From IMG/VR virus record IMGVR_UViG_3300025727_000782, positions 1 through 64,000 of that record: 64,000 nucleotides of DNA. One strand, written 5' to 3'. The notes beneath the pieces were generated by a model that saw nothing but the letters and a program-made list of their open reading frames with translations, had not been told where the DNA came from and ran no database searches. The position numbers were made by a program, and so were the translations under genes. Positions 1 to 64,000 of this stretch are shown here, piece by piece (the first letter of the stretch is position 1; every line of letters starts with the position of its first letter). Origin of the DNA: a virus.

Positions 1-414
1 AATGCCAATGTATTGATGCCAGGTTATGGTAAAGTATGGTATGGTGATTTAAATCTTACTGAAGATTATTTAGTATTGAGAGAAATTGCTCAAAATTTAA
101 ATACAGATTTATATGTGTTGTGGGAAAGTGATGGACGATTTGGAGATGAGAATAAACCATTTGATGAGTTGATTAAAAAGGCAGTATGGAATACGGATGA
201 ACTTAAACCAACTAAAGAATGGTATAAAAAGAAACGGGAAACTAAGTAATGGCCCGAGATATATTTGGAAATAAAAGAAAACTTCGTAAAGAAAAAGATT
301 TTAGTTATCAAACATCCGAGTGGGATGTTACTAAAGAGAAAATAAAAATAGTAATACTATTAGCTGTATCTGCAGTTTTTATGTATTACATAATATTAGG
401 ACAAGGATAATATA

Positions 415-684
415 ATGGCAAGACCAAGAGGACGAGACGCAAGACCGAAATTAGAACCAATCAGAAGGAAGTGTTCTACTTGTGGTAAAGTAAAAGTAGT
501 TAAACATAGGAGTTGGAATGTACCAGCTGCTAGTTCAGAATTTAATATACCAACATATAATAAAAACGCTGAACATAAAAATAGAGAAGACCGTGCTGGC
601 GTAGAGGTTAGAAACTATTGTAGTATTGAATGTTCTGGAGATAGTTTTTTAAACAAGTATACAGAAGAAGACTTTGACAGATAA
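415..684 (+). CDS. Small hypothetical protein, possible zinc-binding (CxxC ... CxxxC)
   Basis: 89-aa ORF with CSTC and YCSIEC motifs; AAGGA upstream. Confidence 0.5.
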   Translation: MARPRGRDARPKLEPIRRKCSTCGKVKVVKHRSWNVPAASSEFNIPTYNKNAEHKNREDRAGVEVRNYCSIECSGDSFLNKYTEEDFDR

Positions 685-871
685 TGCAAAGAAATCAATC
701 TTTAGAGATGCCGGCGGAGCAGGAAAAGGAGATAGACCAAGAAGTTATTCCACAAAGGAGTGGGGTGATAGGTGGGATAAAATTTTTGGTAACAAGGAAG
801 AAGTGGCACGAGAAGAATCTGGGTCAATACATCCATCAAAGACTGAACGAGGAAAATCTAACGATGAATGA
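674..871 (+). CDS. Small conserved-looking phage hypothetical protein (GKGDRPR motif)
   Basis: ORF track; GAGKGDRPR...WDKIF pattern resembles small marine phage proteins. Confidence 0.45.
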   Translation: MTDNAKKSIFRDAGGAGKGDRPRSYSTKEWGDRWDKIFGNKEEVAREESGSIHPSKTERGKSNDE

Positions 872-968
872 TTTGGATGAAGATACAATTAATTTTTTCT
901 TTCAACAATTTAAAATTGATAAAAATATGAAGATGAAACAGACAACGAAGGGTAAAGTGAAATAGGTT

Positions 969-1271
969 ATGTTAAGACCGATAGGTGCAAGAGTAGTAGT
1001 TGAACACAGAGAACGACAAGAAAAAACAGAGAGTGGAATTATAATACCAGATACAGCAAGAGAAGATGGATTACCAGACATAGGAACAATAGTTGCATGT
1101 GGTAAGGGTTCGGTAAGTCATATGACAGGAGAAAGAATACCAATGGAAGTTAGTGTTGGTGATGATATTTACTATGGTAGATTTCAGGCACAAGAACTTG
1201 AGTATAAAGGTAAGAAATATTTGATACTTGGTGAACAAGATATTATAGCAGTGATAGAGGAAGAGGAGTAG
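969..1271 (+). CDS. groES: Co-chaperonin GroES (Cpn10)
   Basis: LRPIGARVVV, KTESGIIIPDTA mobile loop, VSVGDDIYY, YLILGEQDIIAVI. Confidence 0.95.
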   Translation: MLRPIGARVVVEHRERQEKTESGIIIPDTAREDGLPDIGTIVACGKGSVSHMTGERIPMEVSVGDDIYYGRFQAQELEYKGKKYLILGEQDIIAVIEEEE

Positions 1272-1328
1272 AGATGGTTGAAATGACAGTTTTTATGGGT
1301 GTAGTAATAATATTCCACTTGTTTATTA

Positions 1329-1496
1329 ATGGATAAAGATTTAACAAAAAAATCTGATTTTGAATCAATAGAAAAATTCATAACAGATGTTAAGAGTATT
1401 GATATATTAAAAAGAGAGTTAGCTAAAACACCGATTGATTATGATAACATCGGGCCAATACCAAAAAAAAGATTTGAAAGAAAAACTAAAAAATGA
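1329..1496 (+). CDS. Hypothetical protein (55 aa), ATGA-coupled to the ORF at 1493
   Basis: Read by hand: MDKDLTKKSDFESIEKF...RKTKK*; its TGA overlaps the next ATG. Confidence 0.5.
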   Translation: MDKDLTKKSDFESIEKFITDVKSIDILKRELAKTPIDYDNIGPIPKKRFERKTKK

Positions 1497-1624
1497 TTTC
1501 TAAAGATAATTTAAAAAACAAATTAGAAAAATTGGAGTTGTTAATTGATAAGACTCAACCTGATGAATCAGATAAAGAACAATTATTTCAACAACATCAA
1601 ATAGATAATTGTGATAACGGTTAG
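1493..1624 (+). pseudogene. 5' part (42 codons) of a resident phage gene interrupted by the cassette array
   Basis: ATG 1493 reads MISKDNLKNKLEKLELL...QIDNCDN; the AAC at 1616-1618 is in frame and joins in frame to ATT at 4614. Confidence 0.7.
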
Positions 1625-1750
1625 TATATGAGTAGTGGCAGATAGAAAGCACCTACTTATCGTAAAGCAAAAAGTGAATAGATAAACAGAAACTTAAAAT
1701 TAAACAATAACCTGCCATTACTTATATACATTGTTATATACTGTATTGGC
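1612..1750. repeat. attC-like site 1
   Basis: TGATAAC-ggtta-GTATATGAGTAGTGGCAG (1624-1641) ... CTGCCATTACTTATATAC (1712-1729)-att-GTTATATACTGTATTGGC; 18-bp stem with two G.T pairs on the + strand. Confidence 0.8.
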
Positions 1751-1769
1751 GACTTAAAAAGCACAGACC

Positions 1770-2360
1770 TTGAAAAAATACAATATAATTTATGCAGACC
1801 CTGCTTGGAAGTTTGGAAGTAGATTAGCGAATGGAAATGATAAAAACGGAATAGTAAATTTAAAGCAAGTTAAAATTGGTGATAATTATACCGTAATGAC
1901 AACCGATGAAATTTGCAAAATGCCTGTAAAAAATATGACTGCTGATGATGCTATTCTTTTTTTATGGACAACCGATGCTCACTTGGAAGAAGCAATGAAA
2001 GTAATAAACGCTTGGGGTTTTAAATATAAAACGATTGGTTTTACTTGGTTAAAAAAAGAAAAAAGTGGTGTTCAAAGTTGCTATGTAGGTTTTTGGACGA
2101 CTAAATGTGGCGAAATATGTCTATTAGCAACAAAAGGCAAAATGAGTAAATATTTAAAAAAACGAAATGTAAGGCAATTAGTAGAAGCGGTAAGAGGTAG
2201 GCATTCTGAAAAACCAAACGAAGTAAGAAAAAGAATAGTTGAAATGTTTGGAAATGATATTCCAAAAACAGAACTATTTGCAAGAGAAAATTTTGACGGT
2301 TGGGATGCGTGGGGCAATGAAGTTGAAGACAGTATAGACCTAAGCCAATATTGTATATAA
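1770..2360 (+). CDS. MT-A70 family N6-adenine methyltransferase
   Basis: IIYADPAW (DPPW-like motif IV), LFLWTT, AWGFKYKT, HSEKP, ELFAR, GWDAWGNE; TTG start uncertain. Confidence 0.9.
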   Translation: MKKYNIIYADPAWKFGSRLANGNDKNGIVNLKQVKIGDNYTVMTTDEICKMPVKNMTADDAILFLWTTDAHLEEAMKVINAWGFKYKTIGFTWLKKEKSGVQSCYVGFWTTKCGEICLLATKGKMSKYLKKRNVRQLVEAVRGRHSEKPNEVRKRIVEMFGNDIPKTELFARENFDGWDAWGNEVEDSIDLSQYCI

Positions 2361-2497
2361 CGGAATGCAAATAAGAACAGTAAAATTATGAAAGAAAAAA
2401 TATTAAAAATAGCTGACAAATTACGCAACAATGAAATAACAACAGAGGATGCAGAAACCCTTTTATTGTTTTTATTTGGTGTTGTACACTGTATTGC
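2344..2497. repeat. attC-like site 2
   Basis: GCCAATATTGTATATAAC-ggaatg-CAAATAAGAACAGTAAAA (2368-2385) ... TTTTATTGTTTTTATTTG (2461-2478)-gt-GTTGTACACTGTATTGC; two G.T pairs on the + strand. Confidence 0.8.
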
Positions 2498-2507
2498 GAT
2501 TAAATAA
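2388..2507 (+). CDS. 39-aa ORF encoded inside attC-like site 2
   Basis: MKEKILKIADKLRNNEITTEDAETLLLFLFGVVHCIAIK*, starts in the hairpin loop after an A-rich leader and reads through the GTT at 2481. Confidence 0.45.
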   Translation: MKEKILKIADKLRNNEITTEDAETLLLFLFGVVHCIAIK

Positions 2508-2524
2508 ACTAAAACTTTAATTAA

Positions 2525-3568
2525 ATGACGAAACATAGTAATAATATTTTTTTGAGCGATGGCAAAATGGCTGACGATAGGAAGACAAATAACCTATTGT
2601 GGTTTGGTAACTGCTTGGAAGAAATGAAACGAATACCAAGTAAAAGTATTGACCTTATTTGTTGTGATTTACCTTATGGAACGACTGCTTGTAGTTGGGA
2701 TACAATAATACCATTTGAAAAACTTTGGAAAGAGTACAAGCGAATTATAAAAGATAAAGGTGTTATAGTATTATTTGGTTCTGAACCATTCTCTACGCTT
2801 TTAAGAGCAAGTAATTTGGATTGGTATAAATACGATTGGATTTGGGAAAAGAATAATGCAGGAAACTTTCAATTGGTAAATTACCAACCTTTAAAAGTAC
2901 ACGAAAATATTTCTGTATTTTACAATGAAACACCTAATCTTCAATTTTCTGAAATTATGAAAAGCAATATGGAACGACTTAACTTAAAACAAATTGACGT
3001 TTCAAGATTGCAATTATCTAAAAATGGGAACATAACAGGCTGGGTCGCAAATAAATTAAATGGTTCACAACTACCAACAAAAGAGCAATGGTTTAAAATA
3101 TGTGATTTATTTGGAATAGAGGATAATTATAATGAAATACTAAACTCTGTAAAAAGTGTTACTTACAACTTGGATTTACAAGATACAGATATTAAATGTA
3201 GTAATAAGGGGAAAGCAGGAAGTTTAGGTCATTTATCATCTGAAAGCAAAAGAGAAACTTATAACCAAACAAAAACAGGCTATCCAAAAAGTATATTAAA
3301 ATACAATAGAGAAAATGATTACCACACAACTCAAAAACCATTAGGATTGATAAAGTTTTTTATTGAAACTTACTCCAATAAAGGGGAAGTGGTTTTAGAT
3401 AACACTTGCGGAAGTGATACAACAGGAATAGCAAGTTTTGAACTTGGTAGAAATAGCATAAGTATTGAAAACGATTTAGATATTTACAAACTTGCTAAAA
3501 AAAGAAGGGAAGAAAAAAATATTATTGCGGTTGATATGCACGAAACTTTAATTGATGCACAGACGTAG
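2525..3568 (+). CDS. Beta-class N6A/N4C DNA methyltransferase with central HTH-like insert
   Basis: DLPY motif IV N-terminal, HTTQKP, VVLDNTCGSDTTG motif I C-terminal. Confidence 0.88.
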   Translation: MTKHSNNIFLSDGKMADDRKTNNLLWFGNCLEEMKRIPSKSIDLICCDLPYGTTACSWDTIIPFEKLWKEYKRIIKDKGVIVLFGSEPFSTLLRASNLDWYKYDWIWEKNNAGNFQLVNYQPLKVHENISVFYNETPNLQFSEIMKSNMERLNLKQIDVSRLQLSKNGNITGWVANKLNGSQLPTKEQWFKICDLFGIEDNYNEILNSVKSVTYNLDLQDTDIKCSNKGKAGSLGHLSSESKRETYNQTKTGYPKSILKYNRENDYHTTQKPLGLIKFFIETYSNKGEVVLDNTCGSDTTGIASFELGRNSISIENDLDIYKLAKKRREEKNIIAVDMHETLIDAQT

Positions 3569-3646
3569 CAATATTGTGTACAACGTTAAGGGTATGGTGT
3601 CGGTTGCTTTTCGCAACTGCACCATAACCATTGTTGTGCATAGTGC
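3568..3646. repeat. attC-like site 3
   Basis: GCAATATTGTGTACAAC-gttaa-GGGTATGGTGTCGGTTGC-ttttc-GCAACTGCACCATAACC-att-GTTGTGCATAGTGC; one bulged T, one G.T, one G/A mismatch. Confidence 0.85.
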
Positions 3647-3673
3647 GGATTATTAACAGAAAAACTAAATAGA

Positions 3674-4600
3674 ATGAAATTATACAAAGGAGATTGCTTG
3701 ATAGAAAGTGATAAAATAGAAAGTGGAAGCGTTGATTTAATATTAACTGATTTGCCTTATGGAACGGTTAAAGATATTAAAAATGTAAATCATGGAATGA
3801 GTGGAAAATGTGATTGGGATGTTGTAATTGACACAAACGAAATTTATAAAATAGCAAATAGAATATTGAGAAAGGATGGTAAAATCATTTTGTTTGCTCA
3901 ACAACCATTTACAAATGAATTAATAAATAAAGCTATTGAAAATATACCTTTTAATTATAGTATGATTTGGGAAAAAGACCACTTTGCAAATGCTTTGACT
4001 GCTAAGAAAGCACCTCTAAATTACTATGAAGATGTTTTAGTTTTTAGTAAAGACTATGAAAAGGGAAAAAATATAAAACCAACAAATCCTGTTTATGATT
4101 ATCTAAAAGGTTGCAAAATTGAAAGCGGAATAACTACAACTGAATTTAATTATAAATATTGTGAGTATTCAGGCAAAGAAAAAAACAAGCATAGAAGTTT
4201 GGTTGCAAGATATTGGGAAACATCACAATTTTTAGTACCTACAAAAGAAATATATGAAAACGTTTTGCAACCCACTGGATTTTTTAAATTACCTTATGAA
4301 GAAATGATAAAAATGAATACTTATAAAGGTTCTATTTTTAATTTATGGGAAGGTAAAAAATACAAAAGCAATATTTTAAAATACAAAAAAGATTATGATG
4401 GACACCACCCGACACAAAAGCCTATTTTATTGTTAGAAGATTTGATTAAAACCTTTAGTAATGAAAATGATTTAGTAGTGGATTTAACTATGGGTAGTGG
4501 AAGTACTGGTGTAGCTTGTAAAAACACCAATAGAGATTTTATAGGTATTGAGATGAATGATGAATACTATTATATTGCTTGTAAAAGAGTAGGATTGTAG
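3674..4600 (+). CDS. Beta-class N6A/N4C DNA methyltransferase
   Basis: ILTDLPY, HPTQKP, VVDLTMGSGSTG, FIGIE. Confidence 0.92.
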   Translation: MKLYKGDCLIESDKIESGSVDLILTDLPYGTVKDIKNVNHGMSGKCDWDVVIDTNEIYKIANRILRKDGKIILFAQQPFTNELINKAIENIPFNYSMIWEKDHFANALTAKKAPLNYYEDVLVFSKDYEKGKNIKPTNPVYDYLKGCKIESGITTTEFNYKYCEYSGKEKNKHRSLVARYWETSQFLVPTKEIYENVLQPTGFFKLPYEEMIKMNTYKGSIFNLWEGKKYKSNILKYKKDYDGHHPTQKPILLLEDLIKTFSNENDLVVDLTMGSGSTGVACKNTNRDFIGIEMNDEYYYIACKRVGL

Positions 4601-4604
4601 TATT

Positions 4605-4946
4605 ATGCACAACATTAGATATGTTGATAATTTAAAGAATCAGCTGAATTTAACTTTAGATGAAAGAGAACATTTAATTTACATCATGAGAACTTCAAAC
4701 AAAGTTTGGAAGATGAGAAATAAAATGTTAGATGGAGATTGGAACTTAGAAGATGTTAAGTTAGATGATATGGAAAAAGAATTAAGAACTCTTTTACCTA
4801 ATAATAAGATAGGTGCCATTAAACATTATAGACAAGTTATGATAGACGAATTTGGAAAACAAGTTTCTCTTAGAGATTCGAAAGAACGAATAGATAATCT
4901 CTGCAGAGAAATGACTTACGAACAAGGTTTAATAATAAACCACTAA
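4605..4946 (+). CDS. 3' part of the interrupted resident gene; C-terminus resembles the ribosomal L7/L12 C-terminal fold
   Basis: ATG lies inside the cassette arm (ATG CAC AAC); KIGAIKHYRQV...SLRDSKERID resembles the KIxAIKxxRx...LxEAKxxVD pattern. Confidence 0.55.
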   Translation: MHNIRYVDNLKNQLNLTLDEREHLIYIMRTSNKVWKMRNKMLDGDWNLEDVKLDDMEKELRTLLPNNKIGAIKHYRQVMIDEFGKQVSLRDSKERIDNLCREMTYEQGLIINH

Positions 4947-4962
4947 ACAAGGAGTACAGGTT

Positions 4963-5172
4963 ATGTATTTTGAAACACAAGTAATATTTACAGAAGAAAT
5001 CCCAACAAAGAATGGAGTACGAGAAAAGAAAACTCGTAGAGCATTTTTAGTTGAGTGTGATTCGGTAAGTGTAGCAGAGTCAAAGGTAAATGGATTGTTA
5101 AAAGATTCACCATATCCCTTTGAAGTTAAAGTAGCAAAAGAATCTAAGATTGTAGAGGTAATTGATGCCTAA
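4963..5172 (+). CDS. DUF4494-like small protein
   Basis: MYFETQV...KKTRRAFLVECDSVSVAESKV...ESKIVEV resembles DUF4494; AGGAG upstream. Confidence 0.55.
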   Translation: MYFETQVIFTEEIPTKNGVREKKTRRAFLVECDSVSVAESKVNGLLKDSPYPFEVKVAKESKIVEVIDA

Positions 5173-5367
5173 TTTAACATGGTTTTATTTCCATGTAGGA
5201 TTAGCACTGATAATAATAATAACTGATGCTAATGGAACATTAGAACCAGCGGTGAATAAATTTGAACAGAAGATTGGGTTATATACACCACCTGATACTA
5301 TTGATTCAACACCACCTTATTATATTGAACCAATAGAATCAGATTCAACAGACTGGAGAGTTTAGGT

Positions 5368-5586
5368 ATGGAGCATAAAATAGATGATTATAATAAAGGT
5401 TATTTAATTGGACTAATAATAGTAGCAGTTATTGGTGTTGCATTATTTTTCATACCATTTTGGGCCCTTTGGAATTGGCTAATGCCTTTATTTGGAGTAC
5501 CTAAAATAACACTTTTACAGAGTGTTGGGTTATATTTATTATTACGAATTATTTTCTTTCAGACTAATTATACTAACAAACAATAA
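5368..5586 (+). CDS. Small membrane protein
   Basis: Two hydrophobic segments, LWNWLMPLFGVPKITLLQ motif common in phage membrane proteins. Confidence 0.6.
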   Translation: MEHKIDDYNKGYLIGLIIVAVIGVALFFIPFWALWNWLMPLFGVPKITLLQSVGLYLLLRIIFFQTNYTNKQ

Positions 5587-5596
5587 GGAAAACTTT

Positions 5597-5764
5597 ATGG
5601 GCATTAGTATGGTGGAGATTAAAGAAAAATTAGAAAAAGCGTATAACGATGAAAATTGGAGTATCATAGAAGAGTTGTTAGAAACCTTATCATATGAGAT
5701 TGAAAATGGTGAAGGTTTATTTGAACAATATAAAGATGATGAAGAAGAAGATTTATGGGGCTGA
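5597..5764 (+). CDS. Small acidic hypothetical protein; stop codon overlaps tmRNA 5' end
   Basis: AAGGA RBS then ATG 5597 in frame with track ORF 5522..5764. Confidence 0.5.
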   Translation: MGISMVEIKEKLEKAYNDENWSIIEELLETLSYEIENGEGLFEQYKDDEEEDLWG

Positions 5765-6164
5765 CATGGAGATCGACTGGTGTTATTCGATACTAAAGTG
5801 CAGCAGAGTTTGAGTAGACTCTTAAATAAGACTCAACGAAACCTAAATGGCGATACATCGCTACAAGGGTTGGACATTGATTGGCATCTAGCCAATGCTG
5901 AAATGGGATTCGACAATTTTGTTGCTCCTGTTCAGAATGACCAACCAACTTACGCTTACGCATAAGTTACTGAGTTGTCTAACACTCGGTCATAAAATAA
6001 GTTAGACAAACAACTCTCGCATATGAGTATAAAGATGCACGGAGCTATCCAAAAAAATAGTCGGTGGTTTGTAGGTAACTTCTCGGAGGGTAGTAACCTA
6101 ATAAGCTGTAAATGACTTTGTAAAGAAATCATACAGGACGGGAGTTCGATTCTCCCCAGCTCCA
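5757..6164 (+). ncRNA. ssrA: tmRNA (transfer-messenger RNA)
   Basis: 5' GGGGCTGACATGGAGATCGAC; 3' GACGGGAGTTCGATTCTCCCCAGCTCCA with T-arm; acceptor stem GGGGCTG/CAGCTCC with G3.U alanine determinant and A discriminator; internal tag ORF ending YAYA-stop; CCA not encoded (followed by CAA). Confidence 0.93.
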
Positions 6165-6440
6165 CAACTAAGAGGAAATGAATGAAAAAAATAAGACATG
6201 GTAAATTACCAATTACATTAGAAAGTTCAGATGAATTAACACCTGATTTATTAGAAACAATACAATTGAATTTGATGTATGATAAAAAGAGAAAAGATAA
6301 TCACACTGGATGGGAATCCTGGAAAGATGAATATGGAAATTGGGTTAACCCGTACAAAGCGGATAAAAACCAATTAGAACTTTTCGAGAAAATAAAATGA
6401 TAAAAAAATTGATTTTAACAATGATAGGAGATATTTATCT

Positions 6441-7007
6441 ATGAGTGAATATGATACTTCATATTTGAATAAAATTATGAAGAATATAAAAATATATTTT
6501 GGAGTTGGAATAATAATGATATTATTTTTCAACACCTTTGTATGGACAGAGCTGTTTGAAAATTATAAAGATTTCCATAAGCAAACGCTTGTGGAATTGA
6601 GAGATGAGAATAGTAAACTCAAGAACATAGTTCAAGAGTTTAAACTGGAGGGATTGAATGTTACTGTTACAATGTATCATCCAGTTTCGTATCAAACTGA
6701 TTCTACACCGAACATTCTCGCGGATGGAACGCGCATAAGGGTAAATAAAGCTAGTGAATACCGATACATAGCGGTGAGTAGAAATCTTTTGACACGATAT
6801 GGTGGATGGTTAAATTACGGTGATTTCATTTATCTCAAAGGAACATCAGGTAAAGATGGTATGTACCAAGTACGCGACACAATGAACGCAAGATTTGTAA
6901 ATCGTATAGACATCTTGGAATCGCCAGGTACACCACCATATAAATACACCGATGCTCAAATTATGAAACACTCTATAGAGTTAGTTAGTGGAGATCGAGA
7001 TAGTTAA
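6441..7007 (+). CDS. Membrane-anchored 3D-domain (MltA-like peptidoglycan-acting) protein
   Basis: N-terminal TM and coiled coil; VTVTMY..QTDSTP..ADG, IAVSRNLL, VRDTM..RIDIL. Confidence 0.8.
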   Translation: MSEYDTSYLNKIMKNIKIYFGVGIIMILFFNTFVWTELFENYKDFHKQTLVELRDENSKLKNIVQEFKLEGLNVTVTMYHPVSYQTDSTPNILADGTRIRVNKASEYRYIAVSRNLLTRYGGWLNYGDFIYLKGTSGKDGMYQVRDTMNARFVNRIDILESPGTPPYKYTDAQIMKHSIELVSGDRDS

Positions 7008-7015
7008 AATAAAGC

Positions 7016-7045
7016 TTGACTTTTATATAAAAAAAGTCGTATATT
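7016..7045 (+). promoter_or_regulatory. Sigma70-type promoter with overlapping inverted repeat
   Basis: TTGACT (7016-7021), 18 nt, TATATT (7040-7045); GACTTTT...AAAAGTC palindrome 7018-7038. Confidence 0.55.
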
Positions 7046-7072
7046 TAAACAATGAAAAATACAGGTTATTAA

Positions 7073-8614
7073 TTGAAATCGTGTTATGAAAAATCAAATA
7101 TAGCGGATAAGACCAATCCTATTAATATCACATATGATGAATTGCTACACAAAAGTGATTCAGAGATTGATACATGGATTGATGAACTTCGTACATATGT
7201 TATAACTCAATGGGATGAAAATGGCCAACCTCCAGTCATAGGACAAAATGAGGATACCATTATTTCTAATTGGAAAAAACTTTTTGGTTACGATGTTAAA
7301 TCATTCTATACAGAAGATTTAAAAGTAATTAAGAACTTCAATAAATTTGCTTCGGCAGTAAATCAATTCTTTCCAACAATGTTAAAAACAAAAATATCAA
7401 GTGGAGTTAGTAGTGAAGGTGCTACATCTATATATGATATGTTTAAAGAAGATGATTTACGAGATACTTTTAAAAAGGCTATGTTGAGAGCTTTGTATAA
7501 AGATTCAATGTATAGTTTTAGTAAAAGTATTTTAAAGGATGAAGTGGATAGGAATGTAGGTGAGTATTTAAATTATTGGAATAATAATGATAAGTATGGA
7601 ATCACCGTTATACGACAAACCGATAAAACTCCTGTAGATATAAATTCAAAGTATTTGTTATTAAAGGGTAGTGAAGTACAAATGTATTTAACGAGTGGAA
7701 ACTTAACCGAACAGAATGTTCGCACAATAAGTGGTGAGTTAGATAATAGTATTACATTAAAGAATGGTGAGTTACGATATTACCATTACTATATAAGAAA
7801 GTATAAAAGAAGTCATAAGTTATTTCCTACAGCATTACAAATCTTTAGATTATCATTAGGACAACCCGCGGTTAACTTTCCTGCATTAACTGCTAAATTC
7901 TTATATGAACATTTTACAGAACATATTAAAGATGAGAAGATTACAGTATATGATTGTTCATCAGGATGGGGTGGAAGAATATTAGGTGCTATGAGTACCG
8001 ATAGAGATTTACATTATGTAGGAACTGATCCCAATCCAGATAACATTGGACGATATGAGAGAGTAGCTGAATACTACAATACTCATTGTTTCCAAAGTAA
8101 TCCATTTTGGGGGAGAGACAAGCCAAACACTTACGAAGTTTTCCAAGATGGTAGTGAGGTTATATGTGATAACCCTAAGTTTGATAAATATAAAAATTCG
8201 TTAGACTTTGTTTTCACAAGTCCACCTTACTTTAACCGAGAACAATACTCACAAGACGAAAATCAATCGTTCAAGAAATTTTCGGCGTACGAAGATTGGC
8301 GTGATAACTTTTTAAAACCTACTTTGACAACGGCGTATACTAATCTAAAAAACGATAGGTTTCTTTGTTGGAACATTGCGGACATCAAGATAGGTGAAGA
8401 CAAATACATTCCATTAGAACAAGATTCAATTGATATTGTTAAATCACTTGGTGGTGAGTATCAAGGAATATATAAAATGTTGATGACACGAATGGTAGGA
8501 ATCGATACATCAAAAATAAAGAATTCAGTACAAGTAAAGCATCATCCATTACAACGAGGTGGAGATGTTTTTAAATTTGAACCAATATTAGTATTTTATA
8601 AAGGAAAATTATGA
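7073..8614 (+). CDS. Large phage DNA amino-methyltransferase (motif I before motif IV, SPPY)
   Basis: VYDCSSGWGGRILG (motif I), YVGTDPN, VFTSPPYF (motif IV). Confidence 0.85.
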   Translation: MKSCYEKSNIADKTNPINITYDELLHKSDSEIDTWIDELRTYVITQWDENGQPPVIGQNEDTIISNWKKLFGYDVKSFYTEDLKVIKNFNKFASAVNQFFPTMLKTKISSGVSSEGATSIYDMFKEDDLRDTFKKAMLRALYKDSMYSFSKSILKDEVDRNVGEYLNYWNNNDKYGITVIRQTDKTPVDINSKYLLLKGSEVQMYLTSGNLTEQNVRTISGELDNSITLKNGELRYYHYYIRKYKRSHKLFPTALQIFRLSLGQPAVNFPALTAKFLYEHFTEHIKDEKITVYDCSSGWGGRILGAMSTDRDLHYVGTDPNPDNIGRYERVAEYYNTHCFQSNPFWGRDKPNTYEVFQDGSEVICDNPKFDKYKNSLDFVFTSPPYFNREQYSQDENQSFKKFSAYEDWRDNFLKPTLTTAYTNLKNDRFLCWNIADIKIGEDKYIPLEQDSIDIVKSLGGEYQGIYKMLMTRMVGIDTSKIKNSVQVKHHPLQRGGDVFKFEPILVFYKGKL

Positions 8615-9201
8615 ATAATATATTTATACAAAATGAAATAGATGAATACATTCCTGATGTATTAAAGGAAGATGGTAATCCAATGTCTAAATGGAAAATG
8701 GAATACAGAGACTTTGTAGAAATGTTTGCTCAGTTTAATGAGTGGTTTGATAAAGAAGAAACTTTATTACATATAGGACATAGGAGAACAAATTTACCAC
8801 CATTGGGTTCTATACACGATAACATATTTTTCAATTCTATGCATTGTATTGATGGTAAAAAATTAAAATCAATACGAGATGAAATACTTTGGGATTGGTG
8901 TCAAGTTGGAGAAGACGCTAACTTTATGTTAGAGTATTTAACACGAGGTTATACAAATAGAAGAACAGATTTATATTCAGCACATTGGGGTTCATATCAA
9001 GATGGTGGATGTTCCGAATACAGAGATGCTGAATTTCATAATAAGGAACATAAAAAATTAATGTCAAGATGGCCAGAATATGTGTCGTTAAGAAAAACAA
9101 TGATGGCACAAGGTCCTGATGGAAATAATATTGGTGAAATAGATGAGTATAAATATAATATGAAAAAGGCTTATAAAGATTCACAAAAAGAATTAGAATA
9201 A
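8611..9201 (+). CDS. Glycosyltransferase-like protein (GREB1/TET-associated, T4 beta-glucosyl-HMC-alpha-glucosyltransferase-like), possibly N-terminally truncated
   Basis: GEDANFMLEYLTRGY, GGCSEYRD, HKKLMSRWPEYV match the C-terminal half of that family; no DxD N-terminal part visible. Confidence 0.5.
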   Translation: MNNIFIQNEIDEYIPDVLKEDGNPMSKWKMEYRDFVEMFAQFNEWFDKEETLLHIGHRRTNLPPLGSIHDNIFFNSMHCIDGKKLKSIRDEILWDWCQVGEDANFMLEYLTRGYTNRRTDLYSAHWGSYQDGGCSEYRDAEFHNKEHKKLMSRWPEYVSLRKTMMAQGPDGNNIGEIDEYKYNMKKAYKDSQKELE

Positions 9202-9222
9202 CTAATAAATGGAGATTAGAAA

Positions 9223-10002
9223 ATGAAACAGTTAACACCTGAACAAATCCAACAAAATTGGGTTAAACTTCGCGAACTATTAAATAATACATTTAGTGGT
9301 GAACGATTAGAAAAGTTAAATCAAATGTATGATTACTTTGAAGACAGGATGGTTATGGCACCAGCAAGTGGTAAGGAACATTACCACAATGCATTCGTTG
9401 GTGGTTATGTAGACCATGTACTTCATGTAACTGATTTGGCTTTAAAAATAAATAAGTTGTGGAAAGACAATGGAGCATCAATAAATTATACTGATGAAGA
9501 ACTTGTTTTCGCAGCTATACATCATGACTTGGGTAAAGTTGGTGATTTAGAAAATGATTATTATACACCAAACGAATCAGATTGGCATCGTAAGAATCAA
9601 GGATTAATTTTTAAACACAACGAAGACCTTCAGTTCATGACAGTTACAGATAGAGCAATCTTTCTGTTAAATCACTTTGGAGTTAAGTATTCCGAGTGGG
9701 AATATATTGGTTTGAGATTAACTGATGGTATGTATGAAGAAGCAAATAAAGCTTATTATATAGCATATCAACCTGAAAGACAACTAAGGTCTAACATTGC
9801 GTATATCTTACATCAGGCAGATATGATGGCAACTCATATAGAATATGATGAGTGGAAACATGGAGAACAAAAGAGTAAAGAACAAGTAAACAAAAAAGTC
9901 ATCAATATCAAAAAGGCAGTTGCAACAGAAGTTGAAACTAAACTTGGTAGTGGGGATAATGCTAAGGATTTATTTGATGAATTGTTTGGAGATAAAAAAT
10001 GA
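9223..10002 (+). CDS. HD-domain phosphohydrolase
   Basis: APAS..HYHNAFVGGYVDHVLHV, AIHHDLGKVG, LHQADMMA. Confidence 0.9.
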   Translation: MKQLTPEQIQQNWVKLRELLNNTFSGERLEKLNQMYDYFEDRMVMAPASGKEHYHNAFVGGYVDHVLHVTDLALKINKLWKDNGASINYTDEELVFAAIHHDLGKVGDLENDYYTPNESDWHRKNQGLIFKHNEDLQFMTVTDRAIFLLNHFGVKYSEWEYIGLRLTDGMYEEANKAYYIAYQPERQLRSNIAYILHQADMMATHIEYDEWKHGEQKSKEQVNKKVINIKKAVATEVETKLGSGDNAKDLFDELFGDKK

Positions 10003-10259
10003 TATTAGAAATACTATTAGGAGTTACAACAATTCTATCTATAGTACTTGGTTGGACAACATACAATCAATTACAAAAGGTAGAACGATTAGAAGAGTGG
10101 GCAGAAGAATATTCCCAAAAACTAATCGATACTAAAACAACATTGGACTTGTTAGATTCAGAAGGTAAGTTTGAATCTGATGATGAAATTGGAACTGTAT
10201 TTGAGGGAATCAAAGATGCAGTTAATGACTTAACCAAATTAACCGAAAAGGATATTTAA
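9999..10259 (+). CDS. Membrane-anchored coiled-coil hypothetical protein
   Basis: N-terminal TM, FESDDEIGTVF motif. Confidence 0.55.
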   Translation: MILEILLGVTTILSIVLGWTTYNQLQKVERLEEWAEEYSQKLIDTKTTLDLLDSEGKFESDDEIGTVFEGIKDAVNDLTKLTEKDI

Positions 10260-10260
10260 C

Positions 10261-10995
10261 ATGCCAAGAAAAGCCAAGAAGTCTTCACCACGATATTATT
10301 TCCATCAAGGAACTGAAAATGCAATCATTCGTCATAATAAGGAAGATAGACCTTATATGAGGGAGAGAATTTATAATGAACATATTCGTACACCATTTGA
10401 GAAATTAGCAGAGAATATCATCCATACATTTAAGTTTTATTACTTTGATGTACCGAGTGCAGATGTCGTGCATGAGGTGGTTAGCTTCCTTTATATGAAC
10501 ATGCATAAATTCGCTGAGGGTAAGGGTAAGGCCTTTTCATACTTCAGTATTGTTGCTAAGAATTATTTAATTCTACACAATAATAATAATTACAAACGAT
10601 TAAAACAACACGATAGTGAAGAGGTTACAGATTATCAACGAGATGCAATTTCAGAAGAAAAATCAAAAGAAAATCGTGAAGTTAAAGTTGAGTATTTAAC
10701 TCAGTTAGCTGATTACTGGAGAAATAATCTTACTACTGTTTTTAAACGGAAGAAAGATTTAGATGTTGCAAATGCTGTTGTTGAGTTGATTGATATGAAA
10801 GATAATATTGATAACTTCAATAAGAAAGCTCTATACATTATGATTCGTGAAATGACAGATTCTAATACACAACATATTACGAGAGTGATTAATGTGATGA
10901 AGAAACACCACAATCAGTTACAGAAATCTTATCTTGCTACGGGTTCAATTGAAACTCGGTGGACAGGTAGTTGGTTTAATCAACCAAAAAGATAA
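10261..10995 (+). CDS. Probable phage sigma factor (sigma70 region-2 / T4 gp55-like)
   Basis: KLAENII..F.FYY...D...E...FL....KF...KGKAFSYFSIVAKNYLI resembles region 2 of gp55-type sigma factors; precedes structural module. Confidence 0.55.
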   Translation: MPRKAKKSSPRYYFHQGTENAIIRHNKEDRPYMRERIYNEHIRTPFEKLAENIIHTFKFYYFDVPSADVVHEVVSFLYMNMHKFAEGKGKAFSYFSIVAKNYLILHNNNNYKRLKQHDSEEVTDYQRDAISEEKSKENREVKVEYLTQLADYWRNNLTTVFKRKKDLDVANAVVELIDMKDNIDNFNKKALYIMIREMTDSNTQHITRVINVMKKHHNQLQKSYLATGSIETRWTGSWFNQPKR

Positions 10996-11029
10996 AAAAA
11001 AAGGGGGCCATTTACAATCGACCCCCTTT
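10994..11029 (-). terminator. Rho-independent terminator between convergent genes (likely bidirectional)
   Basis: AAAGGGGG...CCCCCTTT stem preceded by an A9 run (T run on minus strand). Confidence 0.7.
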
Positions 11030-11049
11030 ATTATCTATCCGATATAGTA

Positions 11050-11271
11050 CTACTTACGGAATAAACCCACCAACACCAACAATGCGACGAGTCCAGCGAA
11101 ACCCGATTCGCCGAAACTGTTTATGATGGATGTCAGGTTACCTATAACATTAACACCGAAGATACCACTACCGAATATGACTTCGGAAACGGCACCAATG
11201 GCTACAAAGGATAAAAGTAAATGAGCAATGTCATCAACCCATCCCCTTACGAGTGCTATGATTTCCTTCAT
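11050..11271 (-). CDS. Small two-helix membrane protein
   Basis: 73 aa, hydrophobic, GGAG RBS upstream on minus strand, own terminator. Confidence 0.8.
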   Translation of the reverse strand: MKEIIALVRGWVDDIAHLLLSFVAIGAVSEVIFGSGIFGVNVIGNLTSIINSFGESGFAGLVALLVLVGLFRK

Positions 11272-11404
11272 GGTTTTTATCTCCCGTTAGTTATCAATTA
11301 GTCGGATTTTATACCCGACAGTAATAACTATTGTATATATTTTAAAATATTAATGGGTATATACAAGTGTATATATTTATATATAACTATTTTCTGAACT
11401 TTTA

Positions 11405-11412
11405 ATATTTAT
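11405..11412 (+). promoter_or_regulatory. Putative phage late promoter motif ATATTTAT (also 22850, 25802, 26326, 31012, 35655, 49238, 50340)
   Basis: Same motif in nearly every intergenic gap ahead of structural/late operons. Confidence 0.55.
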
Positions 11413-11447
11413 TATTGAATCAAATTCAATCAAAAATAGGTAATAAT

Positions 11448-11828
11448 ATGGCAATCGATTTTGAAGTTTTCGAGGGGAAATCCCTTTCAGATGTTTTTAA
11501 AGATATTTATGATAATTCAGTAACTAATAAAAAACAGTTAGAAGTGTTGATGAAAGAAGTTGTTGGGTTTATCAAAGATGGTGATACAGCTGTGCAAATA
11601 ATTCCAATGCTAAAAGAGTATTTGGAAATCAATGTGAAGAATGATGAACAATTAGTTAAGTTAGCAACAATAGTTCAGAGGTTGGCTACTGCTGCTAAAC
11701 AAGGTGATAGTGATGAAGAATTCGGGTTATCTGATAAAGAGAAAGAACAATTGATGACAAGTATAGAACATACTGTAAGTGAATTACAGGATCATTCGGA
11801 CAATATAACGGCCAAATTAGATAATTAA
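11448..11828 (+). CDS. Conserved hypothetical helical protein preceding baseplate genes
   Basis: ATG 11448 after AGGT; track ORF 11415..11828. Confidence 0.65.
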   Translation: MAIDFEVFEGKSLSDVFKDIYDNSVTNKKQLEVLMKEVVGFIKDGDTAVQIIPMLKEYLEINVKNDEQLVKLATIVQRLATAAKQGDSDEEFGLSDKEKEQLMTSIEHTVSELQDHSDNITAKLDN

Positions 11829-12968
11829 ATGCCCGTAAAAATGAAAAAGAAAGGTGGTGCTAAATCAGGACCACTTCAATCTAATAGAATACAAAATGTA
11901 GAATCAACGATGAGACTATTTAAACAATTAGTCCAGTCGGAAGAATTTTATGAATTAGAACCAGTAGAAATTTTGGATGTACATTTGGATGAGAGTAAAT
12001 CATCTTTTCCAAAAACATCTGAAGATAAACCAGATTATGCTTTTATTGGTGGGATTCTTGGTAGGTTTGTTTATTCGGAACAAGGTAAGACAATAGATAA
12101 ATGTAAAAATTTTAAACCGATGAATCCAAGTATAAACAATTTACCAGCAGTTGGAGAGATTGTGATAGGAGTTCAGTATCTTGGACAATATTATTATACA
12201 ACACAATTAAATGTATTTGGTAATCCTAATTTTAATTCACAACATGGAATTAGTAGATTAAAAAGAAAGAACACACTTAAATCTTTGTTTGGTTTAGACA
12301 CACCAAATACAGATGATAAAAGTGCTGAACTTGGATATTATTTAAAGAAGACAAAAGATTCTCGCAAATTATTACCACACGAGGGTGATGTAATATTTGA
12401 AGGTAGACATGGAAACACTATAAGAATTGGTAGTGATATAAAGAATGAAAATGAAGATTCACCAAACATTATTTTAAATGTTGGACAAAGTAAAGATGAG
12501 TTTCCTGAACCAAAACAACCAGTAGAAGAAAAGATTGATACGGATGGTTCAAGTATTTACTTGACTACAAATCAAAAATTAGAGTTTACTTCAGGAATAG
12601 AAAGTAAAGTAGTTACAGCTCCATATGAGGGTAAAAATATTTTATTAAGTTCGGATAGGATTATATTTAATACTAAGAACGGTGGAGATATTGGAATGTT
12701 TAGTAATAATAATGTTTCAATAGGAGCAGTTAGTGAAGTAGTAATTGAATCACCAGTAACAAAAATTGGTAGTTCAGGTGCTACTGAACCAATGGTATTG
12801 GGGGATAAATTAGAATCGGTGTTGAATGATATTTTAACATTAATAGAAACTGGATTATTAGCACCTACGGGTCCTGTACAAGTTGTTGCAGGACAACCAA
12901 TATTACAAAAATTAAAAAGTGCATTAGGTATACCATCAATAAAAAGTCCAAAGAATACGGTAGAATAA
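11829..12968 (+). CDS. Baseplate hub/spike protein (gp5/VgrG-like)
   Basis: LPAVGEIV OB-fold signature, EGDVIFEGRHGNTIRIGS, beta-helix-like C-terminus, EPMVLGDKL. Confidence 0.65.
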   Translation: MPVKMKKKGGAKSGPLQSNRIQNVESTMRLFKQLVQSEEFYELEPVEILDVHLDESKSSFPKTSEDKPDYAFIGGILGRFVYSEQGKTIDKCKNFKPMNPSINNLPAVGEIVIGVQYLGQYYYTTQLNVFGNPNFNSQHGISRLKRKNTLKSLFGLDTPNTDDKSAELGYYLKKTKDSRKLLPHEGDVIFEGRHGNTIRIGSDIKNENEDSPNIILNVGQSKDEFPEPKQPVEEKIDTDGSSIYLTTNQKLEFTSGIESKVVTAPYEGKNILLSSDRIIFNTKNGGDIGMFSNNNVSIGAVSEVVIESPVTKIGSSGATEPMVLGDKLESVLNDILTLIETGLLAPTGPVQVVAGQPILQKLKSALGIPSIKSPKNTVE

Positions 12969-12969
12969 A

Positions 12970-13488
12970 ATGGCAGAAAAAATAGGTTGGGAATTATTTA
13001 GAGTTGAATATAAAGCAGCCTTAGAAAAGGGTGATGACATTGGTACGGCAATTGCTGATTCATATGATAAAGCAGTTAAAACCGCGGTACCAGGTATACC
13101 ATATTTTGGTGGAACACAAAAAGGACAAGGAAGTGCAACTGTTCCAGGAATAATAGTTAAATCACCATTAAAAAAATTAATGGCAGGAATGTTAAATATG
13201 TGTTTGAAAAACCCATTACCAGTTCCACCATTTTCAGTTGCATTAGATACGGCATTAAAAATATATTGGACAGGAGCCGTTTCAAGTAATATGTGTGTTG
13301 TAGTAGTTCCAGGTGTTACTGGAGCATTTATTGACGCGGAAGGAATGAAAAATAAAAGTGTGGATGATTTTATTGATCAATTGATAAAAGCATTTGATAC
13401 ACACGCAAAACAAGTACAGGGGATAGGAGTTCCATTGGGAAATGTACCAACTGTATTTACAGGCTATAAAGTACCATCAGGTGCGTAA
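12970..13488 (+). CDS. Hypothetical virion protein
   Basis: Position in baseplate operon, tight coupling. Confidence 0.5.
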   Translation: MAEKIGWELFRVEYKAALEKGDDIGTAIADSYDKAVKTAVPGIPYFGGTQKGQGSATVPGIIVKSPLKKLMAGMLNMCLKNPLPVPPFSVALDTALKIYWTGAVSSNMCVVVVPGVTGAFIDAEGMKNKSVDDFIDQLIKAFDTHAKQVQGIGVPLGNVPTVFTGYKVPSGA

Positions 13489-13499
13489 AGGAGTTAAAC

Positions 13500-13958
13500 A
13501 TGACTAAAAAAGACCTTGTAAAAATAATACAAGAAGTAGTACGAATTGAAGTTAAAAAACAGGTTAAACATATATTTATAACCGAGAAGAAATCTACTTC
13601 TCTCAAATCACTTACACAGCCAGTTCGAAAGAAAAAAGTAGTAAAGAAAAGAGAACCAGTACAATATACTGAGAACCAAACTCTGAACGATATACTAAAT
13701 GAAACGGTTGGTTTAAATGAAAAATCACAAGAAATGGATGAGTATCCAACAATGGGTGGTGGTGCATTTGATTCAACAAGAGCATCAGAATTATTAGGTT
13801 ATGGTGGAGATAAACAAACACAACGAGAAGTTGGAGCAGTACAAACTATGAAAGAAGCTGGAGTTTCAGCTAATCAAGTTCCAGACCATGTACAAGATGC
13901 TTTAACAAAGGATTATAGTAAGTTAATGAAACACAATAAGATGAAAAGTAATAGATAA
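13500..13958 (+). CDS. Hypothetical protein
   Basis: AGGAG RBS; LVKIIQEVVRIEVKK start. Confidence 0.55.
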   Translation: MTKKDLVKIIQEVVRIEVKKQVKHIFITEKKSTSLKSLTQPVRKKKVVKKREPVQYTENQTLNDILNETVGLNEKSQEMDEYPTMGGGAFDSTRASELLGYGGDKQTQREVGAVQTMKEAGVSANQVPDHVQDALTKDYSKLMKHNKMKSNR

Positions 13959-14404
13959 TGAACACAAGAGATATAAACAATCCATCAGTAGCAGCATTAA
14001 ATGAGGACGAAGATAGTTTTTTCGGATGTACCTTTCCATTAACATATGGAGTAGGTGGTGAGGGATTTTTTCCCCGCTCAACAACATTAAAAGAACAAGC
14101 ATCATCTAATATAAAAAATTTATTATTAACACAAAAAGGTGAAAGACTTGGACAACCAGCGTTTGGTAGTGATTTACCTGCAATTTTATTTGAACCAGTA
14201 ACTGGTACTATTGGAGATAAAATTGATAGTGCAATTAGAGAAGCTTTAGCAATATGGTTACCTTATATTACAGCTGAAAATATTTTTACTATACAGGATG
14301 AATCTAATCCTAATCAGGTAACGGTTTCACTTGAGTTTAGAGTAGATACAGATGACCCTGATTCAATTGAGACAATGACATTTAATTTTAATACAGGAGG
14401 ATAG
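13958..14404 (+). CDS. Baseplate wedge protein gp25-like
   Basis: NIKNLLLTQKGERLGQPAFGSDL..LFEP, IREALAIWLPYI. Confidence 0.9.
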   Translation: MNTRDINNPSVAALNEDEDSFFGCTFPLTYGVGGEGFFPRSTTLKEQASSNIKNLLLTQKGERLGQPAFGSDLPAILFEPVTGTIGDKIDSAIREALAIWLPYITAENIFTIQDESNPNQVTVSLEFRVDTDDPDSIETMTFNFNTGG

Positions 14405-14405
14405 A

Positions 14406-16370
14406 ATGGCCGTCGATTATAATACAAATCAAAAAGTAGAGAAAAAGGAAGTCCAATATCTTGGTAGAGAATTTTCTGATATAAGAAACAATTTAATGGA
14501 ATTTGCAAAGACATACTTTCCAAATACATATAATGATTTTAATGAATCAAGTCCTGGAATGATGTTTATAGAGATGGCAGCATATGTAGGAGATGTATTA
14601 GGATTTTATATTGATAATCAATATCGTGAATCATTATTACATGCAGCAGAAGAAAAGAAAAATATTTATAAAATTGCCCAATCATTTGGATATGAACCGA
14701 AACTATCAAGTCCAGCTACAGCAATATGTGATTTTAGTGTAGAAGTTCCATCATTACAAGTTGGAGAAACTTACCAACCAGATTTAGATTATGCACCAAT
14801 ATTAGCAGGTGATAGTACATTCTCATCTACTAATGGAACAACATTTAGATTGGCGGATGATATTAATTTTAAAGTATCGAGTTCTTTAGATAATATGGAT
14901 ATAAGAGTTTCAAAGTTTGATGAAACCACACCAACACATTTTACATTGACGAAAAAAGGAATTTGTAAATCAGGTACTAAAACATCACAAACATTTACTT
15001 TTGGTAATGCTACTAAATTCGATAAAATAATTTTAAGTAATAATAAAGTAATTGATATTATGTCAATAACAGATAGTAAAGAAGAAAAATGGTATGAAGT
15101 TCCATTCTTGGCTCAAGATACTGTTTTTGCTTCAATGGAAAATTCTGATAATAATAGTCCTGATTTAACATCATATAAAAAGGAATCCCCTTTCTTATTA
15201 AAGTTAATTAAAACTGCTAAAAGATTTACAAAGTATGTCCGTAGTGATGGTAAAACAGAAATAAGATTTGGTTCAGGTATTAGTTCAAATGCGGATGAAG
15301 AAATAATTCCAAATCCAGATAATGTTGGTTCATCGTTATCATTGGGTGTTAATAAATTGGATGAATCTTTTGATCCAAGTAATTTTTTGAAAACCAAAAC
15401 TTTTGGATTGGCTCCAAGTAATACTACATTAACCGTAACTTATACTTATGGTGGTTCAGTTAAAGATAATGCACTTTCAGGTACAATTACAAATCTCGAT
15501 AATGTTAGTTGGACATTTGATGATACAGGATTAAATGGTACAAAAGTAAGTGATATGAAAACAAGTTTAGTTATTACTAATGAAGAATCTGCAACTGGTG
15601 GTTCAAGTGGAGAGACAAATGAACAAGTTAGACAGAATGCATTAGCATATTTTAATTCACAAAATAGAGCAGTTACCAAAGAGGATTATATAATTAGAGT
15701 TTATTCATTACCACAAAAGTATGGTAATATTGCTAAATGTTTTATCGTTCAAGATGAACAGTTAGAAGAGAATACAAAATTGATTGTTAAGAATGGTAAA
15801 ATTTCTAAAAACACATCTATAAGTACTTTACCTAATCCATTAGCATTAAATTTTTATACTTTAGGATATGATGCAAATCAGAATTTAGTAACATTAAACC
15901 ACGCTGTAAAAAATAATTTAAAAACATATCTATCACAATATAGAATTTTAACAGATGCAATTAATATTAAAGATGCATATATTGTAAATATTAGTTGTAG
16001 ATTTTCAATTATTACTCAAAGAGGATTTAATAAAAATGAAGTATTGTTAAGGGCAATAGAATCAGTTAAGAAATATTTTGATATTAAGAAATGGCAAATT
16101 GGACAACCAATAATTTTAAGTGATATTGCTTATGCAATTTCATTAGTGGATGGTGTGGCAAGTATTGTTCCACCAGAAGATGATAATCCACAAAAACAAA
16201 TGGTAGTTATTGATAATGAATGGCAAACAGAAAGTGGATATACTGGCCATGTATATGATTTACAATCAGCAACCAAAGATGGAGTTATTTATCCATCATT
16301 AGACCCTTGTATTTTCGAATTAAAATTCCCAAATACTGATATTTCGGGTAGAGTAGTAGGAGATGTATAA
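14406..16370 (+). CDS. Baseplate wedge protein gp6-like (baseplate J family)
   Basis: DFNESSPGMMFIEMAAYVGDVLGFY, IRFGSG, ATGGSSGET, QNRAVTKEDY. Confidence 0.9.
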   Translation: MAVDYNTNQKVEKKEVQYLGREFSDIRNNLMEFAKTYFPNTYNDFNESSPGMMFIEMAAYVGDVLGFYIDNQYRESLLHAAEEKKNIYKIAQSFGYEPKLSSPATAICDFSVEVPSLQVGETYQPDLDYAPILAGDSTFSSTNGTTFRLADDINFKVSSSLDNMDIRVSKFDETTPTHFTLTKKGICKSGTKTSQTFTFGNATKFDKIILSNNKVIDIMSITDSKEEKWYEVPFLAQDTVFASMENSDNNSPDLTSYKKESPFLLKLIKTAKRFTKYVRSDGKTEIRFGSGISSNADEEIIPNPDNVGSSLSLGVNKLDESFDPSNFLKTKTFGLAPSNTTLTVTYTYGGSVKDNALSGTITNLDNVSWTFDDTGLNGTKVSDMKTSLVITNEESATGGSSGETNEQVRQNALAYFNSQNRAVTKEDYIIRVYSLPQKYGNIAKCFIVQDEQLEENTKLIVKNGKISKNTSISTLPNPLALNFYTLGYDANQNLVTLNHAVKNNLKTYLSQYRILTDAINIKDAYIVNISCRFSIITQRGFNKNEVLLRAIESVKKYFDIKKWQIGQPIILSDIAYAISLVDGVASIVPPEDDNPQKQMVVIDNEWQTESGYTGHVYDLQSATKDGVIYPSLDPCIFELKFPNTDISGRVVGDV

Positions 16371-17548
16371 TGTATTATTTTGAATATCCAGTAGTAGACA
16401 CAACAATTTATGAGGGAAATGTAAGTTCTTCTATCAATACAGGAATTGATCAAATATTAGAAGTTAGAAAAGAAGTTAATTCAGCGGGAACATCTGTTGG
16501 AGTATCTCGAATACTTATTAAATTTGATTATAGTTATATTACTAATCAAGTAAATACCGGAGTTATTCCAAGCGATGCAAAATATTATTTAAATTTATAT
16601 GATGCAAGTTCAGAAGAATTAGCAGTAGAACAAACTCTATACACTTATATGGTAAGTGGAAGTTGGTCAGGTGGAACAGGATTTTATAGTAGAGACCCAG
16701 TATTAAGTGATGGGGCAAGTTGGAAATATCGAGATAACGATACAACAAAAACTGAATGGGTGAGTGGTAGTACAACACAAGGTGGTACTTGGTTTACTTC
16801 AAGTATTAGTAGTCAATATGAAGTTAGCTCTTCAGAAAATTTAGTTTATGAAACTAAAGATATTAGAATGGATGTAAGTGATTTAGTTAAAAATCATATT
16901 TATTCAAGTTCTATATTTCCAAATAATGGGCTTATTGTAAAGAGACAAAATGTAGCAACATCACAAAGTATGTATTCAATATTCGATCCAACAACCGCAA
17001 CAGGTTCAGCTGAAGGGGATACTAATCATATTGGACATTTAAAATTTTTCTCACGAGAGACAAATACAATTTTTCCACCAAAGTTAGAAGTAGAGTGGGA
17101 TGATAGTGTATGGAGTACTGGAAGTTTAAGTGCTTTAGCTTCATCCGATTTAGATAACCTAACTGTTTATTTTAAAAATATTAAATCTGAATATAAAGAA
17201 AAATCAAAAGTAAAATTCAGATTAGTAGGTAGAGAACTATATCCAACAAGAGGATTTTCTACTACACCCGCAGCGTTAACTGTAAAATCTTTACCAAGTG
17301 GAAGTCAGGCTCTCGGCCAAGGAACTTACTATTCAGTAAAAGATTCATTAACTGATGATGTAATAATACCATTTAGTACAGGTTCAATAGTTAGTTGTGA
17401 TTCAACAGGTAATTATTTTAATTTGTGGATGGATGGGTTACAACCAGAAAGACATTATAAGTTTGAAATTAAAGTAGTAAGTGGAAGCGGAGCAGATGAA
17501 TCATCTTTAGTATATGATGACGGATATGAATTTAAAGTGGTGAGATAA
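16370..17548 (+). CDS. Virion structural protein (DNRLRE-like beta-sandwich)
   Basis: DTTIYE, SRILIKFD, MDVSDLV, NNGLIVK, FFSRET..PKLEVEW. Confidence 0.6.
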   Translation: MYYFEYPVVDTTIYEGNVSSSINTGIDQILEVRKEVNSAGTSVGVSRILIKFDYSYITNQVNTGVIPSDAKYYLNLYDASSEELAVEQTLYTYMVSGSWSGGTGFYSRDPVLSDGASWKYRDNDTTKTEWVSGSTTQGGTWFTSSISSQYEVSSSENLVYETKDIRMDVSDLVKNHIYSSSIFPNNGLIVKRQNVATSQSMYSIFDPTTATGSAEGDTNHIGHLKFFSRETNTIFPPKLEVEWDDSVWSTGSLSALASSDLDNLTVYFKNIKSEYKEKSKVKFRLVGRELYPTRGFSTTPAALTVKSLPSGSQALGQGTYYSVKDSLTDDVIIPFSTGSIVSCDSTGNYFNLWMDGLQPERHYKFEIKVVSGSGADESSLVYDDGYEFKVVR

Positions 17549-17549
17549 A

Positions 17550-18047
17550 ATGCCCTATACAATAAAACAAGCTAGAAATACAGATTATTATAAAAATGTA
17601 CAAGATGCAGACGAACATAAACTTTTAAAACATTTAGAAGAAGAAAAGAAAAGAGCTGCAATGTCTGGTTCTGCACTTGATGCAACAGACCCATTGAGAG
17701 ATGATAGAGGATTTTTATTATCATACGAAGACCCTAAAAATCCAGGTGCTTCAATGGAAAAGGAACACCAATATGTTAGACTTCCTGTAGTACAAAAATC
17801 TTCAAATAAAGACTTGTGGTTAAAGTTTTTTGGTCCTGAAGAATTAGGCGGGAATGGAAAATCAGTATTTAATGAATTACTTACTGAAGTACCACCTGAA
17901 GAACCAGAAGTAACACCTCCTGAACTTGAGGGAATGAGAATAGAATTACAATCTAAGATAGATGCTCAAGATGAATTGAATATAACATTAGATGAAACTA
18001 TAACAGAATTACAAGAAGAACTTGCAAAAGTAGCAGAGGGTGATTAA
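17550..18047 (+). CDS. Hypothetical protein with acidic C-terminal coiled coil
   Basis: ORF track; coupled to neighbours. Confidence 0.55.
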   Translation: MPYTIKQARNTDYYKNVQDADEHKLLKHLEEEKKRAAMSGSALDATDPLRDDRGFLLSYEDPKNPGASMEKEHQYVRLPVVQKSSNKDLWLKFFGPEELGGNGKSVFNELLTEVPPEEPEVTPPELEGMRIELQSKIDAQDELNITLDETITELQEELAKVAEGD

Positions 18048-21000
18048 TGTTAGAATACGGATTAAATCAAAAAGATAAAGAACAATTAGAAATTCCTGGA
18101 CTGTTACCTTCTGGATTTGGTAGAAGAAATGAAGATTATATTCATATCTATGTTTATCAATCAGAAGACTTAACTACTGATGAAGACGATGTATTAGTTG
18201 GAGATGAAATATTTCCAGCAGGAGATGTATTTCCTGATGATAGAAAACTTGATTTAGATATAGGTGGACATTTACGACAAATGGGTTTTACAGAAGGAAC
18301 TTATAAAGTTAAGTATTTGTTTCTAAAGAGAATTGCTGGAAAAGAACAAACTGTATTTATAAATGAAGATGGTGAGGTTCATGTTGGTAAAGTTCAAACA
18401 AAAGTTATTAATGGAAAAACAAAATATTTCTCAACTAAAAAATTTGGTAAAAGACAATCAAGACAAGAACTAAAAGAAATATTTCCAAAAGAATTAAAAT
18501 ATGTTGTAAAGAAAATATCTGCTGATAAAACAGAAGTTGAAGTAGATACTCAAAATATTCAAAACGCACTTTATAAAAAGAGAATAAAAGAAATAAATTC
18601 GTGGATAACTTATACGCCACTTACAAATTCTACTTCAGGTAAAATAAGATTTGATTTAACCGACCCAAATATATTAGTATTAACACCACACGATAAAGAA
18701 CCAGGATTTAGTGATGCAATGGTTGGTGGTAAAATAACAATTAAAGGTATGTATAGTATTACTGGAGCTCAGATTGCAGAAAATATTGAACCTGTAACTC
18801 TTCCACCAACAATTTTCACTCCAGAAGATTTTTCAAATATAGATATTTTTGCTGATGTAACTGCAGGAGTAGAACAACCAACTGTAGATGAGCAGATTAA
18901 TGTAAGAGCAGTAGATGAAGAAATGGTTGGTGGGAACGACAAGTTTTCAGGTGTTTGTTTTACAGGGAATACTAAAGTAAAATTAAGTAATGGTAGACAA
19001 GTTCCAATAAAATATTTAAGACATGGAATGAAAGTCAAAACAGAAATTGGTTATGCAAAAATATTAAAAGTAATTAAAGATGAAAGACCTTATGGTGATA
19101 CACTTTCTAAATTTAAAAATCTAATAACTACAGATAACCATCCAATGAAGTATCGTGGTAAATGGTATAAGGCTCATGAGATTGGTAAGTTATTTCAATC
19201 TAAACCACTTAATGTTTATAATTTAATTCTTGATAAACACCACACAATAGTTGCAAACAATGTTGTTTGTGCAACTCTTGGTAAGTGGGAATCAATGAAG
19301 AAGTTTGAAATGTGGAGAGAAAGACAAATCACTATGTTGAGAGCTATGGATGAAGGTGATGATTGGAGTATGGGTGGAGATTCTTCTACTGACAATGAGG
19401 GAATGACTTATAGTACACCATATATTGCAAATAATGAAGTTGTAGTTAATGACCCACCACCAAGTGTAACTCCAGAAAATATTAGAGGGGCAATAGCTAT
19501 AAGTAAGGGATCAGCTGATGTACCAACGGTTCCAGTACCAGCTCCAGAAATTGTAATACCAATTGATTATGTTGGAACAATTGTTGAGGTGTTGGACAAT
19601 AATAGAATAAGAGTTGATACATCATATGAACAAGGTGCAAATAAATTTGAACATAGTGGTGAAGATAATTCAAGAGCAATATTTGATGAATGTTTTGTTA
19701 ATTTCAAAAAAGGACAAGTTGAAAGATTAAATACTTATATGGTTTGTAATGGAAGTTATCACTTAGTACTTAATTATTTAAAAAATCCATTTGGAGCTGA
19801 AACTTCAAGATTAGTAAAGTTATACGATAAGGTAGAAGAAACAGAAGAAATGGATTTATGTTATTTCGTAGAAGAGAAAATGGAGCCATATGAAGATACG
19901 ATTACTTTAGTTCCATTTGTAGAGGAAGATCCTGAAATATTATTTTTAAGATTACCAGATTTTAACTCTACTAATAATCCAATAAATTTTCGTGGAACAA
20001 ACTTTAATAACTATACTCAATTAATCGGAACAGATTCGGGAGTACAAGAAGATATTCAAAATAAATTAGTTTCACAAAGTTTACTTGATACCCAAGTCAA
20101 TGTTGATTATACAAGAAGAACAGATTATTTAGGAAGTGATATAACAGATTATGGATTTGCTAATCACATTCACTTTAGTAGTGCAGAAAAAAGAATTGAT
20201 AATTTTAAAACGAAATTAGAATTAATTGAATTATATGTTTCATCAAGTGATTCATTTCAAGATATAACTGGTTCTGAAGAAACTATTGGTGAATGGAATG
20301 CTAAAAAACGAAGAGTAATTAATTCATTTGATCCATTAGAACATTATATGTATTTTGAATCATCTTCATACGCTTCGAGTTCAGTTGGAGAATACTACTC
20401 AGCTTCTTGGCCTAAGTCAAATTCATCTTCACCATATACATTAGTTCATACGAGTGGTTCTGCAGCAACAACTTGGTTTGATACTTGGAGAGGATATGCA
20501 GAAGATTTTGATAGAAACAATCGTGATAGATTAGCTAATAATATACCACTTCATGTAAATACTGATACTCAAAATAATACATTTATAGATTTTCTTGATA
20601 TGACTGGACAACAATTCGATGAGATTTGGAGTTATCTAAAACACTTCACAGATATAAATGAAAGAAGTAATAAATTATCAGAGGGTATATCAAAGGATAT
20701 TGTTAGAGAAGTTGCTAGGAGTATGGGATTTGAACTTACTAATGGTAATGATTTAATGATACTTCCAGAATATTTGTTGGGTAAAGAAGCAGATGGTACT
20801 ACTAAATATGAATCACCACAAGACCAGGTAACAGAAGAAATATGGAAAAGAATTTTAGCAAATACACCTTTCTTTCTGAAGACAAAAGGTACTATGAGGG
20901 CAATGAAAGGATTGTTAAATTGTTATGGTATACCAAGTTCAATATTACGAGTAAGAGAATATGGTGGTCCTGATAAAGGAACAAGAGTTTCTTATGAGAT

Positions 21001-22834
21001 AAAAAGAAAGTTTACATATGCATTAGATTTTAAATCTTCAGAGTATGTTCAAGTGCCATGGAATGATGATGGTACGAGTGGAATAAAACCTGAAACAGTA
21101 GAGTTTAGATTTAGAAGTCCAAAATCAAAAGACCAAGTTATATTGAATCAAGGAACTAATTGGGCAATATCATTACAAGATAATGGAGCAACTGATGATT
21201 ATGGATATTTAGAATTTGCTATTAGTGGTAGTTCTCTTGAATTTGTTACTTCATCTTTATTACCAGTTTATAATGATGAGATGTGGAGTGTTATGTTAAC
21301 GAGGAAATCAGCAAGTGGAGCTGAGTTAACTGCAGATACAACTTCACAAAATATAACTTATGAGTTAACAACAAAACAATATGATTCAAGTAGAGAAGTT
21401 GTAAGGTTTGCAAGTAGTCAAAGTTTATCAACAAATACTGCAGCGACAAATGCTAAATTTGTTGCAGATGGTACTCTAAGTTTTGGTGGAAGTGGAACAG
21501 GGTTTTATACAACACAACTTAGTGGTTCATTAATGGAGCTTAGATTGTGGAGTGAACCATTATCACAGGATTCATTTGATAACCATGTTAGAGCACCAAA
21601 ATCTTATAATGGAAATACTACTGAATCTTTCTTTGATAATTTGATACATAGAACACAATTGAATGATAATATAAGTTTAGTTTCAACTTCAAGTTTTACT
21701 GATAATAGTTTTTCACAAACATACAATGAAACTGGTAGTGCTAAAAGTTTTGTTGGGAATCAATTTAGAAGTATAGTAGATTTAGAACAATTAAGAGTTC
21801 CAAACATTGGTCCGAGTAGAAGAAATGCAACTAAAATACGATTAGAGGATAATACTTTAACTGGACCATTATCATCTAATATTAGAAATGAAAAATCATC
21901 ACAAGATTTTGCACCAATAGATAGTAATAAACTCGGAGTATTCTTTTCACCAACGGATGTAGTGAATGAGGATATAATGTATTCTATAGCGGATTTTAAT
22001 TTTGATAATTTGGTTGGAGATCCAAGAGATGTTTATGAAGATAGTTATCGTGGATTAGAATTACAACAAAGAAAGTATTGGAAAAAATATTCACGAACAA
22101 ATAACTTTTGGGATTATATGAGAATCATAGATTATTATGATAGTGGTATTTGGCAACAACTTAAAAGTTTATCACCTGCAAGAGCAAACACAACTCTTGG
22201 AGTTTTGATTGAACCAAACATATTAGAACGAAGTAAAGTGGTAATTGGAAAGTCACCATCATTTGATAATCAATATTTTGAAAATGCTGGACATTTTGAT
22301 GTTGGAATAGATATGACTAATTTCATAAGTGGTTCTGATGATAGGATGATGGTTCTAACTGGAGAGTTTCCAAACTATGATGGAGTTTTAAATGTACATA
22401 ATAATGAATCAGGTTCACTTGGTACTACAGCAATGCCATCATTGGTGAGATTGGGAGAAATTGACCCGAGAACAGAATTTGGTAATACATATGCTACAGC
22501 AAGTACTACACAGGGTGCTGTATCAAGAGTATTTACAGAAACATTACAACCTTATATTAGTTCTTCAAGACTTGCAGAACACAATGAAATAAAATATAAG
22601 AATTATGCGAGTTCACAAGATGCTTATACTGATACACCACTTAGTTCATCATTTGAACCAGCGGAATATCAGAGTATGGCATATGACTCAAAACTTTTTA
22701 GACTTTTTTATAAAGGTCAATTATTAACAAAGAAAAATACAATAGATGGAAACGACCCCGTTGAGATAACTATAACATCACCAACAAAACTTGTAACACA
22801 AGAACCAGGTGATTCTAAACTAAAAGTTGAATAA
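18047..22834 (+). CDS. Large baseplate/virion protein with internal Vint-type Hint domain and LamG-like domain
   Basis: CFTGNTKVKL...ITTDNHPM...VYNLILD...CATLG (Hint); KTKGTMRAMKGLLNCYGIP (baseplate gp7/tail-I-like); TVEFRF...SGSLMELRLW (LamG-like). Confidence 0.7.
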   Translation: MLEYGLNQKDKEQLEIPGLLPSGFGRRNEDYIHIYVYQSEDLTTDEDDVLVGDEIFPAGDVFPDDRKLDLDIGGHLRQMGFTEGTYKVKYLFLKRIAGKEQTVFINEDGEVHVGKVQTKVINGKTKYFSTKKFGKRQSRQELKEIFPKELKYVVKKISADKTEVEVDTQNIQNALYKKRIKEINSWITYTPLTNSTSGKIRFDLTDPNILVLTPHDKEPGFSDAMVGGKITIKGMYSITGAQIAENIEPVTLPPTIFTPEDFSNIDIFADVTAGVEQPTVDEQINVRAVDEEMVGGNDKFSGVCFTGNTKVKLSNGRQVPIKYLRHGMKVKTEIGYAKILKVIKDERPYGDTLSKFKNLITTDNHPMKYRGKWYKAHEIGKLFQSKPLNVYNLILDKHHTIVANNVVCATLGKWESMKKFEMWRERQITMLRAMDEGDDWSMGGDSSTDNEGMTYSTPYIANNEVVVNDPPPSVTPENIRGAIAISKGSADVPTVPVPAPEIVIPIDYVGTIVEVLDNNRIRVDTSYEQGANKFEHSGEDNSRAIFDECFVNFKKGQVERLNTYMVCNGSYHLVLNYLKNPFGAETSRLVKLYDKVEETEEMDLCYFVEEKMEPYEDTITLVPFVEEDPEILFLRLPDFNSTNNPINFRGTNFNNYTQLIGTDSGVQEDIQNKLVSQSLLDTQVNVDYTRRTDYLGSDITDYGFANHIHFSSAEKRIDNFKTKLELIELYVSSSDSFQDITGSEETIGEWNAKKRRVINSFDPLEHYMYFESSSYASSSVGEYYSASWPKSNSSSPYTLVHTSGSAATTWFDTWRGYAEDFDRNNRDRLANNIPLHVNTDTQNNTFIDFLDMTGQQFDEIWSYLKHFTDINERSNKLSEGISKDIVREVARSMGFELTNGNDLMILPEYLLGKEADGTTKYESPQDQVTEEIWKRILANTPFFLKTKGTMRAMKGLLNCYGIPSSILRVREYGGPDKGTRVSYEIKRKFTYALDFKSSEYVQVPWNDDGTSGIKPETVEFRFRSPKSKDQVILNQGTNWAISLQDNGATDDYGYLEFAISGSSLEFVTSSLLPVYNDEMWSVMLTRKSASGAELTADTTSQNITYELTTKQYDSSREVVRFASSQSLSTNTAATNAKFVADGTLSFGGSGTGFYTTQLSGSLMELRLWSEPLSQDSFDNHVRAPKSYNGNTTESFFDNLIHRTQLNDNISLVSTSSFTDNSFSQTYNETGSAKSFVGNQFRSIVDLEQLRVPNIGPSRRNATKIRLEDNTLTGPLSSNIRNEKSSQDFAPIDSNKLGVFFSPTDVVNEDIMYSIADFNFDNLVGDPRDVYEDSYRGLELQQRKYWKKYSRTNNFWDYMRIIDYYDSGIWQQLKSLSPARANTTLGVLIEPNILERSKVVIGKSPSFDNQYFENAGHFDVGIDMTNFISGSDDRMMVLTGEFPNYDGVLNVHNNESGSLGTTAMPSLVRLGEIDPRTEFGNTYATASTTQGAVSRVFTETLQPYISSSRLAEHNEIKYKNYASSQDAYTDTPLSSSFEPAEYQSMAYDSKLFRLFYKGQLLTKKNTIDGNDPVEITITSPTKLVTQEPGDSKLKVE

Positions 22835-22903
22835 AAGATGAGTAAGTATATATTTATCTATGAGGTTTTCCATCTCAAATATAATACAATTAGGAGTATT
22901 TAA

Positions 22904-23740
22904 ATGAATAAAAAATCAGTCGTTTGGACATCCCCAAGACGCGTGAAAATGGGATTTCTAAACAATACAAGCGTAACCGTTGATGCTATTCTTACCAAAA
23001 AAGGTCGAGAACTATTGGCAAGAGGGCAAGACGAGTTCAGAATAACAAAGTTTGCATTATCGGATGACGAAATAGATTACAGTCTATGGGATACAGCACA
23101 TCCGAATGGTTCAAATTATTACGGAGCAGTAATTGAGAATATGCCGTTATTGGAAGCCTTTGTAGATGAAAATCAAGTTATGAGATATAAGTTAGTATCC
23201 TTACCGAAGAATACTGCTAAATTACCAATACTTGAAATTCCATCACCATCATTAGTTTTCAATGGTCCTGGTATTACTCAAACTATTACACCAAACACGC
23301 GAAATGGTAGTGATAACGAAAGTGGATATAACTTCATCTTACATGATGGTATTATAGCTAACTTGACTCCAGTAATCGTTTCTTCTAATACGAAGAAAAG
23401 TAGAGTACCACCAAAACAAAGGTTTGCAAGAAGAGTAGCTGGATCCAGTCGGGGAAGATTTTCCGCAGGAGCAGCTGGTAAATTGGGTGCAACCGCATTT
23501 TTAGATGAACTGGAAGATATGAATATTGCAGATTTACAATTTAATGCAGGGGCAACTACTCCAGTATTCTTAAACGAGGAAGAGAGAAAGAGTTCAATAA
23601 CAATTACAGGAAAATCTGTAAATGTCGTTTCTCGTTCTGTAACTTCAGACACTTCAACAAATGTAACCGTAATTGGGTTGGACACAGGGGCGACATATAA
23701 TGTTGCAGTTACTGTTAAAGCAGACCCAAGTAAATTATAA
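22904..23740 (+). CDS. Conserved virion structural protein
   Basis: MGFLNNTSVTVDAILTKKGRELLA...ITKFALSDDEIDY; alternative start 22949. Confidence 0.65.
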   Translation: MNKKSVVWTSPRRVKMGFLNNTSVTVDAILTKKGRELLARGQDEFRITKFALSDDEIDYSLWDTAHPNGSNYYGAVIENMPLLEAFVDENQVMRYKLVSLPKNTAKLPILEIPSPSLVFNGPGITQTITPNTRNGSDNESGYNFILHDGIIANLTPVIVSSNTKKSRVPPKQRFARRVAGSSRGRFSAGAAGKLGATAFLDELEDMNIADLQFNAGATTPVFLNEEERKSSITITGKSVNVVSRSVTSDTSTNVTVIGLDTGATYNVAVTVKADPSKL

Positions 23741-23747
23741 GGAGTAG

Positions 23748-24761
23748 ATGATGTCAGTATTTACAAGATTCGATTTTGAAAACGATGTAGTTGAAAATCA
23801 ACGAACTAAAGTATCAAGTGGTATTTTTAGTGGTGGAAGTGGAACATTAACCACTTTCTTTACAGCATCAGCATTAGGTGATGTTAGTGGTTCGTATCGT
23901 GCAATATATCATAAAGTACCAAGCGATTCAACATCAGAAATACAATTTGATATAGGATATGCTAATTTTAATGGGAGTGGTTCAGCAGGAAATACTACCA
24001 AATTAACAAGTGGTGGAAGACAAACTGCTGGGATGTATCGACAATTCAGAAATGTTTTGTTATCACCCAATACCGAGAAATTTACATTCACAAGTGCAGC
24101 TTCTACTGCAGATGATTTTTACTTCATCTCGTTCAATAGAGCTCGTATGAGAGAAAAGATTGATCCAGGTAATTGGGAACTACATCTTGGGAGTACACCA
24201 TTAAAATTAATTGATGATAGTGGAGCAACTAATAACCCAACTGTTAATGAGGGTGGGAGAGTATATAATATTGTTTCAGGTTCATTGGAGACAGGAACAG
24301 GTGTTATTAAAACTGCAGCAGTTTCTCAACCAGGTGGAGCAATTGGTACATTCTATCCAGATTTAGGAATTATTTTATTAAGTGCATCCCAACTTGATGC
24401 AAGTGCCTCAATGGCAAGTGCCAGAAGTGCAGATGCATTCGATGACAATGGAATGAAATTTTATAATTCAATGGTAACAGGTAATAAAGTTCAAGCTCGT
24501 AGAGAAGAAGAAATAACTTCAACAAACTTTTTCTGTAGAGTGAATAACAAACGATACAACTTTAGTTCCAATCCAACTTTCTTTACAGGTTCAGATGGAG
24601 CATTAACACAACAAACTTTCTTCAAAGACCCTAAAGTTTATATTACTTCTGTAGGTATGTACAATGATGAAAATGAGTTGTTGGCTATTGCTAAACTAAG
24701 TAAACCTATTTTGAAATCATACTCAAGGGAAGCTATTATAAAAGTAAAACTTGACTTCTAA
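23748..24761 (+). CDS. Virion structural protein (baseplate/tail-fibre attachment-like)
   Basis: C-terminal YITSVGMYNDENELLAIAKLSKP. Confidence 0.6.
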   Translation: MMSVFTRFDFENDVVENQRTKVSSGIFSGGSGTLTTFFTASALGDVSGSYRAIYHKVPSDSTSEIQFDIGYANFNGSGSAGNTTKLTSGGRQTAGMYRQFRNVLLSPNTEKFTFTSAASTADDFYFISFNRARMREKIDPGNWELHLGSTPLKLIDDSGATNNPTVNEGGRVYNIVSGSLETGTGVIKTAAVSQPGGAIGTFYPDLGIILLSASQLDASASMASARSADAFDDNGMKFYNSMVTGNKVQARREEEITSTNFFCRVNNKRYNFSSNPTFFTGSDGALTQQTFFKDPKVYITSVGMYNDENELLAIAKLSKPILKSYSREAIIKVKLDF

Positions 24762-24773
24762 GGGGAAACTATA

Positions 24774-25787
24774 ATGTTCAAAAACATTGACCCATCGAGT
24801 AAGTCAATTAAACCTTTTAAAGCGTATAAGTCATTCACACTAACTAACAATGATAGTGGGAGTGGACACTTTGTTTTAAAAGCAGTTAGTGGTTCTCATC
24901 ATAATTTCAATACAGGTTCCGCAGCTTCACAGAGTTTTGGTAGTTATGTTCAATCTGCAAGTGCATTTGAATATGGTACATTCTATGATTTACCTAATTG
25001 GCATGGAATAAATCAACTCTATTATAAAAGAAGTTCAGAACCATATGGAAATTTTGGAAGTAATAATCCTAAAAAGATTAATCGCGAACTAAATGGTACG
25101 GCAAGAATATTTTCCATACCAAGACAATTATTCGGTGAACAAATAAAACCAGAAAGTGTAACACTATCAGCTACAGCTGATGGCCAAACTTTTGATATCC
25201 GAGATGACGGAGATGGGAATTTATTTGATTTTGCTCATTCAGCAAGTTATGCTGCATTTAAATCAAGTTCATTTAATAGGAGTCAAGGTGTACAATCAAA
25301 TGGAAGTGGTAGTGAGGTAGGTAATGTTTTTTATGAACATGGCCAAATTGTTATAACCGATACAGGTTCTTATGTAAATGTAGGAACTTCAACAGGACAT
25401 ACTTTAAATTATAAAGCAACTTCTACATTATATGAACATGAATATGTTGTGGATGCTACACCAAGTGAGTTTAATTTAAGTACTAATATAAGTGCTACAT
25501 TTGAACGAAGTGGTAGTATATCAATTGCAGAAGGAAGTGTATCAATGTCAAGATTTTTCCCACCAGGTGATCAACCAACGGGTGTGGGAACGGGCAGTTT
25601 AAAACCATTTTATAATGCAGCTTCTAAGGTGGCATCATACACAACACATTCTGAATTTCGACCATATGTTAGTACTGTAGGACTTTATAATGATAGTAAT
25701 GAACTTATGGCTATTGGTAAGTTAAGTAAAGCAGTGAAGTTTAGTAAAGATTCAAACACATCAATAGTTATAAGATTTGATGTTTAA
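24774..25787 (+). CDS. Virion structural protein, paralog of 23748..24761
   Basis: Shared DDG.GN, GNVFY..G.I and YVSTVGLYNDSNELMAIGKLSK motifs. Confidence 0.6.
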   Translation: MFKNIDPSSKSIKPFKAYKSFTLTNNDSGSGHFVLKAVSGSHHNFNTGSAASQSFGSYVQSASAFEYGTFYDLPNWHGINQLYYKRSSEPYGNFGSNNPKKINRELNGTARIFSIPRQLFGEQIKPESVTLSATADGQTFDIRDDGDGNLFDFAHSASYAAFKSSSFNRSQGVQSNGSGSEVGNVFYEHGQIVITDTGSYVNVGTSTGHTLNYKATSTLYEHEYVVDATPSEFNLSTNISATFERSGSISIAEGSVSMSRFFPPGDQPTGVGTGSLKPFYNAASKVASYTTHSEFRPYVSTVGLYNDSNELMAIGKLSKAVKFSKDSNTSIVIRFDV

Positions 25788-25861
25788 TTAAGTATATATC
25801 CTATTTATTATTGATTACAGGGGAGTAATTTTTTAATAATTAAAACAGGAGAGAGACTACG

Positions 25862-26296
25862 ATGGATACCGATGTTCAAGGGTTATTGAAAACCTTAATA
25901 GGACATTACGGTTGGATGGTAGTTACATTTGGTATTATGTTCTTTTTTAAAGAGTCCATAATGAATATGATTCAGGGTATGCAAATATTTATGGGTAACG
26001 ATTTTAATAATGATGATGTTATCTATATTAGTGGCCGAGAAGCCAGAGTCGTGAGAGTCGGAATGACAAAAACAGTATTTTACATGACCGACAGGAGAAG
26101 TAAAATGGTAGTGCCCAATGAAAAACTAAAATCCTTAACCTTAGAGAAACGATTACCGCGTGGTGCACGCCAGGCTAAAGACGGTTATTTGCCTAAATCT
26201 ACCGATAAACTATCAGATAAACAAAAACAAGGATTACATGCAGTTTCTAACGAAAAAACTGTACGGGATACGGGGAAAAAAGTATCAAAAAAGTAG
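25862..26296 (+). CDS. Minimal MscS-like mechanosensitive channel domain protein
   Basis: TM helix, then FNNDDVIYISGREARVVRVGMTKT...VVPNEKL matching the MscS beta domain. Confidence 0.6.
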   Translation: MDTDVQGLLKTLIGHYGWMVVTFGIMFFFKESIMNMIQGMQIFMGNDFNNDDVIYISGREARVVRVGMTKTVFYMTDRRSKMVVPNEKLKSLTLEKRLPRGARQAKDGYLPKSTDKLSDKQKQGLHAVSNEKTVRDTGKKVSKK

Positions 26297-26376
26297 TTAG
26301 TTTTACCTAAATTTTAAAGATTTTAATATTTATTAATAAGTCATAATCAATTAACTATAGAAAGGATTGACGAAGT

Positions 26377-27639
26377 ATGAGAAAATTATGGATGATACCA
26401 TTGTTATTTAGTTTTGTGTTCTCACAGAATTTAATAACAGACTTTTTTAAATATTCAACTGTATATGCTGGATTTAATTTATCTTCACCTAAATGGGAAG
26501 ATGATAGATACAGATTGCAGTTAATAAATCCAGAAACTGGCCTACCAGATTGGGTAAATGGAACTATTAGTGTAAATAAAGAAGATATAGAATTAAAACC
26601 AGATTTTGATTTCTCATTTGGTATAAGAAAAATCGCAAGATTTCATTATGAACCAAAACGAGGAGTTAAAAATGCTGGTGTTGGTGGAGATTGGTATAAA
26701 GGAAATGAATCAAGTCCAAATGATGCTGCTACAATTGGTAGAGTTAAAGGATTTGAGTATTTAATAAAATATGAAGAAAATCGTAGATGGGATGAGGAGT
26801 TTACATCTCAAGAATATAATTTACGATATCTTGGTGATTGGTTTATTGCTAAAATTAAATACCATGATTTACAATTAGAAGACATTAAATATTCCCAAGC
26901 AGATTTGAGATTTAGAAAAGAATTTCTATTAGAGGATGCAAGTCTAAATCTATCAGTTGGTATTGGTGGGAGAGAACATCCAGTTTATGGATTTGCCCCT
27001 ACCGTTATAGATACAAGTTGGTATACAGGTTCTTGGTGGGATTTCGCATCAGATGAATTTGGTGTAAGTGATAAATACTATCGCGGTGATTTAGACGGAG
27101 ATGGAGTAGGAGATGGTGGAATGACTATATATGATGCAGCTACAGGACAACCAATAGGTTGGGTAGGTAGTGATTTTAGATGGTTTGATGCCAATGGTGA
27201 ATTAATGGCAATGTCTGATAGAGAATTTTATCAATATCATTTTCCTGAATTATTAGAAAATTGGTTTGAAGATAAAACAAAGGCATTAGGAAATCAACGA
27301 GAAATATCATTATCATTCGGTTTAGATTACTATAAATACACAGAGAACTTTTGGATACATGCATGGGGAACTTTGTTTCCTATCCACTATGGATTAGATA
27401 AATACTCTTTCCATAATGCATTTGCATTTAAAGAACATGAAAAACGAGGTGGGGATCCACTTGAGTTTGAATTTATGGATGCAGAAATAGAACAATGGAA
27501 TGATTATGACTTCGGTGCAGTAATCGGATTTAAATTAAAAGATAATTTAGGATTTTATGCTGAAGGTAAATATTTATACTATTGGGAACGCCCTACTTAT
27601 GATGTACGATTAGGGTTAAATTATCAGTTTTTAAACTAA
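26377..27639 (+). CDS. Exported protein, probable outer-membrane beta-barrel
   Basis: Signal peptide; alternating aromatic beta strands; ends YDVRLGLNYQFLN. Confidence 0.55.
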   Translation: MRKLWMIPLLFSFVFSQNLITDFFKYSTVYAGFNLSSPKWEDDRYRLQLINPETGLPDWVNGTISVNKEDIELKPDFDFSFGIRKIARFHYEPKRGVKNAGVGGDWYKGNESSPNDAATIGRVKGFEYLIKYEENRRWDEEFTSQEYNLRYLGDWFIAKIKYHDLQLEDIKYSQADLRFRKEFLLEDASLNLSVGIGGREHPVYGFAPTVIDTSWYTGSWWDFASDEFGVSDKYYRGDLDGDGVGDGGMTIYDAATGQPIGWVGSDFRWFDANGELMAMSDREFYQYHFPELLENWFEDKTKALGNQREISLSFGLDYYKYTENFWIHAWGTLFPIHYGLDKYSFHNAFAFKEHEKRGGDPLEFEFMDAEIEQWNDYDFGAVIGFKLKDNLGFYAEGKYLYYWERPTYDVRLGLNYQFLN

Positions 27640-27655
27640 TATAGGAGAGATAAGA

Positions 27656-27724
27656 ATGTTAAACGCATGTAAAAACCCAGATTGTAAATGTGAAAATTGC
27701 AATTGTAAAAATTGTGATTGTTAA
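27656..27724 (+). CDS. Cys-rich micropeptide, metallothionein-like (22 aa, 7 Cys)
   Basis: AGGAGA RBS; MLNACKNPDCKCENCNCKNCDC*. Confidence 0.55.
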   Translation: MLNACKNPDCKCENCNCKNCDC

Positions 27725-27741
27725 TCACTCGGAGAGAATAA

Positions 27742-28314
27742 GTGGATGAAAAGAAATTAGGTCAGCTGTTGCTCGTTAAAGATGTAATAACTAAACGACA
27801 ATTAGCATCAGCTGTACAATCACAAATAAAAGGTGATAATAGAAAGATAGGGGAAATCTTAATTGATAAGGGATTTCTTACTATGGAAGATTTAACAGAT
27901 ATTTTGTTAGAGAATGGGCATAGTGAGCCAACACCAGTTATACCAACCCCTGAGCCATCAGGTTTAGTGGAAGGATCAGAATTGAGTAAAAATACAAAAT
28001 TCAAAGTATCCATTCAGACGATGATTAGTGCTGGAGTTGGTATTGCAACACTGGTTGGATTTTGGTACGCATTACAAGCAGACATACAAGAAGCAAAAGA
28101 GTTACCCGCGATTGGTAACATATATGACCAAGAGTATCCATCAAAACCAGAAGGATATAACTGGCCGCGTTCATATGAACAATATAAGGATAATGTTGGT
28201 GCACTTCAAGAAGATATGGATGCAGTATTTGAAACCTTAGAAGACTATGAAGAAAAGATTGAAGAATTAGAAAAGCAAGTTACAGAACTGAGAATTAAGG
28301 TGGGCAATAAATGA
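27742..28314 (+). CDS. MshEN-like domain - TM - coiled-coil membrane protein
   Basis: KLGQLLLVKDVITKRQLASAVQSQ and KIGEILIDKGFLTMEDLTDIL tandem motifs. Confidence 0.65.
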   Translation: MDEKKLGQLLLVKDVITKRQLASAVQSQIKGDNRKIGEILIDKGFLTMEDLTDILLENGHSEPTPVIPTPEPSGLVEGSELSKNTKFKVSIQTMISAGVGIATLVGFWYALQADIQEAKELPAIGNIYDQEYPSKPEGYNWPRSYEQYKDNVGALQEDMDAVFETLEDYEEKIEELEKQVTELRIKVGNK

Positions 28315-28739
28315 AAAAAACAAGAATAATAAGAAATTTTCTATTTTGGTTTGTACTTGGATTTGTTATGATGGGTACAGTATCAAGTCAAACAAGACCT
28401 AAAGCAAAAGTAGAAATTACAGATAAAACTTTTAAGTCAGCAGTATCTAAAGGGTTTGTTGTGGTGATATTCACAGCAGATTATCAATTGAAAAATATTG
28501 ATCCTAAGATGATAAAAGATATTGAAGGACATGAAAAAACTGTTGTGGTATCAATACAACACAATAGTGTTTCAGCCGTTGTAAAGAAATTAAGGTTGAG
28601 AAATTATCCATCAATAGCTTTGTTTCATAATGGAGCAAAGAAAAAAGTTTGGAAACCAGATATGGATGGAAATTTAGGGATAACCCAAAAAGATATTAAA
28701 AAAGAAATAACCAATACATTAGCAGGTGATGTATTTTAA
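28311..28739 (+). CDS. Exported thioredoxin-fold protein lacking CxxC
   Basis: EITDKTFKSAVSKGFVVVIFTADY, LRNYPSIALFHNG; signal peptide. Confidence 0.6.
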   Translation: MKKTRIIRNFLFWFVLGFVMMGTVSSQTRPKAKVEITDKTFKSAVSKGFVVVIFTADYQLKNIDPKMIKDIEGHEKTVVVSIQHNSVSAVVKKLRLRNYPSIALFHNGAKKKVWKPDMDGNLGITQKDIKKEITNTLAGDVF

Positions 28740-28941
28740 AAAGGAGACTGATATGTTTAAAAAACTATTAGTAATAATACCGTTATTGTTTGCACTTGGA
28801 TGTGAAGACAATATAAGTCATGATATAGATGCTAATATGAATGGTAAAATACAGTTTTCAAATTTAAAAATAGATACAGATTCAGAAGAATCGCCGTATC
28901 ATAATTATGGTGGCAGATAAACCACTTGTAGGAGAAAGAAT

Positions 28942-30024
28942 ATGGCTGACGAAAATCAAGTAGAAACAAGTGAATCAGTATCAGTAGGTGATGATGAAGT
29001 TGGTGCAAGTGTAGAAGTAGATACAGGAGCAAGTGTAGAGGTAAGTGATGATGGAGTATCAGCAGAAGCTCATTATGAAGAATCTGCAGAAGCTCATGCT
29101 GGAGTATCAACAGAATCAGACTTGGGAGAAGCTCATGCTGGAGTATCAGCCGAAGTAAGTGTTGAAGCAGAAGTTCATGCAGATGCAGGATTTGATGGTG
29201 AAGATGTGAGTGCAAGTGTTGGAGCATCAATTGAGGAAAAAGCTCAAGTAGGTGTTGAAGCAGGAGCAAGTACTGATGGGGCTGGAGTTGAAGTTTCAGG
29301 TGATGCATATGTTGAAACACACGCAACAGCAGAAGCAGATGTAAGTGTTGGAGAACATGGAGTAGAAGCTGGTGGAGAAGCATCCATTGGTTCAAGTGTC
29401 GGTGTTGAAGGTGAAGGAAGTGCAACCGTAGGAGCCGCAACTGGAACAGTTGGTGGTGGAGTTAGTGTTGGTGAACAAGTTGGAATTGGTGGAGAAGGAC
29501 ACGCAACTATGGAAGATGGTGTAGTTGATGTAGGTGTTAGTGGAGATGTAGCAGCGTTAGTAGGAATTGAAGTTGATGTGGATGTACAAATAGATACTAA
29601 AGAAGTTCAGAAAGAAGCTGAAGCGGCACGAGTAGCAGCTGAAGAAGAAGCAAAACGAGTTGCTCAAGATGTGGCTGATGCAAAGAGAATTGCAGACCAA
29701 CAAGCAGCTGAGGCAAAAAGAATTGCAGATGAAGCTAAAGCAGAAGCAGAACGACAAGCCGAAGAAGTTAAGAAACAGGCTGAAGAAGCAAAACAACAAG
29801 CCGAAGAAGAAGCAAAACGAGTTGCTCAAGAAGCGGCAGATGCTAAAAGAATTGCAGAACAACAGGCGGCAGTGGCGAAAAAGAAATCCGATGAGGCCTC
29901 AAAAGCAGCAAAGAAAGCAGCAGATGATGCAGCTAATAAAGCAAAGAAAGGTACTAAGAAAGCCACTAAGTCAATTTCAAAAGCTTTTGGTGGCGGTAAA
30001 AAGAAACATAAGAAGAAACACTAA
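28942..30024 (+). CDS. Low-complexity protein: acidic G/A/V/E beta-repeat region, TolA-like charged helix, basic tail
   Basis: AGGAG RBS; composition; internal DNA repeats GAAGAAGAAGCAAAACGAGTTGCTCAAGA at 29641 and 29803. Confidence 0.7.
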   Translation: MADENQVETSESVSVGDDEVGASVEVDTGASVEVSDDGVSAEAHYEESAEAHAGVSTESDLGEAHAGVSAEVSVEAEVHADAGFDGEDVSASVGASIEEKAQVGVEAGASTDGAGVEVSGDAYVETHATAEADVSVGEHGVEAGGEASIGSSVGVEGEGSATVGAATGTVGGGVSVGEQVGIGGEGHATMEDGVVDVGVSGDVAALVGIEVDVDVQIDTKEVQKEAEAARVAAEEEAKRVAQDVADAKRIADQQAAEAKRIADEAKAEAERQAEEVKKQAEEAKQQAEEEAKRVAQEAADAKRIAEQQAAVAKKKSDEASKAAKKAADDAANKAKKGTKKATKSISKAFGGGKKKHKKKH

Positions 30025-30284
30025 TGGCTATAACAGATTACGATGAATTACATGGTGGTGATGGACTACCAGATTGGATGCAATATAGTATTAGTATTGC
30101 AATGTTTGGAATGTTTATATGGATAATTTGGTTGTTATTCCATTCTACTTTAGACCCACAGTTTAGAGACTTACTTAATATTATTGTAGGTGGTTTTTTA
30201 GCTTCCTTTGGTAAAGTAGTAGACTTTTGGTTTAAACACGAAAAGTCTAAAAAGGGTGTAATGAGATGTACAGGAGGTAAATAA
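30024..30284 (+). CDS. Two-TM membrane protein, holin-like
   Basis: Two hydrophobic helices, RDLLNIIVG...VVDFWF, basic C-terminus. Confidence 0.5.
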   Translation: MAITDYDELHGGDGLPDWMQYSISIAMFGMFIWIIWLLFHSTLDPQFRDLLNIIVGGFLASFGKVVDFWFKHEKSKKGVMRCTGGK

Positions 30285-30428
30285 ATGCCAAACAGAAAAG
30301 CAAAAGATAGAAAAGCTAAACGACAGAAGTTAAATGAAAAATGGAAAACCGAAGGTAGAACTGCAAAACAACATAAGAAGTGGAAAGCAAAACAACCTAC
30401 AAATCAAATGCCACGATATGGGAGATAA
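30285..30428 (+). CDS. Small highly basic protein (47 aa)
   Basis: AGGAGG RBS; MPNRKAKDRKAKRQKLNEKWKTEGRTAKQHKKW... Confidence 0.55.
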   Translation: MPNRKAKDRKAKRQKLNEKWKTEGRTAKQHKKWKAKQPTNQMPRYGR

Positions 30429-30583
30429 CAAATGGAATTAAATTGGACATATGATGTAGAAACTAAATTGATGACATTTATTTTAAATGATTCAATTAAA
30501 TATGTAGCTACAAGTGGAGGCCTTCGTTATGGTAAGAAAGTTGCTAAAGCTCTATTTCAAGGAATAATTAAAAAGGACTTGTA

Positions 30584-30994
30584 ATGATTACATTAAAAGA
30601 AGTTTATTTGTTACAAGAAAGAGAAGATTTTACTTTTATAGCAAGTGAAATCATAAAATATTATAAATCAAAAGTTCCGCCAGGAATAAAAATTAACACA
30701 ACACGATATAAAGATGATACTCTTAAAGGTGATTATAATGTTGATAAAAACACTATACAAATCAGAACAAGTTATACAAAAGTATCAGACTTCATGATAT
30801 CAGTTCTACACGAAATCAAACACGCTATGGATGCTAAAAAGAAGGGTAAAAAAAACTATAAATTAGATTACGAGTGGGAAATGAATTATCAGATTGGAAA
30901 TGGTAAACACCAATATAGAGATAACAAATATGAGATAGAAGCCGAAAAATGGGCAAAAAGTGAGTATAGTAAAAGATGGAAAAATAAATTCTAA
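30584..30994 (+). CDS. Zincin-like metallopeptidase (HExxH)
   Basis: GDYN...IQI...SVLHEIKHAMD...NKYEIEA. Confidence 0.65.
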   Translation: MITLKEVYLLQEREDFTFIASEIIKYYKSKVPPGIKINTTRYKDDTLKGDYNVDKNTIQIRTSYTKVSDFMISVLHEIKHAMDAKKKGKKNYKLDYEWEMNYQIGNGKHQYRDNKYEIEAEKWAKSEYSKRWKNKF

Positions 30995-31029
30995 TTTGGG
31001 GATTTTAGGTTATATTTATATATATAGTT

Positions 31030-31365
31030 ATGAAGACTCGTTCAGCGAAAAATAAAGGCAAACGCCTTCAAAATACAGTCAGAGATATTCTACTCGAAAC
31101 ATTCAAGGAAGATTTAGAACCAGATGATATTCGTTCGCAAATTATGGGAATGAGTGGAGAGGACATAGTTTTATCCCCTGCCGCTCGTAAACTTATACCA
31201 TATTCAATAGAATGTAAAAATCAAGAAAAGTTGAATATATGGTCATCATTAGAACAGGCGGAAGGTAATTCTAAAGAATCTACTCCCGTATTGGTATTTA
31301 AAAGAAATAGAAGTAAAACTTATGCAGCTGTAGAATTAAAGGAATTTATCAAGTTGATTAAATGA
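31030..31365 (+). CDS. PD-(D/E)xK nuclease, Holliday junction resolvase-like
   Basis: SAKNKGKRLQ, GEDI, SIECKNQE, PVLVFKRNR. Confidence 0.8.
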   Translation: MKTRSAKNKGKRLQNTVRDILLETFKEDLEPDDIRSQIMGMSGEDIVLSPAARKLIPYSIECKNQEKLNIWSSLEQAEGNSKESTPVLVFKRNRSKTYAAVELKEFIKLIK

Positions 31366-32282
31366 GTCAGTTAGTTATAAACATATTAGATAAAGCCCTT
31401 AAATCAAAGGGTAATAAATTAAAGAAGACAAATGAGTATATGTGGTGGAGTCCATTTGTCTCACATCACAAACCAAAATTACAAGTCAATATAGAGACTG
31501 GTAAGTGGCATTGTTGGGTAAGTAATCAAGGTGGACATAATCTGTTCCAATTATTAAAACAAGTAAATGCAAACAGAAGTCTATTCAAAGAGTTGAGTGA
31601 TGCTGTCGGTTCTACTTACTATACTTCAGATAAGAAAGATGTGAAAGATATTGTATTAAATCTTCCGAAGGAAGCTAAACCATTATGGAATGGTGGAGAT
31701 TCATTACAGAAGTTACATGCACTTAAATTTATATATGAACGAGGTTTAACCGATGAAGATATACTACGATACAATTTACATTATTGTTTAAGTGGAGTGT
31801 ATCAAAATAGAATTATTATACCGAGTTATGATAGTGATGGAGTATTGAATTATTTCGTAGGGAGAGATTTTTATAAGGGTGGAATGAAATACAAAAATCC
31901 CCCTATACCTAAAGATATTATCGGATTCGACTTGTATATAGATTGGAGTCAACCGATTGTTCTTTGTGAGGGAGTGTTTGATGCCATTGCTATTAAAAAT
32001 AACTCTATACCATTATTCGGTAAAACCATATTACCTAAACTTTATGAAAAGATAATAAAAAATCGGGTTAAACATATAATAATTTCTTTGGATGAAGACG
32101 CATTTAAAGACTCTTTAAAAATGATAAAAAAATTCTTTAACTCTGGAATTTCCGTAAACTTTGTCAAACTTACGGAAACCGACCCAAGTGAATTGGGATA
32201 TATAAAAATGATTGACAAACTAAATACTTCAACCGAAGTAAACTTTAAAGAACTAATGAGAATGAAAATTTATGGAAAATAA
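31362..32282 (+). CDS. DNA primase (TOPRIM)
   Basis: WHCW N-terminal zinc-ribbon-like, NRIIIP, YFVGR, KYKNP, LCEGVFDA, ISLDEDA, DPSELG. Confidence 0.88.
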   Translation: MSQLVINILDKALKSKGNKLKKTNEYMWWSPFVSHHKPKLQVNIETGKWHCWVSNQGGHNLFQLLKQVNANRSLFKELSDAVGSTYYTSDKKDVKDIVLNLPKEAKPLWNGGDSLQKLHALKFIYERGLTDEDILRYNLHYCLSGVYQNRIIIPSYDSDGVLNYFVGRDFYKGGMKYKNPPIPKDIIGFDLYIDWSQPIVLCEGVFDAIAIKNNSIPLFGKTILPKLYEKIIKNRVKHIIISLDEDAFKDSLKMIKKFFNSGISVNFVKLTETDPSELGYIKMIDKLNTSTEVNFKELMRMKIYGK

Positions 32283-35200
32283 AATAAAAGTTCCGTTTCG
32301 GAAACTTAAACACATACACCACATATCAGATATACAAATTCGTAATCTGAAACGACATAGAGAATATGAAGAAGTATTCAATGGATTATATGAAGAAGTA
32401 AAAAAGAATCCAGATAATGCCGTAGCATATATTGGTGGTGATATAGCTCATTCTAAGTGTGAGATGTCACCAGAGTTAATTGACCAATTATCTCGATTAT
32501 TCAAAAATTTAGCAGATATAGTTCCTACAATTATTATTGCAGGAAATCACGATTGTAATCTAAATAATCTAAATAGAATGGATTGTTTAACACCTATCGT
32601 AGAAAACTTAAATCATCCAAACTTACACTATCTAAAACGAACAGGGATTTATACCTGTGCGGATACAGATTTTATAGTATGGGATGTGTGGGATAGTGAA
32701 AAAGATTATATTAAAGCAAAAGATGTTCCAGGCGATAGAACTAAAGTTGTATTGTTTCATGGTACGGTAGATAGAAGTGAAACTGATTTAGGATTTAAGT
32801 TACCAAGTAAAGTAAAGATGTCAATGTTCAAAGGATATGATTTAGGATTACTTGGTGATATACACAAAAGACAACATTTGAATAAAGAAGAAACTATATC
32901 TTATTGTGGTTCATTAGTTCAACAGAATCATGGTGAAGATATTGGTAAAGGTTATTTACTATGGGATGTACCAAATAGAAAATCAGAATACATAGAAATA
33001 CATAATGATTTTGGTTATTATACAGTTGATATAGATAATGGTAAATTACCAGAACTTCCAAATCTACCTAATAAACCACGAGTTCGTATTAGAGTAAGTA
33101 ATACCAAACCCGCTCAGTTAAAACGATTGTTAGCTAAACTACATAAAATGACTAATATTCAAGAATCAGTTGTTACGAGAGTAGATGGTTTGAGTACAGA
33201 AACGATTCGTGATAAGAAAATTAATCTTGGGGATATTAATAGTGTAGGTTATCAATATAAATTAATTAGTGAGTATTTAAGTAACAATTATATGGTTGAT
33301 GATGACACCATGATAAAGATAAAAAAAGTACTTACTGATTTAAATGCAGTTATACCAGAATCAGATGTTCAACGAAATGTACATTGGAAATTAAAGAAAT
33401 TTGAATTTAGTAATCTGTTTAGTTATGGTGAAGATAATGTAGTAGATTTTACAAAACTAAATGGTGTAGTTGGATTATTTGCACCTAATGCTGCAGGTAA
33501 ATCAGGACTATTAGATGCTCTATGTTTTAACTTATTTGATATGAGTTCTCGAGCATATAAGGCAGATAAAATTATTAATAATTCAAAATCTAATTTACAT
33601 TGTAGAGTTAATTTTGAGATAGATGGTACAGATTACTTTATTGAAAAAACAGGTAAAAAGAATTTACGAACAGGTCATGTAAAGGTAGATATAGAATTTT
33701 GGATGATTGATGAAACTGGTGATAAGATTAGTTTAAATGGAGACCAACGAAGAACTACACAAAATAACATCAAACGAGTTATTGGTAGTTATGAAGATTT
33801 TATTTTAACATCTATGAGTTCACAAAATAACTCAACTGTATTTATTGATAAAACACAAAAAGAACGAAAAGAGTTATTATCTCAATTTATGGGATTGAAT
33901 ATATTTGATAGATTATACACACAAGCATCCGAAGATATTAAAGAAGTGAATACACTTTTAAAAGACTTTAAGAAATCAGATTATGATAGTGAGTTAGCAT
34001 CAATAACAAATGATTTGATTTTGTTAACATCAAAACAAAAAGATTTCAAAAAAGATGAACGAGTTTTAAAAAAATCAATTAAAGAAATAATATCAGAAAT
34101 AAAAGAAGAGACTAAAAGATTAAAACCAGTTGATGATAGTTTACGAGATATTGATGATTTAAAAACTGAAGAAACAAAACTTAGAGGTATGTTTGGTAAT
34201 GTAGATTTAAAACTTGATGAGTTACAAGTAGAAGAATATGATTTACAGAGAGCAATTGAAAATATCATTACGAAGATGTCAAGTTATAAACAAGATGGGG
34301 TTCAAGATAAATACTTTGAATTAGAAAAACTTGAAGAAGAAAGAGATTTGTTTCAAATTGAGATTGATAAACTTAAATCCGATGTTAGAGTTAAATTGGA
34401 TAAGATTGAAAAACTTCATAATGTAACTCACGATGAAGATTGTGAACATTGTATGAGTAATCCATTTACACTGGATGCTATTGAAACTCGTAAGAACCTT
34501 AGTAAAGACCAAAAGATTGCACAAGAGTATGTAAATAAAAAACAACATATGGAAGATGAAATTCAAAAGAGATTTAAAATTCGTGCATTTAAAAAAGATT
34601 TAGATGAATTAACAGAACAATATAATCAAAAAGAAATGTATGAATCACGAGTTAATTCAGATATCAAATTGATGAAAGAAAAGAAATCTAATATACAGAA
34701 TCAGTTAAATTTAATCACAAGTGATATATCAAAAGCACAATCACAAGAACAAGATGTAATGTTTAATTCACAAGTAGAAATAGAAATAGAAAAGTTACAA
34801 AGTAATGATGATGATTTGGATTATCAATTAGATATGGTAAGTAAAAAATTAACTACATTACATGGTGATATACAAGTACTGAGAACCAATGAAAAACAAA
34901 TCAATGATAACATCAATAAAGTAGAAGAACTTGAAGATTCACATCAGGCATATCAATACTTACTTGAGGCAATAAAACGAGATGGTGTACCTTATGATTT
35001 GATTAGTAAATCATTACCTACAATTGAGGGAGCAGTAAATGATATCTTGGCTCAAATAGTTGACTTTAGTATTGTGTTTAATATGGATGGAAAAGTTATT
35101 GATACTCATATCGTATATGATGATGATAGAGTATGGCCATTAGAATTATCAAGTGGTATGGAACGATTCATTAGTTCTCTTGCAATAAGAGTTGGTTTAA

Positions 35201-35430
35201 TGAATGTTAGTAATTTACCACGAAGTAACTTCTTGGCTATCGATGAGGGATGGGGAACAATGGATAGTGAAAACTTAAATTCAGTTTCTCAATTATTCCA
35301 ATACTTGAAATCCCAATTCCAATTTACAATGGTAGTTTCTCATATAGAAACTATGAGAGATTTTGTAGATACTTTATTAGAGATCAAAAAAGTTAATAGT
35401 TTGAGCTCAGTTCGATTTAGTAGAGACTGA
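32272..35430 (+). CDS. Fused SbcD-SbcC (Mre11-Rad50, T4 gp47-gp46-like) recombination nuclease-ATPase
   Basis: HISDIQ, GGDIAH, AGNHD, LGDIH, YCGS; Walker A APNAAGKS; coiled coil with CEHC hook; LSSGME; LAIDEGWG; VVSH. Confidence 0.92.
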   Translation: MENKIKVPFRKLKHIHHISDIQIRNLKRHREYEEVFNGLYEEVKKNPDNAVAYIGGDIAHSKCEMSPELIDQLSRLFKNLADIVPTIIIAGNHDCNLNNLNRMDCLTPIVENLNHPNLHYLKRTGIYTCADTDFIVWDVWDSEKDYIKAKDVPGDRTKVVLFHGTVDRSETDLGFKLPSKVKMSMFKGYDLGLLGDIHKRQHLNKEETISYCGSLVQQNHGEDIGKGYLLWDVPNRKSEYIEIHNDFGYYTVDIDNGKLPELPNLPNKPRVRIRVSNTKPAQLKRLLAKLHKMTNIQESVVTRVDGLSTETIRDKKINLGDINSVGYQYKLISEYLSNNYMVDDDTMIKIKKVLTDLNAVIPESDVQRNVHWKLKKFEFSNLFSYGEDNVVDFTKLNGVVGLFAPNAAGKSGLLDALCFNLFDMSSRAYKADKIINNSKSNLHCRVNFEIDGTDYFIEKTGKKNLRTGHVKVDIEFWMIDETGDKISLNGDQRRTTQNNIKRVIGSYEDFILTSMSSQNNSTVFIDKTQKERKELLSQFMGLNIFDRLYTQASEDIKEVNTLLKDFKKSDYDSELASITNDLILLTSKQKDFKKDERVLKKSIKEIISEIKEETKRLKPVDDSLRDIDDLKTEETKLRGMFGNVDLKLDELQVEEYDLQRAIENIITKMSSYKQDGVQDKYFELEKLEEERDLFQIEIDKLKSDVRVKLDKIEKLHNVTHDEDCEHCMSNPFTLDAIETRKNLSKDQKIAQEYVNKKQHMEDEIQKRFKIRAFKKDLDELTEQYNQKEMYESRVNSDIKLMKEKKSNIQNQLNLITSDISKAQSQEQDVMFNSQVEIEIEKLQSNDDDLDYQLDMVSKKLTTLHGDIQVLRTNEKQINDNINKVEELEDSHQAYQYLLEAIKRDGVPYDLISKSLPTIEGAVNDILAQIVDFSIVFNMDGKVIDTHIVYDDDRVWPLELSSGMERFISSLAIRVGLMNVSNLPRSNFLAIDEGWGTMDSENLNSVSQLFQYLKSQFQFTMVVSHIETMRDFVDTLLEIKKVNSLSSVRFSRD

Positions 35431-35595
35431 TGGCATCTTAGGACGATTCTGAGTACTACTTGAATCGTTATACATCTTAAAAATCTGTTGATTTAAAACC
35501 GAAGATGCAGATACTCGGTTTTGTTTACACCAATATCTGAACCAATCCATTAAATCTGTATCTAATGTAAAATTATATCTTTGTTTATTTTTCAT
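35407..35595 (-). CDS. Ribbon-helix-helix-like small DNA-binding protein
   Basis: KQRYNFTLDTDLMDWFRYWCKQNRVSASSVLNQQI; AAGGAA RBS on minus strand. Confidence 0.6.
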   Translation of the reverse strand: MKNKQRYNFTLDTDLMDWFRYWCKQNRVSASSVLNQQIFKMYNDSSSTQNRPKMPSVSTKSN

Positions 35596-35691
35596 TTATA
35601 CTTCCTTTATACACACTTCATATATATTAATAAGTATTAAATTTTAAAGTTTTGATATTTATTAATGTAACCCAAACGGAGTTTTTCCAAC

Positions 35692-38600
35692 ATGGCAATA
35701 TTAAAAAGAACCAATAAATATCAAGGATTGAAAGATATAGATGTATTAGTTGAAGAAAGTGGATTGTCTTCACAATATTTTAATATCTATGATGTTCCTT
35801 CCAATATACCGCAAGGTAGGTCTTCATTCCTATTAGCTGGTTCGCCATTTCTTAAAAATTTTGTAGAACTAAAAGTAGAAATATTAGACTCTGCTGGCCA
35901 AACGGTTTATACTGAACCAGTATCAAATTATATTGAAGGAAATGCTCGTAGAGTATCAATTGAAGTATATGATGATACTGCTCCTGGTGATGCTTTTCTT
36001 TATATTGTAGGTGAGTTAAAAGATAACTTTAGAAGTGTTTCTGGCCAACAACGACAAAATTTAGAAGTAACAGATAAATTTTTAGACTCTGAAATTCTTA
36101 ATAATCTTGGTGGAAATGATGTACCACATGATTTTCAAAATATATATAATGTAAGATATATACGACCTATTTTTATAAATACGGTAATTCCAAATTCCGA
36201 ACCAATATATTTTTATCAACAACCACGAGTTACCGTTACTGAAATTTTAAAGGGATATGTTGTAGAAACAAGCGTTTCAAGTTCATATGAAATTACTGGT
36301 AGTGTAAGTGTAGACCCAATTCCAGATTTAAAACCAAAAGACCCTGAACCAGATCCAATAGATGGATTTAGTAAAGGAATGAATGATGGTGCTCGTGATG
36401 AAATTGGAAATGAATTAGAAATATTTAAAAATAGAAGAAGTTCCAAAATTGATCCATTGAGACATAGTAACTACTCATCTCGTGGTAGAGTAATGAGAAG
36501 AGAATCTCCTGAAATAGATAGGTTTACTATTACTGTTGGTTCTATGGAAACTTCACCTGAGAATACCACAAGTGATGCTGTAACGAGTGCATTTGTTGGT
36601 GGTGAAATAACAATTAACAACCCAAGTGTGGATTCTACATTATATCCACCAGATGAATATACAATTCCAACTCAATATAAATCATCAATTAAAAAAGTCA
36701 ATAATGAGAAAACTCTTGTACCACTTGATGATTTTGTAATTACAAAAAAATCTACAGGCGAAAAAGTACCAGTTCAAATAGACGAGGCTAATAATAATGT
36801 TACGATGTCGGTTACACCAACACCGCCACAAATTATTAGTACAACACACTATCGTTCATATGCGGATATTATTGTTGGTAATTTACATACATTTAGTGGA
36901 GATGTTTATAAAGCAAAAATTTATGCAAGAAGTAAAGGAACTCTTGGAGATTTTGAACCTGTATATGATGCTTCAATAGAAGCACCACAAGTATTAATAG
37001 ATAGTTATAGTGAAACAGGATTTAAGAATACAGGTTATTTTTATACACAATCAATAGTTGATGATTATTGGGATGTAGTAAATGGTACGGCTACTCAAAA
37101 CAATAGTAAGTTTATTGATGGTGTTTTAATTAGTGGTTCTAATGCGGGATTTACACCAGAACATTCAACTGTAAATACGGTAGAATTCAATACTTCACAT
37201 AGTTATGATTTACAAACAGGAGTACCATATACTCTTGAGTTTAATGCCTATTATTATAAAGAAGATAAATCAGATAAAGATGGAGTTAGTACTAAACAAG
37301 CAGAATTAGAAGTATTTCTAAGTGGTTCTGCCATGACGGGTGGTTCTGAAGAAAATCATAAATTGGGTAAAGTAGTTGTTAATGATAATACAACTGAAGG
37401 CCAAGTTCTTGGGGTTCACAATACATTTACATCTGCCATAACTGGTACACCATCTACACATCTAAAATTCAAAGCAACTTCAGGTCGTTGGATAATTCAA
37501 GATATTTTATTACGACCACACAGTGAAACAAATTTCAATCCTTCTTATTTTAGAACTATTGTTCCTATGACACATCCGCTACCTAAGAAACCAGATCAAT
37601 ATGATTTCTTGGTGGAGTTTTATGATTTAAATAATAATATTGCAGAAACAATTTCTGTTAAAGAGAATATAGATTTTGTAGGGGCACCACAAAATATAGA
37701 TGGTGAGGATAACTTACTTAGTGGTTCTTTATTTATAGGAAATGCACAAGGTAGTGGTTTTGAGATGGCAGGAGCATCTTCTGCATATATGAGGTCTCTT
37801 ACCTACGAGGGATTCGATAAAACTATCGCAAGTAGTAGTGGTGGATTTATGATATGGAGTGGTTCAGTCGGTGGACGATTATCTTCAAGTGAAGATTATG
37901 ATGGTGTTGGATTAGAGATTGTAGATGCTCATGGTGCAACAGATAGATATTTACAATTTAAAACTAATCCAAGTACATTTAAAGTTCAAACGGATGAGTT
38001 CTTTTTAGGTAGTACATCACAATTTGTTAGTGGTAGTAATAGTAATATAGAAATTAGTTCAAGTAATTTCCACTTAACACCAGAGGGTGATGTAACCATG
38101 AGTGGTACAATTACTGCAACTGCTGGTAACATTGGTGATTGGACAATATCAGGTGGGGATATCGTTGGTTCTAATATTACTATGGATGCTGATAGTTCAA
38201 GAATTTATAAGACGGATGATAATGCTGACCTAACTGGTTATTATATGGACTTTACTCCAGGTTCAAATTATTATATAAGATTTGGAACTAACTTTGCCGT
38301 ATCTTCATCGGGTACACTTATTGCTGAAGGTGCAATAATTGAGGGGGTTTTAACATCATCAGAAGGTTTGATTGCTAATTGGACAATAGATTCAGATTCA
38401 ATTTATAAACTTACTTCAGGTAAATATAGTGGACTATCTTCAACTGGAGATACTCGATTCTTTGGTGGAGCTTCATCATTAACAGCAACAGGAAGTGCAC
38501 CATTTAATGTTAAGGCAACTGGAGATATAACGGGTTCAAGTGTATTATTTACTGGAGGTAAAGTTGGTGGATTTGAAATAGTTACTGATGGATTAAGTTC

Positions 38601-41600
38601 TGTTAATAACGCATTTCAAGTTACAGGTTCAACAGGACAAGTTAGTGGTTCTCAAGTATATTTCGATGGTGGTAAAATTGGTGGATTTGTACTTACATCA
38701 ACTGAATTATATAGTTTAGATAGTGGAACACCAGACTCTACTCCTGATACAGGTATCACAATAGATACAACAGGTGGTGGAAATAGTAAAGGTGTAATAA
38801 GAATTTATGACGGAACTACTGTAAATGCTGCTTTAGGTAATTGGACAAGTGGTAAATATGGTATTTATGCTCAAGAAGGTTTAATTGGTGGTTGGACTGT
38901 TACTTCAACCGAGTTATATAATTTAGGAAGTGGAACACCTGATTTATTCCCAGATACAGGTATGACAATAGATACAACAGGTGGTTCAGATAGTGCAGCA
39001 GTAGTACGAGTTTATGATGGAACTACTGTAAATGCCGCTTTAGGTAATTGGGCTAGTGGAAAATATGGTGTTTATGCAATTGAAGGAGATATTGGTGGTT
39101 GGGAAATAGATTCCAATAAAATATTTAAAGATAATATACAATTACAGTCTAACAATTCTATAATTTCTATTGGTGGTACTACTTTCGGAAGTGCTGGTGT
39201 ACAATTACAATATGATTCACAGGGTAAGTTTTATGCTGGTGATGGTTCTAATAATCGTATACAATTTGATAGTAGTGGTGTTGATATTAAAACTACTAAA
39301 TTTGAATTAGATACCACAACTCTTGATATTAGTTCTACAAATAAAAGAATAACAATTTCCGATACAGACGGATCAACGGAGTATGTGAGAATTGGTGAAA
39401 TCTCTACAGACGCAAGTGATAAATATGGTATAAAAGTTTGGGATGGAACAGGAACAAATGATACTACAGATTTAATTGCAATGTTTGGTGAACAAGGTAA
39501 TAAAATTGCTGGTTGGGAGATTACAGGAACTCAAATTAGAACTATACCAAATGCAGGATTAGGTGGAGTATTTGCAGAAGGTGAAAATGGATTAATATTA
39601 CATGCAGATGGTACAATAGAAAGTGCAGATTTTGCAACTAACTTAAAGGGTTGGAGAATTGATACATTAGGTAATGGTACTGCAGAATTTGAAAACGCAA
39701 GAATTAGAGGAACACTTTCTACAGCTGTATTTGAAAAAGAAAGTGTGAATGTTGTTGGTGGACAATTAATGGTTGCAAACTCAACAACACTACAACCATT
39801 AAGAAGTGGTAGTGAGATAATAGCTGGTAATTCAGGTTCTTCGGCTACCGATGTAACGATGAGTTTTGCAAATGTAAGTGGATTTGTTACAGGAGAAATT
39901 TTAAAGGCTAAATCAGTTGGAGATACTGGATTTTCAGTAGAGTATTTATATGTAACTGGTTCACAAAGATATACTGATCCAAATTCACCATATTCAGCAT
40001 CAATAGCTTCATCAAGTATGGGAGCCATAGACCCAGATGGATTAGCTGGTGAAATATATGTTGGTAGAGGATATGGACAAGTTACCAACATTTCATCTTC
40101 GGTGGGTACATTAGATGGTGCAATGTCCGATACTGGTACATATAGTACAGAAATAAGTATAGTTTTAGATTTGGGTAGTAATGTAGTTAATATACAAGAT
40201 GTGTTAAAAATTGATACTGAACGATTTAAAATTATTTCTGGTTCGGTTACTGGTAATACGGGGGCTAATCAAACAGTTAAAGTATTAAGAGATTTTAATC
40301 AGACTGATCCAGCGGCACATGACAATGGTGAAACTGTATTTAAAATACATGGAGATAATGAATTCTTACAAGGATTGATTTCAACTCCTGTAGCATATAA
40401 TGAAGGACAAGTTTTTGTATCTACTGGTAAATTCGATGCTTCTGCAGATTTATCAAGTGGTTATATATTGATGAATGCTAATCCAAACGATACTTCAACA
40501 CCATATATGGATATTGTTGAGAGAACTGGTAGTGGAGTTTATGATTTACAATTAAGAACAAGACTTGGTGATTTAAGTGGATTGAGTAGTGCTTATTTAT
40601 ATGGAGATGAAGAACCAGGATTTGGACTTTATACTGAAAATGGTTTCTTTAAAGGAACTCTACATGCAATGACAGGAAGTATTCATGGAATACTTAATGT
40701 GGCTACATCACAGGGTGGTATAGAAACTGGACAAAAAATTACTATTGGTAGAGGTGTAGATGGAACACATGATGGTTTTAGAATTAATAATAATAACTAT
40801 TGGTTTACAACTGGAGAATTTCGTGTAGGTGATGGAACAAATTATTTTCATGTAAGTGGTACAGAATCAAATATTGCAAGTAATATATCAATTAAAACAG
40901 ATGACTTTAATATTAATACTTCAACATTTGATGTAAGTACAGATAATGGTGGTAAAGTTGCATTAGGAACTTTAACAGGTGTAAATCCAGCAACAACTAA
41001 GCGTGGGTTGTTTGCAAGTGGCAGTGGAGAAGTTTTAATAAAAGGTGGTACTGATAGTAGTAAAGATTATTTATTATTTAATGAATCTGGTATGACGATA
41101 AGTGTTGATGATATTGATATTACGGCTACCGAGTTTGATTTATCAAGTACTGGTTTAAAAATTGATAATGATCATATTCATTTAGGAACAATAACAACCG
41201 ATACCGATGTAACTGGAGCTGGATTTTATGCAAGTAGTAGTGGGGTGTTTAGGGTTCAAGGTGATGCAAGTAATTATCTAAGAATATCTTCAGGTAATTT
41301 TGAGATTGCAACAAGTGAGTTTAATTTAACAGGTACAAATATGGCTCTCTGTAATGAGAGTATGTCTTTAGGTACAATTACAACTGCTACCGATACAAGT
41401 GGTGCTGGTGTCTATATGGACAACGATGGAGTATTTAGAGTTCAAGGTGATTCAAGTAATTATTTAAGAGTATCTTCAAGTGCAATTGAAATGGCCGCAG
41501 AATCTTTCAATCTTGATGCAACTACAGTTGTAATAGATTCTGCAACCAATAGTGGATATATTTCACTTGGTTCTACACCAAATACAAGTATTGCCGGAAC

Positions 41601-44076
41601 TGGTAAGGGTGTTTATATGGATGGAACTGGAGATTTCTTACTTTATGGAAGTTCTACTAATTTATTTTCATTTGACGCAGCTGGTACTGCTATCACTATG
41701 AAATCAGATACCTTTTCATTAACAGGAACAAACTTAGAATTATCATCTACTGGACCAAGTGGAACAAGTAAAATATCAATTGGAACTTTAACAGATGCTG
41801 ATGATATTTCAGACACATCAGCAGGATTTTATGCAGATAATGATGGAAATGTTTTAATTAAAGGCGATACAGCTAGTAATGATTACATACGATTTAAGAG
41901 TGGTGATATTGATATTAAGGCACAAAATTTTGATTTAAATGCAGGAATTGGTAAACTTGTAATTGGAAGTTCAACACCAAGTATAGCATTAACTACCGCG
42001 GACGCTACATTTAGTGTCGGTTCAATCACATCCGATTCCGATACAACTGGTGCAGGTGTATTTATGGATGGTAATGGCCACTTTAGAGTTATTGGAGATG
42101 CTGATAATCAAATTATAGTTGATGGTGGGGATATGACTATTAAGTCGCAAGATTTAACTCTTTTATCAACACACTTCACTGCTTCATCAGATCATGGTGG
42201 ATATATATCATTGCCCACTACAGCAAGTAATGCTGGTTATCCAGGAGATGATACATGGACTACACAAAATGGTGTATGGTTAAGTGGTAGTGGAGAATTT
42301 AATTTAAAACAAGATGGATCTAGATATATAAGACATATCAAGGGCCAAGGTATTGAAATGGCTTTTCCAAACTTCTCAGTTGATTCGGATGGAAATATGA
42401 CTGCAAATAGTGCATCATTTATGGGAGATATACAAGCTAAATCAGGATTCTTTGGACAAAGTACTGGTTCGGGTTGGATTATAGATGGTGCCACAATAAG
42501 AGATGATGATAGTCAAATTGTTATTGATGGTACATCTACTTCACCAAGTATTACGATTGTATCCCAAAGTTTTTCAGCAGAAATGGTACCAGATTTTACT
42601 CCTGGTTCAGTAATATTAGCAGGTGGTGGTAATTCATATGATAGTGGAGTTCAAGGAATAGATTCAAGTCCAGAGGATACACAGACTGGAACAATTACCA
42701 ATGGAAACAATTTTGCCACGGCCAATACGGTATTTCAAGGATTTACAGCTGTAACTGGTGGTACTTCATCCCCAATGACGGGATCTACAGCTTATGGTGG
42801 TATGAATGGTGGTGATACAGATGGAGAGGCTACTGCAGCTTCATTAACAGGACCTGATAGAGTTTATAAGAGTTCGGTATCATTAGAACATAAAACTACA
42901 GTTTCAAGTGATTGGATAAATGATTCAGGTATTAATAATTGGATGACATTTGGTAGTGTACCATATACATTATATTTACGACTTAGAAAAACTAATTCAC
43001 CACCGAGTACTGTGTATGAAGAAACAATAAGTGGTGCCTTTTTTACCGATTTCTTTAGTGAAATGTTTCAACCAGCATCAGGTCCTTGGCCATCTGGTGG
43101 ACCTTATACTCATGAAATGGTGAGGTCATTTACAAGAACTGTGAATCATACTGTTGAAACAGATGATGATACATACCAATGGGAAATTTCAGCTGCAAAT
43201 ACAACAAATAATAATCTTCGTGGAACTTATACAGATAGTAATATAGGTAATAAACCTGGAAGTGAATCTTTAACACTTACAAGTTGTACAACAACTATTA
43301 CGGCGGCATCACACGCACCAAGTAATAAAAAGGTTGAGATTGCACCTTCTGGATTCCAAGCAGTATTTTTACAAGAACCCACTTTGGAACATGCGGACAA
43401 TAGCTATTTCCGCGTAACACCAGCTGAAGATAAAACGGTTGATATACTGGGTAGTGCTAATATAACGGGCTCGATGAAAGTGAAAGAAATTCATCATGGT
43501 GGCACTGTTGGTTATGTAAATATTGATCCAAATGCTGCTAACGGTATAGCAACCAACAAAGATATTTTAGGAACAAACATTCAAGGTGCAAGGATTGAAA
43601 TTGGTGGTACATCGGATACTTTCACACATCTAACAAGTGGAACAGGTGGAATATTGGTCAGGGTAAGTAACGCAAATGATTTCTTATTTGCAAATGGTGG
43701 GGATTTTCATGCCGGCAGAGATATAATTGGATATTCAGCAGATAGTAATGTATCAGATATAAAATTTAAAGAAAATATTTTACCAATCCATGATGCTCTA
43801 TTTAAAGTTAAACAATTAAGAGGTGTGGAGTTTGATTGGAAAAAATCATTTAATGCTAGTGGTCATGATATAGGATTTGTTGCTCAAGAAGTAGAAAAAA
43901 TTGATGGTTTGGGTGTATTGGTTAAAGACAAGAAGAATTTCAAAACTGAAGAAGATATGAAAACACTTTCATATACAAAGGTTGTACCATTATTAGTAGA
44001 AGCTATAAAAGAACAACAGATTCAGATAGAAGAATTGCAATCTAAATTGGAGAAGTTAGATGGCAGTATCGGGTAG
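35692..44076 (+). CDS. Giant tail fibre (2794 aa) with C-terminal peptidase S74 intramolecular chaperone
   Basis: IGGW-type beta repeats, G/S/T-rich; VSDIKFKENI...LRGVEFDW...IGFVAQEVE...YTKVVPLLVEAIKEQQ. Confidence 0.88.
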   Translation: MAILKRTNKYQGLKDIDVLVEESGLSSQYFNIYDVPSNIPQGRSSFLLAGSPFLKNFVELKVEILDSAGQTVYTEPVSNYIEGNARRVSIEVYDDTAPGDAFLYIVGELKDNFRSVSGQQRQNLEVTDKFLDSEILNNLGGNDVPHDFQNIYNVRYIRPIFINTVIPNSEPIYFYQQPRVTVTEILKGYVVETSVSSSYEITGSVSVDPIPDLKPKDPEPDPIDGFSKGMNDGARDEIGNELEIFKNRRSSKIDPLRHSNYSSRGRVMRRESPEIDRFTITVGSMETSPENTTSDAVTSAFVGGEITINNPSVDSTLYPPDEYTIPTQYKSSIKKVNNEKTLVPLDDFVITKKSTGEKVPVQIDEANNNVTMSVTPTPPQIISTTHYRSYADIIVGNLHTFSGDVYKAKIYARSKGTLGDFEPVYDASIEAPQVLIDSYSETGFKNTGYFYTQSIVDDYWDVVNGTATQNNSKFIDGVLISGSNAGFTPEHSTVNTVEFNTSHSYDLQTGVPYTLEFNAYYYKEDKSDKDGVSTKQAELEVFLSGSAMTGGSEENHKLGKVVVNDNTTEGQVLGVHNTFTSAITGTPSTHLKFKATSGRWIIQDILLRPHSETNFNPSYFRTIVPMTHPLPKKPDQYDFLVEFYDLNNNIAETISVKENIDFVGAPQNIDGEDNLLSGSLFIGNAQGSGFEMAGASSAYMRSLTYEGFDKTIASSSGGFMIWSGSVGGRLSSSEDYDGVGLEIVDAHGATDRYLQFKTNPSTFKVQTDEFFLGSTSQFVSGSNSNIEISSSNFHLTPEGDVTMSGTITATAGNIGDWTISGGDIVGSNITMDADSSRIYKTDDNADLTGYYMDFTPGSNYYIRFGTNFAVSSSGTLIAEGAIIEGVLTSSEGLIANWTIDSDSIYKLTSGKYSGLSSTGDTRFFGGASSLTATGSAPFNVKATGDITGSSVLFTGGKVGGFEIVTDGLSSVNNAFQVTGSTGQVSGSQVYFDGGKIGGFVLTSTELYSLDSGTPDSTPDTGITIDTTGGGNSKGVIRIYDGTTVNAALGNWTSGKYGIYAQEGLIGGWTVTSTELYNLGSGTPDLFPDTGMTIDTTGGSDSAAVVRVYDGTTVNAALGNWASGKYGVYAIEGDIGGWEIDSNKIFKDNIQLQSNNSIISIGGTTFGSAGVQLQYDSQGKFYAGDGSNNRIQFDSSGVDIKTTKFELDTTTLDISSTNKRITISDTDGSTEYVRIGEISTDASDKYGIKVWDGTGTNDTTDLIAMFGEQGNKIAGWEITGTQIRTIPNAGLGGVFAEGENGLILHADGTIESADFATNLKGWRIDTLGNGTAEFENARIRGTLSTAVFEKESVNVVGGQLMVANSTTLQPLRSGSEIIAGNSGSSATDVTMSFANVSGFVTGEILKAKSVGDTGFSVEYLYVTGSQRYTDPNSPYSASIASSSMGAIDPDGLAGEIYVGRGYGQVTNISSSVGTLDGAMSDTGTYSTEISIVLDLGSNVVNIQDVLKIDTERFKIISGSVTGNTGANQTVKVLRDFNQTDPAAHDNGETVFKIHGDNEFLQGLISTPVAYNEGQVFVSTGKFDASADLSSGYILMNANPNDTSTPYMDIVERTGSGVYDLQLRTRLGDLSGLSSAYLYGDEEPGFGLYTENGFFKGTLHAMTGSIHGILNVATSQGGIETGQKITIGRGVDGTHDGFRINNNNYWFTTGEFRVGDGTNYFHVSGTESNIASNISIKTDDFNINTSTFDVSTDNGGKVALGTLTGVNPATTKRGLFASGSGEVLIKGGTDSSKDYLLFNESGMTISVDDIDITATEFDLSSTGLKIDNDHIHLGTITTDTDVTGAGFYASSSGVFRVQGDASNYLRISSGNFEIATSEFNLTGTNMALCNESMSLGTITTATDTSGAGVYMDNDGVFRVQGDSSNYLRVSSSAIEMAAESFNLDATTVVIDSATNSGYISLGSTPNTSIAGTGKGVYMDGTGDFLLYGSSTNLFSFDAAGTAITMKSDTFSLTGTNLELSSTGPSGTSKISIGTLTDADDISDTSAGFYADNDGNVLIKGDTASNDYIRFKSGDIDIKAQNFDLNAGIGKLVIGSSTPSIALTTADATFSVGSITSDSDTTGAGVFMDGNGHFRVIGDADNQIIVDGGDMTIKSQDLTLLSTHFTASSDHGGYISLPTTASNAGYPGDDTWTTQNGVWLSGSGEFNLKQDGSRYIRHIKGQGIEMAFPNFSVDSDGNMTANSASFMGDIQAKSGFFGQSTGSGWIIDGATIRDDDSQIVIDGTSTSPSITIVSQSFSAEMVPDFTPGSVILAGGGNSYDSGVQGIDSSPEDTQTGTITNGNNFATANTVFQGFTAVTGGTSSPMTGSTAYGGMNGGDTDGEATAASLTGPDRVYKSSVSLEHKTTVSSDWINDSGINNWMTFGSVPYTLYLRLRKTNSPPSTVYEETISGAFFTDFFSEMFQPASGPWPSGGPYTHEMVRSFTRTVNHTVETDDDTYQWEISAANTTNNNLRGTYTDSNIGNKPGSESLTLTSCTTTITAASHAPSNKKVEIAPSGFQAVFLQEPTLEHADNSYFRVTPAEDKTVDILGSANITGSMKVKEIHHGGTVGYVNIDPNAANGIATNKDILGTNIQGARIEIGGTSDTFTHLTSGTGGILVRVSNANDFLFANGGDFHAGRDIIGYSADSNVSDIKFKENILPIHDALFKVKQLRGVEFDWKKSFNASGHDIGFVAQEVEKIDGLGVLVKDKKNFKTEEDMKTLSYTKVVPLLVEAIKEQQIQIEELQSKLEKLDGSIG
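38677..39090 (+). repeat. Tandem 207-bp (69-aa) duplication within tail fibre
   Basis: IGGFVLTSTELYSLDSGTPD... and IGGWTVTSTELYNLGSGTPD..., units start 38677 and 38884. Confidence 0.85.
41182..41553 (+). repeat. Tandem 186-bp (62-aa) duplication within tail fibre, with further degenerate copies to about 42150
   Basis: LGTITTDTDVTGAGFY...GVFRVQGDASNYLRISS and LGTITTATDTSGAGVY...GVFRVQGDSSNYLRVSS. Confidence 0.75.
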
Positions 44077-47000
44077 TGGTGAAACAAAGTTAAGAGATAT
44101 TTATAATGAACAGCAAGAGGCTACAGGAGAACCAAGTGCTAATACAAATATCTCTATGGATAGTCTTGCTGATTCTTATGGAGCTAATGCGGCAAGTACC
44201 GTTACATCTCGTGCAACTTTAAGTGGAGATCAAGATAATATATCTCATTTTCGAGGTGCAACTTTTCCAGGTACATTTGAAAATTTTGCAATATATCGAG
44301 GAAGTTATGGTTCAAATCAATTAGATGGAGTTGCAGCAAATGATGATAATTCTGTTGTGATTGAGGGAGAAACAATTGTTCCATATGCATCAACTACACA
44401 AGCTTTAGAAGGTGCTGAGAATGCAACATTTGAAATAATGACTATAGGTGGTGCATCACTTAGTTCAGTTCAATCTGATGATTCAAATGAAAGTGGTACA
44501 AATACATTTCCATATGCGGCAATAGTACTTTCACCAGAGAATGATACATATGATGGTACGAGTATGAAATTTAGAGTTTATGATACGAATAATACATTCA
44601 ATGGTAGTTTCGGTGATCAAGTCTTTAGATTTTATGATAATATAAATACCCATACTACTTCTCAAATTGGGCCATCAGGAAATACAGCTGCTACTAAAGT
44701 AATGTATGTAGATGCTGCAGATGAAAGTGTTGGTGATATTGTTACAGTTCATACAACTACAGTTGGTACTATTAGATCATCATCGTATTCAAATGTTATT
44801 AATGAGAACGGAGATGGTGGTAATATTTATCATTCAGAAGATTTAGAGGGTGCTTTCACAATTGGAAATACACCAGGAAAAATGACATTTTCATATACTC
44901 ATTGGAATTATCCATATAGTACAACTTCTGGTGGTTCTCGTAATACAAGTACAAATACAGCAGTTCTTGATATACGATATAATAATGCAATTGATTCATT
45001 AGCAATAGATGACACAACAATAAATGTTTCATCGGTAGATGGTGCAGATAATGCTACTTTTACTTGTTATTCAGAAGGGTATGTGGGAACACTTACGATT
45101 GGATATGATACTAATAATACCACAAGTGATACATCATATACTAATACAACTGAAGCAGTTAGTACATTATATGTGAGAGAATCCATAAGTAAAAATTTCA
45201 CTATAAGTTCTGCAGGTACATATTATCCAAAAGCACATCATGGTGGAAATGCTGTAGTGGGTTCTTCATTTATAGTAGCTCCAGCACTTGCGTATACAAC
45301 AACTAACAATCAAACAATAAATGTAAGTACAACTCAAGCTTTTGCAGCTTCAGTTTCAGCTGGTACTAATGCATCAGTTGCAATTACATCATCACCCAAT
45401 ATTGGTAGTGGAACGACTACTGCCACAATGACACCACTTTTAAAAACTGGTGATTTTACAATAAGTTACGCTGGTACTGCAGATTATAGTCAGACTAATA
45501 ACCAAACTGATATTTTATCTGTAGACCCAACTGTTAGTGTGGCTCTTACAGATAATCAAACTGGAAATAATTTTCCTATAAATGATGCTCATAGTGATAC
45601 CATTACATCTGGTACACATGGTGTAAGTCCAACTGTATTCACACATACACCCACTGCGGTGGGAACTTTACAAAATGGAAATGCATTAGCTTATGCTTGG
45701 TCAGCAGCAAGTTCGAATTTTACTTATACGAGTGGCACCGTTTCAACTGCTGGAGCAGTTTCTTTTAAGAAGAATTGGCCAGGTACACTTTCACACTCAT
45801 TAACCGTTACGGGAGATGATGATAGAACTGCAACAGATTCAAGTTCCGTAGTTTGTATAGGTGTAACAAAAACAGTTGCAGGGTCGACAAGTGATGTATT
45901 GAGAATAGGAACTACTTTTACGGTAACGAGTATTAGTACAGCATATACACAAACGGTAGCACTTTATCGTCAAAATTCGTTGGCCGGTTGGGATAAAATA
46001 GCTAATGGAGTATCTGTTGCTAGTACTATAAATTTTTCTTTGACTGGATTTCAAATTCCTGATGCAACTGCACGGGCCGTTAGGTTAGTGGATGATGATA
46101 ATACTGGTGTTTATGCTGCTTTGGGTAATTTTGCTATCTTGAATCCATTACCCACTATCACGAGTTTTACTGCAACAGCATCAACCACAATAGGTCAAAT
46201 AGATTTAGCATGGTCAATATCTGGTGCATCAGGAGGATCGGTAAGTATTAATCAAGATGTTGGTTCTCAATCAACTGGGAATTCTGGTACTGATTCTGAT
46301 ACTGGATTAGGTAATAATACACCAGTAACTTATACATTAACAGTAAATAATGCAAATAGTGAAGCGGTAACGGCTCAAGCTAGCGCAACAACTCTTACTC
46401 CAACTATATCTCTTGCTGCTCCTGATGTTACTTCATGGACTTGGGGAGATTCAGGAAATGTTACTTTAGTTGCACAGAAAAATTATTACGATACTGTAAC
46501 TGGACATATGGGTTATGATTTAACAACCGCTAGTGGAACAAGTGGAACGGAATTACAAACAATAACTGCAGGTAATGGTTCGGTTGGTACTAATTTTAAT
46601 ATGGTTTTTGATATAAATGATTGGACTTATGCGAGTAGTTTAGGTAGTACAATAACTGATTTTAGAGCAGGAAATTCATCTGCCGCATGGGTTGTACAAA
46701 ACAATGCCTCAACCGTTAGTGATTTTGCTACACCAAATGATGCTACTTCATTTTCAGCAACAGGAACTTCTGCAACAGGAATTCAAATTAGCTGGACAAA
46801 TCCAACTGGTAATTTTACTGGAGTAACACTTCACGGTGGTCCACAGGGTGATATTGTAGAACTTTTAGCTACTGTTACAAATGGTCAAACACCAAGTTTT
46901 TCCCATATAGGTTTAACTCAAGGAACTACTTATGCATATTATCTAAAAACATATTATGATAGAACTGCTAATGGTGTAACAAGAACAAAATATAATCAAT

Positions 47001-48055
47001 CTGCTACTTTCACAGGTACAACAATAGGGTGGGATTCAATTAGTGTTGCAGGACAGACAATGTCATTAACTGCAGGAACTGGGTGGAACGATACTGGTGG
47101 TGGACTAACTTCAGGACAAGAAGATGCACATCTACAAGCGACGGGCACCACTAAGACATTATATTATTTAGATAGTACAACTTTAGGTACAGATACAGTT
47201 AGTTTGAGAAGAGCGCAAGATGAGGGTACATGGAATGGTACTCAAGATTGGTACGGACATTCAGAAACAAATGATGTACTTTATATAGAAAATGATGGAA
47301 CTGTAACTGCAGCAAATTATATTTTATCGGCAAATGTAAAACCAGATGGTCCCGCAAATGCTACGGCAACTGCAAATAGTACTTCACAAATAACATTAAC
47401 TTGGTCATGTACTTCAGCAATAGAAACAGGATTTAAAATTTTTAGAAGTACATCAGCTTATCCAGATTCTTCAGGAACACCTATAAACTCACCATCTGCA
47501 AATGCAACTTCATATGTTAATAATACAGGATTATCTGGCAACACACAATATTATTATTCGATATATTCATATCGTGGTTCGACTGTTTCAAGTGTTAGAG
47601 CAACTGCAACCGCAACGACACAAACAGCGACGCCAACCGTTTCAATTGCTGGAACTGTAGGATCAAATTGGAATGCAGGAACAAACACTTATGCGGACGC
47701 TACTTTATCAGACGGCGATACCTTAGAAACAACTACATTTACAGTTACTTCGGCCGATAGGGGTGGTAATATAGTTAGGTTGCAAGTAGCCGGTACAAAT
47801 GATGGAAACTTTAAATGGAGAGATCACACAGCGGATAGTGGATGGAGTGGTGCTGGATGGAGCTATGTTGGTAGTAGTACTTCTGCAGAAAATCTTATGG
47901 CAGATAATAATACAAATTATTTTAGAATATCACGAGAAATGAATTCCGGTGGAGATGATAGTCCAGATATAACATTAAGATGTAGGGTAATAAGCGGTGG
48001 AACTTCGTATTACTCAAACACAATAACTATTAATTTTGACTTGCTAGTAATGTAG
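44060..48055 (+). CDS. Large Ig/FN3-repeat virion protein, candidate receptor-binding adhesin
   Basis: FN3 signatures (ATGIQISWTNP...GLTQGTTYAYYL; SQITLTW...GLSGNTQYYYSI); T/S-rich. Confidence 0.7.
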   Translation: MAVSGSGETKLRDIYNEQQEATGEPSANTNISMDSLADSYGANAASTVTSRATLSGDQDNISHFRGATFPGTFENFAIYRGSYGSNQLDGVAANDDNSVVIEGETIVPYASTTQALEGAENATFEIMTIGGASLSSVQSDDSNESGTNTFPYAAIVLSPENDTYDGTSMKFRVYDTNNTFNGSFGDQVFRFYDNINTHTTSQIGPSGNTAATKVMYVDAADESVGDIVTVHTTTVGTIRSSSYSNVINENGDGGNIYHSEDLEGAFTIGNTPGKMTFSYTHWNYPYSTTSGGSRNTSTNTAVLDIRYNNAIDSLAIDDTTINVSSVDGADNATFTCYSEGYVGTLTIGYDTNNTTSDTSYTNTTEAVSTLYVRESISKNFTISSAGTYYPKAHHGGNAVVGSSFIVAPALAYTTTNNQTINVSTTQAFAASVSAGTNASVAITSSPNIGSGTTTATMTPLLKTGDFTISYAGTADYSQTNNQTDILSVDPTVSVALTDNQTGNNFPINDAHSDTITSGTHGVSPTVFTHTPTAVGTLQNGNALAYAWSAASSNFTYTSGTVSTAGAVSFKKNWPGTLSHSLTVTGDDDRTATDSSSVVCIGVTKTVAGSTSDVLRIGTTFTVTSISTAYTQTVALYRQNSLAGWDKIANGVSVASTINFSLTGFQIPDATARAVRLVDDDNTGVYAALGNFAILNPLPTITSFTATASTTIGQIDLAWSISGASGGSVSINQDVGSQSTGNSGTDSDTGLGNNTPVTYTLTVNNANSEAVTAQASATTLTPTISLAAPDVTSWTWGDSGNVTLVAQKNYYDTVTGHMGYDLTTASGTSGTELQTITAGNGSVGTNFNMVFDINDWTYASSLGSTITDFRAGNSSAAWVVQNNASTVSDFATPNDATSFSATGTSATGIQISWTNPTGNFTGVTLHGGPQGDIVELLATVTNGQTPSFSHIGLTQGTTYAYYLKTYYDRTANGVTRTKYNQSATFTGTTIGWDSISVAGQTMSLTAGTGWNDTGGGLTSGQEDAHLQATGTTKTLYYLDSTTLGTDTVSLRRAQDEGTWNGTQDWYGHSETNDVLYIENDGTVTAANYILSANVKPDGPANATATANSTSQITLTWSCTSAIETGFKIFRSTSAYPDSSGTPINSPSANATSYVNNTGLSGNTQYYYSIYSYRGSTVSSVRATATATTQTATPTVSIAGTVGSNWNAGTNTYADATLSDGDTLETTTFTVTSADRGGNIVRLQVAGTNDGNFKWRDHTADSGWSGAGWSYVGSSTSAENLMADNNTNYFRISREMNSGGDDSPDITLRCRVISGGTSYYSNTITINFDLLVM

Positions 48056-48062
48056 GAGACAT

Positions 48063-49238
48063 ATGAGTAAAGAAATATATGATGTTTATTATTCCACAGG
48101 TGGTGGTGATTTAGTTTATGGTGGTGCCGATTTATGGGTGAATCATTGGATTGAAAATGTTGCACCAAAACTAAAAGTAAAACCAGTGTTGGCAATTCAT
48201 CGAAAGGCCCCAACAAATCCATTATCAATAGAACAAAAACGAGCATTTAAAAGTAGTGTTAAAAAAGGAACTGGTGGTAATGAGGGTAGAAAAATAAATG
48301 TATCGTTGAGAACTAATTTTAAAAAATCTTTAGAGAAAAAAGATAAGGTTTATAAAGAATTAGAAAAAACTAAATCTTGGGAAGAAGTAGTAGAGGATGA
48401 TTTACAAGTAATTTATCAACCCGATGATGTGAAAAAATTTCGTGAAGTATTACGAGGAGCAAGACGAATAAATATTCTTCATGGATATTATACAAATAAT
48501 CCAGATTTTATTGAGATGAAAGATAAAATATTTAGTAATGTGGTTCATGTTTGTATTGAGAATACATTTAAAGCACACACCATAATAGAAACAGAATCAC
48601 AAATGACTTTTGGTATGGATAGAGAATGGGAAAATGAAATTAATAGTTATGCAAAACATCCTATATGGATTGGATTTAGTAAAACACCACTACATGATAA
48701 ATTCAATATGAAAGATATTACTAACTTTTATGAATTTAAACATAATTTAGATGTGAGTGATGACAATACTATTGGATTTGCAGCAAGAGTAGAGGCAAGA
48801 AAGTGTGTACACTATTTAACAGATTTAAAATCAGAAATCTGTACACGAACTGATGATTTATTTTGGTATAGAAAAAATTTAAATATGACATTTCCAAAAT
48901 CAAAAGTATTTAAATACTCAAATGATACCATTGAGTTATTTTATAAGAAAAAGTGGGGAGTTGCTCATGTTGCTCACTTATTAGAACCATTTGGATATGG
49001 GATATTTCAGGCATTAGATTTTGGAAAAATCCCTATTATTGCAAGTGATTGGTTGCCTGAATATAATTATCCATTTCGATGTCATGATAAAAAAGGATTT
49101 GAAAAGTGTTATAAAGAAATATGTGAACTTACAATTGAACAAAGACGAAAATATGTATTTGATTTCCGTGATTATTTAAGAAAATACGATAATAAAAAGA
49201 GATGGGCAAAAAATTTCACGGATTTATACAACTCTTGA
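48063..49238 (+). CDS. GT-B (GT4-like) glycosyltransferase
   Basis: YGGADLWV, IGFAARVEARK, EPFGYGIFQALDFGKIPI. Confidence 0.7.
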   Translation: MSKEIYDVYYSTGGGDLVYGGADLWVNHWIENVAPKLKVKPVLAIHRKAPTNPLSIEQKRAFKSSVKKGTGGNEGRKINVSLRTNFKKSLEKKDKVYKELEKTKSWEEVVEDDLQVIYQPDDVKKFREVLRGARRINILHGYYTNNPDFIEMKDKIFSNVVHVCIENTFKAHTIIETESQMTFGMDREWENEINSYAKHPIWIGFSKTPLHDKFNMKDITNFYEFKHNLDVSDDNTIGFAARVEARKCVHYLTDLKSEICTRTDDLFWYRKNLNMTFPKSKVFKYSNDTIELFYKKKWGVAHVAHLLEPFGYGIFQALDFGKIPIIASDWLPEYNYPFRCHDKKGFEKCYKEICELTIEQRRKYVFDFRDYLRKYDNKKRWAKNFTDLYNS

Positions 49239-49271
49239 TATTTATTATTGAATTAATTTAGGGAAAAAATA

Positions 49272-50303
49272 ATGTCAACAGCAGCAGGACAAAACTTATC
49301 ATTAGGAAAATTAAGACGAGCAATCGATGGAAACGATTCGTATACCGCCGAATTTGCTATGTCTACTGCCAAAGGTTCTTCAGCTACAGTTCAGATGAGT
49401 GAGTTTTCCATTAGTTCAGTAGATAGTGTTAGTGGATATGCTTATTTATGGGAATCAACTGCAGAAACCTATACAATGAACTTTAGTAATGCAGGTGCTT
49501 TATTTTTATCAAAAATAGCAAGTAGAGATGAAAATTTTACTTGGTCGGATAATAGTTCGATTTTAAGTGTTGCAGGTGATTATACTGCTACAGTAACAGC
49601 GGGTGCAATTTCAAATGCAAATACTGGTACTGGAGCAGATGATGATTGGTATGCAGCGGGAACTAATAATGCAGCTGTAGCAGTTACAGGTTCATTTAAT
49701 GAAGATGGACAAAGTAATGGATTTAATGATCATGCTACAAATTATAATACTAATTTATACAAAACACTTACCATTGTGGATAGTTATGGTGGTTCACCAA
49801 GTTGTTTATTAATTGGAACACCAATTGATATGGCAGATGGTACTACTAAACTTGTAGAAGATTTAGAAATTGGTGATGAAGTTTTATCAATGAATATGCC
49901 AGGTCAACTTGATGAAGATAATGATGATTGGAGAAGTTGTAGATTTTCTGATGAGAAAACAGAAACATTTACTCAACATTCTGCAAGTGTTCAAGATATT
50001 AACTTTGATTTTGCACACAATTATTGGAATATAAATGATGGACAAGAGAAGATTACAGGTGAACACGAAATGCTATATAAACCATTAAATGAAGATGTTT
50101 GGATGTGGCAATTAGTTCCAAATATGAAAGTTGGTGCTAATGTAATGGACAAAAATGGAAATGAAGTTGAAATTAAATCTTTGGAGAACATACCAAGTGA
50201 TGAAGGATTTGAAGTAGTTCAAATTGATGTAGAACCATTGGATGTATATTTTGGTAAAACATTCTTGGTACATAATAAGGGAAGTAATGTTAATCCATTC
50301 TAA
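49272..50303 (+). CDS. Virion-type protein with C-terminal Hint (intein-like) domain
   Basis: SCLLIGTPIDMADG...VEDLEIGDEV...ITGEHEM...DVYFGKTFLVHN-K. Confidence 0.8.
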   Translation: MSTAAGQNLSLGKLRRAIDGNDSYTAEFAMSTAKGSSATVQMSEFSISSVDSVSGYAYLWESTAETYTMNFSNAGALFLSKIASRDENFTWSDNSSILSVAGDYTATVTAGAISNANTGTGADDDWYAAGTNNAAVAVTGSFNEDGQSNGFNDHATNYNTNLYKTLTIVDSYGGSPSCLLIGTPIDMADGTTKLVEDLEIGDEVLSMNMPGQLDEDNDDWRSCRFSDEKTETFTQHSASVQDINFDFAHNYWNINDGQEKITGEHEMLYKPLNEDVWMWQLVPNMKVGANVMDKNGNEVEIKSLENIPSDEGFEVVQIDVEPLDVYFGKTFLVHNKGSNVNPF

Positions 50304-50378
50304 TTGTAAAAAAATAATGAATTAACACGAGTTTAGGTTATATTTATTAATAGGAAAATTACAAAAAAATAGGTTATT

Positions 50379-51107
50379 GTGTATCACGGAATATTAAATC
50401 ATAATTTTATAAAGAAATTTATTACCACTAATAATGGTGATGGAGTTGCATATCGATGGACACACGGTGCAACAGATTATCATTTGGGTGATGGTTTATT
50501 AGTTTATAGTTTAGTACAATTCTTTCAATCTAAAACTTGTGTATGTTTAGGTAGTGGTGGTGGATTTATACCACGAATAATGAGTCAAGCAAGACAAGAC
50601 TTATATAGTGATGGAACTTTTGGGGGTAAAAGTAACAAATACGAGTTTGGTGATATTGGAACTACTATAGTTGTAGATGATTGTAATGGTTTTAATGGTG
50701 AGGTAGATTGGAATGATGAAGATAGTTTTTTAAGAGAAATGTTTCATCCAATGTTTATAAAGAAAACAACTGAAACGGCATATTATAATTATTTTATAAA
50801 GAGAGATATTAAAATAGATTATTTACATATAGACGCCGACCACACATTTGACGGAGTTAAAAAAGACTTTGAGTTATATTCAAAAATTATGAATAAGGAT
50901 GGTATAATTACCATACATGATACTGATAAAGAATATATTGATAATTTTGTAGAAGAATATGGCCACGAGGGTGATGATTTAACAGGCCCAGGTGAGTTTA
51001 TTAAAACAATAGATAAACGAAGTTTTGAAGTTTTTAATTTTTTTAATCACGGAAAACATAAAGATAAACCAAGTTCAACAGGGTTAACAATAGTGAGAAA
51101 GAAGTGA
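50379..51107 (+). CDS. Class I SAM methyltransferase (Methyltransf_24-like)
   Basis: VCLGSGGG, IDYLHIDADHTFDGVKKDF, GIITIHD. Confidence 0.8.
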   Translation: MYHGILNHNFIKKFITTNNGDGVAYRWTHGATDYHLGDGLLVYSLVQFFQSKTCVCLGSGGGFIPRIMSQARQDLYSDGTFGGKSNKYEFGDIGTTIVVDDCNGFNGEVDWNDEDSFLREMFHPMFIKKTTETAYYNYFIKRDIKIDYLHIDADHTFDGVKKDFELYSKIMNKDGIITIHDTDKEYIDNFVEEYGHEGDDLTGPGEFIKTIDKRSFEVFNFFNHGKHKDKPSSTGLTIVRKK

Positions 51108-51961
51108 ATTTAGTTACAGTTAGTGGACATCATGTAAATACAATAGAACATATGTTAAATCATTATAAGGATAAAGTTAATGATATTTTTATAGGAGTAC
51201 ACCGTAATAGTTTATCAGATGAGGACTACGATAGATTAGTTCAGATTACAAATGATATTGGGTGTGGAATTTATAAAGAATATAATTTCCCACTTTATAA
51301 TTGGCCAAAGGTTACTGACATATATAATGAGATAAAAATGTTAAAACCTGATGATTGGTGGATAGTGTCAGACGATGATGAATTTCATCAATACCAAAAT
51401 CCATTAAATGATATAATTGATAAATGTGAAGATGAGAATTGGAAGTTTGTAACTGGTGCATTTTTAGATAGAGTTTCAGAAGATGGTAGTTTAGAAAAAG
51501 TTGAACGAGATATTAATATTTTTAAACAATTTCCACTTGGTGGGATGTTTAGATTTCCAATTTCTCAAGCTTGTCCAAATAAGGTTGTAATATCGAAAGG
51601 TGATATCCAATTTTCAAGTGGCCAACATTACGCAATAATAGATGGAAATGAAGTTAGAGTAGAGGGTGGTTCAAAAACAGCATCAGGAGTTGAACATCCA
51701 TATAGATGTGATGTTGATTGGGAATTTACTCAAGTACACCATTTCAAATGGGATGAGTCATTACAAAGAAGATTAAATCAGATAGTAGATATTGATGAAG
51801 AGTATACATATGGTTGGGAATATAAGATATTGATTGATTATTTTAGAAGAACTGGGGGTAAGATAGATTTGAAAGATAATAAGTTTAAGTTTCAAAATGT
51901 CTTTATTTTCCCTAAACACAATTCGTGGGATTCTATAAAACATATGAGTTTGGATTTTTAG
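51104..51961 (+). CDS. GT-A fold (GT2-like) glycosyltransferase
   Basis: HMLNHY, DWWIVSDDDEF, GQH, VHHFKW. Confidence 0.65.
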   Translation: MNLVTVSGHHVNTIEHMLNHYKDKVNDIFIGVHRNSLSDEDYDRLVQITNDIGCGIYKEYNFPLYNWPKVTDIYNEIKMLKPDDWWIVSDDDEFHQYQNPLNDIIDKCEDENWKFVTGAFLDRVSEDGSLEKVERDINIFKQFPLGGMFRFPISQACPNKVVISKGDIQFSSGQHYAIIDGNEVRVEGGSKTASGVEHPYRCDVDWEFTQVHHFKWDESLQRRLNQIVDIDEEYTYGWEYKILIDYFRRTGGKIDLKDNKFKFQNVFIFPKHNSWDSIKHMSLDF

Positions 51962-53527
51962 ATGAATAATTATAAATTAGCAATTATTGTTCCTTATAGG
52001 GATAGACAAGAACATATGGATGTATTTATACCACATATGGATCAATTTTTTTCCAACAAGGATATTGATTATACTATTGTTGTTGTTGAACAAACTGATG
52101 GTAGACCATTTAATCGTGGTAAGTTATTGAATATTGGATTCGATTTAGTTAAGGACGACTTTGATTATTTCTGTTTTCACGATGTCGATTTACTACCAAT
52201 TTCAGATGAGTGTGATTATTCATATGAAGATGCACCTATACACTTAGCTACTCAACTTGAAACCTATAATTATAACATACCGTATCCACACTATTTTGGT
52301 GGTGTTGTTATATTCAATAAGGAAAATTTTATACAACTCAATGGCTATTCAAATGAATATTGGGGATACGGAGTAGAGGATTTAGATATGATGTTTAGAT
52401 TAGAAAATTCTGGTTTACCACATGATATTTGCATAGACCAATCAGGAATTAATACACAGAGTAAATATAGTTTATCGGAATTTAAAGTTATAGAAAATAC
52501 AAAAAATAAAAAATTAAAATATGTAACATTGGATGGCGAGAATACATTACATCTTAAAAGTAGTACGGAGTTATTGACTTTACCAGAAAAATCTTATAGT
52601 ATTAGTGTTTGGGTACGACCACATAAGTTACCAACGATTTCTAATTTACCCTCTTCTATTAAAAATGGTGAACGAGAACACTCTATTATTTCCAAACCAG
52701 GATTTCATACAGGGTTATTTTATAAGTCACCTATACGAAGAAGAACTAAATCTTTTGATGAAAAACCTAAGTGGGAATTTGAAAAAGAAAAAACTTCATT
52801 TTTTCAGGCTCAGATATGGGATGAAAATGAACAAAATTATGTTGTTGATAGAGATGTAACACTTGGAGATTGGTATCACTTAATAATGTCGGTTGATGTC
52901 GATGATGGAAGTTTATCTTTATATTTAAATGGGATAAAGGCATTTGATAAGTTTAACAGACAAAAGTTTGATAATGGAAAGTTTAAAAAGAATTTAAGAA
53001 AATATTCGGATTCGCCTTGGTTTATTGGATGTTCGTATCCAGAACACAATGGATTTATAGGTGATATTTCAGAATTAAAATTTTACAATGTACCAATGAC
53101 ACCTGAAAGGGCCGAGAGTGAGTTTCTTGCTGATGAGATTGATGTATTACCAATAGTACATATTGATTTCTCTAAGGGTTATCGAAATACATATTTTGAT
53201 ATAACGGGAAATCATTGTAATTTAGTTTCATCGTTAGATATTATTGATACACACAAATCTCATTATTTTAAAATTGGTAAGGAGTTGGTAATTCCTATTA
53301 GAAAACCTGGTAAGTATAAATGTTTAAAACATACAGGCGATGATAAGATAGTAGAAAGATATGATAACTTTGACCCCGATACAGATTTAAATCTTGAAAT
53401 ATTTTTTGATGATATTAAAAGTGGTGATATTGATTATACGAAGATTGGTTTAAATAGTTTAAATTATAAACTTGTATCTGAAGAAGATTACAAAGAGAGG
53501 CATAAATGGATAAAAGTAATAACATAA
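51962..53527 (+). CDS. GT7 (beta-1,4-galactosyltransferase-like) with inserted LamG domain
   Basis: IIVPYRDR, FNRGKLLNIG, FHDVD, YFGGV, NGYSNEYWGYGVED; YSISVWV, WYHLIM, FIGDISELKFY. Confidence 0.85.
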   Translation: MNNYKLAIIVPYRDRQEHMDVFIPHMDQFFSNKDIDYTIVVVEQTDGRPFNRGKLLNIGFDLVKDDFDYFCFHDVDLLPISDECDYSYEDAPIHLATQLETYNYNIPYPHYFGGVVIFNKENFIQLNGYSNEYWGYGVEDLDMMFRLENSGLPHDICIDQSGINTQSKYSLSEFKVIENTKNKKLKYVTLDGENTLHLKSSTELLTLPEKSYSISVWVRPHKLPTISNLPSSIKNGEREHSIISKPGFHTGLFYKSPIRRRTKSFDEKPKWEFEKEKTSFFQAQIWDENEQNYVVDRDVTLGDWYHLIMSVDVDDGSLSLYLNGIKAFDKFNRQKFDNGKFKKNLRKYSDSPWFIGCSYPEHNGFIGDISELKFYNVPMTPERAESEFLADEIDVLPIVHIDFSKGYRNTYFDITGNHCNLVSSLDIIDTHKSHYFKIGKELVIPIRKPGKYKCLKHTGDDKIVERYDNFDPDTDLNLEIFFDDIKSGDIDYTKIGLNSLNYKLVSEEDYKERHKWIKVIT

Positions 53528-53728
53528 TTCATAACGTAATGAAAGTATTATTTGATAATATTGAAGAATTAGAGACTTTTGATGCTAAGTTAAAAGAACT
53601 TATTGCTCAAAAATCTTCAATAACATTATTTACTTTATTGTTGGCAAATATAGAACAATTGTATACAAGTGTAACAAAAAAGGAAGTAGATATTTTAACC
53701 TTATTAAAGAGGACAAGGAGTTAAGGAA

Positions 53729-53941
53729 ATGGCAAAAGAACATGCAGAAGAACGAGTAGCAAAATCATTAGAGAGTATTGCTGAATCATTTAGAACATTT
53801 GAAGATTCATTTTTGGAGTTAGACCTTCCAATTTGGAGTGAAAGACTTGAGTGGTATTTGAATGAGTTTTATAGTTTGGCAAAACAAAAAACAGTTGGTG
53901 GTGAGAATAGACCAGATAGGGATAAGGAACGTAGTAGATGA
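53729..53941 (+). CDS. Small hypothetical protein
   Basis: AGGAG RBS, coupled to next gene. Confidence 0.5.
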   Translation: MAKEHAEERVAKSLESIAESFRTFEDSFLELDLPIWSERLEWYLNEFYSLAKQKTVGGENRPDRDKERSR

Positions 53942-55305
53942 ATCCTAAACTCGGTGTAATCGTACCGTATCGAGATAGGGAAAAACACCTAAAGAAATTC
54001 ATTCCACATATTACAGATTTTTTAAATGAACATACAATTCCATTTGAAATTTTAGTGGTGGAACAGGCAGATGATTTACCTTTTAATAGAGGTAGGTTGT
54101 TGAATGTTGGTTTTGATATTTTAGAAGAAACTTGTGATTATTTTTGTTTCCATGATATTGATATGCTTCCTATGGAGGCTGATTATAGTTATGCTAAAAC
54201 ACCATTACATTTGGCAACAAAGCTAAGTAGTAATGATTATGAATTAACATTTCCATCCTATTTTGGTGGAGTTACATTATTTAATAAAGATGATTTCAAA
54301 TCTATTAATGGATTTTCAAATGAATATTGGGGATGGGGATTTGAAGATGATGATTTATTGTATAGGTGTTCTAAAAATGGATTGCCTGTAGATAAAAAGG
54401 TTTACGGTAATGATAGTAAAATAAACTATGTATTACAGATATCAAACGAAACTGAGGGTATCGAGATAATATCAAATAATAAAGTTTTAAAAAAACTATT
54501 CGATTCTGATTTTACTATTTCAGTAAATTCTAAACCAGATAAAATTACAAAAGATAATAGTAGTGATGCAGATGAGTATTTTATAATTAAGAAACCTGGA
54601 TATGATAGTGGATTATCATTTACAAGTTTTAATAGATTTAAAGCAGAACTTTTTGAGGAAAGTGGAAAATCAGTCTCAATAAATTCAGAATTACTGGGTG
54701 AAATCTGGACAAATTTAATATTAACAAAGAACGGTAATGAGTTATATTTTTATTTAAATGGTGAATTGGTAGGAAAAGAATTTATAGATGATGTGCGGGA
54801 TTATAATGACGAATCACTTTATATAGGACATTCAAAATTTAAAGGAGTAGTATCTTCGGTTTCTATATGGAATAAAAATATTACCTTAGAGGAAGTAAAT
54901 ACTATTTATAATAGTAGTCAGCCAATGACGAATGTTTTACCAACTGGATTACAAGTTCATTATGATTTTAAAAATATAATAAATAATAAAGTAATTGATT
55001 TAAGTGGCAATAATAACAATGGAGTTTTGACTGGTGGTAAGCAGATTGAGATGGATAGTAAATTGAAGAGTTCACTTACTATTCCACTTAGGAGAGATGG
55101 TAAGTTTTTAACTTTGAGTCATAGAAACAATTCGTGGAATGATTTGAGTTGGGTACATAAAGAAACAAGATTAAATCAGATAAAGTATTTAAATGAGGTA
55201 CGACAAGATATGTTTGATACAAACATAGATGGTTTGAATACTTTGAGATATAATTTAGAAGATAAAGAAGTAATCGATGATTATACAAAGGTAAAAGTAT
55301 CGTGA
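53938..55305 (+). CDS. GT7 glycosyltransferase with inserted LamG domain (paralog 2)
   Basis: VIVPYRDR, FNRGRLLNVG, FHDID, WGWGFEDDD; FYLNGELV, FKGVVSSVSIW, DLSGNNNNG. Confidence 0.88.
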   Translation: MNPKLGVIVPYRDREKHLKKFIPHITDFLNEHTIPFEILVVEQADDLPFNRGRLLNVGFDILEETCDYFCFHDIDMLPMEADYSYAKTPLHLATKLSSNDYELTFPSYFGGVTLFNKDDFKSINGFSNEYWGWGFEDDDLLYRCSKNGLPVDKKVYGNDSKINYVLQISNETEGIEIISNNKVLKKLFDSDFTISVNSKPDKITKDNSSDADEYFIIKKPGYDSGLSFTSFNRFKAELFEESGKSVSINSELLGEIWTNLILTKNGNELYFYLNGELVGKEFIDDVRDYNDESLYIGHSKFKGVVSSVSIWNKNITLEEVNTIYNSSQPMTNVLPTGLQVHYDFKNIINNKVIDLSGNNNNGVLTGGKQIEMDSKLKSSLTIPLRRDGKFLTLSHRNNSWNDLSWVHKETRLNQIKYLNEVRQDMFDTNIDGLNTLRYNLEDKEVIDDYTKVKVS

Positions 55306-56735
55306 AACATAAATTAGGAGTTTGTATACCATATCGAGATATCGGAGATGGTGTTCGTAAAGGACACTTGGACAAGTTAGTACCTCATTTAGAAAAGTTC
55401 CTTGGCGATAGGAATATAGACTTCAGATGTTACATTGGACACCAAGTTGATGATAAACTGTTTAATCGAAGTGGGACAAAGAATGTTGCATTCCTTGCTG
55501 CTAAAGAAGATGGGTGTGATTATGTAGCATTGCATGATGTAGATATGTTACCCGAAGATGATGCATGTGATTATAGTTATCCAGAAAAATATCCAAGACA
55601 TATTGCGTGTTATTTATCACAATGGGATTATACTCTCAGAGATGTAGAGTATTTTGGTGGTGTTATTCTTTTTACGAAAGAACAATTTCTTGATGTGAAT
55701 GGTTATAATCCAGATTATTGGGAGTGGGGAATGGAAGATGACGACTTATTTTGGAGATGTGTAAAGAAAGGTTATACACCAAAAAAATCTATTAAAGGTT
55801 TTGGGAAATCAAAAGCATTATATTTTAACGGAGAGGATGATCATATTATTGTTCCACCAAGTAGAACTTTAAGAAATTTAACAAGTCGTTCATTTGAGAT
55901 TGAGTTAACTTTAAAAGCTCAATTACCAGAAAAATATAAAGAATATTTAATTGGGGATTTAAGTAATAGAAGATATATTGACTTTCCAATAATAAATCGT
56001 AAAGGTTGGGATTTTAATATTGGTTATAATAATAGTAGAGCATTCTCAACAACAATGTGGAGTTGGAGAAATGAATTAATTTATACTTGGGCAAAAAGAT
56101 ATCCAAATAAATGGACTAAATTAAATTTAAAAGTTGATGATAGAGAACAAGAAGTAAGATTTCTTGTTAATGATGAAGAAACAGATTCACGACATGGTAC
56201 AGGTGCAGAATCACCATTGAAATATGAAAATGGATTAAAAAGATATGGTGGACTTCCCTATATTATTGGAAAGGCTCATTCGAGTGGACAAGTCGATTCT
56301 AAATATAAATTATTTCAAGGATATATTCAAGAGATTAAGTTTATAGATTTTAGAGAAAATTTAGTTTTACATTATGATTTTAGTAAATCAGTAGATGGAA
56401 ATAAAGTTATTGATTTAAGTGGTAATGAAAATCATGGTGAACTTCATGGCGGAGAAGTCAGAGAAGTTGAAGTAAGTGATTTATATAATACTGATGTACC
56501 ACACAGAAGTTTTGGTAGAATGGATTGTATGTATCACGATGATGTAGGAATTGTTAATAATAAATTTACACTTGAGACTACACAAAAAAACGAAGAACTT
56601 TATAGACTACAAATGCAAAAAGATAAAATAGATATTGATTCTAATGGAGTGAAACAACAAAAATATGAAATCGTATCAAAGGAAAATGTTTACGATAGAC
56701 ATCAAATGGTAAATGTAACTTTTAAAGGAAAGTAA
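55302..56735 (+). CDS. GT7 glycosyltransferase with inserted LamG domain (paralog 3)
   Basis: CIPYRD, FNRSGTKN, LHDVD, WEWGMEDDD; ALYFNGEDD, FQGYIQEI, DLSGNENHG. Confidence 0.85.
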   Translation: MKHKLGVCIPYRDIGDGVRKGHLDKLVPHLEKFLGDRNIDFRCYIGHQVDDKLFNRSGTKNVAFLAAKEDGCDYVALHDVDMLPEDDACDYSYPEKYPRHIACYLSQWDYTLRDVEYFGGVILFTKEQFLDVNGYNPDYWEWGMEDDDLFWRCVKKGYTPKKSIKGFGKSKALYFNGEDDHIIVPPSRTLRNLTSRSFEIELTLKAQLPEKYKEYLIGDLSNRRYIDFPIINRKGWDFNIGYNNSRAFSTTMWSWRNELIYTWAKRYPNKWTKLNLKVDDREQEVRFLVNDEETDSRHGTGAESPLKYENGLKRYGGLPYIIGKAHSSGQVDSKYKLFQGYIQEIKFIDFRENLVLHYDFSKSVDGNKVIDLSGNENHGELHGGEVREVEVSDLYNTDVPHRSFGRMDCMYHDDVGIVNNKFTLETTQKNEELYRLQMQKDKIDIDSNGVKQQKYEIVSKENVYDRHQMVNVTFKGK

Positions 56736-56736
56736 G

Positions 56737-56841
56737 ATGGTACGGTGGATTAAAAAAATTATAAATAAAATAAAACTCAAACGAAGATTAAAAAAGAAAA
56801 TGAAACATTTAAGAAAGAAAGACCCTTTTATTTATAGGTAA
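56737..56841 (+). CDS. Small basic peptide ending RKKDPFIYR (34 aa)
   Basis: Fills the gap between two genes exactly; read by hand. Confidence 0.45.
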   Translation: MVRWIKKIINKIKLKRRLKKKMKHLRKKDPFIYR

Positions 56842-56844
56842 GTT

Positions 56845-57840
56845 ATGATAGATAAACATTTTATAGCATTGGGTTGTAGTTGGACGGCAGATTATAGTTA
56901 TTTGAAAATCGAAAATCCAGAATTGTATGGAGAGTACAAAGATGTGTATGCTACGTGGGCAACCCATCTCGGAAAAGATTTTAAAAAGTATAGTAACCTT
57001 GCTTGTCCTGGCCAGGGGAATGGTTATATGTACCATAGACTTGCTTATTATCTTAGTACACATAAGAATACAAAAGATTTGTGTGTTGGTATAATGTTTT
57101 CTGATTACACACGAATGTATTTTTCGACTGATACTTATGTAGAACATCCATTACTGAAAACTGATACGTATGAACCAGAGTTTCTCAAAACGGATGGATT
57201 TAAAACTTATGATATGGGCAGAATGGGTAGTGAACTTATTGAGGGTGGGGAGTGGGATATTAGAAAAAATAATTCATGGACTCAAGATTTATATGAATCT
57301 GATGACCCAGATAAGAGGAAAACCTTTGACTTACTATGGAAAGGAATGGAAGATTGGGTAGGTTCTCCAGACCATAAATTTCAAGAATCAATTGCTAATG
57401 GATTAAGTGTTTCCCATATATATTATAATTGGTTAACTGATATAATAAATATTATAAATCTTTTGAAGGCACATAATGTAGACTATTTTTATATGTTTGC
57501 AACACAGGATTACCACGCTTGTAAGAGTGTCACACAATATACTATTAGGAGTGATATATCTGGATATAAAAGAAACGTAAATGAGTTCAACGATAACACA
57601 GGAAACTTTGAACCATATTGGCAACCCTTACCTTATTCGGTAGAACCAATGATTAATCTAATTAATACACAAAACTATGTAGAGTTTCCTACTCGGACAG
57701 GGTGTTGGACAAGTTGGGTAGTAGAACAAGATAATCCAGATTGGAGAGATGTAATTCACCCAGGTAAAAAAATGCAGAAAAAAACATATACAGAAGTATT
57801 AAAACCCTTTTTAAAGGATAGGTTTGGTTATTATGATTGA
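56845..57840 (+). CDS. SGNH/GDSL-like hydrolase or acyltransferase
   Basis: LGCSWT (block I), NLACPGQGN (block II), DVIHPG (DxxH). Confidence 0.65.
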   Translation: MIDKHFIALGCSWTADYSYLKIENPELYGEYKDVYATWATHLGKDFKKYSNLACPGQGNGYMYHRLAYYLSTHKNTKDLCVGIMFSDYTRMYFSTDTYVEHPLLKTDTYEPEFLKTDGFKTYDMGRMGSELIEGGEWDIRKNNSWTQDLYESDDPDKRKTFDLLWKGMEDWVGSPDHKFQESIANGLSVSHIYYNWLTDIINIINLLKAHNVDYFYMFATQDYHACKSVTQYTIRSDISGYKRNVNEFNDNTGNFEPYWQPLPYSVEPMINLINTQNYVEFPTRTGCWTSWVVEQDNPDWRDVIHPGKKMQKKTYTEVLKPFLKDRFGYYD

Positions 57841-59311
57841 TCATGAATATGATAGAATAAAAAAAATATTACCTGATATAGAAAAGAAGACATCGCCTAC
57901 TTTTTGTCTTGCTAAATGGCATCACGTTACCATTTATTTACACTTAGGTGAAACTCATAGTTGTTACCACCCACAACCACACGGTATTCCTTTAGATGAG
58001 TTAAAAGAAAACCCATCTGCTCTACATAACACCAAACAAAAGAAGTTAGAACGAAAGATGATGTTAGAGGGTAAGAAGCCTGAGGGATGTAACTATTGTT
58101 GGAATGTAGAATCTATGGGTCCTGATTATATAAGTGATAGAAAACAAAGAACAGTTGCAATTCACGAGGGAGATAAAAGTAGATTAGATGATATCATAAA
58201 TAATCCCTGGGATATGAATGTTAATCCTGAATATATTGAACTTTCTTTTGGAAATACTTGTAACTTTAAATGTGGTTATTGTCATCCGAGATATAGTTCA
58301 AGATTTTTGGATGAGATTAAAGAACACGGACAATACCAAGAGATGTTTTCAGGGAAGTATGATATAGAATGGTTTATTGATAAATTACAAACAGATGAAG
58401 AAACAAATCCATATGTCAAGGCTTGGTGGCAATGGTGGCCAGAAGTTTCTAAAACTTTATCTATTCTAAGAATTACAGGTGGTGAACCAACAATTCATGG
58501 TAGTACATACAGATTGTTAGATGAGATTAATAAGAACCCCATGCCAAATCTTGAGTTGAATATTAATTCAAATCTTGGTGCAAACCCAAAACTCTTTGAT
58601 AGGTTTATAGATAAGTTAAAACCAATCATAGAAGAAAAGAAAGTAAAGGATTTTAAATTATTTACTTCTATAGATACTTGGGATAAAGATAAAGCTGAGT
58701 ATATGAGACATGGTTTAGATGTAGAATTGTTTGAGAGAAATTTTAACAAATACTTAGAGGAAATACCAGATAGTAGATTGTCTCTAATGATTACCTTTAA
58801 TAATTTATGTGTTTCTAATTTTGATTCTTTATTAGAAAAAATATTAGAGTGGAGAGGGAAGTATAATAACTTAGATTGGATTAATGAAAATGGACACCCA
58901 GTTCAGAGAATACAAATAGATACACCATATTTAAAAGAACCACCACACTATGATATGAATATTTTACCAAAGAAAGACTTTGGACATTATATGGATACTC
59001 ATTTAAAATTCATGGAAGATAATCTTGAGAAATGGAATGTGAATAAGTTTGACCACCTTGAAGTTGCTAAATTTAGAAGAGTACATAATTATTTTACTAC
59101 TAACACACCTGCAATTTCTTATTTGAGAAAAGGACAATCAGATTTTTATAGTTTTTTTACTCAACACGACAAAAGAAGAGATACAGAGTTTTTAAACGCT
59201 TTTCCAGAATATACAGATTTCTATAATCATTGTAAAAAAATAAATAATAGATATCAGGCAAGAGATAGATTAAGAGAGAAGAGACGGTTGAGGAATAAGA
59301 GATATGGATAA
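57824..59311 (+). CDS. Radical SAM protein with N-terminal SPASM/twitch-like Cys motifs
   Basis: FCLAKW, HSCYH, CNYCW, CNFKCGYC, ITGGEP. Confidence 0.9.
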   Translation: MVIMIDHEYDRIKKILPDIEKKTSPTFCLAKWHHVTIYLHLGETHSCYHPQPHGIPLDELKENPSALHNTKQKKLERKMMLEGKKPEGCNYCWNVESMGPDYISDRKQRTVAIHEGDKSRLDDIINNPWDMNVNPEYIELSFGNTCNFKCGYCHPRYSSRFLDEIKEHGQYQEMFSGKYDIEWFIDKLQTDEETNPYVKAWWQWWPEVSKTLSILRITGGEPTIHGSTYRLLDEINKNPMPNLELNINSNLGANPKLFDRFIDKLKPIIEEKKVKDFKLFTSIDTWDKDKAEYMRHGLDVELFERNFNKYLEEIPDSRLSLMITFNNLCVSNFDSLLEKILEWRGKYNNLDWINENGHPVQRIQIDTPYLKEPPHYDMNILPKKDFGHYMDTHLKFMEDNLEKWNVNKFDHLEVAKFRRVHNYFTTNTPAISYLRKGQSDFYSFFTQHDKRRDTEFLNAFPEYTDFYNHCKKINNRYQARDRLREKRRLRNKRYG

Positions 59312-59340
59312 TATTTTTAATAAGATAGATACGGCATGTA

Positions 59341-60579
59341 ATGTTAAATAGAGACTTGTATTTTTTGAGAGACACACACTCCTCCTCAGTTGCTTCAGCT
59401 CTCAATAATCATAGAGACAATATGTATTCACCATCAATTCATGCTGGTGAGTTTTCAACATCTTCGCCAAACCGACAATTATACTTTGGAAATATGTTTG
59501 GACATTTAAATGGGTATGGTAAAAATAGTATTGTGAATGTTAAACATTATGATTTGTTACCAAAGGATTCTTTAAAAGTATATTTGTTTTTTTGTTACTT
59601 TCCGGAAGAATATACAATAAAGATAACACCAGGTTATTTAGATAAGTTAAAAAATGATCCTAATGCTTATTTTATGGTGTTTAATTTTTATGAGTGGATT
59701 CTTGAAGAAAAACTATTAATTAAATCATTGGACTCACAGGGTATCCCAAAAGAGAAAGTAATAGTGGCCAGTTCTTCAACGGGTAGATTAACTAACTCAT
59801 TCAAAGAAGTTAATATAGCAAATTGGTGGCAAAGTTGGTATAGGACACAAATTATGCATGGTGGATCTTCATTAATTGAGGAACACCAACATTCAATAGA
59901 TGATAAAAAGTTTAAATCACTTTGTTTTATGAAACATGCAAGATGGGATAGATTTATTTTAGCCTATTATTTAAATAAATTCAATATGTTATACGATAAG
60001 GAAAATTTGATTTCTTTACATTTTAATAAACAGAATTGGTTTCATTCTGAGTTAGAAAAAATGGATGATTCTTTAGGTGCACCTTATGCTGGAATTCCGA
60101 GAGATTTTAAAGATACCGTAAAAACATTTAAAGATAGAGAGTTAGATACTTTAAATAGAATTGATATACAATTACAACCGGTAGATGATTTCTATTTAAA
60201 TAGTTGTTATTCTATCGTGAGTGAAACAACAATGTTACAACAACCATTTATAACCGAGAAAACATTTAAACCTATAGTCCACAGTCATCCATTTATTTTA
60301 ATAGCTGGTAAAGGTGCAATTAAACAATTAAAAAAAATAGGATTTAAATTCTATGATGAATTGGCTGGTAAGGGATATGCAACAAGTGAAAAACAAGTAC
60401 AGAATATTATAAAAGAACTTTCAGAAAAATCACTTGACGACTTAAAAGAAATACTGCCAAGTCTTAAAAATAAAGTAAAACATAATTTTAATATATTTAT
60501 GTATACGGAGGTTATTTGGGATGACTGGGTAGGAGAACTATATGAAGTCATCACATCAAAGAGAAACAGTAATGAATAA
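59341..60579 (+). CDS. Hypothetical protein, GT10-like C-terminal motif
   Basis: YSIVSET...FITEKTFKPI..HPFILIAG..LKKIGFK. Confidence 0.5.
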   Translation: MLNRDLYFLRDTHSSSVASALNNHRDNMYSPSIHAGEFSTSSPNRQLYFGNMFGHLNGYGKNSIVNVKHYDLLPKDSLKVYLFFCYFPEEYTIKITPGYLDKLKNDPNAYFMVFNFYEWILEEKLLIKSLDSQGIPKEKVIVASSSTGRLTNSFKEVNIANWWQSWYRTQIMHGGSSLIEEHQHSIDDKKFKSLCFMKHARWDRFILAYYLNKFNMLYDKENLISLHFNKQNWFHSELEKMDDSLGAPYAGIPRDFKDTVKTFKDRELDTLNRIDIQLQPVDDFYLNSCYSIVSETTMLQQPFITEKTFKPIVHSHPFILIAGKGAIKQLKKIGFKFYDELAGKGYATSEKQVQNIIKELSEKSLDDLKEILPSLKNKVKHNFNIFMYTEVIWDDWVGELYEVITSKRNSNE

Positions 60580-62053
60580 AAAGAAAAAACACACTTTAAA
60601 ATCCTTAAAAAAGGATAAGGTAATATGTCCTTTTTTGTGGACACACTCTTATGTCGAACCAAATGGAAATGTCTTTCCTTGTTGTACATCTAAGAATACA
60701 GAAGCTTTTACACGACCAAGTAAGTATGGTAATGTTAAGGATAGTACTTTGGATGAGATAATGAGGGGCCAAGAGATGAGTAAACTCAGAAAGAAAATGT
60801 TAAATGGTGAGTTTGACTCTAATTGTTCTAATTGTTATAAAACTGAAAAAAATGGTGGTTATAGTTTTAGAACATTTGGGCAAGATGAGTTTCTTGATCA
60901 AGATATAGTTGACTATGTTAATGCTACAAATCCTGAAAACGGTGAAATAGAAGATTACACTTTTAAATATATTGATATTAGGTTTAGTAATGTTTGTAAT
61001 TTTAGATGTAAATATTGTAGTCCGAGATTTAGTTCTACTTGGTATAACTTTATGAAAGATGAGTCGGAAAAACACCCTGTTGTTAGGGCATATGTAAAAA
61101 ATAATCCAATGGAGATTGATTTATTTAAAGTTCAAGATGTTACAAAGGAAAATTTAATTACACAATTAACACCGCACTTGGATACAACACAACAAGTTTA
61201 TTTTGGTGGAGGTGAGCCATTGATTACTGAAGAGCATTATGAACTATTAGATGTAATGATGTCTAAAGATTTGTATGATATACACTTGAGGTATAATACT
61301 AATTTGAGTAATTTTAAATATAAAAAGAAACATATATTTGATTATTGGGAAAATTTTCAATATTTAACTATTGGATGCAGTTTAGATCATTTCGGTAAGA
61401 AGGCTGAATTTATGAGAACTAAAACTGATTGGAAAGTTGAGGAAGAAAATTTAAGAGAGTTAATTAAATTTAGAAGCAACCACTATGAAATTTGGGGCCC
61501 ACATGAAGAATTGGGAGACTCACAAAGAGAACATACAAAGAAGTGGGGAAAAAGTGGATGGGTAATCATATCAATTGATACTGTAATTACTATTTTTAAT
61601 GTAGGTTCAATTACTGATTTCTGGGACTATCTACTTGATGAAAAATTATTAGATGATCAGATGACAGTTACTATAAATGTAACTTACACACCTGAATACT
61701 TTACGGTTAGGGCATTACCAAAACACTTGAAAGACGAATTTAGTAAAAAGATGTATGATTGGTGGGAGAATGTTGATGAACGACATCCTAAACTTAAAAC
61801 TATGAAAGATGTAGCGGGAAATTTAATAAAGGGAGAATTTAAACAATACATTGATACCATTCATAACATAATGCATTCAGAGGATATTTGGGATGAAGAT
61901 CTATTTTTCTGGAAAATAAAATTTTTAGACCCTGATATGACATTTAAGAAAATACTACCTGAATTAAGTGATTGTGTTGATATGGATGCTTTAGCAGATA
62001 AAGTTTCCGATGAGGCATTTATGATAGCATCCCCCACAACTCTTTTAAAATAA
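60542..62053 (+). CDS. Radical SAM protein with N-terminal SPASM/twitch domain
   Basis: CPFLW, VFPCC, CSNC, CNFRCKYC, FGGGEP; real start probably 60572. Confidence 0.9.
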   Translation: MKSSHQRETVMNKKKKHTLKSLKKDKVICPFLWTHSYVEPNGNVFPCCTSKNTEAFTRPSKYGNVKDSTLDEIMRGQEMSKLRKKMLNGEFDSNCSNCYKTEKNGGYSFRTFGQDEFLDQDIVDYVNATNPENGEIEDYTFKYIDIRFSNVCNFRCKYCSPRFSSTWYNFMKDESEKHPVVRAYVKNNPMEIDLFKVQDVTKENLITQLTPHLDTTQQVYFGGGEPLITEEHYELLDVMMSKDLYDIHLRYNTNLSNFKYKKKHIFDYWENFQYLTIGCSLDHFGKKAEFMRTKTDWKVEEENLRELIKFRSNHYEIWGPHEELGDSQREHTKKWGKSGWVIISIDTVITIFNVGSITDFWDYLLDEKLLDDQMTVTINVTYTPEYFTVRALPKHLKDEFSKKMYDWWENVDERHPKLKTMKDVAGNLIKGEFKQYIDTIHNIMHSEDIWDEDLFFWKIKFLDPDMTFKKILPELSDCVDMDALADKVSDEAFMIASPTTLLK

Positions 62054-62095
62054 GATGTATATACAGACTCTGACGAATGATGATAAAACAATTTA

Positions 62096-63307
62096 ATGTC
62101 TAAAGAAAAAAAAAATAAAAGTTTTTGTATGGCTCCGTGGGTTCATATGAGTATATGGCAAACTGGTGATGCCTATCCTTGTTGTATTTATGATTGGGAA
62201 ACACCAATTGGAAATGTTAATGATGAGGGATTCAGGGGAGTATGGAATAATGATTCTATGAAAGAACTTAGATTAAAAATGTTAAATGGTGACGTTGTGG
62301 ATTCGTGTAAGACTTGTGATTTATATGATGAACAGGGAATATATTCATATAGACATAAAATGAATACAGAGTATAAACACCATCAGGGAGTAGTTGATAG
62401 TACAGAGAAAGATGGTTACGTTGAACAATTTAATTTAGCATATTTTGATGTTCGTTTTTCTAATTTGTGTAATATGAAGTGTAGAACTTGTGGTAGTCAT
62501 TTTTCAAGTAAATGGGGGGAAGATGATTATAATGGAAAACCTATAGTGATTGAAATTGATTATCCAAATATGTGGAAAGAGATTGAAGAGGTTATACCAA
62601 CAATAGAAGAGATTTATTTTACTGGAGGTGAGAGTTTATTTATGCCACACCACTATAAATTGTTAGATATGTTAATTGAAAGAGATAAGAAACCATTGAT
62701 AAAATATAATAGTAACGCAAGTAGACTTGGAATAGGGGATAAACATATTAAAAACTATTGGCCACACTTTGAGGAAATAATTTATGGAGTTAGTTTTGAT
62801 CAAGTTGGGGATAAAGCAAGTTATACTCGACACGGAACTAAGTGGGATAAGATTGTTGAAAATTTATTTTGGATAAGGGATAATAATAAAAATGTTGTTA
62901 TTGAACCAAGTCCTACTATTAGTATTTTTAACATTCTTGATTTAGATAAGATTGTAGAATTTTTATTTGAGAATGATTTAAGTACTAATTTTAGAATAAA
63001 CTTATCTAATTTATTAGTAACTCCTGAATATTTTTCAATAACATTATTACCAAAAGAATTAAAAGTAAAGGCTGAAAAAAATATAAATAAGTTGAAAAAG
63101 TATATAATAAAGAAAGTTGAACACATTGGACAGCGACAACATATTATTGAAAATTTAGATAAGGTTATAAGATTTATGTATGGAAAGGATACTTCAGATT
63201 TGATACCACGAACATTAAATGAAATAAAACTTATTGATATAAAAAGAAAGGAAAACTTTTTTGAAGTATTTCCTGAATATGAGATTTTAAAAGAATATGA
63301 AAAGTAA
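62096..63307 (+). CDS. Radical SAM protein with N-terminal SPASM/twitch domain
   Basis: FCMAPW, AYPCC, CKTC, CNMKCRTC, FTGGE. Confidence 0.9.
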   Translation: MSKEKKNKSFCMAPWVHMSIWQTGDAYPCCIYDWETPIGNVNDEGFRGVWNNDSMKELRLKMLNGDVVDSCKTCDLYDEQGIYSYRHKMNTEYKHHQGVVDSTEKDGYVEQFNLAYFDVRFSNLCNMKCRTCGSHFSSKWGEDDYNGKPIVIEIDYPNMWKEIEEVIPTIEEIYFTGGESLFMPHHYKLLDMLIERDKKPLIKYNSNASRLGIGDKHIKNYWPHFEEIIYGVSFDQVGDKASYTRHGTKWDKIVENLFWIRDNNKNVVIEPSPTISIFNILDLDKIVEFLFENDLSTNFRINLSNLLVTPEYFSITLLPKELKVKAEKNINKLKKYIIKKVEHIGQRQHIIENLDKVIRFMYGKDTSDLIPRTLNEIKLIDIKRKENFFEVFPEYEILKEYEK

Positions 63308-64000
63308 AGAAGAGTTATTTAAAACTAAAACATTTTGTATGATGCCTTGGGTACACATGCATGTTTGGCCTGCAGGAAAAACATTTCCTTGTTGTATGGC
63401 AGACCCAAATTGTGATATCGGAAATACTAATGAGAAAAGTTTGTTAGAACTTTGGAATAGTGGTAGAATGAAATTTATCAGAAAGTCTATGTTGAATGAT
63501 AGGCAAATTCCAGATTGTAGACGATGTTATGAATTGGAAGAAAGTGGAATGAGAACATTGAGAAATTCTTCTTTGGAAAATTTTGGACACCACTTTGACA
63601 AGGTTTTAGGTACACACGATGATGGGACAGTTGATGAGTTGAATATGGCTTATCTTGATATAAGATTTAGTAACTTGTGTAATATGAGTTGTAGAACTTG
63701 CGGCCCACAATTTAGTACAGGTTGGTATGATGATCATAAAAAAATTCACGGAGATCCTGGACATCCTAAAGTTTTACAAGTTAGTAAAAATATGAAAACT
63801 TGGTTCGAAAAATTAAAAGATGTGTTGGATACGGTAGAAGAAGTTTATTTTGCTGGGGGAGAACCTTTGATTACTGAAGAACATTATAAAATTTTGGATT
63901 ATTGGATTGAAACTAATAAGAAAGATGTTAGAATCGGATACACAACAAATTTTTCTTTAATGAATTATAAGAAGAAGTCGATATATGATTATTGGAATTC
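63297..64000 (+). CDS. Radical SAM protein with N-terminal SPASM/twitch domain (runs off window end)
   Basis: Read by hand: MKSKEELFKTKTFCMMPW...FPCC...CRRC...CNMSCRTC...FAGGEP. Confidence 0.85.
   Translation, partial: MKSKEELFKTKTFCMMPWVHMHVWPAGKTFPCCMADPNCDIGNTNEKSLLELWNSGRMKFIRKSMLNDRQIPDCRRCYELEESGMRTLRNSSLENFGHHFDKVLGTHDDGTVDELNMAYLDIRFSNLCNMSCRTCGPQFSTGWYDDHKKIHGDPGHPKVLQVSKNMKTWFEKLKDVLDTVEEVYFAGGEPLITEEHYKILDYWIETNKKDVRIGYTTNFSLMNYKKKSIYDYWN

Follow-up and report, generated by a model that had tools for sequence, protein, structure and literature searches.

A conserved 152-aa phage gene in the viral record IMGVR_UViG_3300025727_000782, of which positions 1 to 64,000 were analysed here (the window), is split by an array of three cassettes that each carry a DNA methyltransferase gene. 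The array was in our judgement likely inserted by site-specific recombination of the tyrosine-recombinase type, as an off-platform event, with an Xer-like enzyme acting in trans as the likeliest agent.

The two ORFs flanking the array are halves of one gene, as an earlier note on this DNA had claimed: its coordinates agree with the sequence and intact homologs cover both halves (Table 1). Deletion of 1619–4613 was further predicted to restore a 42+110-aa ORF, and the intact homolog P0003 reads ...HQIDNCDN/IRYVDNLKNQLNL... as predicted (slashes mark joints or cut points throughout). Frame match alone carries a one-in-three chance; the required homolog support came from a search with the C-terminal half, which returned 60 proteins, mostly of 149–154 aa, with the N-terminal half included, and about 50 metagenomic homologs of 149–154 aa run uninterrupted across the junction. 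The gene is intact in all 17 related loci fetched and split only in the window and in P0001, a 113-aa protein that starts MHNIRYV and represents the same split form on a separate ENA contig from a second assembly. The 5′ half, whose ATG at 1493 overlaps the TGA of the upstream gene (ATGA), reads through GAT AAC (1613–1618) into the insert and stops at a TAG at 1622–1624; at the other end, ATG CAC AAC (4605–4613) is followed by ATT from 4614. That in-frame ATG, suggested earlier to rescue the 3′ half, lies within the terminal box of cassette 3, 4 nt past the methyltransferase 3 stop codon. Judged from the sequence, its presence there is probably a coincidence of how the cassette ends rather than a means of rescue, because the identical box at locus L023 meets a stop codon directly. 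No Pfam or PHROG family matched the resident gene, and tblastn of each half against GenBank phages gave no matches. Its AlphaFold model is all-helical with a mean pLDDT of 60 and is confident at residues 90–145 only, so that a domain argument on the split point is impossible.

The empty form of the site also exists. The predicted empty junction, GATAATTGTGATAAC/ATTAGATATGTTG, is present exactly in six contigs (L002, L003 and L006–L009) that are collinear with the window at 88–98% identity in the flanks and read TGT GAT AAC ATT AGA TAT GTT, without insert and with a single AAC. Comparison of empty and filled sites reveals no duplication beyond this shared AAC. The crossover, said earlier to be pinpointed, is thereby placed at the AAC but resolved only to the triplet and not to an exact base: the insert, 2,995 bp long when counted as 1619–4613, may have its limits anywhere from 1616–4610 to 1619–4613. 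Contigs from independent marine runs of 2012, 2017 and 2019 span the filled junctions without differences (X8, 1461–3931 and 4439–5031; X9, 4551–5039; X10, 1534–1758), which rules out an assembly artefact as the source of the insertion. No 1618-to-4614 joint occurred in contigs from four runs, a form of data from which rare variants drop out. With the array inside a phage ORF, its exact empty site in hand, and the target carrying GTT on the − strand and AAC on the + strand, the locus bears out the proposal of insertion at a secondary, non-platform (attG-type) site, where crossover takes place at a 5′-GWT-3′ triplet of ordinary double-stranded DNA.

Table 1. Coordinates of the resident gene fragments and of the three inserted cassettes in the window.
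Feature	Position	Strand	Remarks
5′ fragment of resident gene, 42 codons	1493–1618	+	same register as residues 1–42 of intact homologs P0002–P0006
Left AAC triplet, crossover core common to target and cassette end	1616–1618	+	single AAC in empty sites
Cassette 1	1619–2361	+	spacer GGTTA; hairpin arms 1624–1641 and 1712–1729; then ATT
Cassette 1 boxes	GTT 1733–1741 (GTTATATAC); AAC 2353–2361 (GTATATAAC)		stop codon inside AAC box
Cassette 1 gene, MT-A70 DNA methyltransferase	1770–2360	+	
Cassette 2	2362–3584	+	long hairpin, arms 2368–2385 and 2461–2478
39-aa ORF enclosed by cassette 2 hairpin	2388–2507		
Cassette 2 boxes	GTT 2481–2489; AAC 3576–3584		
Cassette 2 gene, N6_N4 DNA methyltransferase	2525–3568	+	
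Cassette 3	3585–4613	+	spacer GTTAA; hairpin arms 3590–3607 and 3613–3629; then ATT
Cassette 3 boxes	GTT 3633–3641 (GTTGTGCAT); AAC 4605–4613 (ATGCACAAC)		
Cassette 3 gene, N6_N4 DNA methyltransferase	3674–4600	+	
3′ fragment of resident gene, 110 codons and stop	4614–4946	+	also callable as 113-aa ORF from ATG 4605

The insert consists of three units, each with a hairpin and a GTT box ahead of a DNA methyltransferase gene and closed by a complementary box that ends in AAC, so laid out that the array as a whole has a hairpin first and an AAC last. Every methyltransferase gene is flanked by perfectly complementary 9-nt GTT/AAC boxes. Integron attC sites are about 57–141 nt long and consist of two imperfect inverted-repeat pairs, the outer R boxes and the inner L boxes, with an unpaired spacer between R and L boxes and conserved AAC and GTT triplets. 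All 18 sites collected here have the corresponding order AAC, hairpin, GTT, at lengths of 56–137 nt and with spacers of 2–5 nt on the 5′ side and 2–3 nt on the 3′ side. The box pairs covary: around related methyltransferase genes, eight different pairs retain perfect complementarity, and complementary boxes were found in 19 of 158 locus–query combinations versus 1 in a displaced control. Compensatory changes occur in four of the six consensus hairpin pairs. Extrahelical bases, which in attC sites occupy one defined arm and mark the recombining strand, vary in placement here: hairpin 3 and the hairpin of L023 have theirs on the 5′ arm, P12002L-type hairpins on the 3′ arm, and hairpin 1 has none. 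G–T wobbles consistently favour the gene-sense (+) strand, and hairpin 3 folds at −17.9 kcal/mol (z −5.5) on this strand versus −12.6 on the other. Two loose scans for further hairpin sites in the window did no better than with shuffled sequence (29 versus 8–29, and 3,258 versus 1,907) and lend no support to additional sites, and Rfam provided no attC family; separately, a tmRNA was matched by Rfam and missed by ARAGORN. With three attC-type sites in 3 kb and no recombinase of the families searched for in the 77-kb record, the array has the form of a CALIN, a cluster of at least two attC-type sites that lacks a neighbouring integrase. A site from Polaribacter phage P12002L that is homologous to those of the window was predicted by HattCI (PMC9892861).

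The same units recur elsewhere, singly or in other arrays with the same ends, in agreement with the proposal that the cassette is a hairpin plus the gene downstream of it. Locus L043 holds a hairpin of type 1 and a 91%-identical methyltransferase 1 gene as a single cassette with the ends ...GTGTAAC/GG ... ACACCTAAC/AACC, and L023 combines hairpin 3 (85% identity), methyltransferase 3 (68% aa) and the cassette 3 boxes; at both loci the unit begins directly after the flanking AAC and finishes with its own ...AAC. L123 has the methyltransferase 2 gene (91–92% aa) with the same boxes and another hairpin, and at L045 and L047 differing arrays meet the same right flank at an identical base. The empty site predicted for the L043 cassette had no exact-pattern match in viral contigs, and a scan of genome contigs matched one MAG contig, which lacks the cassette ends.

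No match to the recombinase models PF00589, TIGR02249, PF01797 and PF00239 was found in the 77-kb record, which represents about 27% of the estimated genome; without PF00589 or TIGR02249 and with its array inside a phage ORF, the locus is not a complete integron. A tyrosine recombinase is likewise missing from four viral records with cassettes and a completeness of 91% or more, so action in trans must be assumed. In related phages, such arrays are associated with a recombinase. The viral record G095, with a methyltransferase-2-like cassette, encodes an Xer-like recombinase of 277 aa that lies some 50 nt beyond an array ending in ...ACTGCTAAC, the window-type cassette layout lies upstream of the recombinase at L155, and 14 recombinase-adjacent arrays hold methyltransferases related to those of the window. 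Relatives of this enzyme are encoded on 243 viral contigs. Over about 60 recombinase genes, GTT/AAC box pairs are four-fold denser in the 3 kb upstream than downstream (281 versus 78). A sequence like AAC-N2-6-TATATGTA, matching at 6 or more of 8 positions, precedes the recombinase ATG by at most 130 nt at 53 of 55 loci; the match is perfect at 36 of them and the spacing is 3 at 49. The enzyme matches integron-integrase models and IntI4 (PDB 2a3v) in two stretches only, which argues that the insertion specific to integron integrases is absent; among solved structures, XerA and XerD are closest to it. In the window record, the array end has neither a recombinase nor AAC-N3-TATATGTA, to which the target bears a merely modest resemblance, with 6 of 8 matches at spacing 4 (rank 97 of 2,439 AAC sites). 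As the array ends in the resident gene, without recombinase or primary site, we take it to be an off-platform copy. In literature of incomplete coverage, and hence as weak evidence of absence, we found no description of an Xer-like cassette platform in Bacteroidota phages.

These observations suggest a model in which a folded cassette site recombined with the AAC (GTT on the other strand) inside the 152-aa gene. Each cassette begins with a 2–5-nt spacer and an imperfect hairpin, continues with a GTTnnnnnn box and a leader to the methyltransferase gene, and ends in the complementary nnnnnnAAC box; in a circular or tandem cassette, an attC-like site would arise from the AAC box together with the hairpin and GTT box that follow it. 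With exchange at the AAC of the gene-sense strand, an inserted array would start with a hairpin and end with AAC. The insertion would be an off-platform, ‘attG-like’ event of an integron-like cassette system of phages of marine Flavobacteriia and other Bacteroidota, carried out by the compact Xer-like recombinase of related phages in trans, for example during co-infection. The cargo of orphan methyltransferases would presumably shield phage DNA from host restriction.

The strongest competitor, although rather unlikely, is a classical IntI of a host or co-resident integron, which would have made a standard attC × attG insertion and left a bacterial-integron CALIN. The attC layout of the sites would suit such an enzyme. 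Classical integrons, sedentary chromosomal ones included, share further features with the system: arrays of promoter-poor single-gene cassettes, imperfect hairpins with conserved AAC/GTT triplets, terminal boxes complementary within the cassette and, in related phages, a recombinase gene and conserved primary site at one array end. IntI1 itself recombined P12002L_attC2, if only as the methyltransferase sense strand, at GCCTAA/C, equivalent to the cassette-end AAC (PMC9892861). Loot et al. (bioRxiv 10.1101/2022.09.11.507474) report that integron cassettes are inserted at 5′-GWT-3′ sites of genomes, with disruption of genes, and that precise excision can follow. In the window the corresponding sequence is GTTAT on the − strand, outside attI and attC, a gene is disrupted without duplication, and precise excision would restore that gene; those experiments, however, used IntI1 in E. 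coli and Vibrio laboratory assays, whereas the window records a natural phage event in which three cassettes took part and the recombinase was probably of another family. Against an IntI, P12002L_attC1, the closest look-alike of the window hairpins, yielded no IntI1 recombinants (PMC9892861), complete integrons are almost unknown in Bacteroidetes (IntegronFinder 2.0 survey), and none of the records searched contained IntI. The window also lacks attI and Pc, and its genes lie on the strand of the crossover AAC with the site upstream of their own gene, an arrangement that mirrors the usual one in integron cassettes. In related phages, finally, the arrays adjoin the Xer-like enzyme (276–277 aa, without the IntI insertion and co-oriented with the cassettes) with its own conserved site, AAC-N3-TATATGTA. 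The Xer-like enzyme is probably a better candidate than a classical integron integrase, by a link of adjacency only.

Single-strand transposition by an IS200/IS605-like HUH enzyme, with the hairpins as transposon ends and insertion 3′ of a short target without duplication, fits the position of the insert directly 3′ of AAC and the strand bias of hairpins and wobbles, but is very improbable: the record has no Y1 transposase (PF01797), each unit has a single hairpin where a subterminal pair would be expected, its right end is complementary to a box at the head of its own gene, this covarying pair fits an attC-type site and not IS ends, and the enzyme associated in related phages is a tyrosine recombinase. 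We give marginally less credence still to non-specific events, namely illegitimate or microhomology recombination, gene conversion by a homing endonuclease, or a self-splicing intron that restores the ORF in RNA. Only 3 nt are common at the junction, an HNH endonuclease gene lies near the P12002L array, and removal of the insert restores the frame; yet the same AAC boundary occurs at every cassette and in unrelated contexts, the insert comprises three complete genes, every one of them with ends of its own, no endonuclease gene is situated within or beside it, and no group I or II intron or ribozyme family matched in 1–8000 at E ≤ 1.

Xer-dependent integrative elements, such as the CTX phage, use folded single-stranded sites. 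The favoured reading, recombination by an Xer-like enzyme, resembles them in that an Xer-family enzyme would act on a folded hairpin in single-stranded DNA; CTX-type elements differ in integrating the whole element at chromosomal dif, without cassette arrays, and no dif-like site was identified here. The nearest relative is the array of P12002L, reported as a phage ‘CALIN’ (Qi et al. 2023, Front Microbiol, PMC9892861), whose P12002L_attC1 is the hairpin that we found independently at L005 4525–4584. Both are phages of marine Flavobacteriia, of virulent type and without a neighbouring integrase, and they share the site architecture AAC, GG, hairpin, ATT, GTT and DNA methyltransferase cargo. The P12002L study, which lacked an empty site, suggested illegitimate or homologous recombination as the route of phage entry (PMC9892861), whereas filled and empty sites here give an exact boundary and unit, with insertion inside an ORF; attC1 and attC2, there called divergent, have one consistent orientation in the junction data.

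Beyond this locus, a broader reading seems to us about evenly balanced: that the cassettes belong to an undescribed, phage-centred integron analogue that spreads off-platform. With mirror-oriented cassettes, AAC-N3-TATATGTA as its primary site and a 277-aa Xer-like enzyme without the IntI insertion, such a system would move multi-cassette methyltransferase blocks in trans into any suitable AAC of a co-infecting enzyme-free phage, even within a gene.

Phage arrays of attC-like sites were already known (Qi et al. 2023, PMC9892861), and their route of entry into phages had stayed open. For the locus described here, a filled site and its empty counterpart both occur naturally. The pair narrows the crossover down to a single AAC triplet, identifies a hairpin plus the gene downstream as the mobile unit, and demonstrates that three genes can land as a block within an ordinary phage gene at a great distance from any recombinase. 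Concrete substrates for identifying the enzyme that moves putative anti-restriction genes among phages of marine Flavobacteriia, in a host phylum where integrons are almost unknown, are thereby available in the empty site and hairpins 1 and 3 and, from the recombinase-adjacent arrays, in AAC-N3-TATATGTA.

The 3-kb block at 1619–4613 interrupts a resident phage gene, as the earlier note had proposed from the sequence alone. When the C-terminal 110 residues were used alone as query, they matched 60 proteins, the majority 149–154 aa long, in which the window's N-terminal 42 residues precede the C-terminal part. One of these, P0003, reads ...HQIDNCDN|IRYVDNLKNQLNL... at the junction, identical to the form predicted by joining the two halves across the AAC without frameshift. 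The gene is uninterrupted in all 17 contigs fetched, two from IMG/VR (L002 and L003) and 15 from metagenomes (L006–L020). Six of them carry exactly the empty site that had been predicted, TGT GAT AAC ATT AGA TAT GTT, with both flanks collinear with the window (88–98% identity) and the 3-kb block absent. Because more distant homologs, at about 60% identity, are likewise intact, the intact form is ancestral. The filled form is also real: most of 1000–5400 is present in nine public marine runs, and contigs from three independent runs (X8, X9 and X10) bridge the filled junctions without differences. A homolog from another ENA assembly, P0001 (113 aa, MHNIRYV..., 96% identical), has the same split form.

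The 5′ half starts at 1493, in an ATGA overlap with the preceding gene, reaches GAT AAC at 1613–1618 and stops at TAG 1622–1624, whereas the ORF from 4605 opens with ATG CAC AAC and continues with ATT at 4614; the two pieces contribute 42 and 110 codons. Comparison of filled and empty sites leaves AAC as the sole shared sequence, which places the exchange point within it, where the crossover had been proposed, with AAC alone duplicated. The array starts with a hairpin immediately past the target AAC and ends with the AAC box of cassette 3 immediately before the target ATT; a unit thus runs from spacer through hairpin, GTT box and gene to AAC box. Perfectly complementary 9-nt boxes surround each of the three methyltransferase genes, and an imperfect hairpin lies between every AAC box and the following GTT box. 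Folding favours the + strand over the − strand because of G-T wobbles (hairpin 3, −17.9 versus −12.6 kcal/mol, z −5.5; hairpin 1, −10.1 versus −8.3 kcal/mol). In the 75-nt loop of hairpin 2 there is a 39-aa ORF that matches no family and continues through the 3′ arm and GTT box; in P12002L gp37, a 96-aa ORF, the 3′ part is likewise a long inverted repeat ending in an AAC box.

Features of the window and the independent contigs that match it
Feature	Family or source	Window coordinates	GTT box	AAC box	Differences
Methyltransferase 1	MT-A70	1770–2360	GTTATATAC	GTATATAAC	
Methyltransferase 2	N6_N4_Mtase	2525–3568	GTTGTACAC	GTGTACAAC	
Methyltransferase 3	N6_N4_Mtase	3674–4600	GTTGTGCAT	ATGCACAAC	
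Contig X8	2012 run	1461–3931 and 4439–5031			Zero
Contig X9	2017 run	4551–5039			Zero
Contig X10	2019 run	1534–1758			Zero
GroES/Cpn10 homolog	PF00166	969–1271 (+)			
39-aa ORF		2388–2507 (+)			
Predicted tmRNA	RF00023	5757–6167 (+)			
513-aa ORF, putative methyltransferase		7073–8614 (+)			

The split gene belongs to no known family. Its structure model is helical and confident for residues 90–145 only, a part that the 113-aa ORF retains. As this ORF starts 4 nt past the methyltransferase 3 stop, reinitiation into it is possible. The in-frame ATG noted earlier is indeed present in the terminal arm, and selection of this ATG to rescue the host gene is ruled out by L023, a related locus in which the same box ends the cassette as ...ATGCACAAC|TGA; the ATG is a property of the cassette 3 type.

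Units with the same ends recur elsewhere, which bears out the definition of the cassette as hairpin plus gene. In L043, a solitary cassette contains an MT-A70 gene 91% identical to that of the window and a shortened hairpin 1 (same GGTTAGTATATGAG start); it is bounded by ...GTGTAAC| and |AACCGTATATCG and has its own box pair, GTTAGGTGT/ACACCTAAC. The L023 unit begins immediately after a terminator ending ...TTATTAAC|; its hairpin shares 85% identity with hairpin 3, its gene is a homolog of methyltransferase 3, and its boxes are those of cassette 3. In L123, methyltransferase 2 (91% aa) has the same boxes and is preceded by a Dam gene ending ...GGCTAAC|. Among the methyltransferase loci fetched, 19 of 158 locus-query combinations have the gene between perfectly paired 8-nt GTT/AAC boxes, versus 1 in the displaced control. 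The flanking pairs include eight different box sequences, so the boxes covary, and an alignment of 14 short sites has compensatory changes in four of six consensus stem pairs.

Three viral contigs share a right flank (AACCGTATATCGTTATTAACGATAT...; from 2754 in L043, 1835 in L045 and about 2105 in L047). Their arrays differ, yet all end at the identical base of this flank, so that it forms a second natural hotspot for insertion. The loop CGTTTTAATG is common to many hairpins of the P12002L attC1 type, whose stems vary (P12002L, L005 4548–4558; L123 8443–8453; L053, L048 and L134); this conserved loop, unusual for attC sites, may be a protein-binding element. Methyltransferase 3 (3652–4591) has 84% DNA identity to gp028 of Cellulophaga phage phi10:1 (13557–14488), which has neither hairpin nor boxes, and the homology ends just within the cassette boxes; the gene thus occurs in cassette form and also as an ordinary gene of a phage.

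Insertion of the block by a HUH transposon is unlikely, given that there is no TnpA in the 77-kb record, that each unit has one hairpin and that the box pairs covary. That the insert is an intron is similarly improbable: ribozyme families gave no match in 1–8000 at E ≤ 1, three complete genes lie in the insert, and identical ends also occur in intergenic contexts. Non-specific recombination would leave unexplained the recurrence of the same AAC boundary everywhere.

Cassette insertion at AAC is instead reminiscent of integrons, whose attC sites have the same architecture as the window sites. Qi et al. 2023 described phage attC-site clusters without integrase, including that of Polaribacter phage P12002L, whose cassettes encode methyltransferases, and suggested that phage genomes had acquired them by illegitimate or homologous recombination (PMC9892861). 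By their primer table, P12002L_attC1 is the hairpin picked out here at L005 4525–4584, and attC2 begins at the AAC box that ends methyltransferase 3 (PMC9892861). IntI1 recombined attC2 as bottom strand only, at G|TTAGGC, and yielded zero recombinants with attC1 (PMC9892861). The attC2 bottom strand is the methyltransferase sense strand, where the crossover reads GCCTAA|C, equivalent to the window junction position. Whereas that study has no empty site, the window locus has a filled and empty pair. Experiments by Loot et al. showed that IntI puts cassettes into minimal 5′-GWT-3′ genome sites ('attG'), that such insertions break genes and that precise excision is possible (bioRxiv 10.1101/2022.09.11.507474). 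The window event resembles these: its target is GTT on the − strand, intragenic and restorable. Lying inside a phage ORF, this target is a secondary, non-platform site, as had been claimed.

Tyrosine recombinase, integron integrase, Y1 transposase and serine recombinase were all not found in the 77-kb record, which covers no more than about 27% of the estimated genome. Neither P12002L nor phi10:1 has an integron-integrase match, a tyrosine recombinase is missing from four cassette-bearing viral records of at least 91% completeness, and Bacteroidetes have almost no known complete integrons (IntegronFinder 2.0 preprint). Another cassette-bearing viral record, G095, encodes a 277-aa tyrosine recombinase that scores as Xer-like (XerA, XerD, XerC), under all curated cut-offs. 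Since its matches to integron-integrase models and IntI4 (2a3v) are confined to two stretches, it is without the IntI-specific insertion. Directly upstream is a co-oriented array of the same cassette kind, its last cassette ending ...ACTGCTAAC| about 50 nt ahead of the recombinase start.

Relatives of this recombinase are encoded by 243 viral contigs. Within 3 kb around the gene, the loci fetched contain 281 GTT/AAC box pairs upstream versus 78 downstream (4x denser), and 14 recombinase-adjacent arrays contain methyltransferases related to those of the window. AAC with a TATATGTA-like sequence lies at most 130 nt (about 60–130 nt) upstream of the start codon in 53 of 55 loci, with 36 perfect sites (8/8) and a spacing of 3 in 49. 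AAC-N3-TATATGTA sits between the last cassette and the 276–277-aa Xer-like recombinase gene (viral contigs L160–L238) and is a candidate for the primary site of insertion, an analogue of attI. Because arrays, box-pair density, conserved site and related methyltransferases all adjoin the recombinase, a trans-acting Xer-like enzyme is probably a better candidate than classical IntI, on the basis of adjacency. The window target, AAC ATTA GATATGTT, matches the conserved site at six of eight positions and ranks 97th of 2,439 AAC sites, and the window contains AAC-N4/5-ATATGT four times; this modest resemblance is a hint only.

The Rfam tmRNA model matches over its full length some 800 nt downstream from the split gene (75.5 bits, gathering score 47, E 2e-28), which would make this a tmRNA encoded by the phage; ARAGORN made no such call. 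Upstream lies a phage-encoded GroES/Cpn10 homolog (E 6e-26). In the collinear relatives L009 and L016, window 931–1484 with this gene and the small ORF that follows it is missing, which makes the region a mosaic even in the absence of hairpin sites. The 513-aa ORF has an SPPY motif typical of amino-methyltransferases and is kept at 97% nucleotide identity in array-less relatives; the phage thus appears to have a putative resident methyltransferase beside the three imported ones.

This kind of element is partly published already, as phage CALINs and attG insertion. New from this locus is a natural filled and empty pair that fixes both the crossover and the unit, and the locus shows the off-platform insertion of a multi-cassette block within a phage ORF; the recombinase of the system is probably not an IntI.

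Follow-up and report, generated by a model that had tools for sequence, protein, structure and literature searches.

The block at positions 1619-4613 of the window, the whole 64,000-nucleotide stretch of marine phage DNA analysed here, most likely consists of three site-specific cassettes of an integron-like system that is common to Bacteroidota and their phages. Each cassette carries one DNA methyltransferase (MTase) gene. The original prediction had read the region as an integron-like cassette array, and this reading is supported by an empty site in close relatives, by several contexts of unit 2, by cassettes 1 and 3 found elsewhere and by the order of cassettes in contig L036.

Overall structure of the three cassettes

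All features of the array lie on the + strand, and their anatomy is directly observed. Cassette 1 (1619-2361, 743 bp) starts with hairpin 0 (1619-1732), the attC-like inner part of the cassette, in which AAC is followed by GGTTA, an 18-bp stem GTATATGAG..., a long loop, ...CTTATATAC and an ATT that precedes the GTT of the left arm (1733-1750). MTase 1 (1770-2360) has a TTG start and belongs to the MT-A70 family (PF05063, 91 bits); its stop codon TAA (2358-2360) lies within the right arm (2344-2361), which ends in AAC and is identical in L014/L480. Cassette 2 (2362-3584, 1223 bp) begins with hairpin 1 (2362-2480), composed of AAC, GGAATG, an 18-bp stem, a 75-nt loop and GT before the next GTT. 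Reading of the sequence revealed a 39-codon ORF (2388-2507) that starts in this loop and crosses the left arm of unit 2; a Pfam search assigned it to no family, and it may not be a gene. The left arm (2481-2497), also present in L035 and L046, is followed by MTase 2 (2525-3568; N6_N4_Mtase, PF01555, 87 bits), which has relatives at 89-92% in L035 and L036 and a stop codon TAG (3566-3568) that abuts the right arm (3568-3584). Cassette 3 (3585-4613, 1029 bp) opens with hairpin 2 (3585-3632), in which AAC is followed by GTTAAG, GGTATGGTG...CACCATAACC with a single bulged A, and ATT before GTT. Behind the left arm (3633-3646) lies MTase 3 (3674-4600; N6_N4_Mtase, PF01555, 122 bits), with 85% nucleotide identity to gp028 of Cellulophaga phage phi10:1; its stop codon TAG (4598-4600) abuts the right arm (4600-4613), which is also the end of the whole insert.

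Every arm pair has GTT at its start and AAC at its end, with 16/18, 15/17 and 12/14 paired positions in units 1, 2 and 3, respectively, corresponding to 86-89% complementarity. Of the six positions that are not complementary, five form G.T on the + strand, and the arms of unit 3 pair completely once G.T is counted. The three inter-unit hairpins fold as AAC, 5-6 nt, stem...stem, 2-3 nt and GTT, and the fold is more stable on the + strand than on the - strand. As for extrahelical bases, hairpin 2 has one bulged A and hairpins 0 and 1 have none; in their place, the bubble is asymmetric and a G.T wobble is conserved. The arm pairs with their GTT/AAC ends, the stop codons in or against the right arms, the separate hairpins and the unit lengths had all been predicted as found here. 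It had also been claimed that the sites share architecture and little sequence; the former holds but the latter does not, as arms 1 and 2 are almost the same and a single covariance model accommodates all three hairpins.

An intrinsic terminator, with a GC-rich stem and a T-run, was considered and rejected, as there is no terminator-like site at any hairpin. No T-run follows any of them, and the possibility that they are simple terminators, which would have spoken against the original prediction, is not met.

The insertion point of the array

Comparison with L033 and L034, two close relatives of the phage, revealed that both lack the whole 2,995-bp block 1619-4613, with flanks 95-98% identical to the window on both sides. 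Their empty site reads ...GATAAC directly followed by ATTAGATATG..., and in the alignment a single ORF runs across it; this uninterrupted 152-codon gene is the intact form of the gene that is split in the window. In the window, 2,995 bp separate AAC from ATTAG, and the insert's own last triplet is also AAC. The target-site AAC (1616-1618) marks the left boundary of the insert with a 3-bp ambiguity, and corresponds to codon 42 (Asn) of the intact gene. The alignment shows the breakpoint to the base, the block having entered exactly at this AAC. The near-identity of the array-less flanks indicates that the gain, or a precise loss, was recent.

Both gene halves are still open frames after the insertion. 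The N-terminal fragment of 43 codons (1493-1624), taken from the ORF list and the intact ORF of L033/L034, ends with C-D-N-G-stop, the stop codon TAG (1622-1624) coming from the insert. The C-terminal fragment of 113 codons (4605-4946) starts with insert-derived M-H-N, followed by I-R-Y-V-D-N-L-K matching the intact gene, and its ATG (4605) is supplied by the right arm of unit 3. To the right of the crossover, the target half-site ATTAG-ATATG... (4614-4628), defined by the empty-site alignment, resembles the left half of the hairpins (AAC, then G-N4-TATATG), and right flanks of arrays often read AAC followed by N4-6-TATA.

Recurrence of the cassettes in other genomes

The cassettes were observed independently in other genomes, with exact breakpoints. 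Cassette 1 with its 114-nt hairpin was found in the unrelated complete 38-kb phage G003, directly after GCTAAC, where another, different cassette comes after it. Cassette 3 matches contig L140 across 3582-4613, with a homologous hairpin there. Unit 2 occurs in five contexts in all, including L035, L046, L015 and L021, which diverge immediately past AAC, and in L036 cassette 3 precedes cassette 2, reversed compared to the window. In addition, the match of a contig from run X12 to the window ends exactly at 4613, and in another contig unit 3 is linked to a hairpin other than its own. Homology breaks at AAC and sometimes at GTT. In G000, L035 and L046, unit 2 lies behind unrelated hairpins, which indicates that exchange also occurs at or near GTT and that a single crossover at AAC is insufficient; a hairpin and its gene unit can be separated.

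The original prediction would have been refuted by related genomes without such variation, and by homologous MTase genes without arms. The cassette reading withstands these tests: the genomes do vary, and their breakpoints fall precisely on the AAC/GTT triplets. One homologous MTase, the phi10:1 counterpart of MTase 3 (gp028), has neither arms nor hairpin, indicating that this MTase gene exists outside cassettes too. The assembled contigs of four runs, which cannot reveal rare forms, contained neither circular cassettes nor excision joints.

Conservation of the arms and the hairpins

Arm statistics were derived from 87 units that had been chosen by pairing, and the high pairing percentages are thus partly by construction. 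Over this set, the arms constitute a box of 13 bp in which GTT/AAC is invariant and only R at position 4 is conserved beyond GTT (GTTR/YAAC). Covariation is observed at positions 5-9, which are free to vary yet paired: there are 78 distinct 7-mers, and an arm pairs with its own partner at 6.5 of 7 positions, compared to 2.6 of 7 with shuffled partners. Position 11 is a G.T wobble in 86% of units, the G always residing on the left arm. This position-specific wobble is not a product of the pairing-based selection of units.

A lone inverted repeat of such quality is frequent by chance in this AT-rich genome, so the significance rests on the combination. At the pattern-derived loci, a matching AAC arm accompanies 44% of the post-hairpin GTTR motifs, compared to 5.4% for random GTTR, and the combined observation is far beyond chance.

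The 14-18-bp inverted ends on each gene could also be read as terminal inverted repeats of small non-autonomous transposons mobilized by a transposase in trans, and the systematic difference between left and right ends at position 11 is possible for transposon ends. However, the insert at the empty site starts with a hairpin and extends 114 nt beyond the first arm, and target-site duplication is absent beyond the shared AAC. Moreover, transposases of the DDE and Y1 types are absent, and arms that differ in nearly all units (78 7-mers in 87) would be intolerable for a sequence-reading transposase. We thus give this explanation hardly any credence.

The hairpins of the site-specific cassettes that we favour instead belong to one strand-specific family, which consists of AAC followed by G-N3-5, a TATATG stem, a loop that is often CGTTTTAATG, a YATATA stem and N2-3 before GTTR. 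On the viral side, this pattern is present in more than 120 contigs, and Bacteroidota likewise contribute more than 120; the family is common in Bacteroidota chromosomes and among IMG/VR phages. Covariance model R1, trained on only 19 hairpins adjoining phage recombinase genes, detects hairpin 2 with 37.3 bits (E 6e-8), hairpin 0 with 26.1 bits (E 4e-5) and hairpin 1, the poorest fit of the three, with 17.3 bits (E 0.007, filters off) on the + strand only, compared to 7.1, 7.4 and 13.4 bits at the same junctions on the - strand. R1 also detects hairpins in P12002L, L021, L348 and L360, and Rfam has no family for them. The most frequent neighbours in phage loci are N6_N4 MTases (43 loci).

The recombinase and the gene orientation

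Elsewhere, the hairpin family is observed in association with recombinase genes. At 80 analysed viral recombinase loci, of at least 198 found, 197 "+" hairpins compared to 2 "-" hairpins lie at most 5 kb upstream of the recombinase gene, with a noise of 0.12 per 10 kb. In phages, the recombinase gene lies 3' of the array and is co-oriented with it. In bacteria, the arrays L348, L360 and L308 lie next to a gene for the same type of enzyme, an Xer-like tyrosine recombinase. Array-adjacent recombinases match NF040815 with 243 and 229 bits (cut-off 220), and their match to TIGR02249 is below the cut-off and split in two pieces. They lack residues 204-246 of VchIntIA, that is, the IntI-specific domain.

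In the 77-kb record of the phage, which represents ~27% of the estimated genome and leaves 73% unseen, we found neither PF00589 nor PF01797 nor a tblastn recombinase match, in agreement, for this record, with the predicted lack of an integrase nearby. Two complete array-bearing phages have no recombinase either. Without a recombinase in the record, activity on the window array is unproven, and the array might be a fossil that was inserted once by the mechanism proposed below and is now immobile in the phage lineage. The poor model fit of hairpin 1, the ORF in its loop and the absence of excision joints from the contigs of four runs are also in line with a fossil. Nevertheless, flanks so close to those of array-less genomes indicate a recent gain or precise loss, the arms remain 86-89% complementary, most of the genome is unseen, and rare excision products are invisible in contigs. 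An immobile array is possible, but we find it rather doubtful.

The orientation of the genes differs between phages and bacteria. In the window and in 80 of the 81 scorable viral cases, the gene after the hairpin is on the same strand. By contrast, the hairpins of bacterial loci are on the antisense strand of the cargo, in the classical order (98:4). With ratios of 80:1 in phages and 4:98 in bacteria, the phage cassettes are mirror images, and it is with respect to the recombinase gene, rather than to transcription, that the observed polarity is conserved.

This polarity bears on another explanation, in which arms and hairpins are RNA-level signals for processing, stability or termination and the modularity arises from ordinary phage recombination. 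Such signals would fit the sense-strand arm mismatches, all but one of which are G.U-compatible, the better fold of the + strand and the co-orientation of all genes. They would not fit base-exact AAC breakpoints in many independent contexts, nor bacterial hairpins that are antisense to their cargo, with a polarity kept only with respect to the recombinase gene; in addition, the three hairpins have no T-run terminator and no Rfam family. RNA signals are therefore very unlikely to account for the array.

A proposed mechanism of cassette exchange

In the site-specific cassettes that we propose, each cassette comprises an attC-like hairpin, a left arm of 13-17 nt starting with GTT, one MTase gene and a complementary right arm ending with AAC. 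Excision as a circle would bring the two arms of a cassette to either side of its hairpin, and on the + strand these elements would fold together into a single long, imperfect hairpin. From the outside inwards, this would consist of the "R box", an asymmetric bubble with 5-6 nt on one side and 2-3 nt on the other, and the "L box" stem bearing TATATG/YATATA and a G.T wobble. This folding of single-stranded DNA is inferred only. An Xer-like tyrosine recombinase without the IntI-specific domain would then cut and exchange strands within AAC, its partner being another AAC followed by N4-6 and TATA; the cleavage chemistry is likewise an inference. As the 77-kb record has no recombinase, the enzyme must either work in trans, provided by the host or a co-infecting phage, or be encoded in the unseen 73% of the genome. 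That it acts on the window array is again inferred. The cargo, one MT-A70 and two N6/N4 MTases, most likely shields the phage DNA from host restriction, a role deduced without direct evidence.

Comparison with known systems

Similar to classical integrons, such as class 1 and the chromosomal integron of Vibrio cholerae, the window carries tandem single-gene cassettes, and the hairpin family is found beside a tyrosine recombinase of the Xer clade. The imperfect palindrome of classical attC sites is also shared, with an R box ending in AAC/GTT, an unpaired central bubble, an inner stem and a variable loop, and in both cases the structure is kept and the sequence varies. The crossover in a conserved triplet and the complementarity of a cassette's own ends are alike.

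The array of Polaribacter phage P12002L has been called a CALIN via HattCI and HattCI+INFERNAL (Qi et al. 2023, Front Microbiol 14:1091391, PMC9892861). With two MTase cassettes, it has the same hairpin family and architecture; like the window array, it holds MTases and lacks an integrase, and its carrier is a virulent marine phage of flavobacteria. P12002L_attC1, predicted by HattCI, was the sole such site of six for which IntI1 gave no verified recombinants (PMC9892861); it is the hairpin between gp36 and gp35 (L160 4527-4583, R1 50.8 bits). That assay, the only published one on a hairpin of the family, relied on a classical integrase rather than the Xer-like enzyme. The attC2 that did recombine maps to the last right arm, read on the opposite strand, plus downstream DNA. 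Compared to the two sites that Qi et al. found and treated as canonical attCs, we identified at least three family hairpins and four arm-bounded units in P12002L; an empty site, arm covariation or a link to an Xer-like recombinase was not reported there.

It could be argued that the window, too, merely holds ordinary attC cassettes, moved by the canonical IntI of the host and left in the phage as a CALIN. The AAC/GTT triplets, the bubbled palindrome and the own-end complementarity fit, Bacteroidota integrons are on record, and the P12002L equivalent was so named by attC prediction. The window meets the CALIN criterion (at least two attC-type sites less than 4 kb apart, no integrase nearby), with three sites less than 2 kb apart and 77 kb without a recombinase, by the family's own model and not that of IntegronFinder. 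However, compared to VchIntIA (structure 2A3V), the family's array-adjacent recombinase lacks the IntI-specific domain. Only GTTR/YAAC is conserved, and the window arms read GTTATAT, GTTGTAC and GTTGTGC (GTTRYRY), differing from the classical 7-bp core RYYYAAC/GTTRRRY. Pairing extends over a 13-bp box in which a G.T wobble is fixed, and the two extrahelical bases are not evident. Moreover, the phage hairpin lies 5' of its gene on the sense strand, opposite to the bacterial orientation, and the array has no recombinase and lies inside a gene rather than at attI. Finally, the true family member P12002L_attC1 was not verifiably recombined by IntI1. A classical integron origin is therefore improbable, and the originally suggested distinct family is borne out by the recombinase, the 13-bp instead of 7-bp R box and the mirrored genes.

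Acinetobacter plasmids share the logic of gene modules between inversely oriented pdif sites for Xer-type recombinases, and CTX-phage integration, in which host XerCD acts on a folded single-stranded phage site, follows a similar idea. Both differ from the cassettes in using dif-like 28-bp sites of fixed sequence, with neither cassette-specific covarying arms nor a separate hairpin.

The rAID-1 (recombinase-associated acquired interbacterial defence) arrays of Bacteroidales consist of an XerD-like tyrosine recombinase and, behind it, low-GC, co-directional genes whose intergenic sequences are repetitive and "reminiscent of integrons" (Ross et al. 2019; preprint 10.1101/471110). Two flavobacterial arrays with the hairpin family of the window, L348 and L360, show this layout; the likeness to B. 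fragilis rAID-1 (BF9343_RS08045) rests on the layout alone, as given in the published description. Compared to the toxin-immunity genes of rAID-1 in bacteria, the window carries MTases in a phage, in reversed gene orientation. Altogether, the published precedent is partial, namely the P12002L "CALIN" (Qi et al. 2023) and rAID-1 (Ross et al. 2019), and phages appear to swap anti-restriction genes via a little-described, mirror-image relative of the integron.

Architecture of the methyltransferase array

Three DNA methyltransferase genes lie in one direction on the + strand within window positions 1400-4900. ORF and Pfam analysis assigned them to the MT-A70 family (MTase 1, 1770-2360) and the N6_N4_Mtase family (MTase 2, 2525-3568, and MTase 3, 3674-4600). 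Each gene is enclosed by its own inverted repeat, starting with GTT and ending with AAC, the paired arms of which are located at 1733-1750/2344-2361 (16 of 18 positions complementary), 2481-2497/3568-3584 (15 of 17) and 3633-3646/4600-4613 (12 of 14). Five of the six arm mismatches are G.T on the + strand, and the stop codon of every gene is inside or abuts the right arm. Upstream of each left arm is a hairpin (hairpins 0, 1 and 2 at 1619-1732, 2362-2480 and 3585-3632, respectively), consisting of AAC, 5-6 nt, the two halves of the stem, 2-3 nt and GTT; hairpin 0, of 114 nt, is unusual. Here a unit denotes the segment from arm to arm, and a cassette the unit plus its preceding hairpin. Folding of both strands showed that the hairpins fold better on the + strand, and together with repeat complementarity it confirmed the coordinates, arms, stop-codon placement and hairpin form of the original prediction, which had read the array as integron-like cassettes. 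In a genome of 32% GC, an inverted repeat of such quality, taken singly, is frequent by chance; the signal is the combination of features with the further comparisons, not any single repeat.

A 39-codon ORF (2388-2507, +) starts in the loop of hairpin 1 and crosses left arm 2. The Pfam search placed it in none of its families; it may be a gene, or may merely result from the length of the loop. The right arms (TAGTATT..., CAATATT...) resemble the nick site of a CRESS-virus Rep or a relaxase, a reading that was dropped: the motif takes in the stop codon and the conserved A-T/G.T arm positions, and no HUH protein was found. A simple hairpin scan of the full 77,466-bp IMG/VR record, of which the window is the first 64 kb, found nothing above the shuffled background outside the array, and there is no second array in these 77 kb.

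Insertion at an AAC and the split gene

The array block is missing from two viral contigs, L033 and L034, which match the window at 95-98% on either side of it. Their empty site reads ...GATAAC/ATTAGATATG... (the slash marks the junction) and is spanned by a single ORF of 152 codons. In the window, 2,995 bp (1619-4613) are inserted between the target AAC and ATTAG, and the insert's own end is again AAC. The insert provides the upstream 43 codons of the split gene with a stop (TAG, 1622), and the downstream 113 codons with a start (ATG, 4605) within right arm 3. A group I intron or an intron-like in-frame insertion was rejected because non-coding parts of only 48-119 nt leave no room for a ribozyme core. 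The insert's right flank, AAC/ATTAG-ATATG, is similar to the left half of a hairpin junction, and further array ends read AAC/N4-6-TATA, which suggests a two-box, attI-like target, on a small sample judged by eye.

About 350 bp upstream of the array is a Cpn10/GroES co-chaperonin gene (969-1268, +; PF00166, 90.7 bits), which fits a large phage, given that CheckV estimates the completeness of the 77-kb record at 27%. A full-length phage tmRNA gene was detected by Rfam at 5757-6167 (+; RF00023, 75.5 bits); ARAGORN did not report it and found no tRNA. Other differences from the relatives are at 5048-5422 and 6168-6401, versus 5126-5915 and 6660-8375 of L033. About 208 bp within a DUF4494-like ORF is absent in L033 and present in L034, a replaced segment comes after a shared GGGTTATATACA, and both relatives carry ~1.7 kb extra directly after the tmRNA gene. 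On reading, these indels showed no AAC/GTT hairpin architecture.

Recurrence and breakpoints of the cassettes

A complete, terminally repeated phage of 38 kb, G003, also carries cassette 1 (1619-2361) with its 114-nt hairpin; there GCTAAC/ precedes it and a different cassette follows. The two copies share 91% identity in the hairpin and left end and have diverged in the middle of the gene. Cassette 3 (3585-4613) is matched by another contig, L140, across 3582-4613, from AAC to AAC. Unit 2 recurs in four further contigs (L035, L046, L015 and L021), and all five copies are similar through ...GTGTACAAC and dissimilar from the very next base. On the left side, the similarity among the window, L035 and L046 starts only ~2 bases before the arm GTT and their hairpins differ, indicating that hairpin and gene unit are separable. 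The order is reversed in L036, where an MTase-3-like unit precedes an MTase-2-like unit. Among the assembled contigs of public sequencing run X12, the match of one ends exactly at 4613, and another links unit 3 to a hairpin other than its own, with ...GCGTTTTAATGCACTTTATACG at the end. Comparison of relatives for cassette gain, loss and reordering at the AAC thus bore out the integron-like reading through the empty site, the five contexts of unit 2 and the reversed order; the finding is real, and the reading is supported by empty site, recurring cassettes and AAC breakpoints. We conclude with high confidence that the array consists of site-specific cassettes exchanged at AAC.

A cassette-only picture is contradicted by gp028 of Cellulophaga phage phi10:1 (KC821618; 3021-3980), which shares 85% DNA identity with MTase 3 in the window segments 3652-4051 and 4337-4591, comes without hairpin or arms, and overlaps its neighbouring genes. 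The MTase 3 gene therefore exists in both cassette and non-cassette form, which bears on the origin or decay of cassettes.

An exact search of IMG/VR with the right-arm motif returned mostly single chance matches, three of the hits (L014, L015 and L021) being real cassettes. No cassette-excision or circle joints were found in the contigs of four public runs, a result uninformative on rare forms because only assembled contigs were compared. Two small “skips” in X12 and an odd joint in run X11 have short sides and were left uninterpreted.

The hairpin family and its paired box

More than 20 junctions, inspected by eye, share a common plan: YAAC / G, N3-5, a stem with (G)TATATG(R), a variable loop, frequently CGTTTTAATG, YATATAC, N2-3 / GTTR. 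A pattern of one subtype matched contigs both in IMG/VR and from bacteria, at least 120 in each case, the bacterial ones being nearly all from Bacteroidota or other FCB-group members. A GTTR following such a hairpin has a matching AAC arm within 3.5 kb in 44% of cases, compared to 5.4% for random GTTR. In 87 distinct units the paired box comprises 13 bp, with an invariant GTT, R at position 4, free yet paired positions 5-9 (78 distinct 7-mers), G.T at position 11 in 86% with the G always on the left, and T-A at position 12 in most. Because pairing was the criterion by which the units were selected, evidential weight rests solely on their diversity and the position-specific pattern. Rfam holds no family matching the hairpins, and loosely scanning for GTT...AAC repeats, G.T permitted, yielded overwhelming noise.

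A strongly conserved loop, TCGTTTTAATG, tops many short hairpins of the family, e.g. at 3645-3660 and 4553-4563 of Polaribacter phage P12002L and in L021 and L411-L479; it is missing from all three window hairpins. L021 (IMGVR_UViG_3300025654_000021, 98% complete) carries at 780-8110 about 10 family hairpins, a bigger array than that of the window. In Bacteroidota chromosomal loci (L280-L399), a beta-lactamase-fold protein carrying TPR repeats (23 loci) and DUF6090 (17 loci) are the most frequent cargo near hairpins; SDR and sulfatase genes occur as well. Many of these matches come from the termini of contigs or from contigs that are themselves very short, which is what repeats that disrupt assembly would produce.

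An Xer-like recombinase adjoins family hairpins elsewhere

Clustering of the ORFs around hairpins revealed a tyrosine recombinase in six bacterial loci. In two of them, from Aestuariivivens (L348) and Robiginitalea (L360), it is the first in a row of co-directional genes with a hairpin after each. It passes the cut-off (220 bits) of NF040815 (“XerA / integron integrase”) at 243 and 229 bits, and matches the integron-integrase model in two pieces only, under the cut-off. Alignment to VchIntIA (2A3V) leaves out residues 204-246, which form the IntI-specific domain. The gene occupies 136-1125 in L348. At least 198 viral contigs encode relatives of the enzyme (40-51% identity), for example at 6001-6792 of L411, and 80 loci were retained for analysis. 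Their 5-kb regions upstream of the recombinase gene contain 197 hairpins of “+” polarity versus two of “-”, with a noise of 0.12 per 10 kb.

A covariance model built solely from 19 phage hairpins upstream of recombinase genes scored the three window junctions at 37.3, 26.1 and 17.3 bits on the + strand versus 7.1, 7.4 and 13.4 bits on the - strand, and gave no other convincing match across the 64 kb. It also recovers the hairpins of P12002L, L021, L348 and L360. The array had been predicted to have no integrase nearby, and indeed the 77 kb contain no PF00589, PF01797 or tblastn match. The enzyme is likewise absent from the complete phages G003 and G005, in which arrays are present, and from the 37-kb L021 despite its ~10 hairpins. 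For the window, three possibilities are left: a recombinase that acts in trans, one encoded in the missing 73% of the genome, or one that no longer acts. We regard the Xer-like enzyme as the agent with moderate confidence; whether the window array is still active remains open.

The gene after a hairpin is on the hairpin's strand in 80 cases and on the opposite strand in one in viral loci, versus four and 98, respectively, in bacterial loci. The recombinase takes the same position relative to hairpin polarity in both, whereas cargo and recombinase genes reverse direction between the two; conservation therefore concerns polarity at the DNA level, not place in a transcript. This and the absence of T-runs at the hairpins both speak against a role as RNA or terminator. 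Why phages and hosts orient their genes oppositely is unexplained and testable.

Comparison with known systems

Integrons are viewed as bacterial devices, and the gain of accessory genes by phages is attributed to illegitimate or homologous recombination. Here, base-precise evidence indicates that a virulent-type marine phage acquired three different methyltransferases as discrete cassettes; their anti-restriction role is inferred and most likely. The site family is abundant in Bacteroidota chromosomes and hundreds of viral contigs, adjoining a recombinase that standard integron finders would reject. Taken jointly, we somewhat favor the proposal that marine Bacteroidota phages own a gene-capture system, a mirror-image relative of the integron, in which folded hairpin sites (13-bp covarying box, fixed G.T wobble) are the substrate of a compact, Xer-like recombinase that lacks the IntI domain. 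In this proposal, the cassette pool is mainly DNA methyltransferases, distinct from that of host arrays with genes facing the other way, and recombinase-less arrays, that of the window included, are satellites serviced in trans, able to enter ordinary phage genes without both halves being destroyed. Should the recombinase prove active on the sites, folded-DNA cassette recombination would gain a second branch of simpler structure, an explanation would be at hand for how phages of a major ocean bacterial phylum keep up with host restriction systems, and DNA engineering would have a compact site/enzyme pair.

A “CALIN” of two methyltransferase cassettes has been described in the virulent phage P12002L (Qi et al. 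2023, PMC9892861). The primer sequence given for P12002L_attC1 coincides exactly with the family hairpin at 4527-4583 of that genome (NC_028924), and was the sole site of six without verified IntI1 recombinants (PMC9892861). The published attC2 corresponds, read on the other strand, to the last right arm and the DNA downstream of it. Compared to the two attC sites counted in that analysis, we find at least three family hairpins (2305-2366, 3631-3680 and 4530-4581) within 2300-5350, a region with four arm-bounded units, three of them methyltransferases. Within the body of literature searched, we found no publication on phage-encoded arrays with the Xer-like enzyme. We assign the array to a distinct variant of the integron principle that has been published only in fragments.

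Follow-up and report, generated by a model that had tools for sequence, protein, structure and literature searches.

Which strand of DNA is read when the genes of this locus move? At positions 1619-4613 of the window (the whole stretch of DNA analysed, 64,000 nucleotides of a viral record), three methyltransferase genes alternate with hairpins, and the initial annotation had proposed that they are integron-like cassettes whose coding strand folds. Integrons are the textbook case of recombination through folded single strands, and their polarity counts as a rule that defines them: genes lie on the unfolded strand and the enzyme is an IntI with its special insertion. We asked whether the locus obeys this rule. 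It is likely to be an orphan array of three cassettes from an integron-like system by which Bacteroidota phages exchange genes, using coding-strand hairpins and presumably a Xer-like enzyme. The observation from which the annotation started was confirmed and its interpretation is supported, with one correction, which concerns folding energy.

Three methyltransferase cassettes inserted into a phage gene

We compared the window with two close relatives, L064 and L065, in an empty-site alignment. Results showed that 1619-4613 is a 2995-bp insertion absent from both, which read ...GTGATAAC|ATTAGAT... at this position. The insert meets the phage backbone at an AAC, and its own 3' end is again AAC. 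It interrupts a resident phage gene, an uninterrupted 152-aa ORF in L064, and the insertion point lies directly 3' of the AAC (1616-1618) of a pseudo-site, R0, which is similar to the right-arm consensus ATTGT-N4-AAC. The parts of the locus are:

1493..1624, + strand: 5' fragment of the resident gene, 43 aa (uninterrupted ORF in L064)
1603..1618, + strand: target pseudo-site R0 (ATAATTGTGATAAC), from the empty-site alignment and the collected right arms
1619..1732, + strand: spacer S0 hairpin, stem 1624-1641/1712-1729, 18 bp with two G.T pairs, 70-nt loop
1733..2361, + strand: cassette 1, left arm 1733-1750, right arm 2344-2361
1770-2360, + strand: MT-A70 DNA methyltransferase of cassette 1 (PF05063, 9.6e-26)
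2362..2480, + strand: spacer S1 hairpin, stem 2368-2385/2461-2478, two G.T pairs
2481..3584, + strand: cassette 2, left arm 2481-2497, right arm 3568-3584
2525-3568, + strand: N6/N4 DNA methyltransferase of cassette 2 (PF01555)
3585..3632, + strand: spacer S2, a compact hairpin (3590-3628)
3633..4613, + strand: cassette 3, left arm ~3633-3648, right arm ~4598-4613
3674-4600, + strand: N6/N4 DNA methyltransferase of cassette 3
4605..4946, + strand: 3' fragment of the resident gene, 113 aa, from the alignment to L064

The upstream fragment of the resident gene ends ...CDN, followed by G and a stop that the insert provides, while an ATG at 4605, within the right arm of cassette 3, is the start codon of the downstream half. 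Each of the three units consists of a spacer hairpin and a methyltransferase gene enclosed by arms that covary with each other, and the insert begins with S0, whose 18-bp stem is free of any bulge, and finishes with the third right arm. All three cassettes follow the arm pattern GTT-N6-N-G-T... / ...A-T-T-N6'-AAC, and the hairpins S0, S1 and S2 carry the AGT/ATT motif of the arms as well. Cassette 2 was also found, with identical arms, in the unrelated contexts L031 and L035, where homology ends at the AAC. The gene of cassette 3 has 84% nucleotide identity to gp028 of Cellulophaga phage phi10:1, which, unlike cassette 3, has no arms. All three genes encode anti-restriction DNA methyltransferases of a marine phage and can probably be exchanged as cassettes by an integron-like system.

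The crossover takes place at the AAC after each gene, where the initial annotation had put it, as revealed by the empty site in L064 and L065 and by unit breaks in other phages. One spacer-plus-gene unit stands behind a different upstream arm in each of L091, L092 and L093, with an exact AAC break on both sides; in 16 comparisons, homology stopped on the right at an offset of 0 to +2 relative to the AAC; and two phages with flanks 97-99% identical differ in the cassettes enclosed by a pair of AAC boundaries. Every boundary has an unchanged AAC and GTT, and nearly all arms have a purine as fourth base, giving the inverted core sites RYYYAAC ... GTTRRRY of a classical attC. The empty site and the unit boundaries resolve the junction to within a 3-nt ambiguity, that is, to a crossover within the AAC/GTT triplet with complementary cassette ends, as in classical sites.

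Two other kinds of element were considered and rejected. For a TIR transposon or a MITE with cargo, there was no target-site duplication at any of the six junctions, the unit starts with a spacer that lies outside the repeats, the N6 is hypervariable and a search for a Y1 transposase in the complete array-bearing phages found none. For a group I or II intron, Rfam models run over 1300-5000 with E values up to 10 gave chance snoRNA-like matches only, and none to a ribozyme core or an attC site, the insert does not start with GUGYG, and no allowed boundary combines a U before the 5' splice site with a terminal G. The stretch is contained in 20 public runs, all as contigs; the contigs of the four runs examined held no cassette-boundary joints, circles or empty site, which, being contigs only, decides neither way.

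A conserved G.T pair on the coding strand

The six stems of the initial annotation (three gene-flanking arm pairs and three local hairpins) were found at their positions, and its wobble census was reproduced, with nine to ten G.T and zero A.C on the + (coding) strand. Cassettes 1 and 2 both have a T/T followed by a G.T at arm positions 10-11, and their arms covary, positions 4 and 7 being A-T/T-A in one and G-C/C-G in the other. The + strand is itself richer in G than C and in A than T (GC skew +0.1 to +0.36), and since chance inverted repeats of the same window already give 14 G.T against 11 A.C, nine G.T out of nine is only suggestive (P ~0.006).

The decisive evidence for the G.T bias lies in the family-level counts rather than in the nine pairs of the window. 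Central to the bias is a single G.T, conserved at arm position 11. When 107 loci were scanned without bias, with the methyltransferase gene giving the orientation, G in the 5' arm faced T in the 3' arm in 35 unique arm pairs and the mirror image occurred once, with ~2 pairs in shuffles; in 83 further loci, anchored on a recombinase, the counts were 150 and 5. The strand bias first noticed in six stems is thus present in larger sets of homologous sites. These two sets hold 30 and 83 distinct N6 sequences, each pairing with its own partner, and this compensatory change, as the annotation had argued from two cassettes, shows selection on structure. A motif-only test yielded 37 L...R pairs with perfectly complementary N6 where 0.47 were expected, and 2 each in the wrong-order and antisense-strand controls. 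When the collection was scanned with one arm pattern, two of the 56 matching loci proved real and the other 54 were due to chance.

These counts bear on the idea that the bias merely reflects base composition or mutation (a coding strand with more G than C) acting on ordinary inverted repeats or transposon TIRs, with no structural selection. Such an effect would account for the 14 to 11 ratio of chance repeats and for a genome-wide folding asymmetry that is as large as at the sites. However, the bias is position-specific (35:1 and 150:5), sitting at a fixed arm position amid fully covarying pairs; the junctions show no target-site duplications and the unit begins with a spacer, not an inverted repeat; and a sequence-reading transposase, of which no Y1 example was found, would not tolerate a hypervariable N6. 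We consider this explanation hardly credible.

The same compositional effect weakens the part of the initial annotation that relied on wobble-driven folding energy, which by itself is a poor argument for a strand. Folding computed for both strands as DNA and as RNA always favoured the + strand, as had been anticipated, yet random windows behaved likewise: in random 120-nt windows of the genome the + strand was favoured by a mean of 3.7 kcal/mol, in 77%, and in spacer hairpins by 3.0 kcal/mol, in 14 out of 19. Because this advantage is a genome-wide effect of the G>C skew, total folding energy alone proves nothing. Sites 1 and 2 of the window, folded as single-stranded DNA, were not more stable than shuffled sequences (z -0.6 and +0.1), while S2 with its flanking arms reached z -5.4 on + and -2.6 on -. 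The corresponding RNA values were -5.9 and -4.2, and those of the S0 site -3.5 and -2.7.

Cassette orientation and the reacting strand

As a baseline we used 26 Bacteroidota integrons adjoining a true IntI, in which gene-flanking arms measure 10-12 bp (GTTA.../...TAAC). Their ORF lies on the top strand in 168 of 183 cassettes and on the other in 15, and their wobble pairs favour the bottom, non-coding strand by 204 to 88, which validates taking the wobble-rich strand for the folded one. In the phage family, ORF and G.T share one strand in 70/72 and 138/150 cassettes of the two sets. The phage cassettes are therefore reversed relative to classical ones, in agreement with the initial annotation. 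Reverse-oriented cassettes exist in classical chromosomal integrons, the textbook case being toxin-antitoxin cassettes. They are a minority there (15/183 in the Bacteroidota sample) and the rule in the phages.

Conserved extrahelical bases (the L box of the recombining strand) were not found in the phage sites; only some spacers have bulges, which then lie in the 5' arm of the coding strand, a placement that differs from that on the classical bottom strand. A covariance model of 34 Bacteroidota attC sites was tried as a polarity test and rejected: it scores 70-100 bits on true integrons and ~15 bits (E ~1) on phage loci, whose site sequence is unrelated, and its three weak matches, all antisense (which reads as 'top'), are too weak to decide polarity.

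From these geometries we propose the following mechanism. The mobile unit would be a spacer hairpin followed by a gene within its own complementary arms, ending at AAC. In the excised circle, right arm, spacer and left arm would become contiguous and form one long imperfect attC-like hairpin. Predicted circle junctions did fold better as DNA than the same sites in array context (-20.2 against -10.1, -17.3 against -9.6 and -22.9 against -20.0 kcal/mol), with + better than - in every case. The 5' foot of the hairpin carries an AAC, at or inside which recombination with another AAC-ending site would then occur; at this locus that other site was a look-alike within a phage gene. Because the wobble pairs (the invariant position-11 G.T and the AGT/ATT of the spacers) lie on it, the coding strand would take the role of the classical non-coding 'bottom' strand.

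We infer that the substrate which folds and reacts is single-stranded DNA of the coding strand, in line with the junction geometry and with one published assay. In that assay the gene-sense strand of P12002L_attC2, a terminal site, recombined with attI1 through IntI1, whereas no recombinants came from the opposite strand (PMC9892861). We mapped the assay primers and found that this site starts with the right arm of the last cassette, GCCTAAC. P12002L attC1 did not recombine with IntI1 on either strand (PMC9892861); it is a typical internal site, made of right arm, spacer and left arm.

We also considered that the antisense strand reacts, the recombinase reading the A.C mismatch at position 11 and a 3'-arm bulge as extrahelical bases. 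In its favour, the bulges of several spacers fall in the 3' arm of the antisense strand, like those of classical bottom strands, and the three attC-model matches are antisense, although at ~15 bits and E ~1 they decide nothing. Polarity of classical attC sites is, moreover, set by unpaired bases and not by stability. Against it, the junction would then be at the GTT of the 3' arm, whereas enzymes of IntI type cut a folded strand at its 5' AAC; the folded strand of true integrons is the wobble-rich one; and it was the gene-sense strand of the P12002L site that recombined (PMC9892861). We therefore hold a reacting antisense strand to be very unlikely.

A stronger competitor, though still an unlikely one, is that the G.U is conserved for the transcript (insulating cistrons, placing start codons in loops, protecting or processing the message) and that recombination occurs at these sequences for a different reason, on double-stranded DNA or on either strand. 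In 70/72 and 138/150 cassettes it is the sense, transcribed strand that is rich in wobble pairs. Spacer loops hold an RBS and ATG with ORFs that cross the GTT: the S1 loop contains an ATG (2388) whose 39-aa ORF crosses the next GTT and stops at 2507, and in other arrays spacers of this size class hold the start codon of the cassette gene. Stop codons come from the arm's TAAC, as does the TAA of cassette 1 within its right arm. RNA folding is good at sites 1 and 3 (z -3.5 and -5.9) and DNA folding at site 1 is not, and an RNA-library contig spans R0, S0 and the left arm, with DNA carry-over possible. However, selection in RNA leaves the exact breaks of mobile units at the stem foot unexplained and gives no reason for arms to be complementary to each other rather than to their neighbours, as a circular intermediate needs. 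True integrons, furthermore, show a like bias on the non-transcribed strand, so that wobble tracks DNA folding there.

A role in RNA and a role in DNA recombination are compatible. Considering that the folded strand is the transcript, that start codons lie in spacer loops and that stops lie in TAAC, the same hairpins probably also act in mRNA. More tentatively, and as something we would not yet presume, the family may be a separate, undescribed class of integron, of Xer type and lacking the IntI insertion, in which spacer-plus-gene units are exchanged through coding-strand hairpins that double as mRNA signals, providing start codons and gating translation of every gene captured.

The recombinase and related systems

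Related arrays end 52 nt (often 52-53 nt) before the start codon of a 277-aa Xer-like recombinase. Among recombinase loci gathered by an alignment-based scan of viral contigs, 42/54 have phage-type cassettes directly upstream, and of the cassettes around them 166 are upstream, none is downstream and 5 lie on the opposite strand. The motif AAC-N3-TATATGTA is conserved between the last cassette and the recombinase, and S0 starts with AAC-GGTTAG-TATATG, the motif found after the last, recombinase-adjacent cassette. This protein scores 157 bits with TIGR02249, below the IntI cut-off of 265; the partner enzyme of related arrays is Xer-like and not an integron integrase, and 'attC' is for these sites an analogy. 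We infer that the 277-aa protein does the cutting. If the antisense strand is taken as 'top', recombinase gene, attachment site and array show the classical divergent layout.

The array of the window is an orphan, recombinase-less copy inside a gene, within the 77-kb record. No PF00589 match or other tyrosine recombinase was found in this record (~27% of the genome by CheckV), and the arrangement of 277-aa recombinase and AAC-N3-TATATGTA is absent from the window and the rest of the record; the enzyme would therefore have to be supplied in trans or be encoded in the rest of the genome, outside the record. A cluster of attC-like sites lacking an integrase (CALIN) is defined by two or more sites within a few kb and no integrase in the replicon; the locus has four sites and no integrase in 77 kb, of a genome that is incomplete. 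The complete array-bearing phages P12002L, G001, G007 and G008 have no tyrosine recombinase either, and an all-against-all comparison of the proteins of five array-bearing genomes found only the cargo methyltransferases in common. With no universal phage-borne enzyme, orphan arrays need one in trans.

Like classical integrons, the phage arrays are built of one-gene units with sites that start GTT... and end ...AAC, their cassette ends are complementary because the crossover separates them, wobble is concentrated on one strand, the content of the array next to a tyrosine recombinase is variable, and insertion occurs at secondary AAC/GTT sites. The inner part of the hairpin measures 76 or 110-115 nt in integrons and ~82 and 117 nt in phage arrays. 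They differ in that the genes lie on the wobble-rich strand, that the invariant position-11 G.T and AGT/ATT of the arms replace the conserved extrahelical bases, and that the 277-aa Xer-like enzyme is co-directional with the cassette genes and placed at the downstream end of the array. The family thus appears to have kept the reaction geometry, flipped the genes and used a plainer Xer-like enzyme, a natural experiment on strand choice with a conserved G.T instead of extrahelical bases.

Our literature search found no description of this array family beyond the P12002L attC clusters (PMC9892861, 2023). The methyltransferase cluster of P12002L belongs to the same family as the window array and is likewise an orphan, in a lytic phage. 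That study took its sites for normal integron attC sites 'with divergent directions', HattCI/Infernal having called opposite directions for the two sites. The covarying arms that flank the genes, the conserved G.T, the reversal of the genes and the Xer-like recombinase are not described in it (PMC9892861). Together the arrays show how marine phages stock and exchange anti-restriction methyltransferases, and that orphan arrays can land within genes of unrelated phages.

CTX-type phages integrate by a Xer-dependent reaction through a folded single-stranded hairpin. With these and with Xer-flanked modules (pdif-type, PMC7399989) the phage arrays share a Xer-family enzyme tied to mobile modules. 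The sites there are dif-like, of 28 nt, and served by host XerC/D, whereas the arrays have long covarying hairpins and a dedicated recombinase gene. In T4-type phages, promoter-early stem-loops (PeSLs) shuffle small genes through conserved direct repeats and homologous recombination. PeSLs and the arrays alike place repeated stem-loops between small accessory genes and are tied to gene shuffling, but in the arrays every cassette has arms of its own, and breakage is site-specific, at AAC.

For viral metagenomes, these results provide an annotation rule, with the position-11 G.T read on the gene strand and unit boundaries set at AAC. The recipient of the orphan array described here is a jumbo phage.

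Array layout and insertion at AAC

The window comes from a 77,466-bp viral contig of IMG/VR (31% G+C, all genes on the + strand) judged about 27% complete, a size that at this completeness makes the virus probably a jumbo phage. Three methyltransferase genes are each enclosed by an inverted repeat, with a left arm on the GTT side and a right arm on the AAC side, and each is preceded by a spacer (S0, S1 and S2). The three gene-enclosing repeats and the three spacer hairpins are the six stems on which the initial annotation was based.

Features of the array in the window
1619-1732, 2362-2480 and 3585-3632, + strand: spacers with a local hairpin, one ahead of each gene
1733-1750 with 2344-2361, + strand: inverted repeat enclosing the cassette 1 gene
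1770-2360, + strand: MT-A70 DNA methyltransferase (cassette 1)
2481-2497 with 3568-3584, + strand: inverted repeat enclosing the cassette 2 gene
2525-3568, + strand: N6/N4 DNA methyltransferase (cassette 2)
about 3633-3648 with 4598-4613, + strand: inverted repeat enclosing the cassette 3 gene
3674-4600, + strand: N6/N4 DNA methyltransferase (cassette 3)

Two viral contigs (L064 and L065) have flanks 88-98% identical to those of the window and lack the whole block. Their empty site reads ...GTGATAAC/ATTAGAT..., and the window ORFs of 43 aa and 113 aa are there a single 152-aa ORF. The insert is exactly 1619-4613, with S0 at its start and the AAC of the third right arm at its end; since both junctions carry an AAC, the position of the break is defined only to within these three bases. 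The insertion target resembles a right arm (ATTGT...AAC), and in antisense orientation the insert is of the classical TT...G type, at the target G/TTATCAC. We conclude that 1619-4613 is an orphan array of a family of integron-like arrays of Bacteroidota phages, now sitting within a gene of a large, unrelated phage.

We also looked at the surroundings of the insert. Immediately ahead of the split gene, a small gene (1345-1489) is replaced by unrelated sequence in relatives (L064 4345-4562), which is ordinary mosaicism beside the insertion site, and a phage-encoded GroES-like co-chaperonin (Cpn10, 6e-26) lies at 969-1271. In addition, 1554-1869 is covered without interruption by a contig from a marine metatranscriptome library, which leads from the split gene across S0 and the first left arm to methyltransferase 1; read-through transcription could produce such a contig, as might carried-over DNA.

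Wobble bias and the invariant pair at position 11

The initial annotation had counted only G.T wobbles on the + strand of the six stems, and a recount gave nine to ten G.T and zero A.C. Its description of a T/T mismatch followed by G.T at arm positions 10-11, common to cassettes 1 and 2 with two arm positions covarying, was also correct. Nine of nine G.T is nonetheless only moderately unlikely by chance (P about 0.006), since chance inverted repeats in the same window give 14 G.T against 11 A.C; the + strand of this genome is G-rich and A-rich. Folding energies of both strands, which had been proposed as a check, favoured the + strand in every comparison, as DNA and as RNA. Strand folding energy by itself is uninformative, because an advantage of the + strand, 3.7 kcal/mol on average, is already seen in random 120-nt genome windows (77% of cases) and because sites 1 and 2 as single-stranded DNA fold no better than their shuffles (z -0.6 and +0.1). 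At site 3 the fold is better than that of shuffles (z -5.4 on +, -2.6 on -). The family spacers favour the + strand by 3.0 kcal/mol (14/19), no more than random genome windows.

The larger family provided a sharper form of the observation. Cassette 2 was found again with the same arms in two unrelated contigs, where homology ends at its AAC, and loci retrieved via the methyltransferase proteins, including Polaribacter phage P12002L and contigs binned into MAGs, contained dozens of cassettes of 160-2600 nt, often arrayed. Their left arm is GTT-N6-N-G-T... and their right arm ...A-T-T-N6'-AAC; nine perfect pairs are followed by position 10, paired or T/T, by position 11, always G facing T, and by three to six further pairs. 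In a scan that imposed no requirement on positions 10-11, G/T at position 11 was found in 35 unique arm pairs versus 1 mirror image, with about 2 in shuffles. A second, independent set of 83 loci gave 150 versus 5 at this position, and outside it 95 G.T versus 31 A.C. Thus, the strand bias whose absence from a larger set would have spoken against the initial reading persisted, as an invariant G.T at position 11 of the gene strand; 70/72 and 138/150 cassettes of the two sets have their longest ORF on the strand with the G.T. Selection on structure, also proposed initially, is supported by 30 different N6 among the 35 cassettes and 83 different N6 in the second set, and by the motif alone, which yielded 37 perfectly complementary N6 pairs where 0.47 would be expected; the wrong motif order gave 2, and antisense also 2. 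One of only two exceptions in gene strand is the lone phage-type cassette between tail genes gp23 and gp25 of P12002L (L169 14622-15197), whose annotated gene gp24 lies opposite to the G.T.

Polarity compared with genuine integrons

We asked how this polarity compares with that of integrons from the same phylum. Among complete RefSeq genomes, IntegronFinder 2.0 reported a single complete integron in Bacteroidetes (PMC9024848). By contrast, 113 of the 401 species genomes of Bacteroidota examined had an integron integrase scoring above the curated TIGR02249 cut-off, and the array side of 26 of these 113 served as baseline. The sampled arrays share one conserved attC, AAC-AAGCGTTTCAAGCGG...CCGCTTAAACGCCGGGTC-GTTA, with a conserved inner part of 76 or 110-115 nt, and their cassettes, like the phage ones, have complementary gene-flanking ends (GTTA.../...TAAC, 10-12 bp). 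In these integrons the ORF is on the top strand in 168/183 cassettes, and arm positions 11-18 show 204 A.C versus 88 G.T on that strand, so that the wobble-rich strand of genuine integrons is the non-coding bottom strand, an excess opposing the compositional expectation. The bottom strand is the one known to fold and recombine. In the phage family, on the contrary, the wobble-rich strand is the coding one, in agreement with the initial proposal that genes are reversed relative to typical cassettes. The phage junction on the coding strand is an AAC at the hairpin's 5' foot, which is where IntI cuts a folded bottom strand. A covariance model from 34 canonical Bacteroidota attC sites (70-100 bits on integrons) reached no more than about 15 bits (E about 1) with three phage sites and is thus uninformative on polarity. 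Extrahelical bases showed no conservation among phage sites.

We found no publication on this array system beyond a 2023 CALIN report (PMC9892861), which lists an attC cluster without integrase in P12002L and assayed two sites with IntI1. Mapping of its primers shows that attC1, which gave no verified recombinants, is an internal site of the usual layout (TGCTAAC, spacer, GTTAGGC). The prediction for attC2 lay on the opposite strand. What the paper terms its 'bottom' strand is the gene-sense strand, beginning with the last cassette's right arm GCCTAAC; recombinants arose from this strand, at the triplet expected, and none from the top strand (PMC9892861). Although it used a heterologous enzyme and a single site, this is a strand-specific assay of the kind initially proposed, and it agrees with the coding-strand reading. 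We infer that the enzyme would read single-stranded coding-strand DNA and not the transcript or the other, A.C-bearing strand.

The mobile unit and a candidate recombinase

In L091, L092 and L093, one unit of spacer plus gene stands behind three different right arms, with different spacers coming next and breaks exactly at AAC on both sides. In high-identity comparisons, right ends of homology fell at offset 0 to +2 from AAC 16 times, and left ends at the previous AAC or near GTT. As homology breaks fall at AAC on both sides, the mobile unit is spacer plus gene, AAC to AAC, and some spacer exchange or rapid spacer turnover occurs besides. These breaks and the empty site of L064/L065 support the crossover at the AAC after each gene that had been suggested. 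An excised circle would need a well-folding right arm-spacer-left arm site, as computed for the window units joined head to tail (DNA folding of -20.2, -17.3 and -22.9 kcal/mol versus -10.1, -9.6 and -20.0 in the array context).

Neither a tyrosine recombinase nor a Y1 transposase was found in the complete array-bearing phages P12002L, G001, G007 and G008, in which cargo genes are the only ones in common. On contig G003 (loci L170 and L223), a 277-aa tyrosine recombinase starts 52 nt after the last cassette, and contig L224 carries a 99.4% identical gene with flanks 97-99% identical and an entirely different cassette set between two AAC boundaries. The protein scores 194 bits against a XerA/integron-integrase model (cut-off 220) and 157 bits, in two pieces, against TIGR02249 (cut-off 265); it is Xer-like as judged from its sequence, and these matches are consistent with absence of the IntI-specific insertion. 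More than 1000 relatives were found in metagenomes. Among 54 viral loci of this recombinase family with at least 1.5 kb upstream, 42 had phage-type cassettes in that upstream region; the cassettes counted were 166 upstream, 5 on the opposite strand and none downstream. Often the ATG comes 52-53 nt after the end of the last cassette, which is followed by a conserved AAC-N3-TATATGTA whose TATATG motif also opens S0. If antisense is called 'top', recombinase gene and array are divergent, the arrangement known for intI, and the cassette genes alone are flipped. This Xer-like enzyme would presumably be the acting recombinase.

Spacers of the family come in three size classes (about 41-59, 80-83 and 109-120 nt) and form hairpins that carry the same AGT/ATT motif, G.T included. 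Many long ones have a ribosome-binding site and ATG in the loop, from which an ORF continues across GTT into the cassette; the stop codon is often the TAA of the right arm's TAAC. In the window, a 39-aa ORF (2388-2507) begins in the S1 loop, passes through the second left arm's GTT and terminates 18 nt ahead of the methyltransferase start codon; equivalent spacer ORFs in L071, L104 and L076 are true 5' ends of cassette genes. The first spacer of the L224 array (4153-4290) contains two GGTTCGA(T/C)TCC-type T-arm-like motifs, as might be expected if the loop carried a tRNA-like element. Finally, a loop CGTTTTAATG is conserved on covarying stems of short spacers and of the hairpin after the last cassette, which suggests a signal other than the arm motif, one related to a protein or a terminator.

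Loci with the CGTTTTAATG loop
L035: about 4500-4545
L003: 3640-3670 and 4545-4570
L076: 4850-4890
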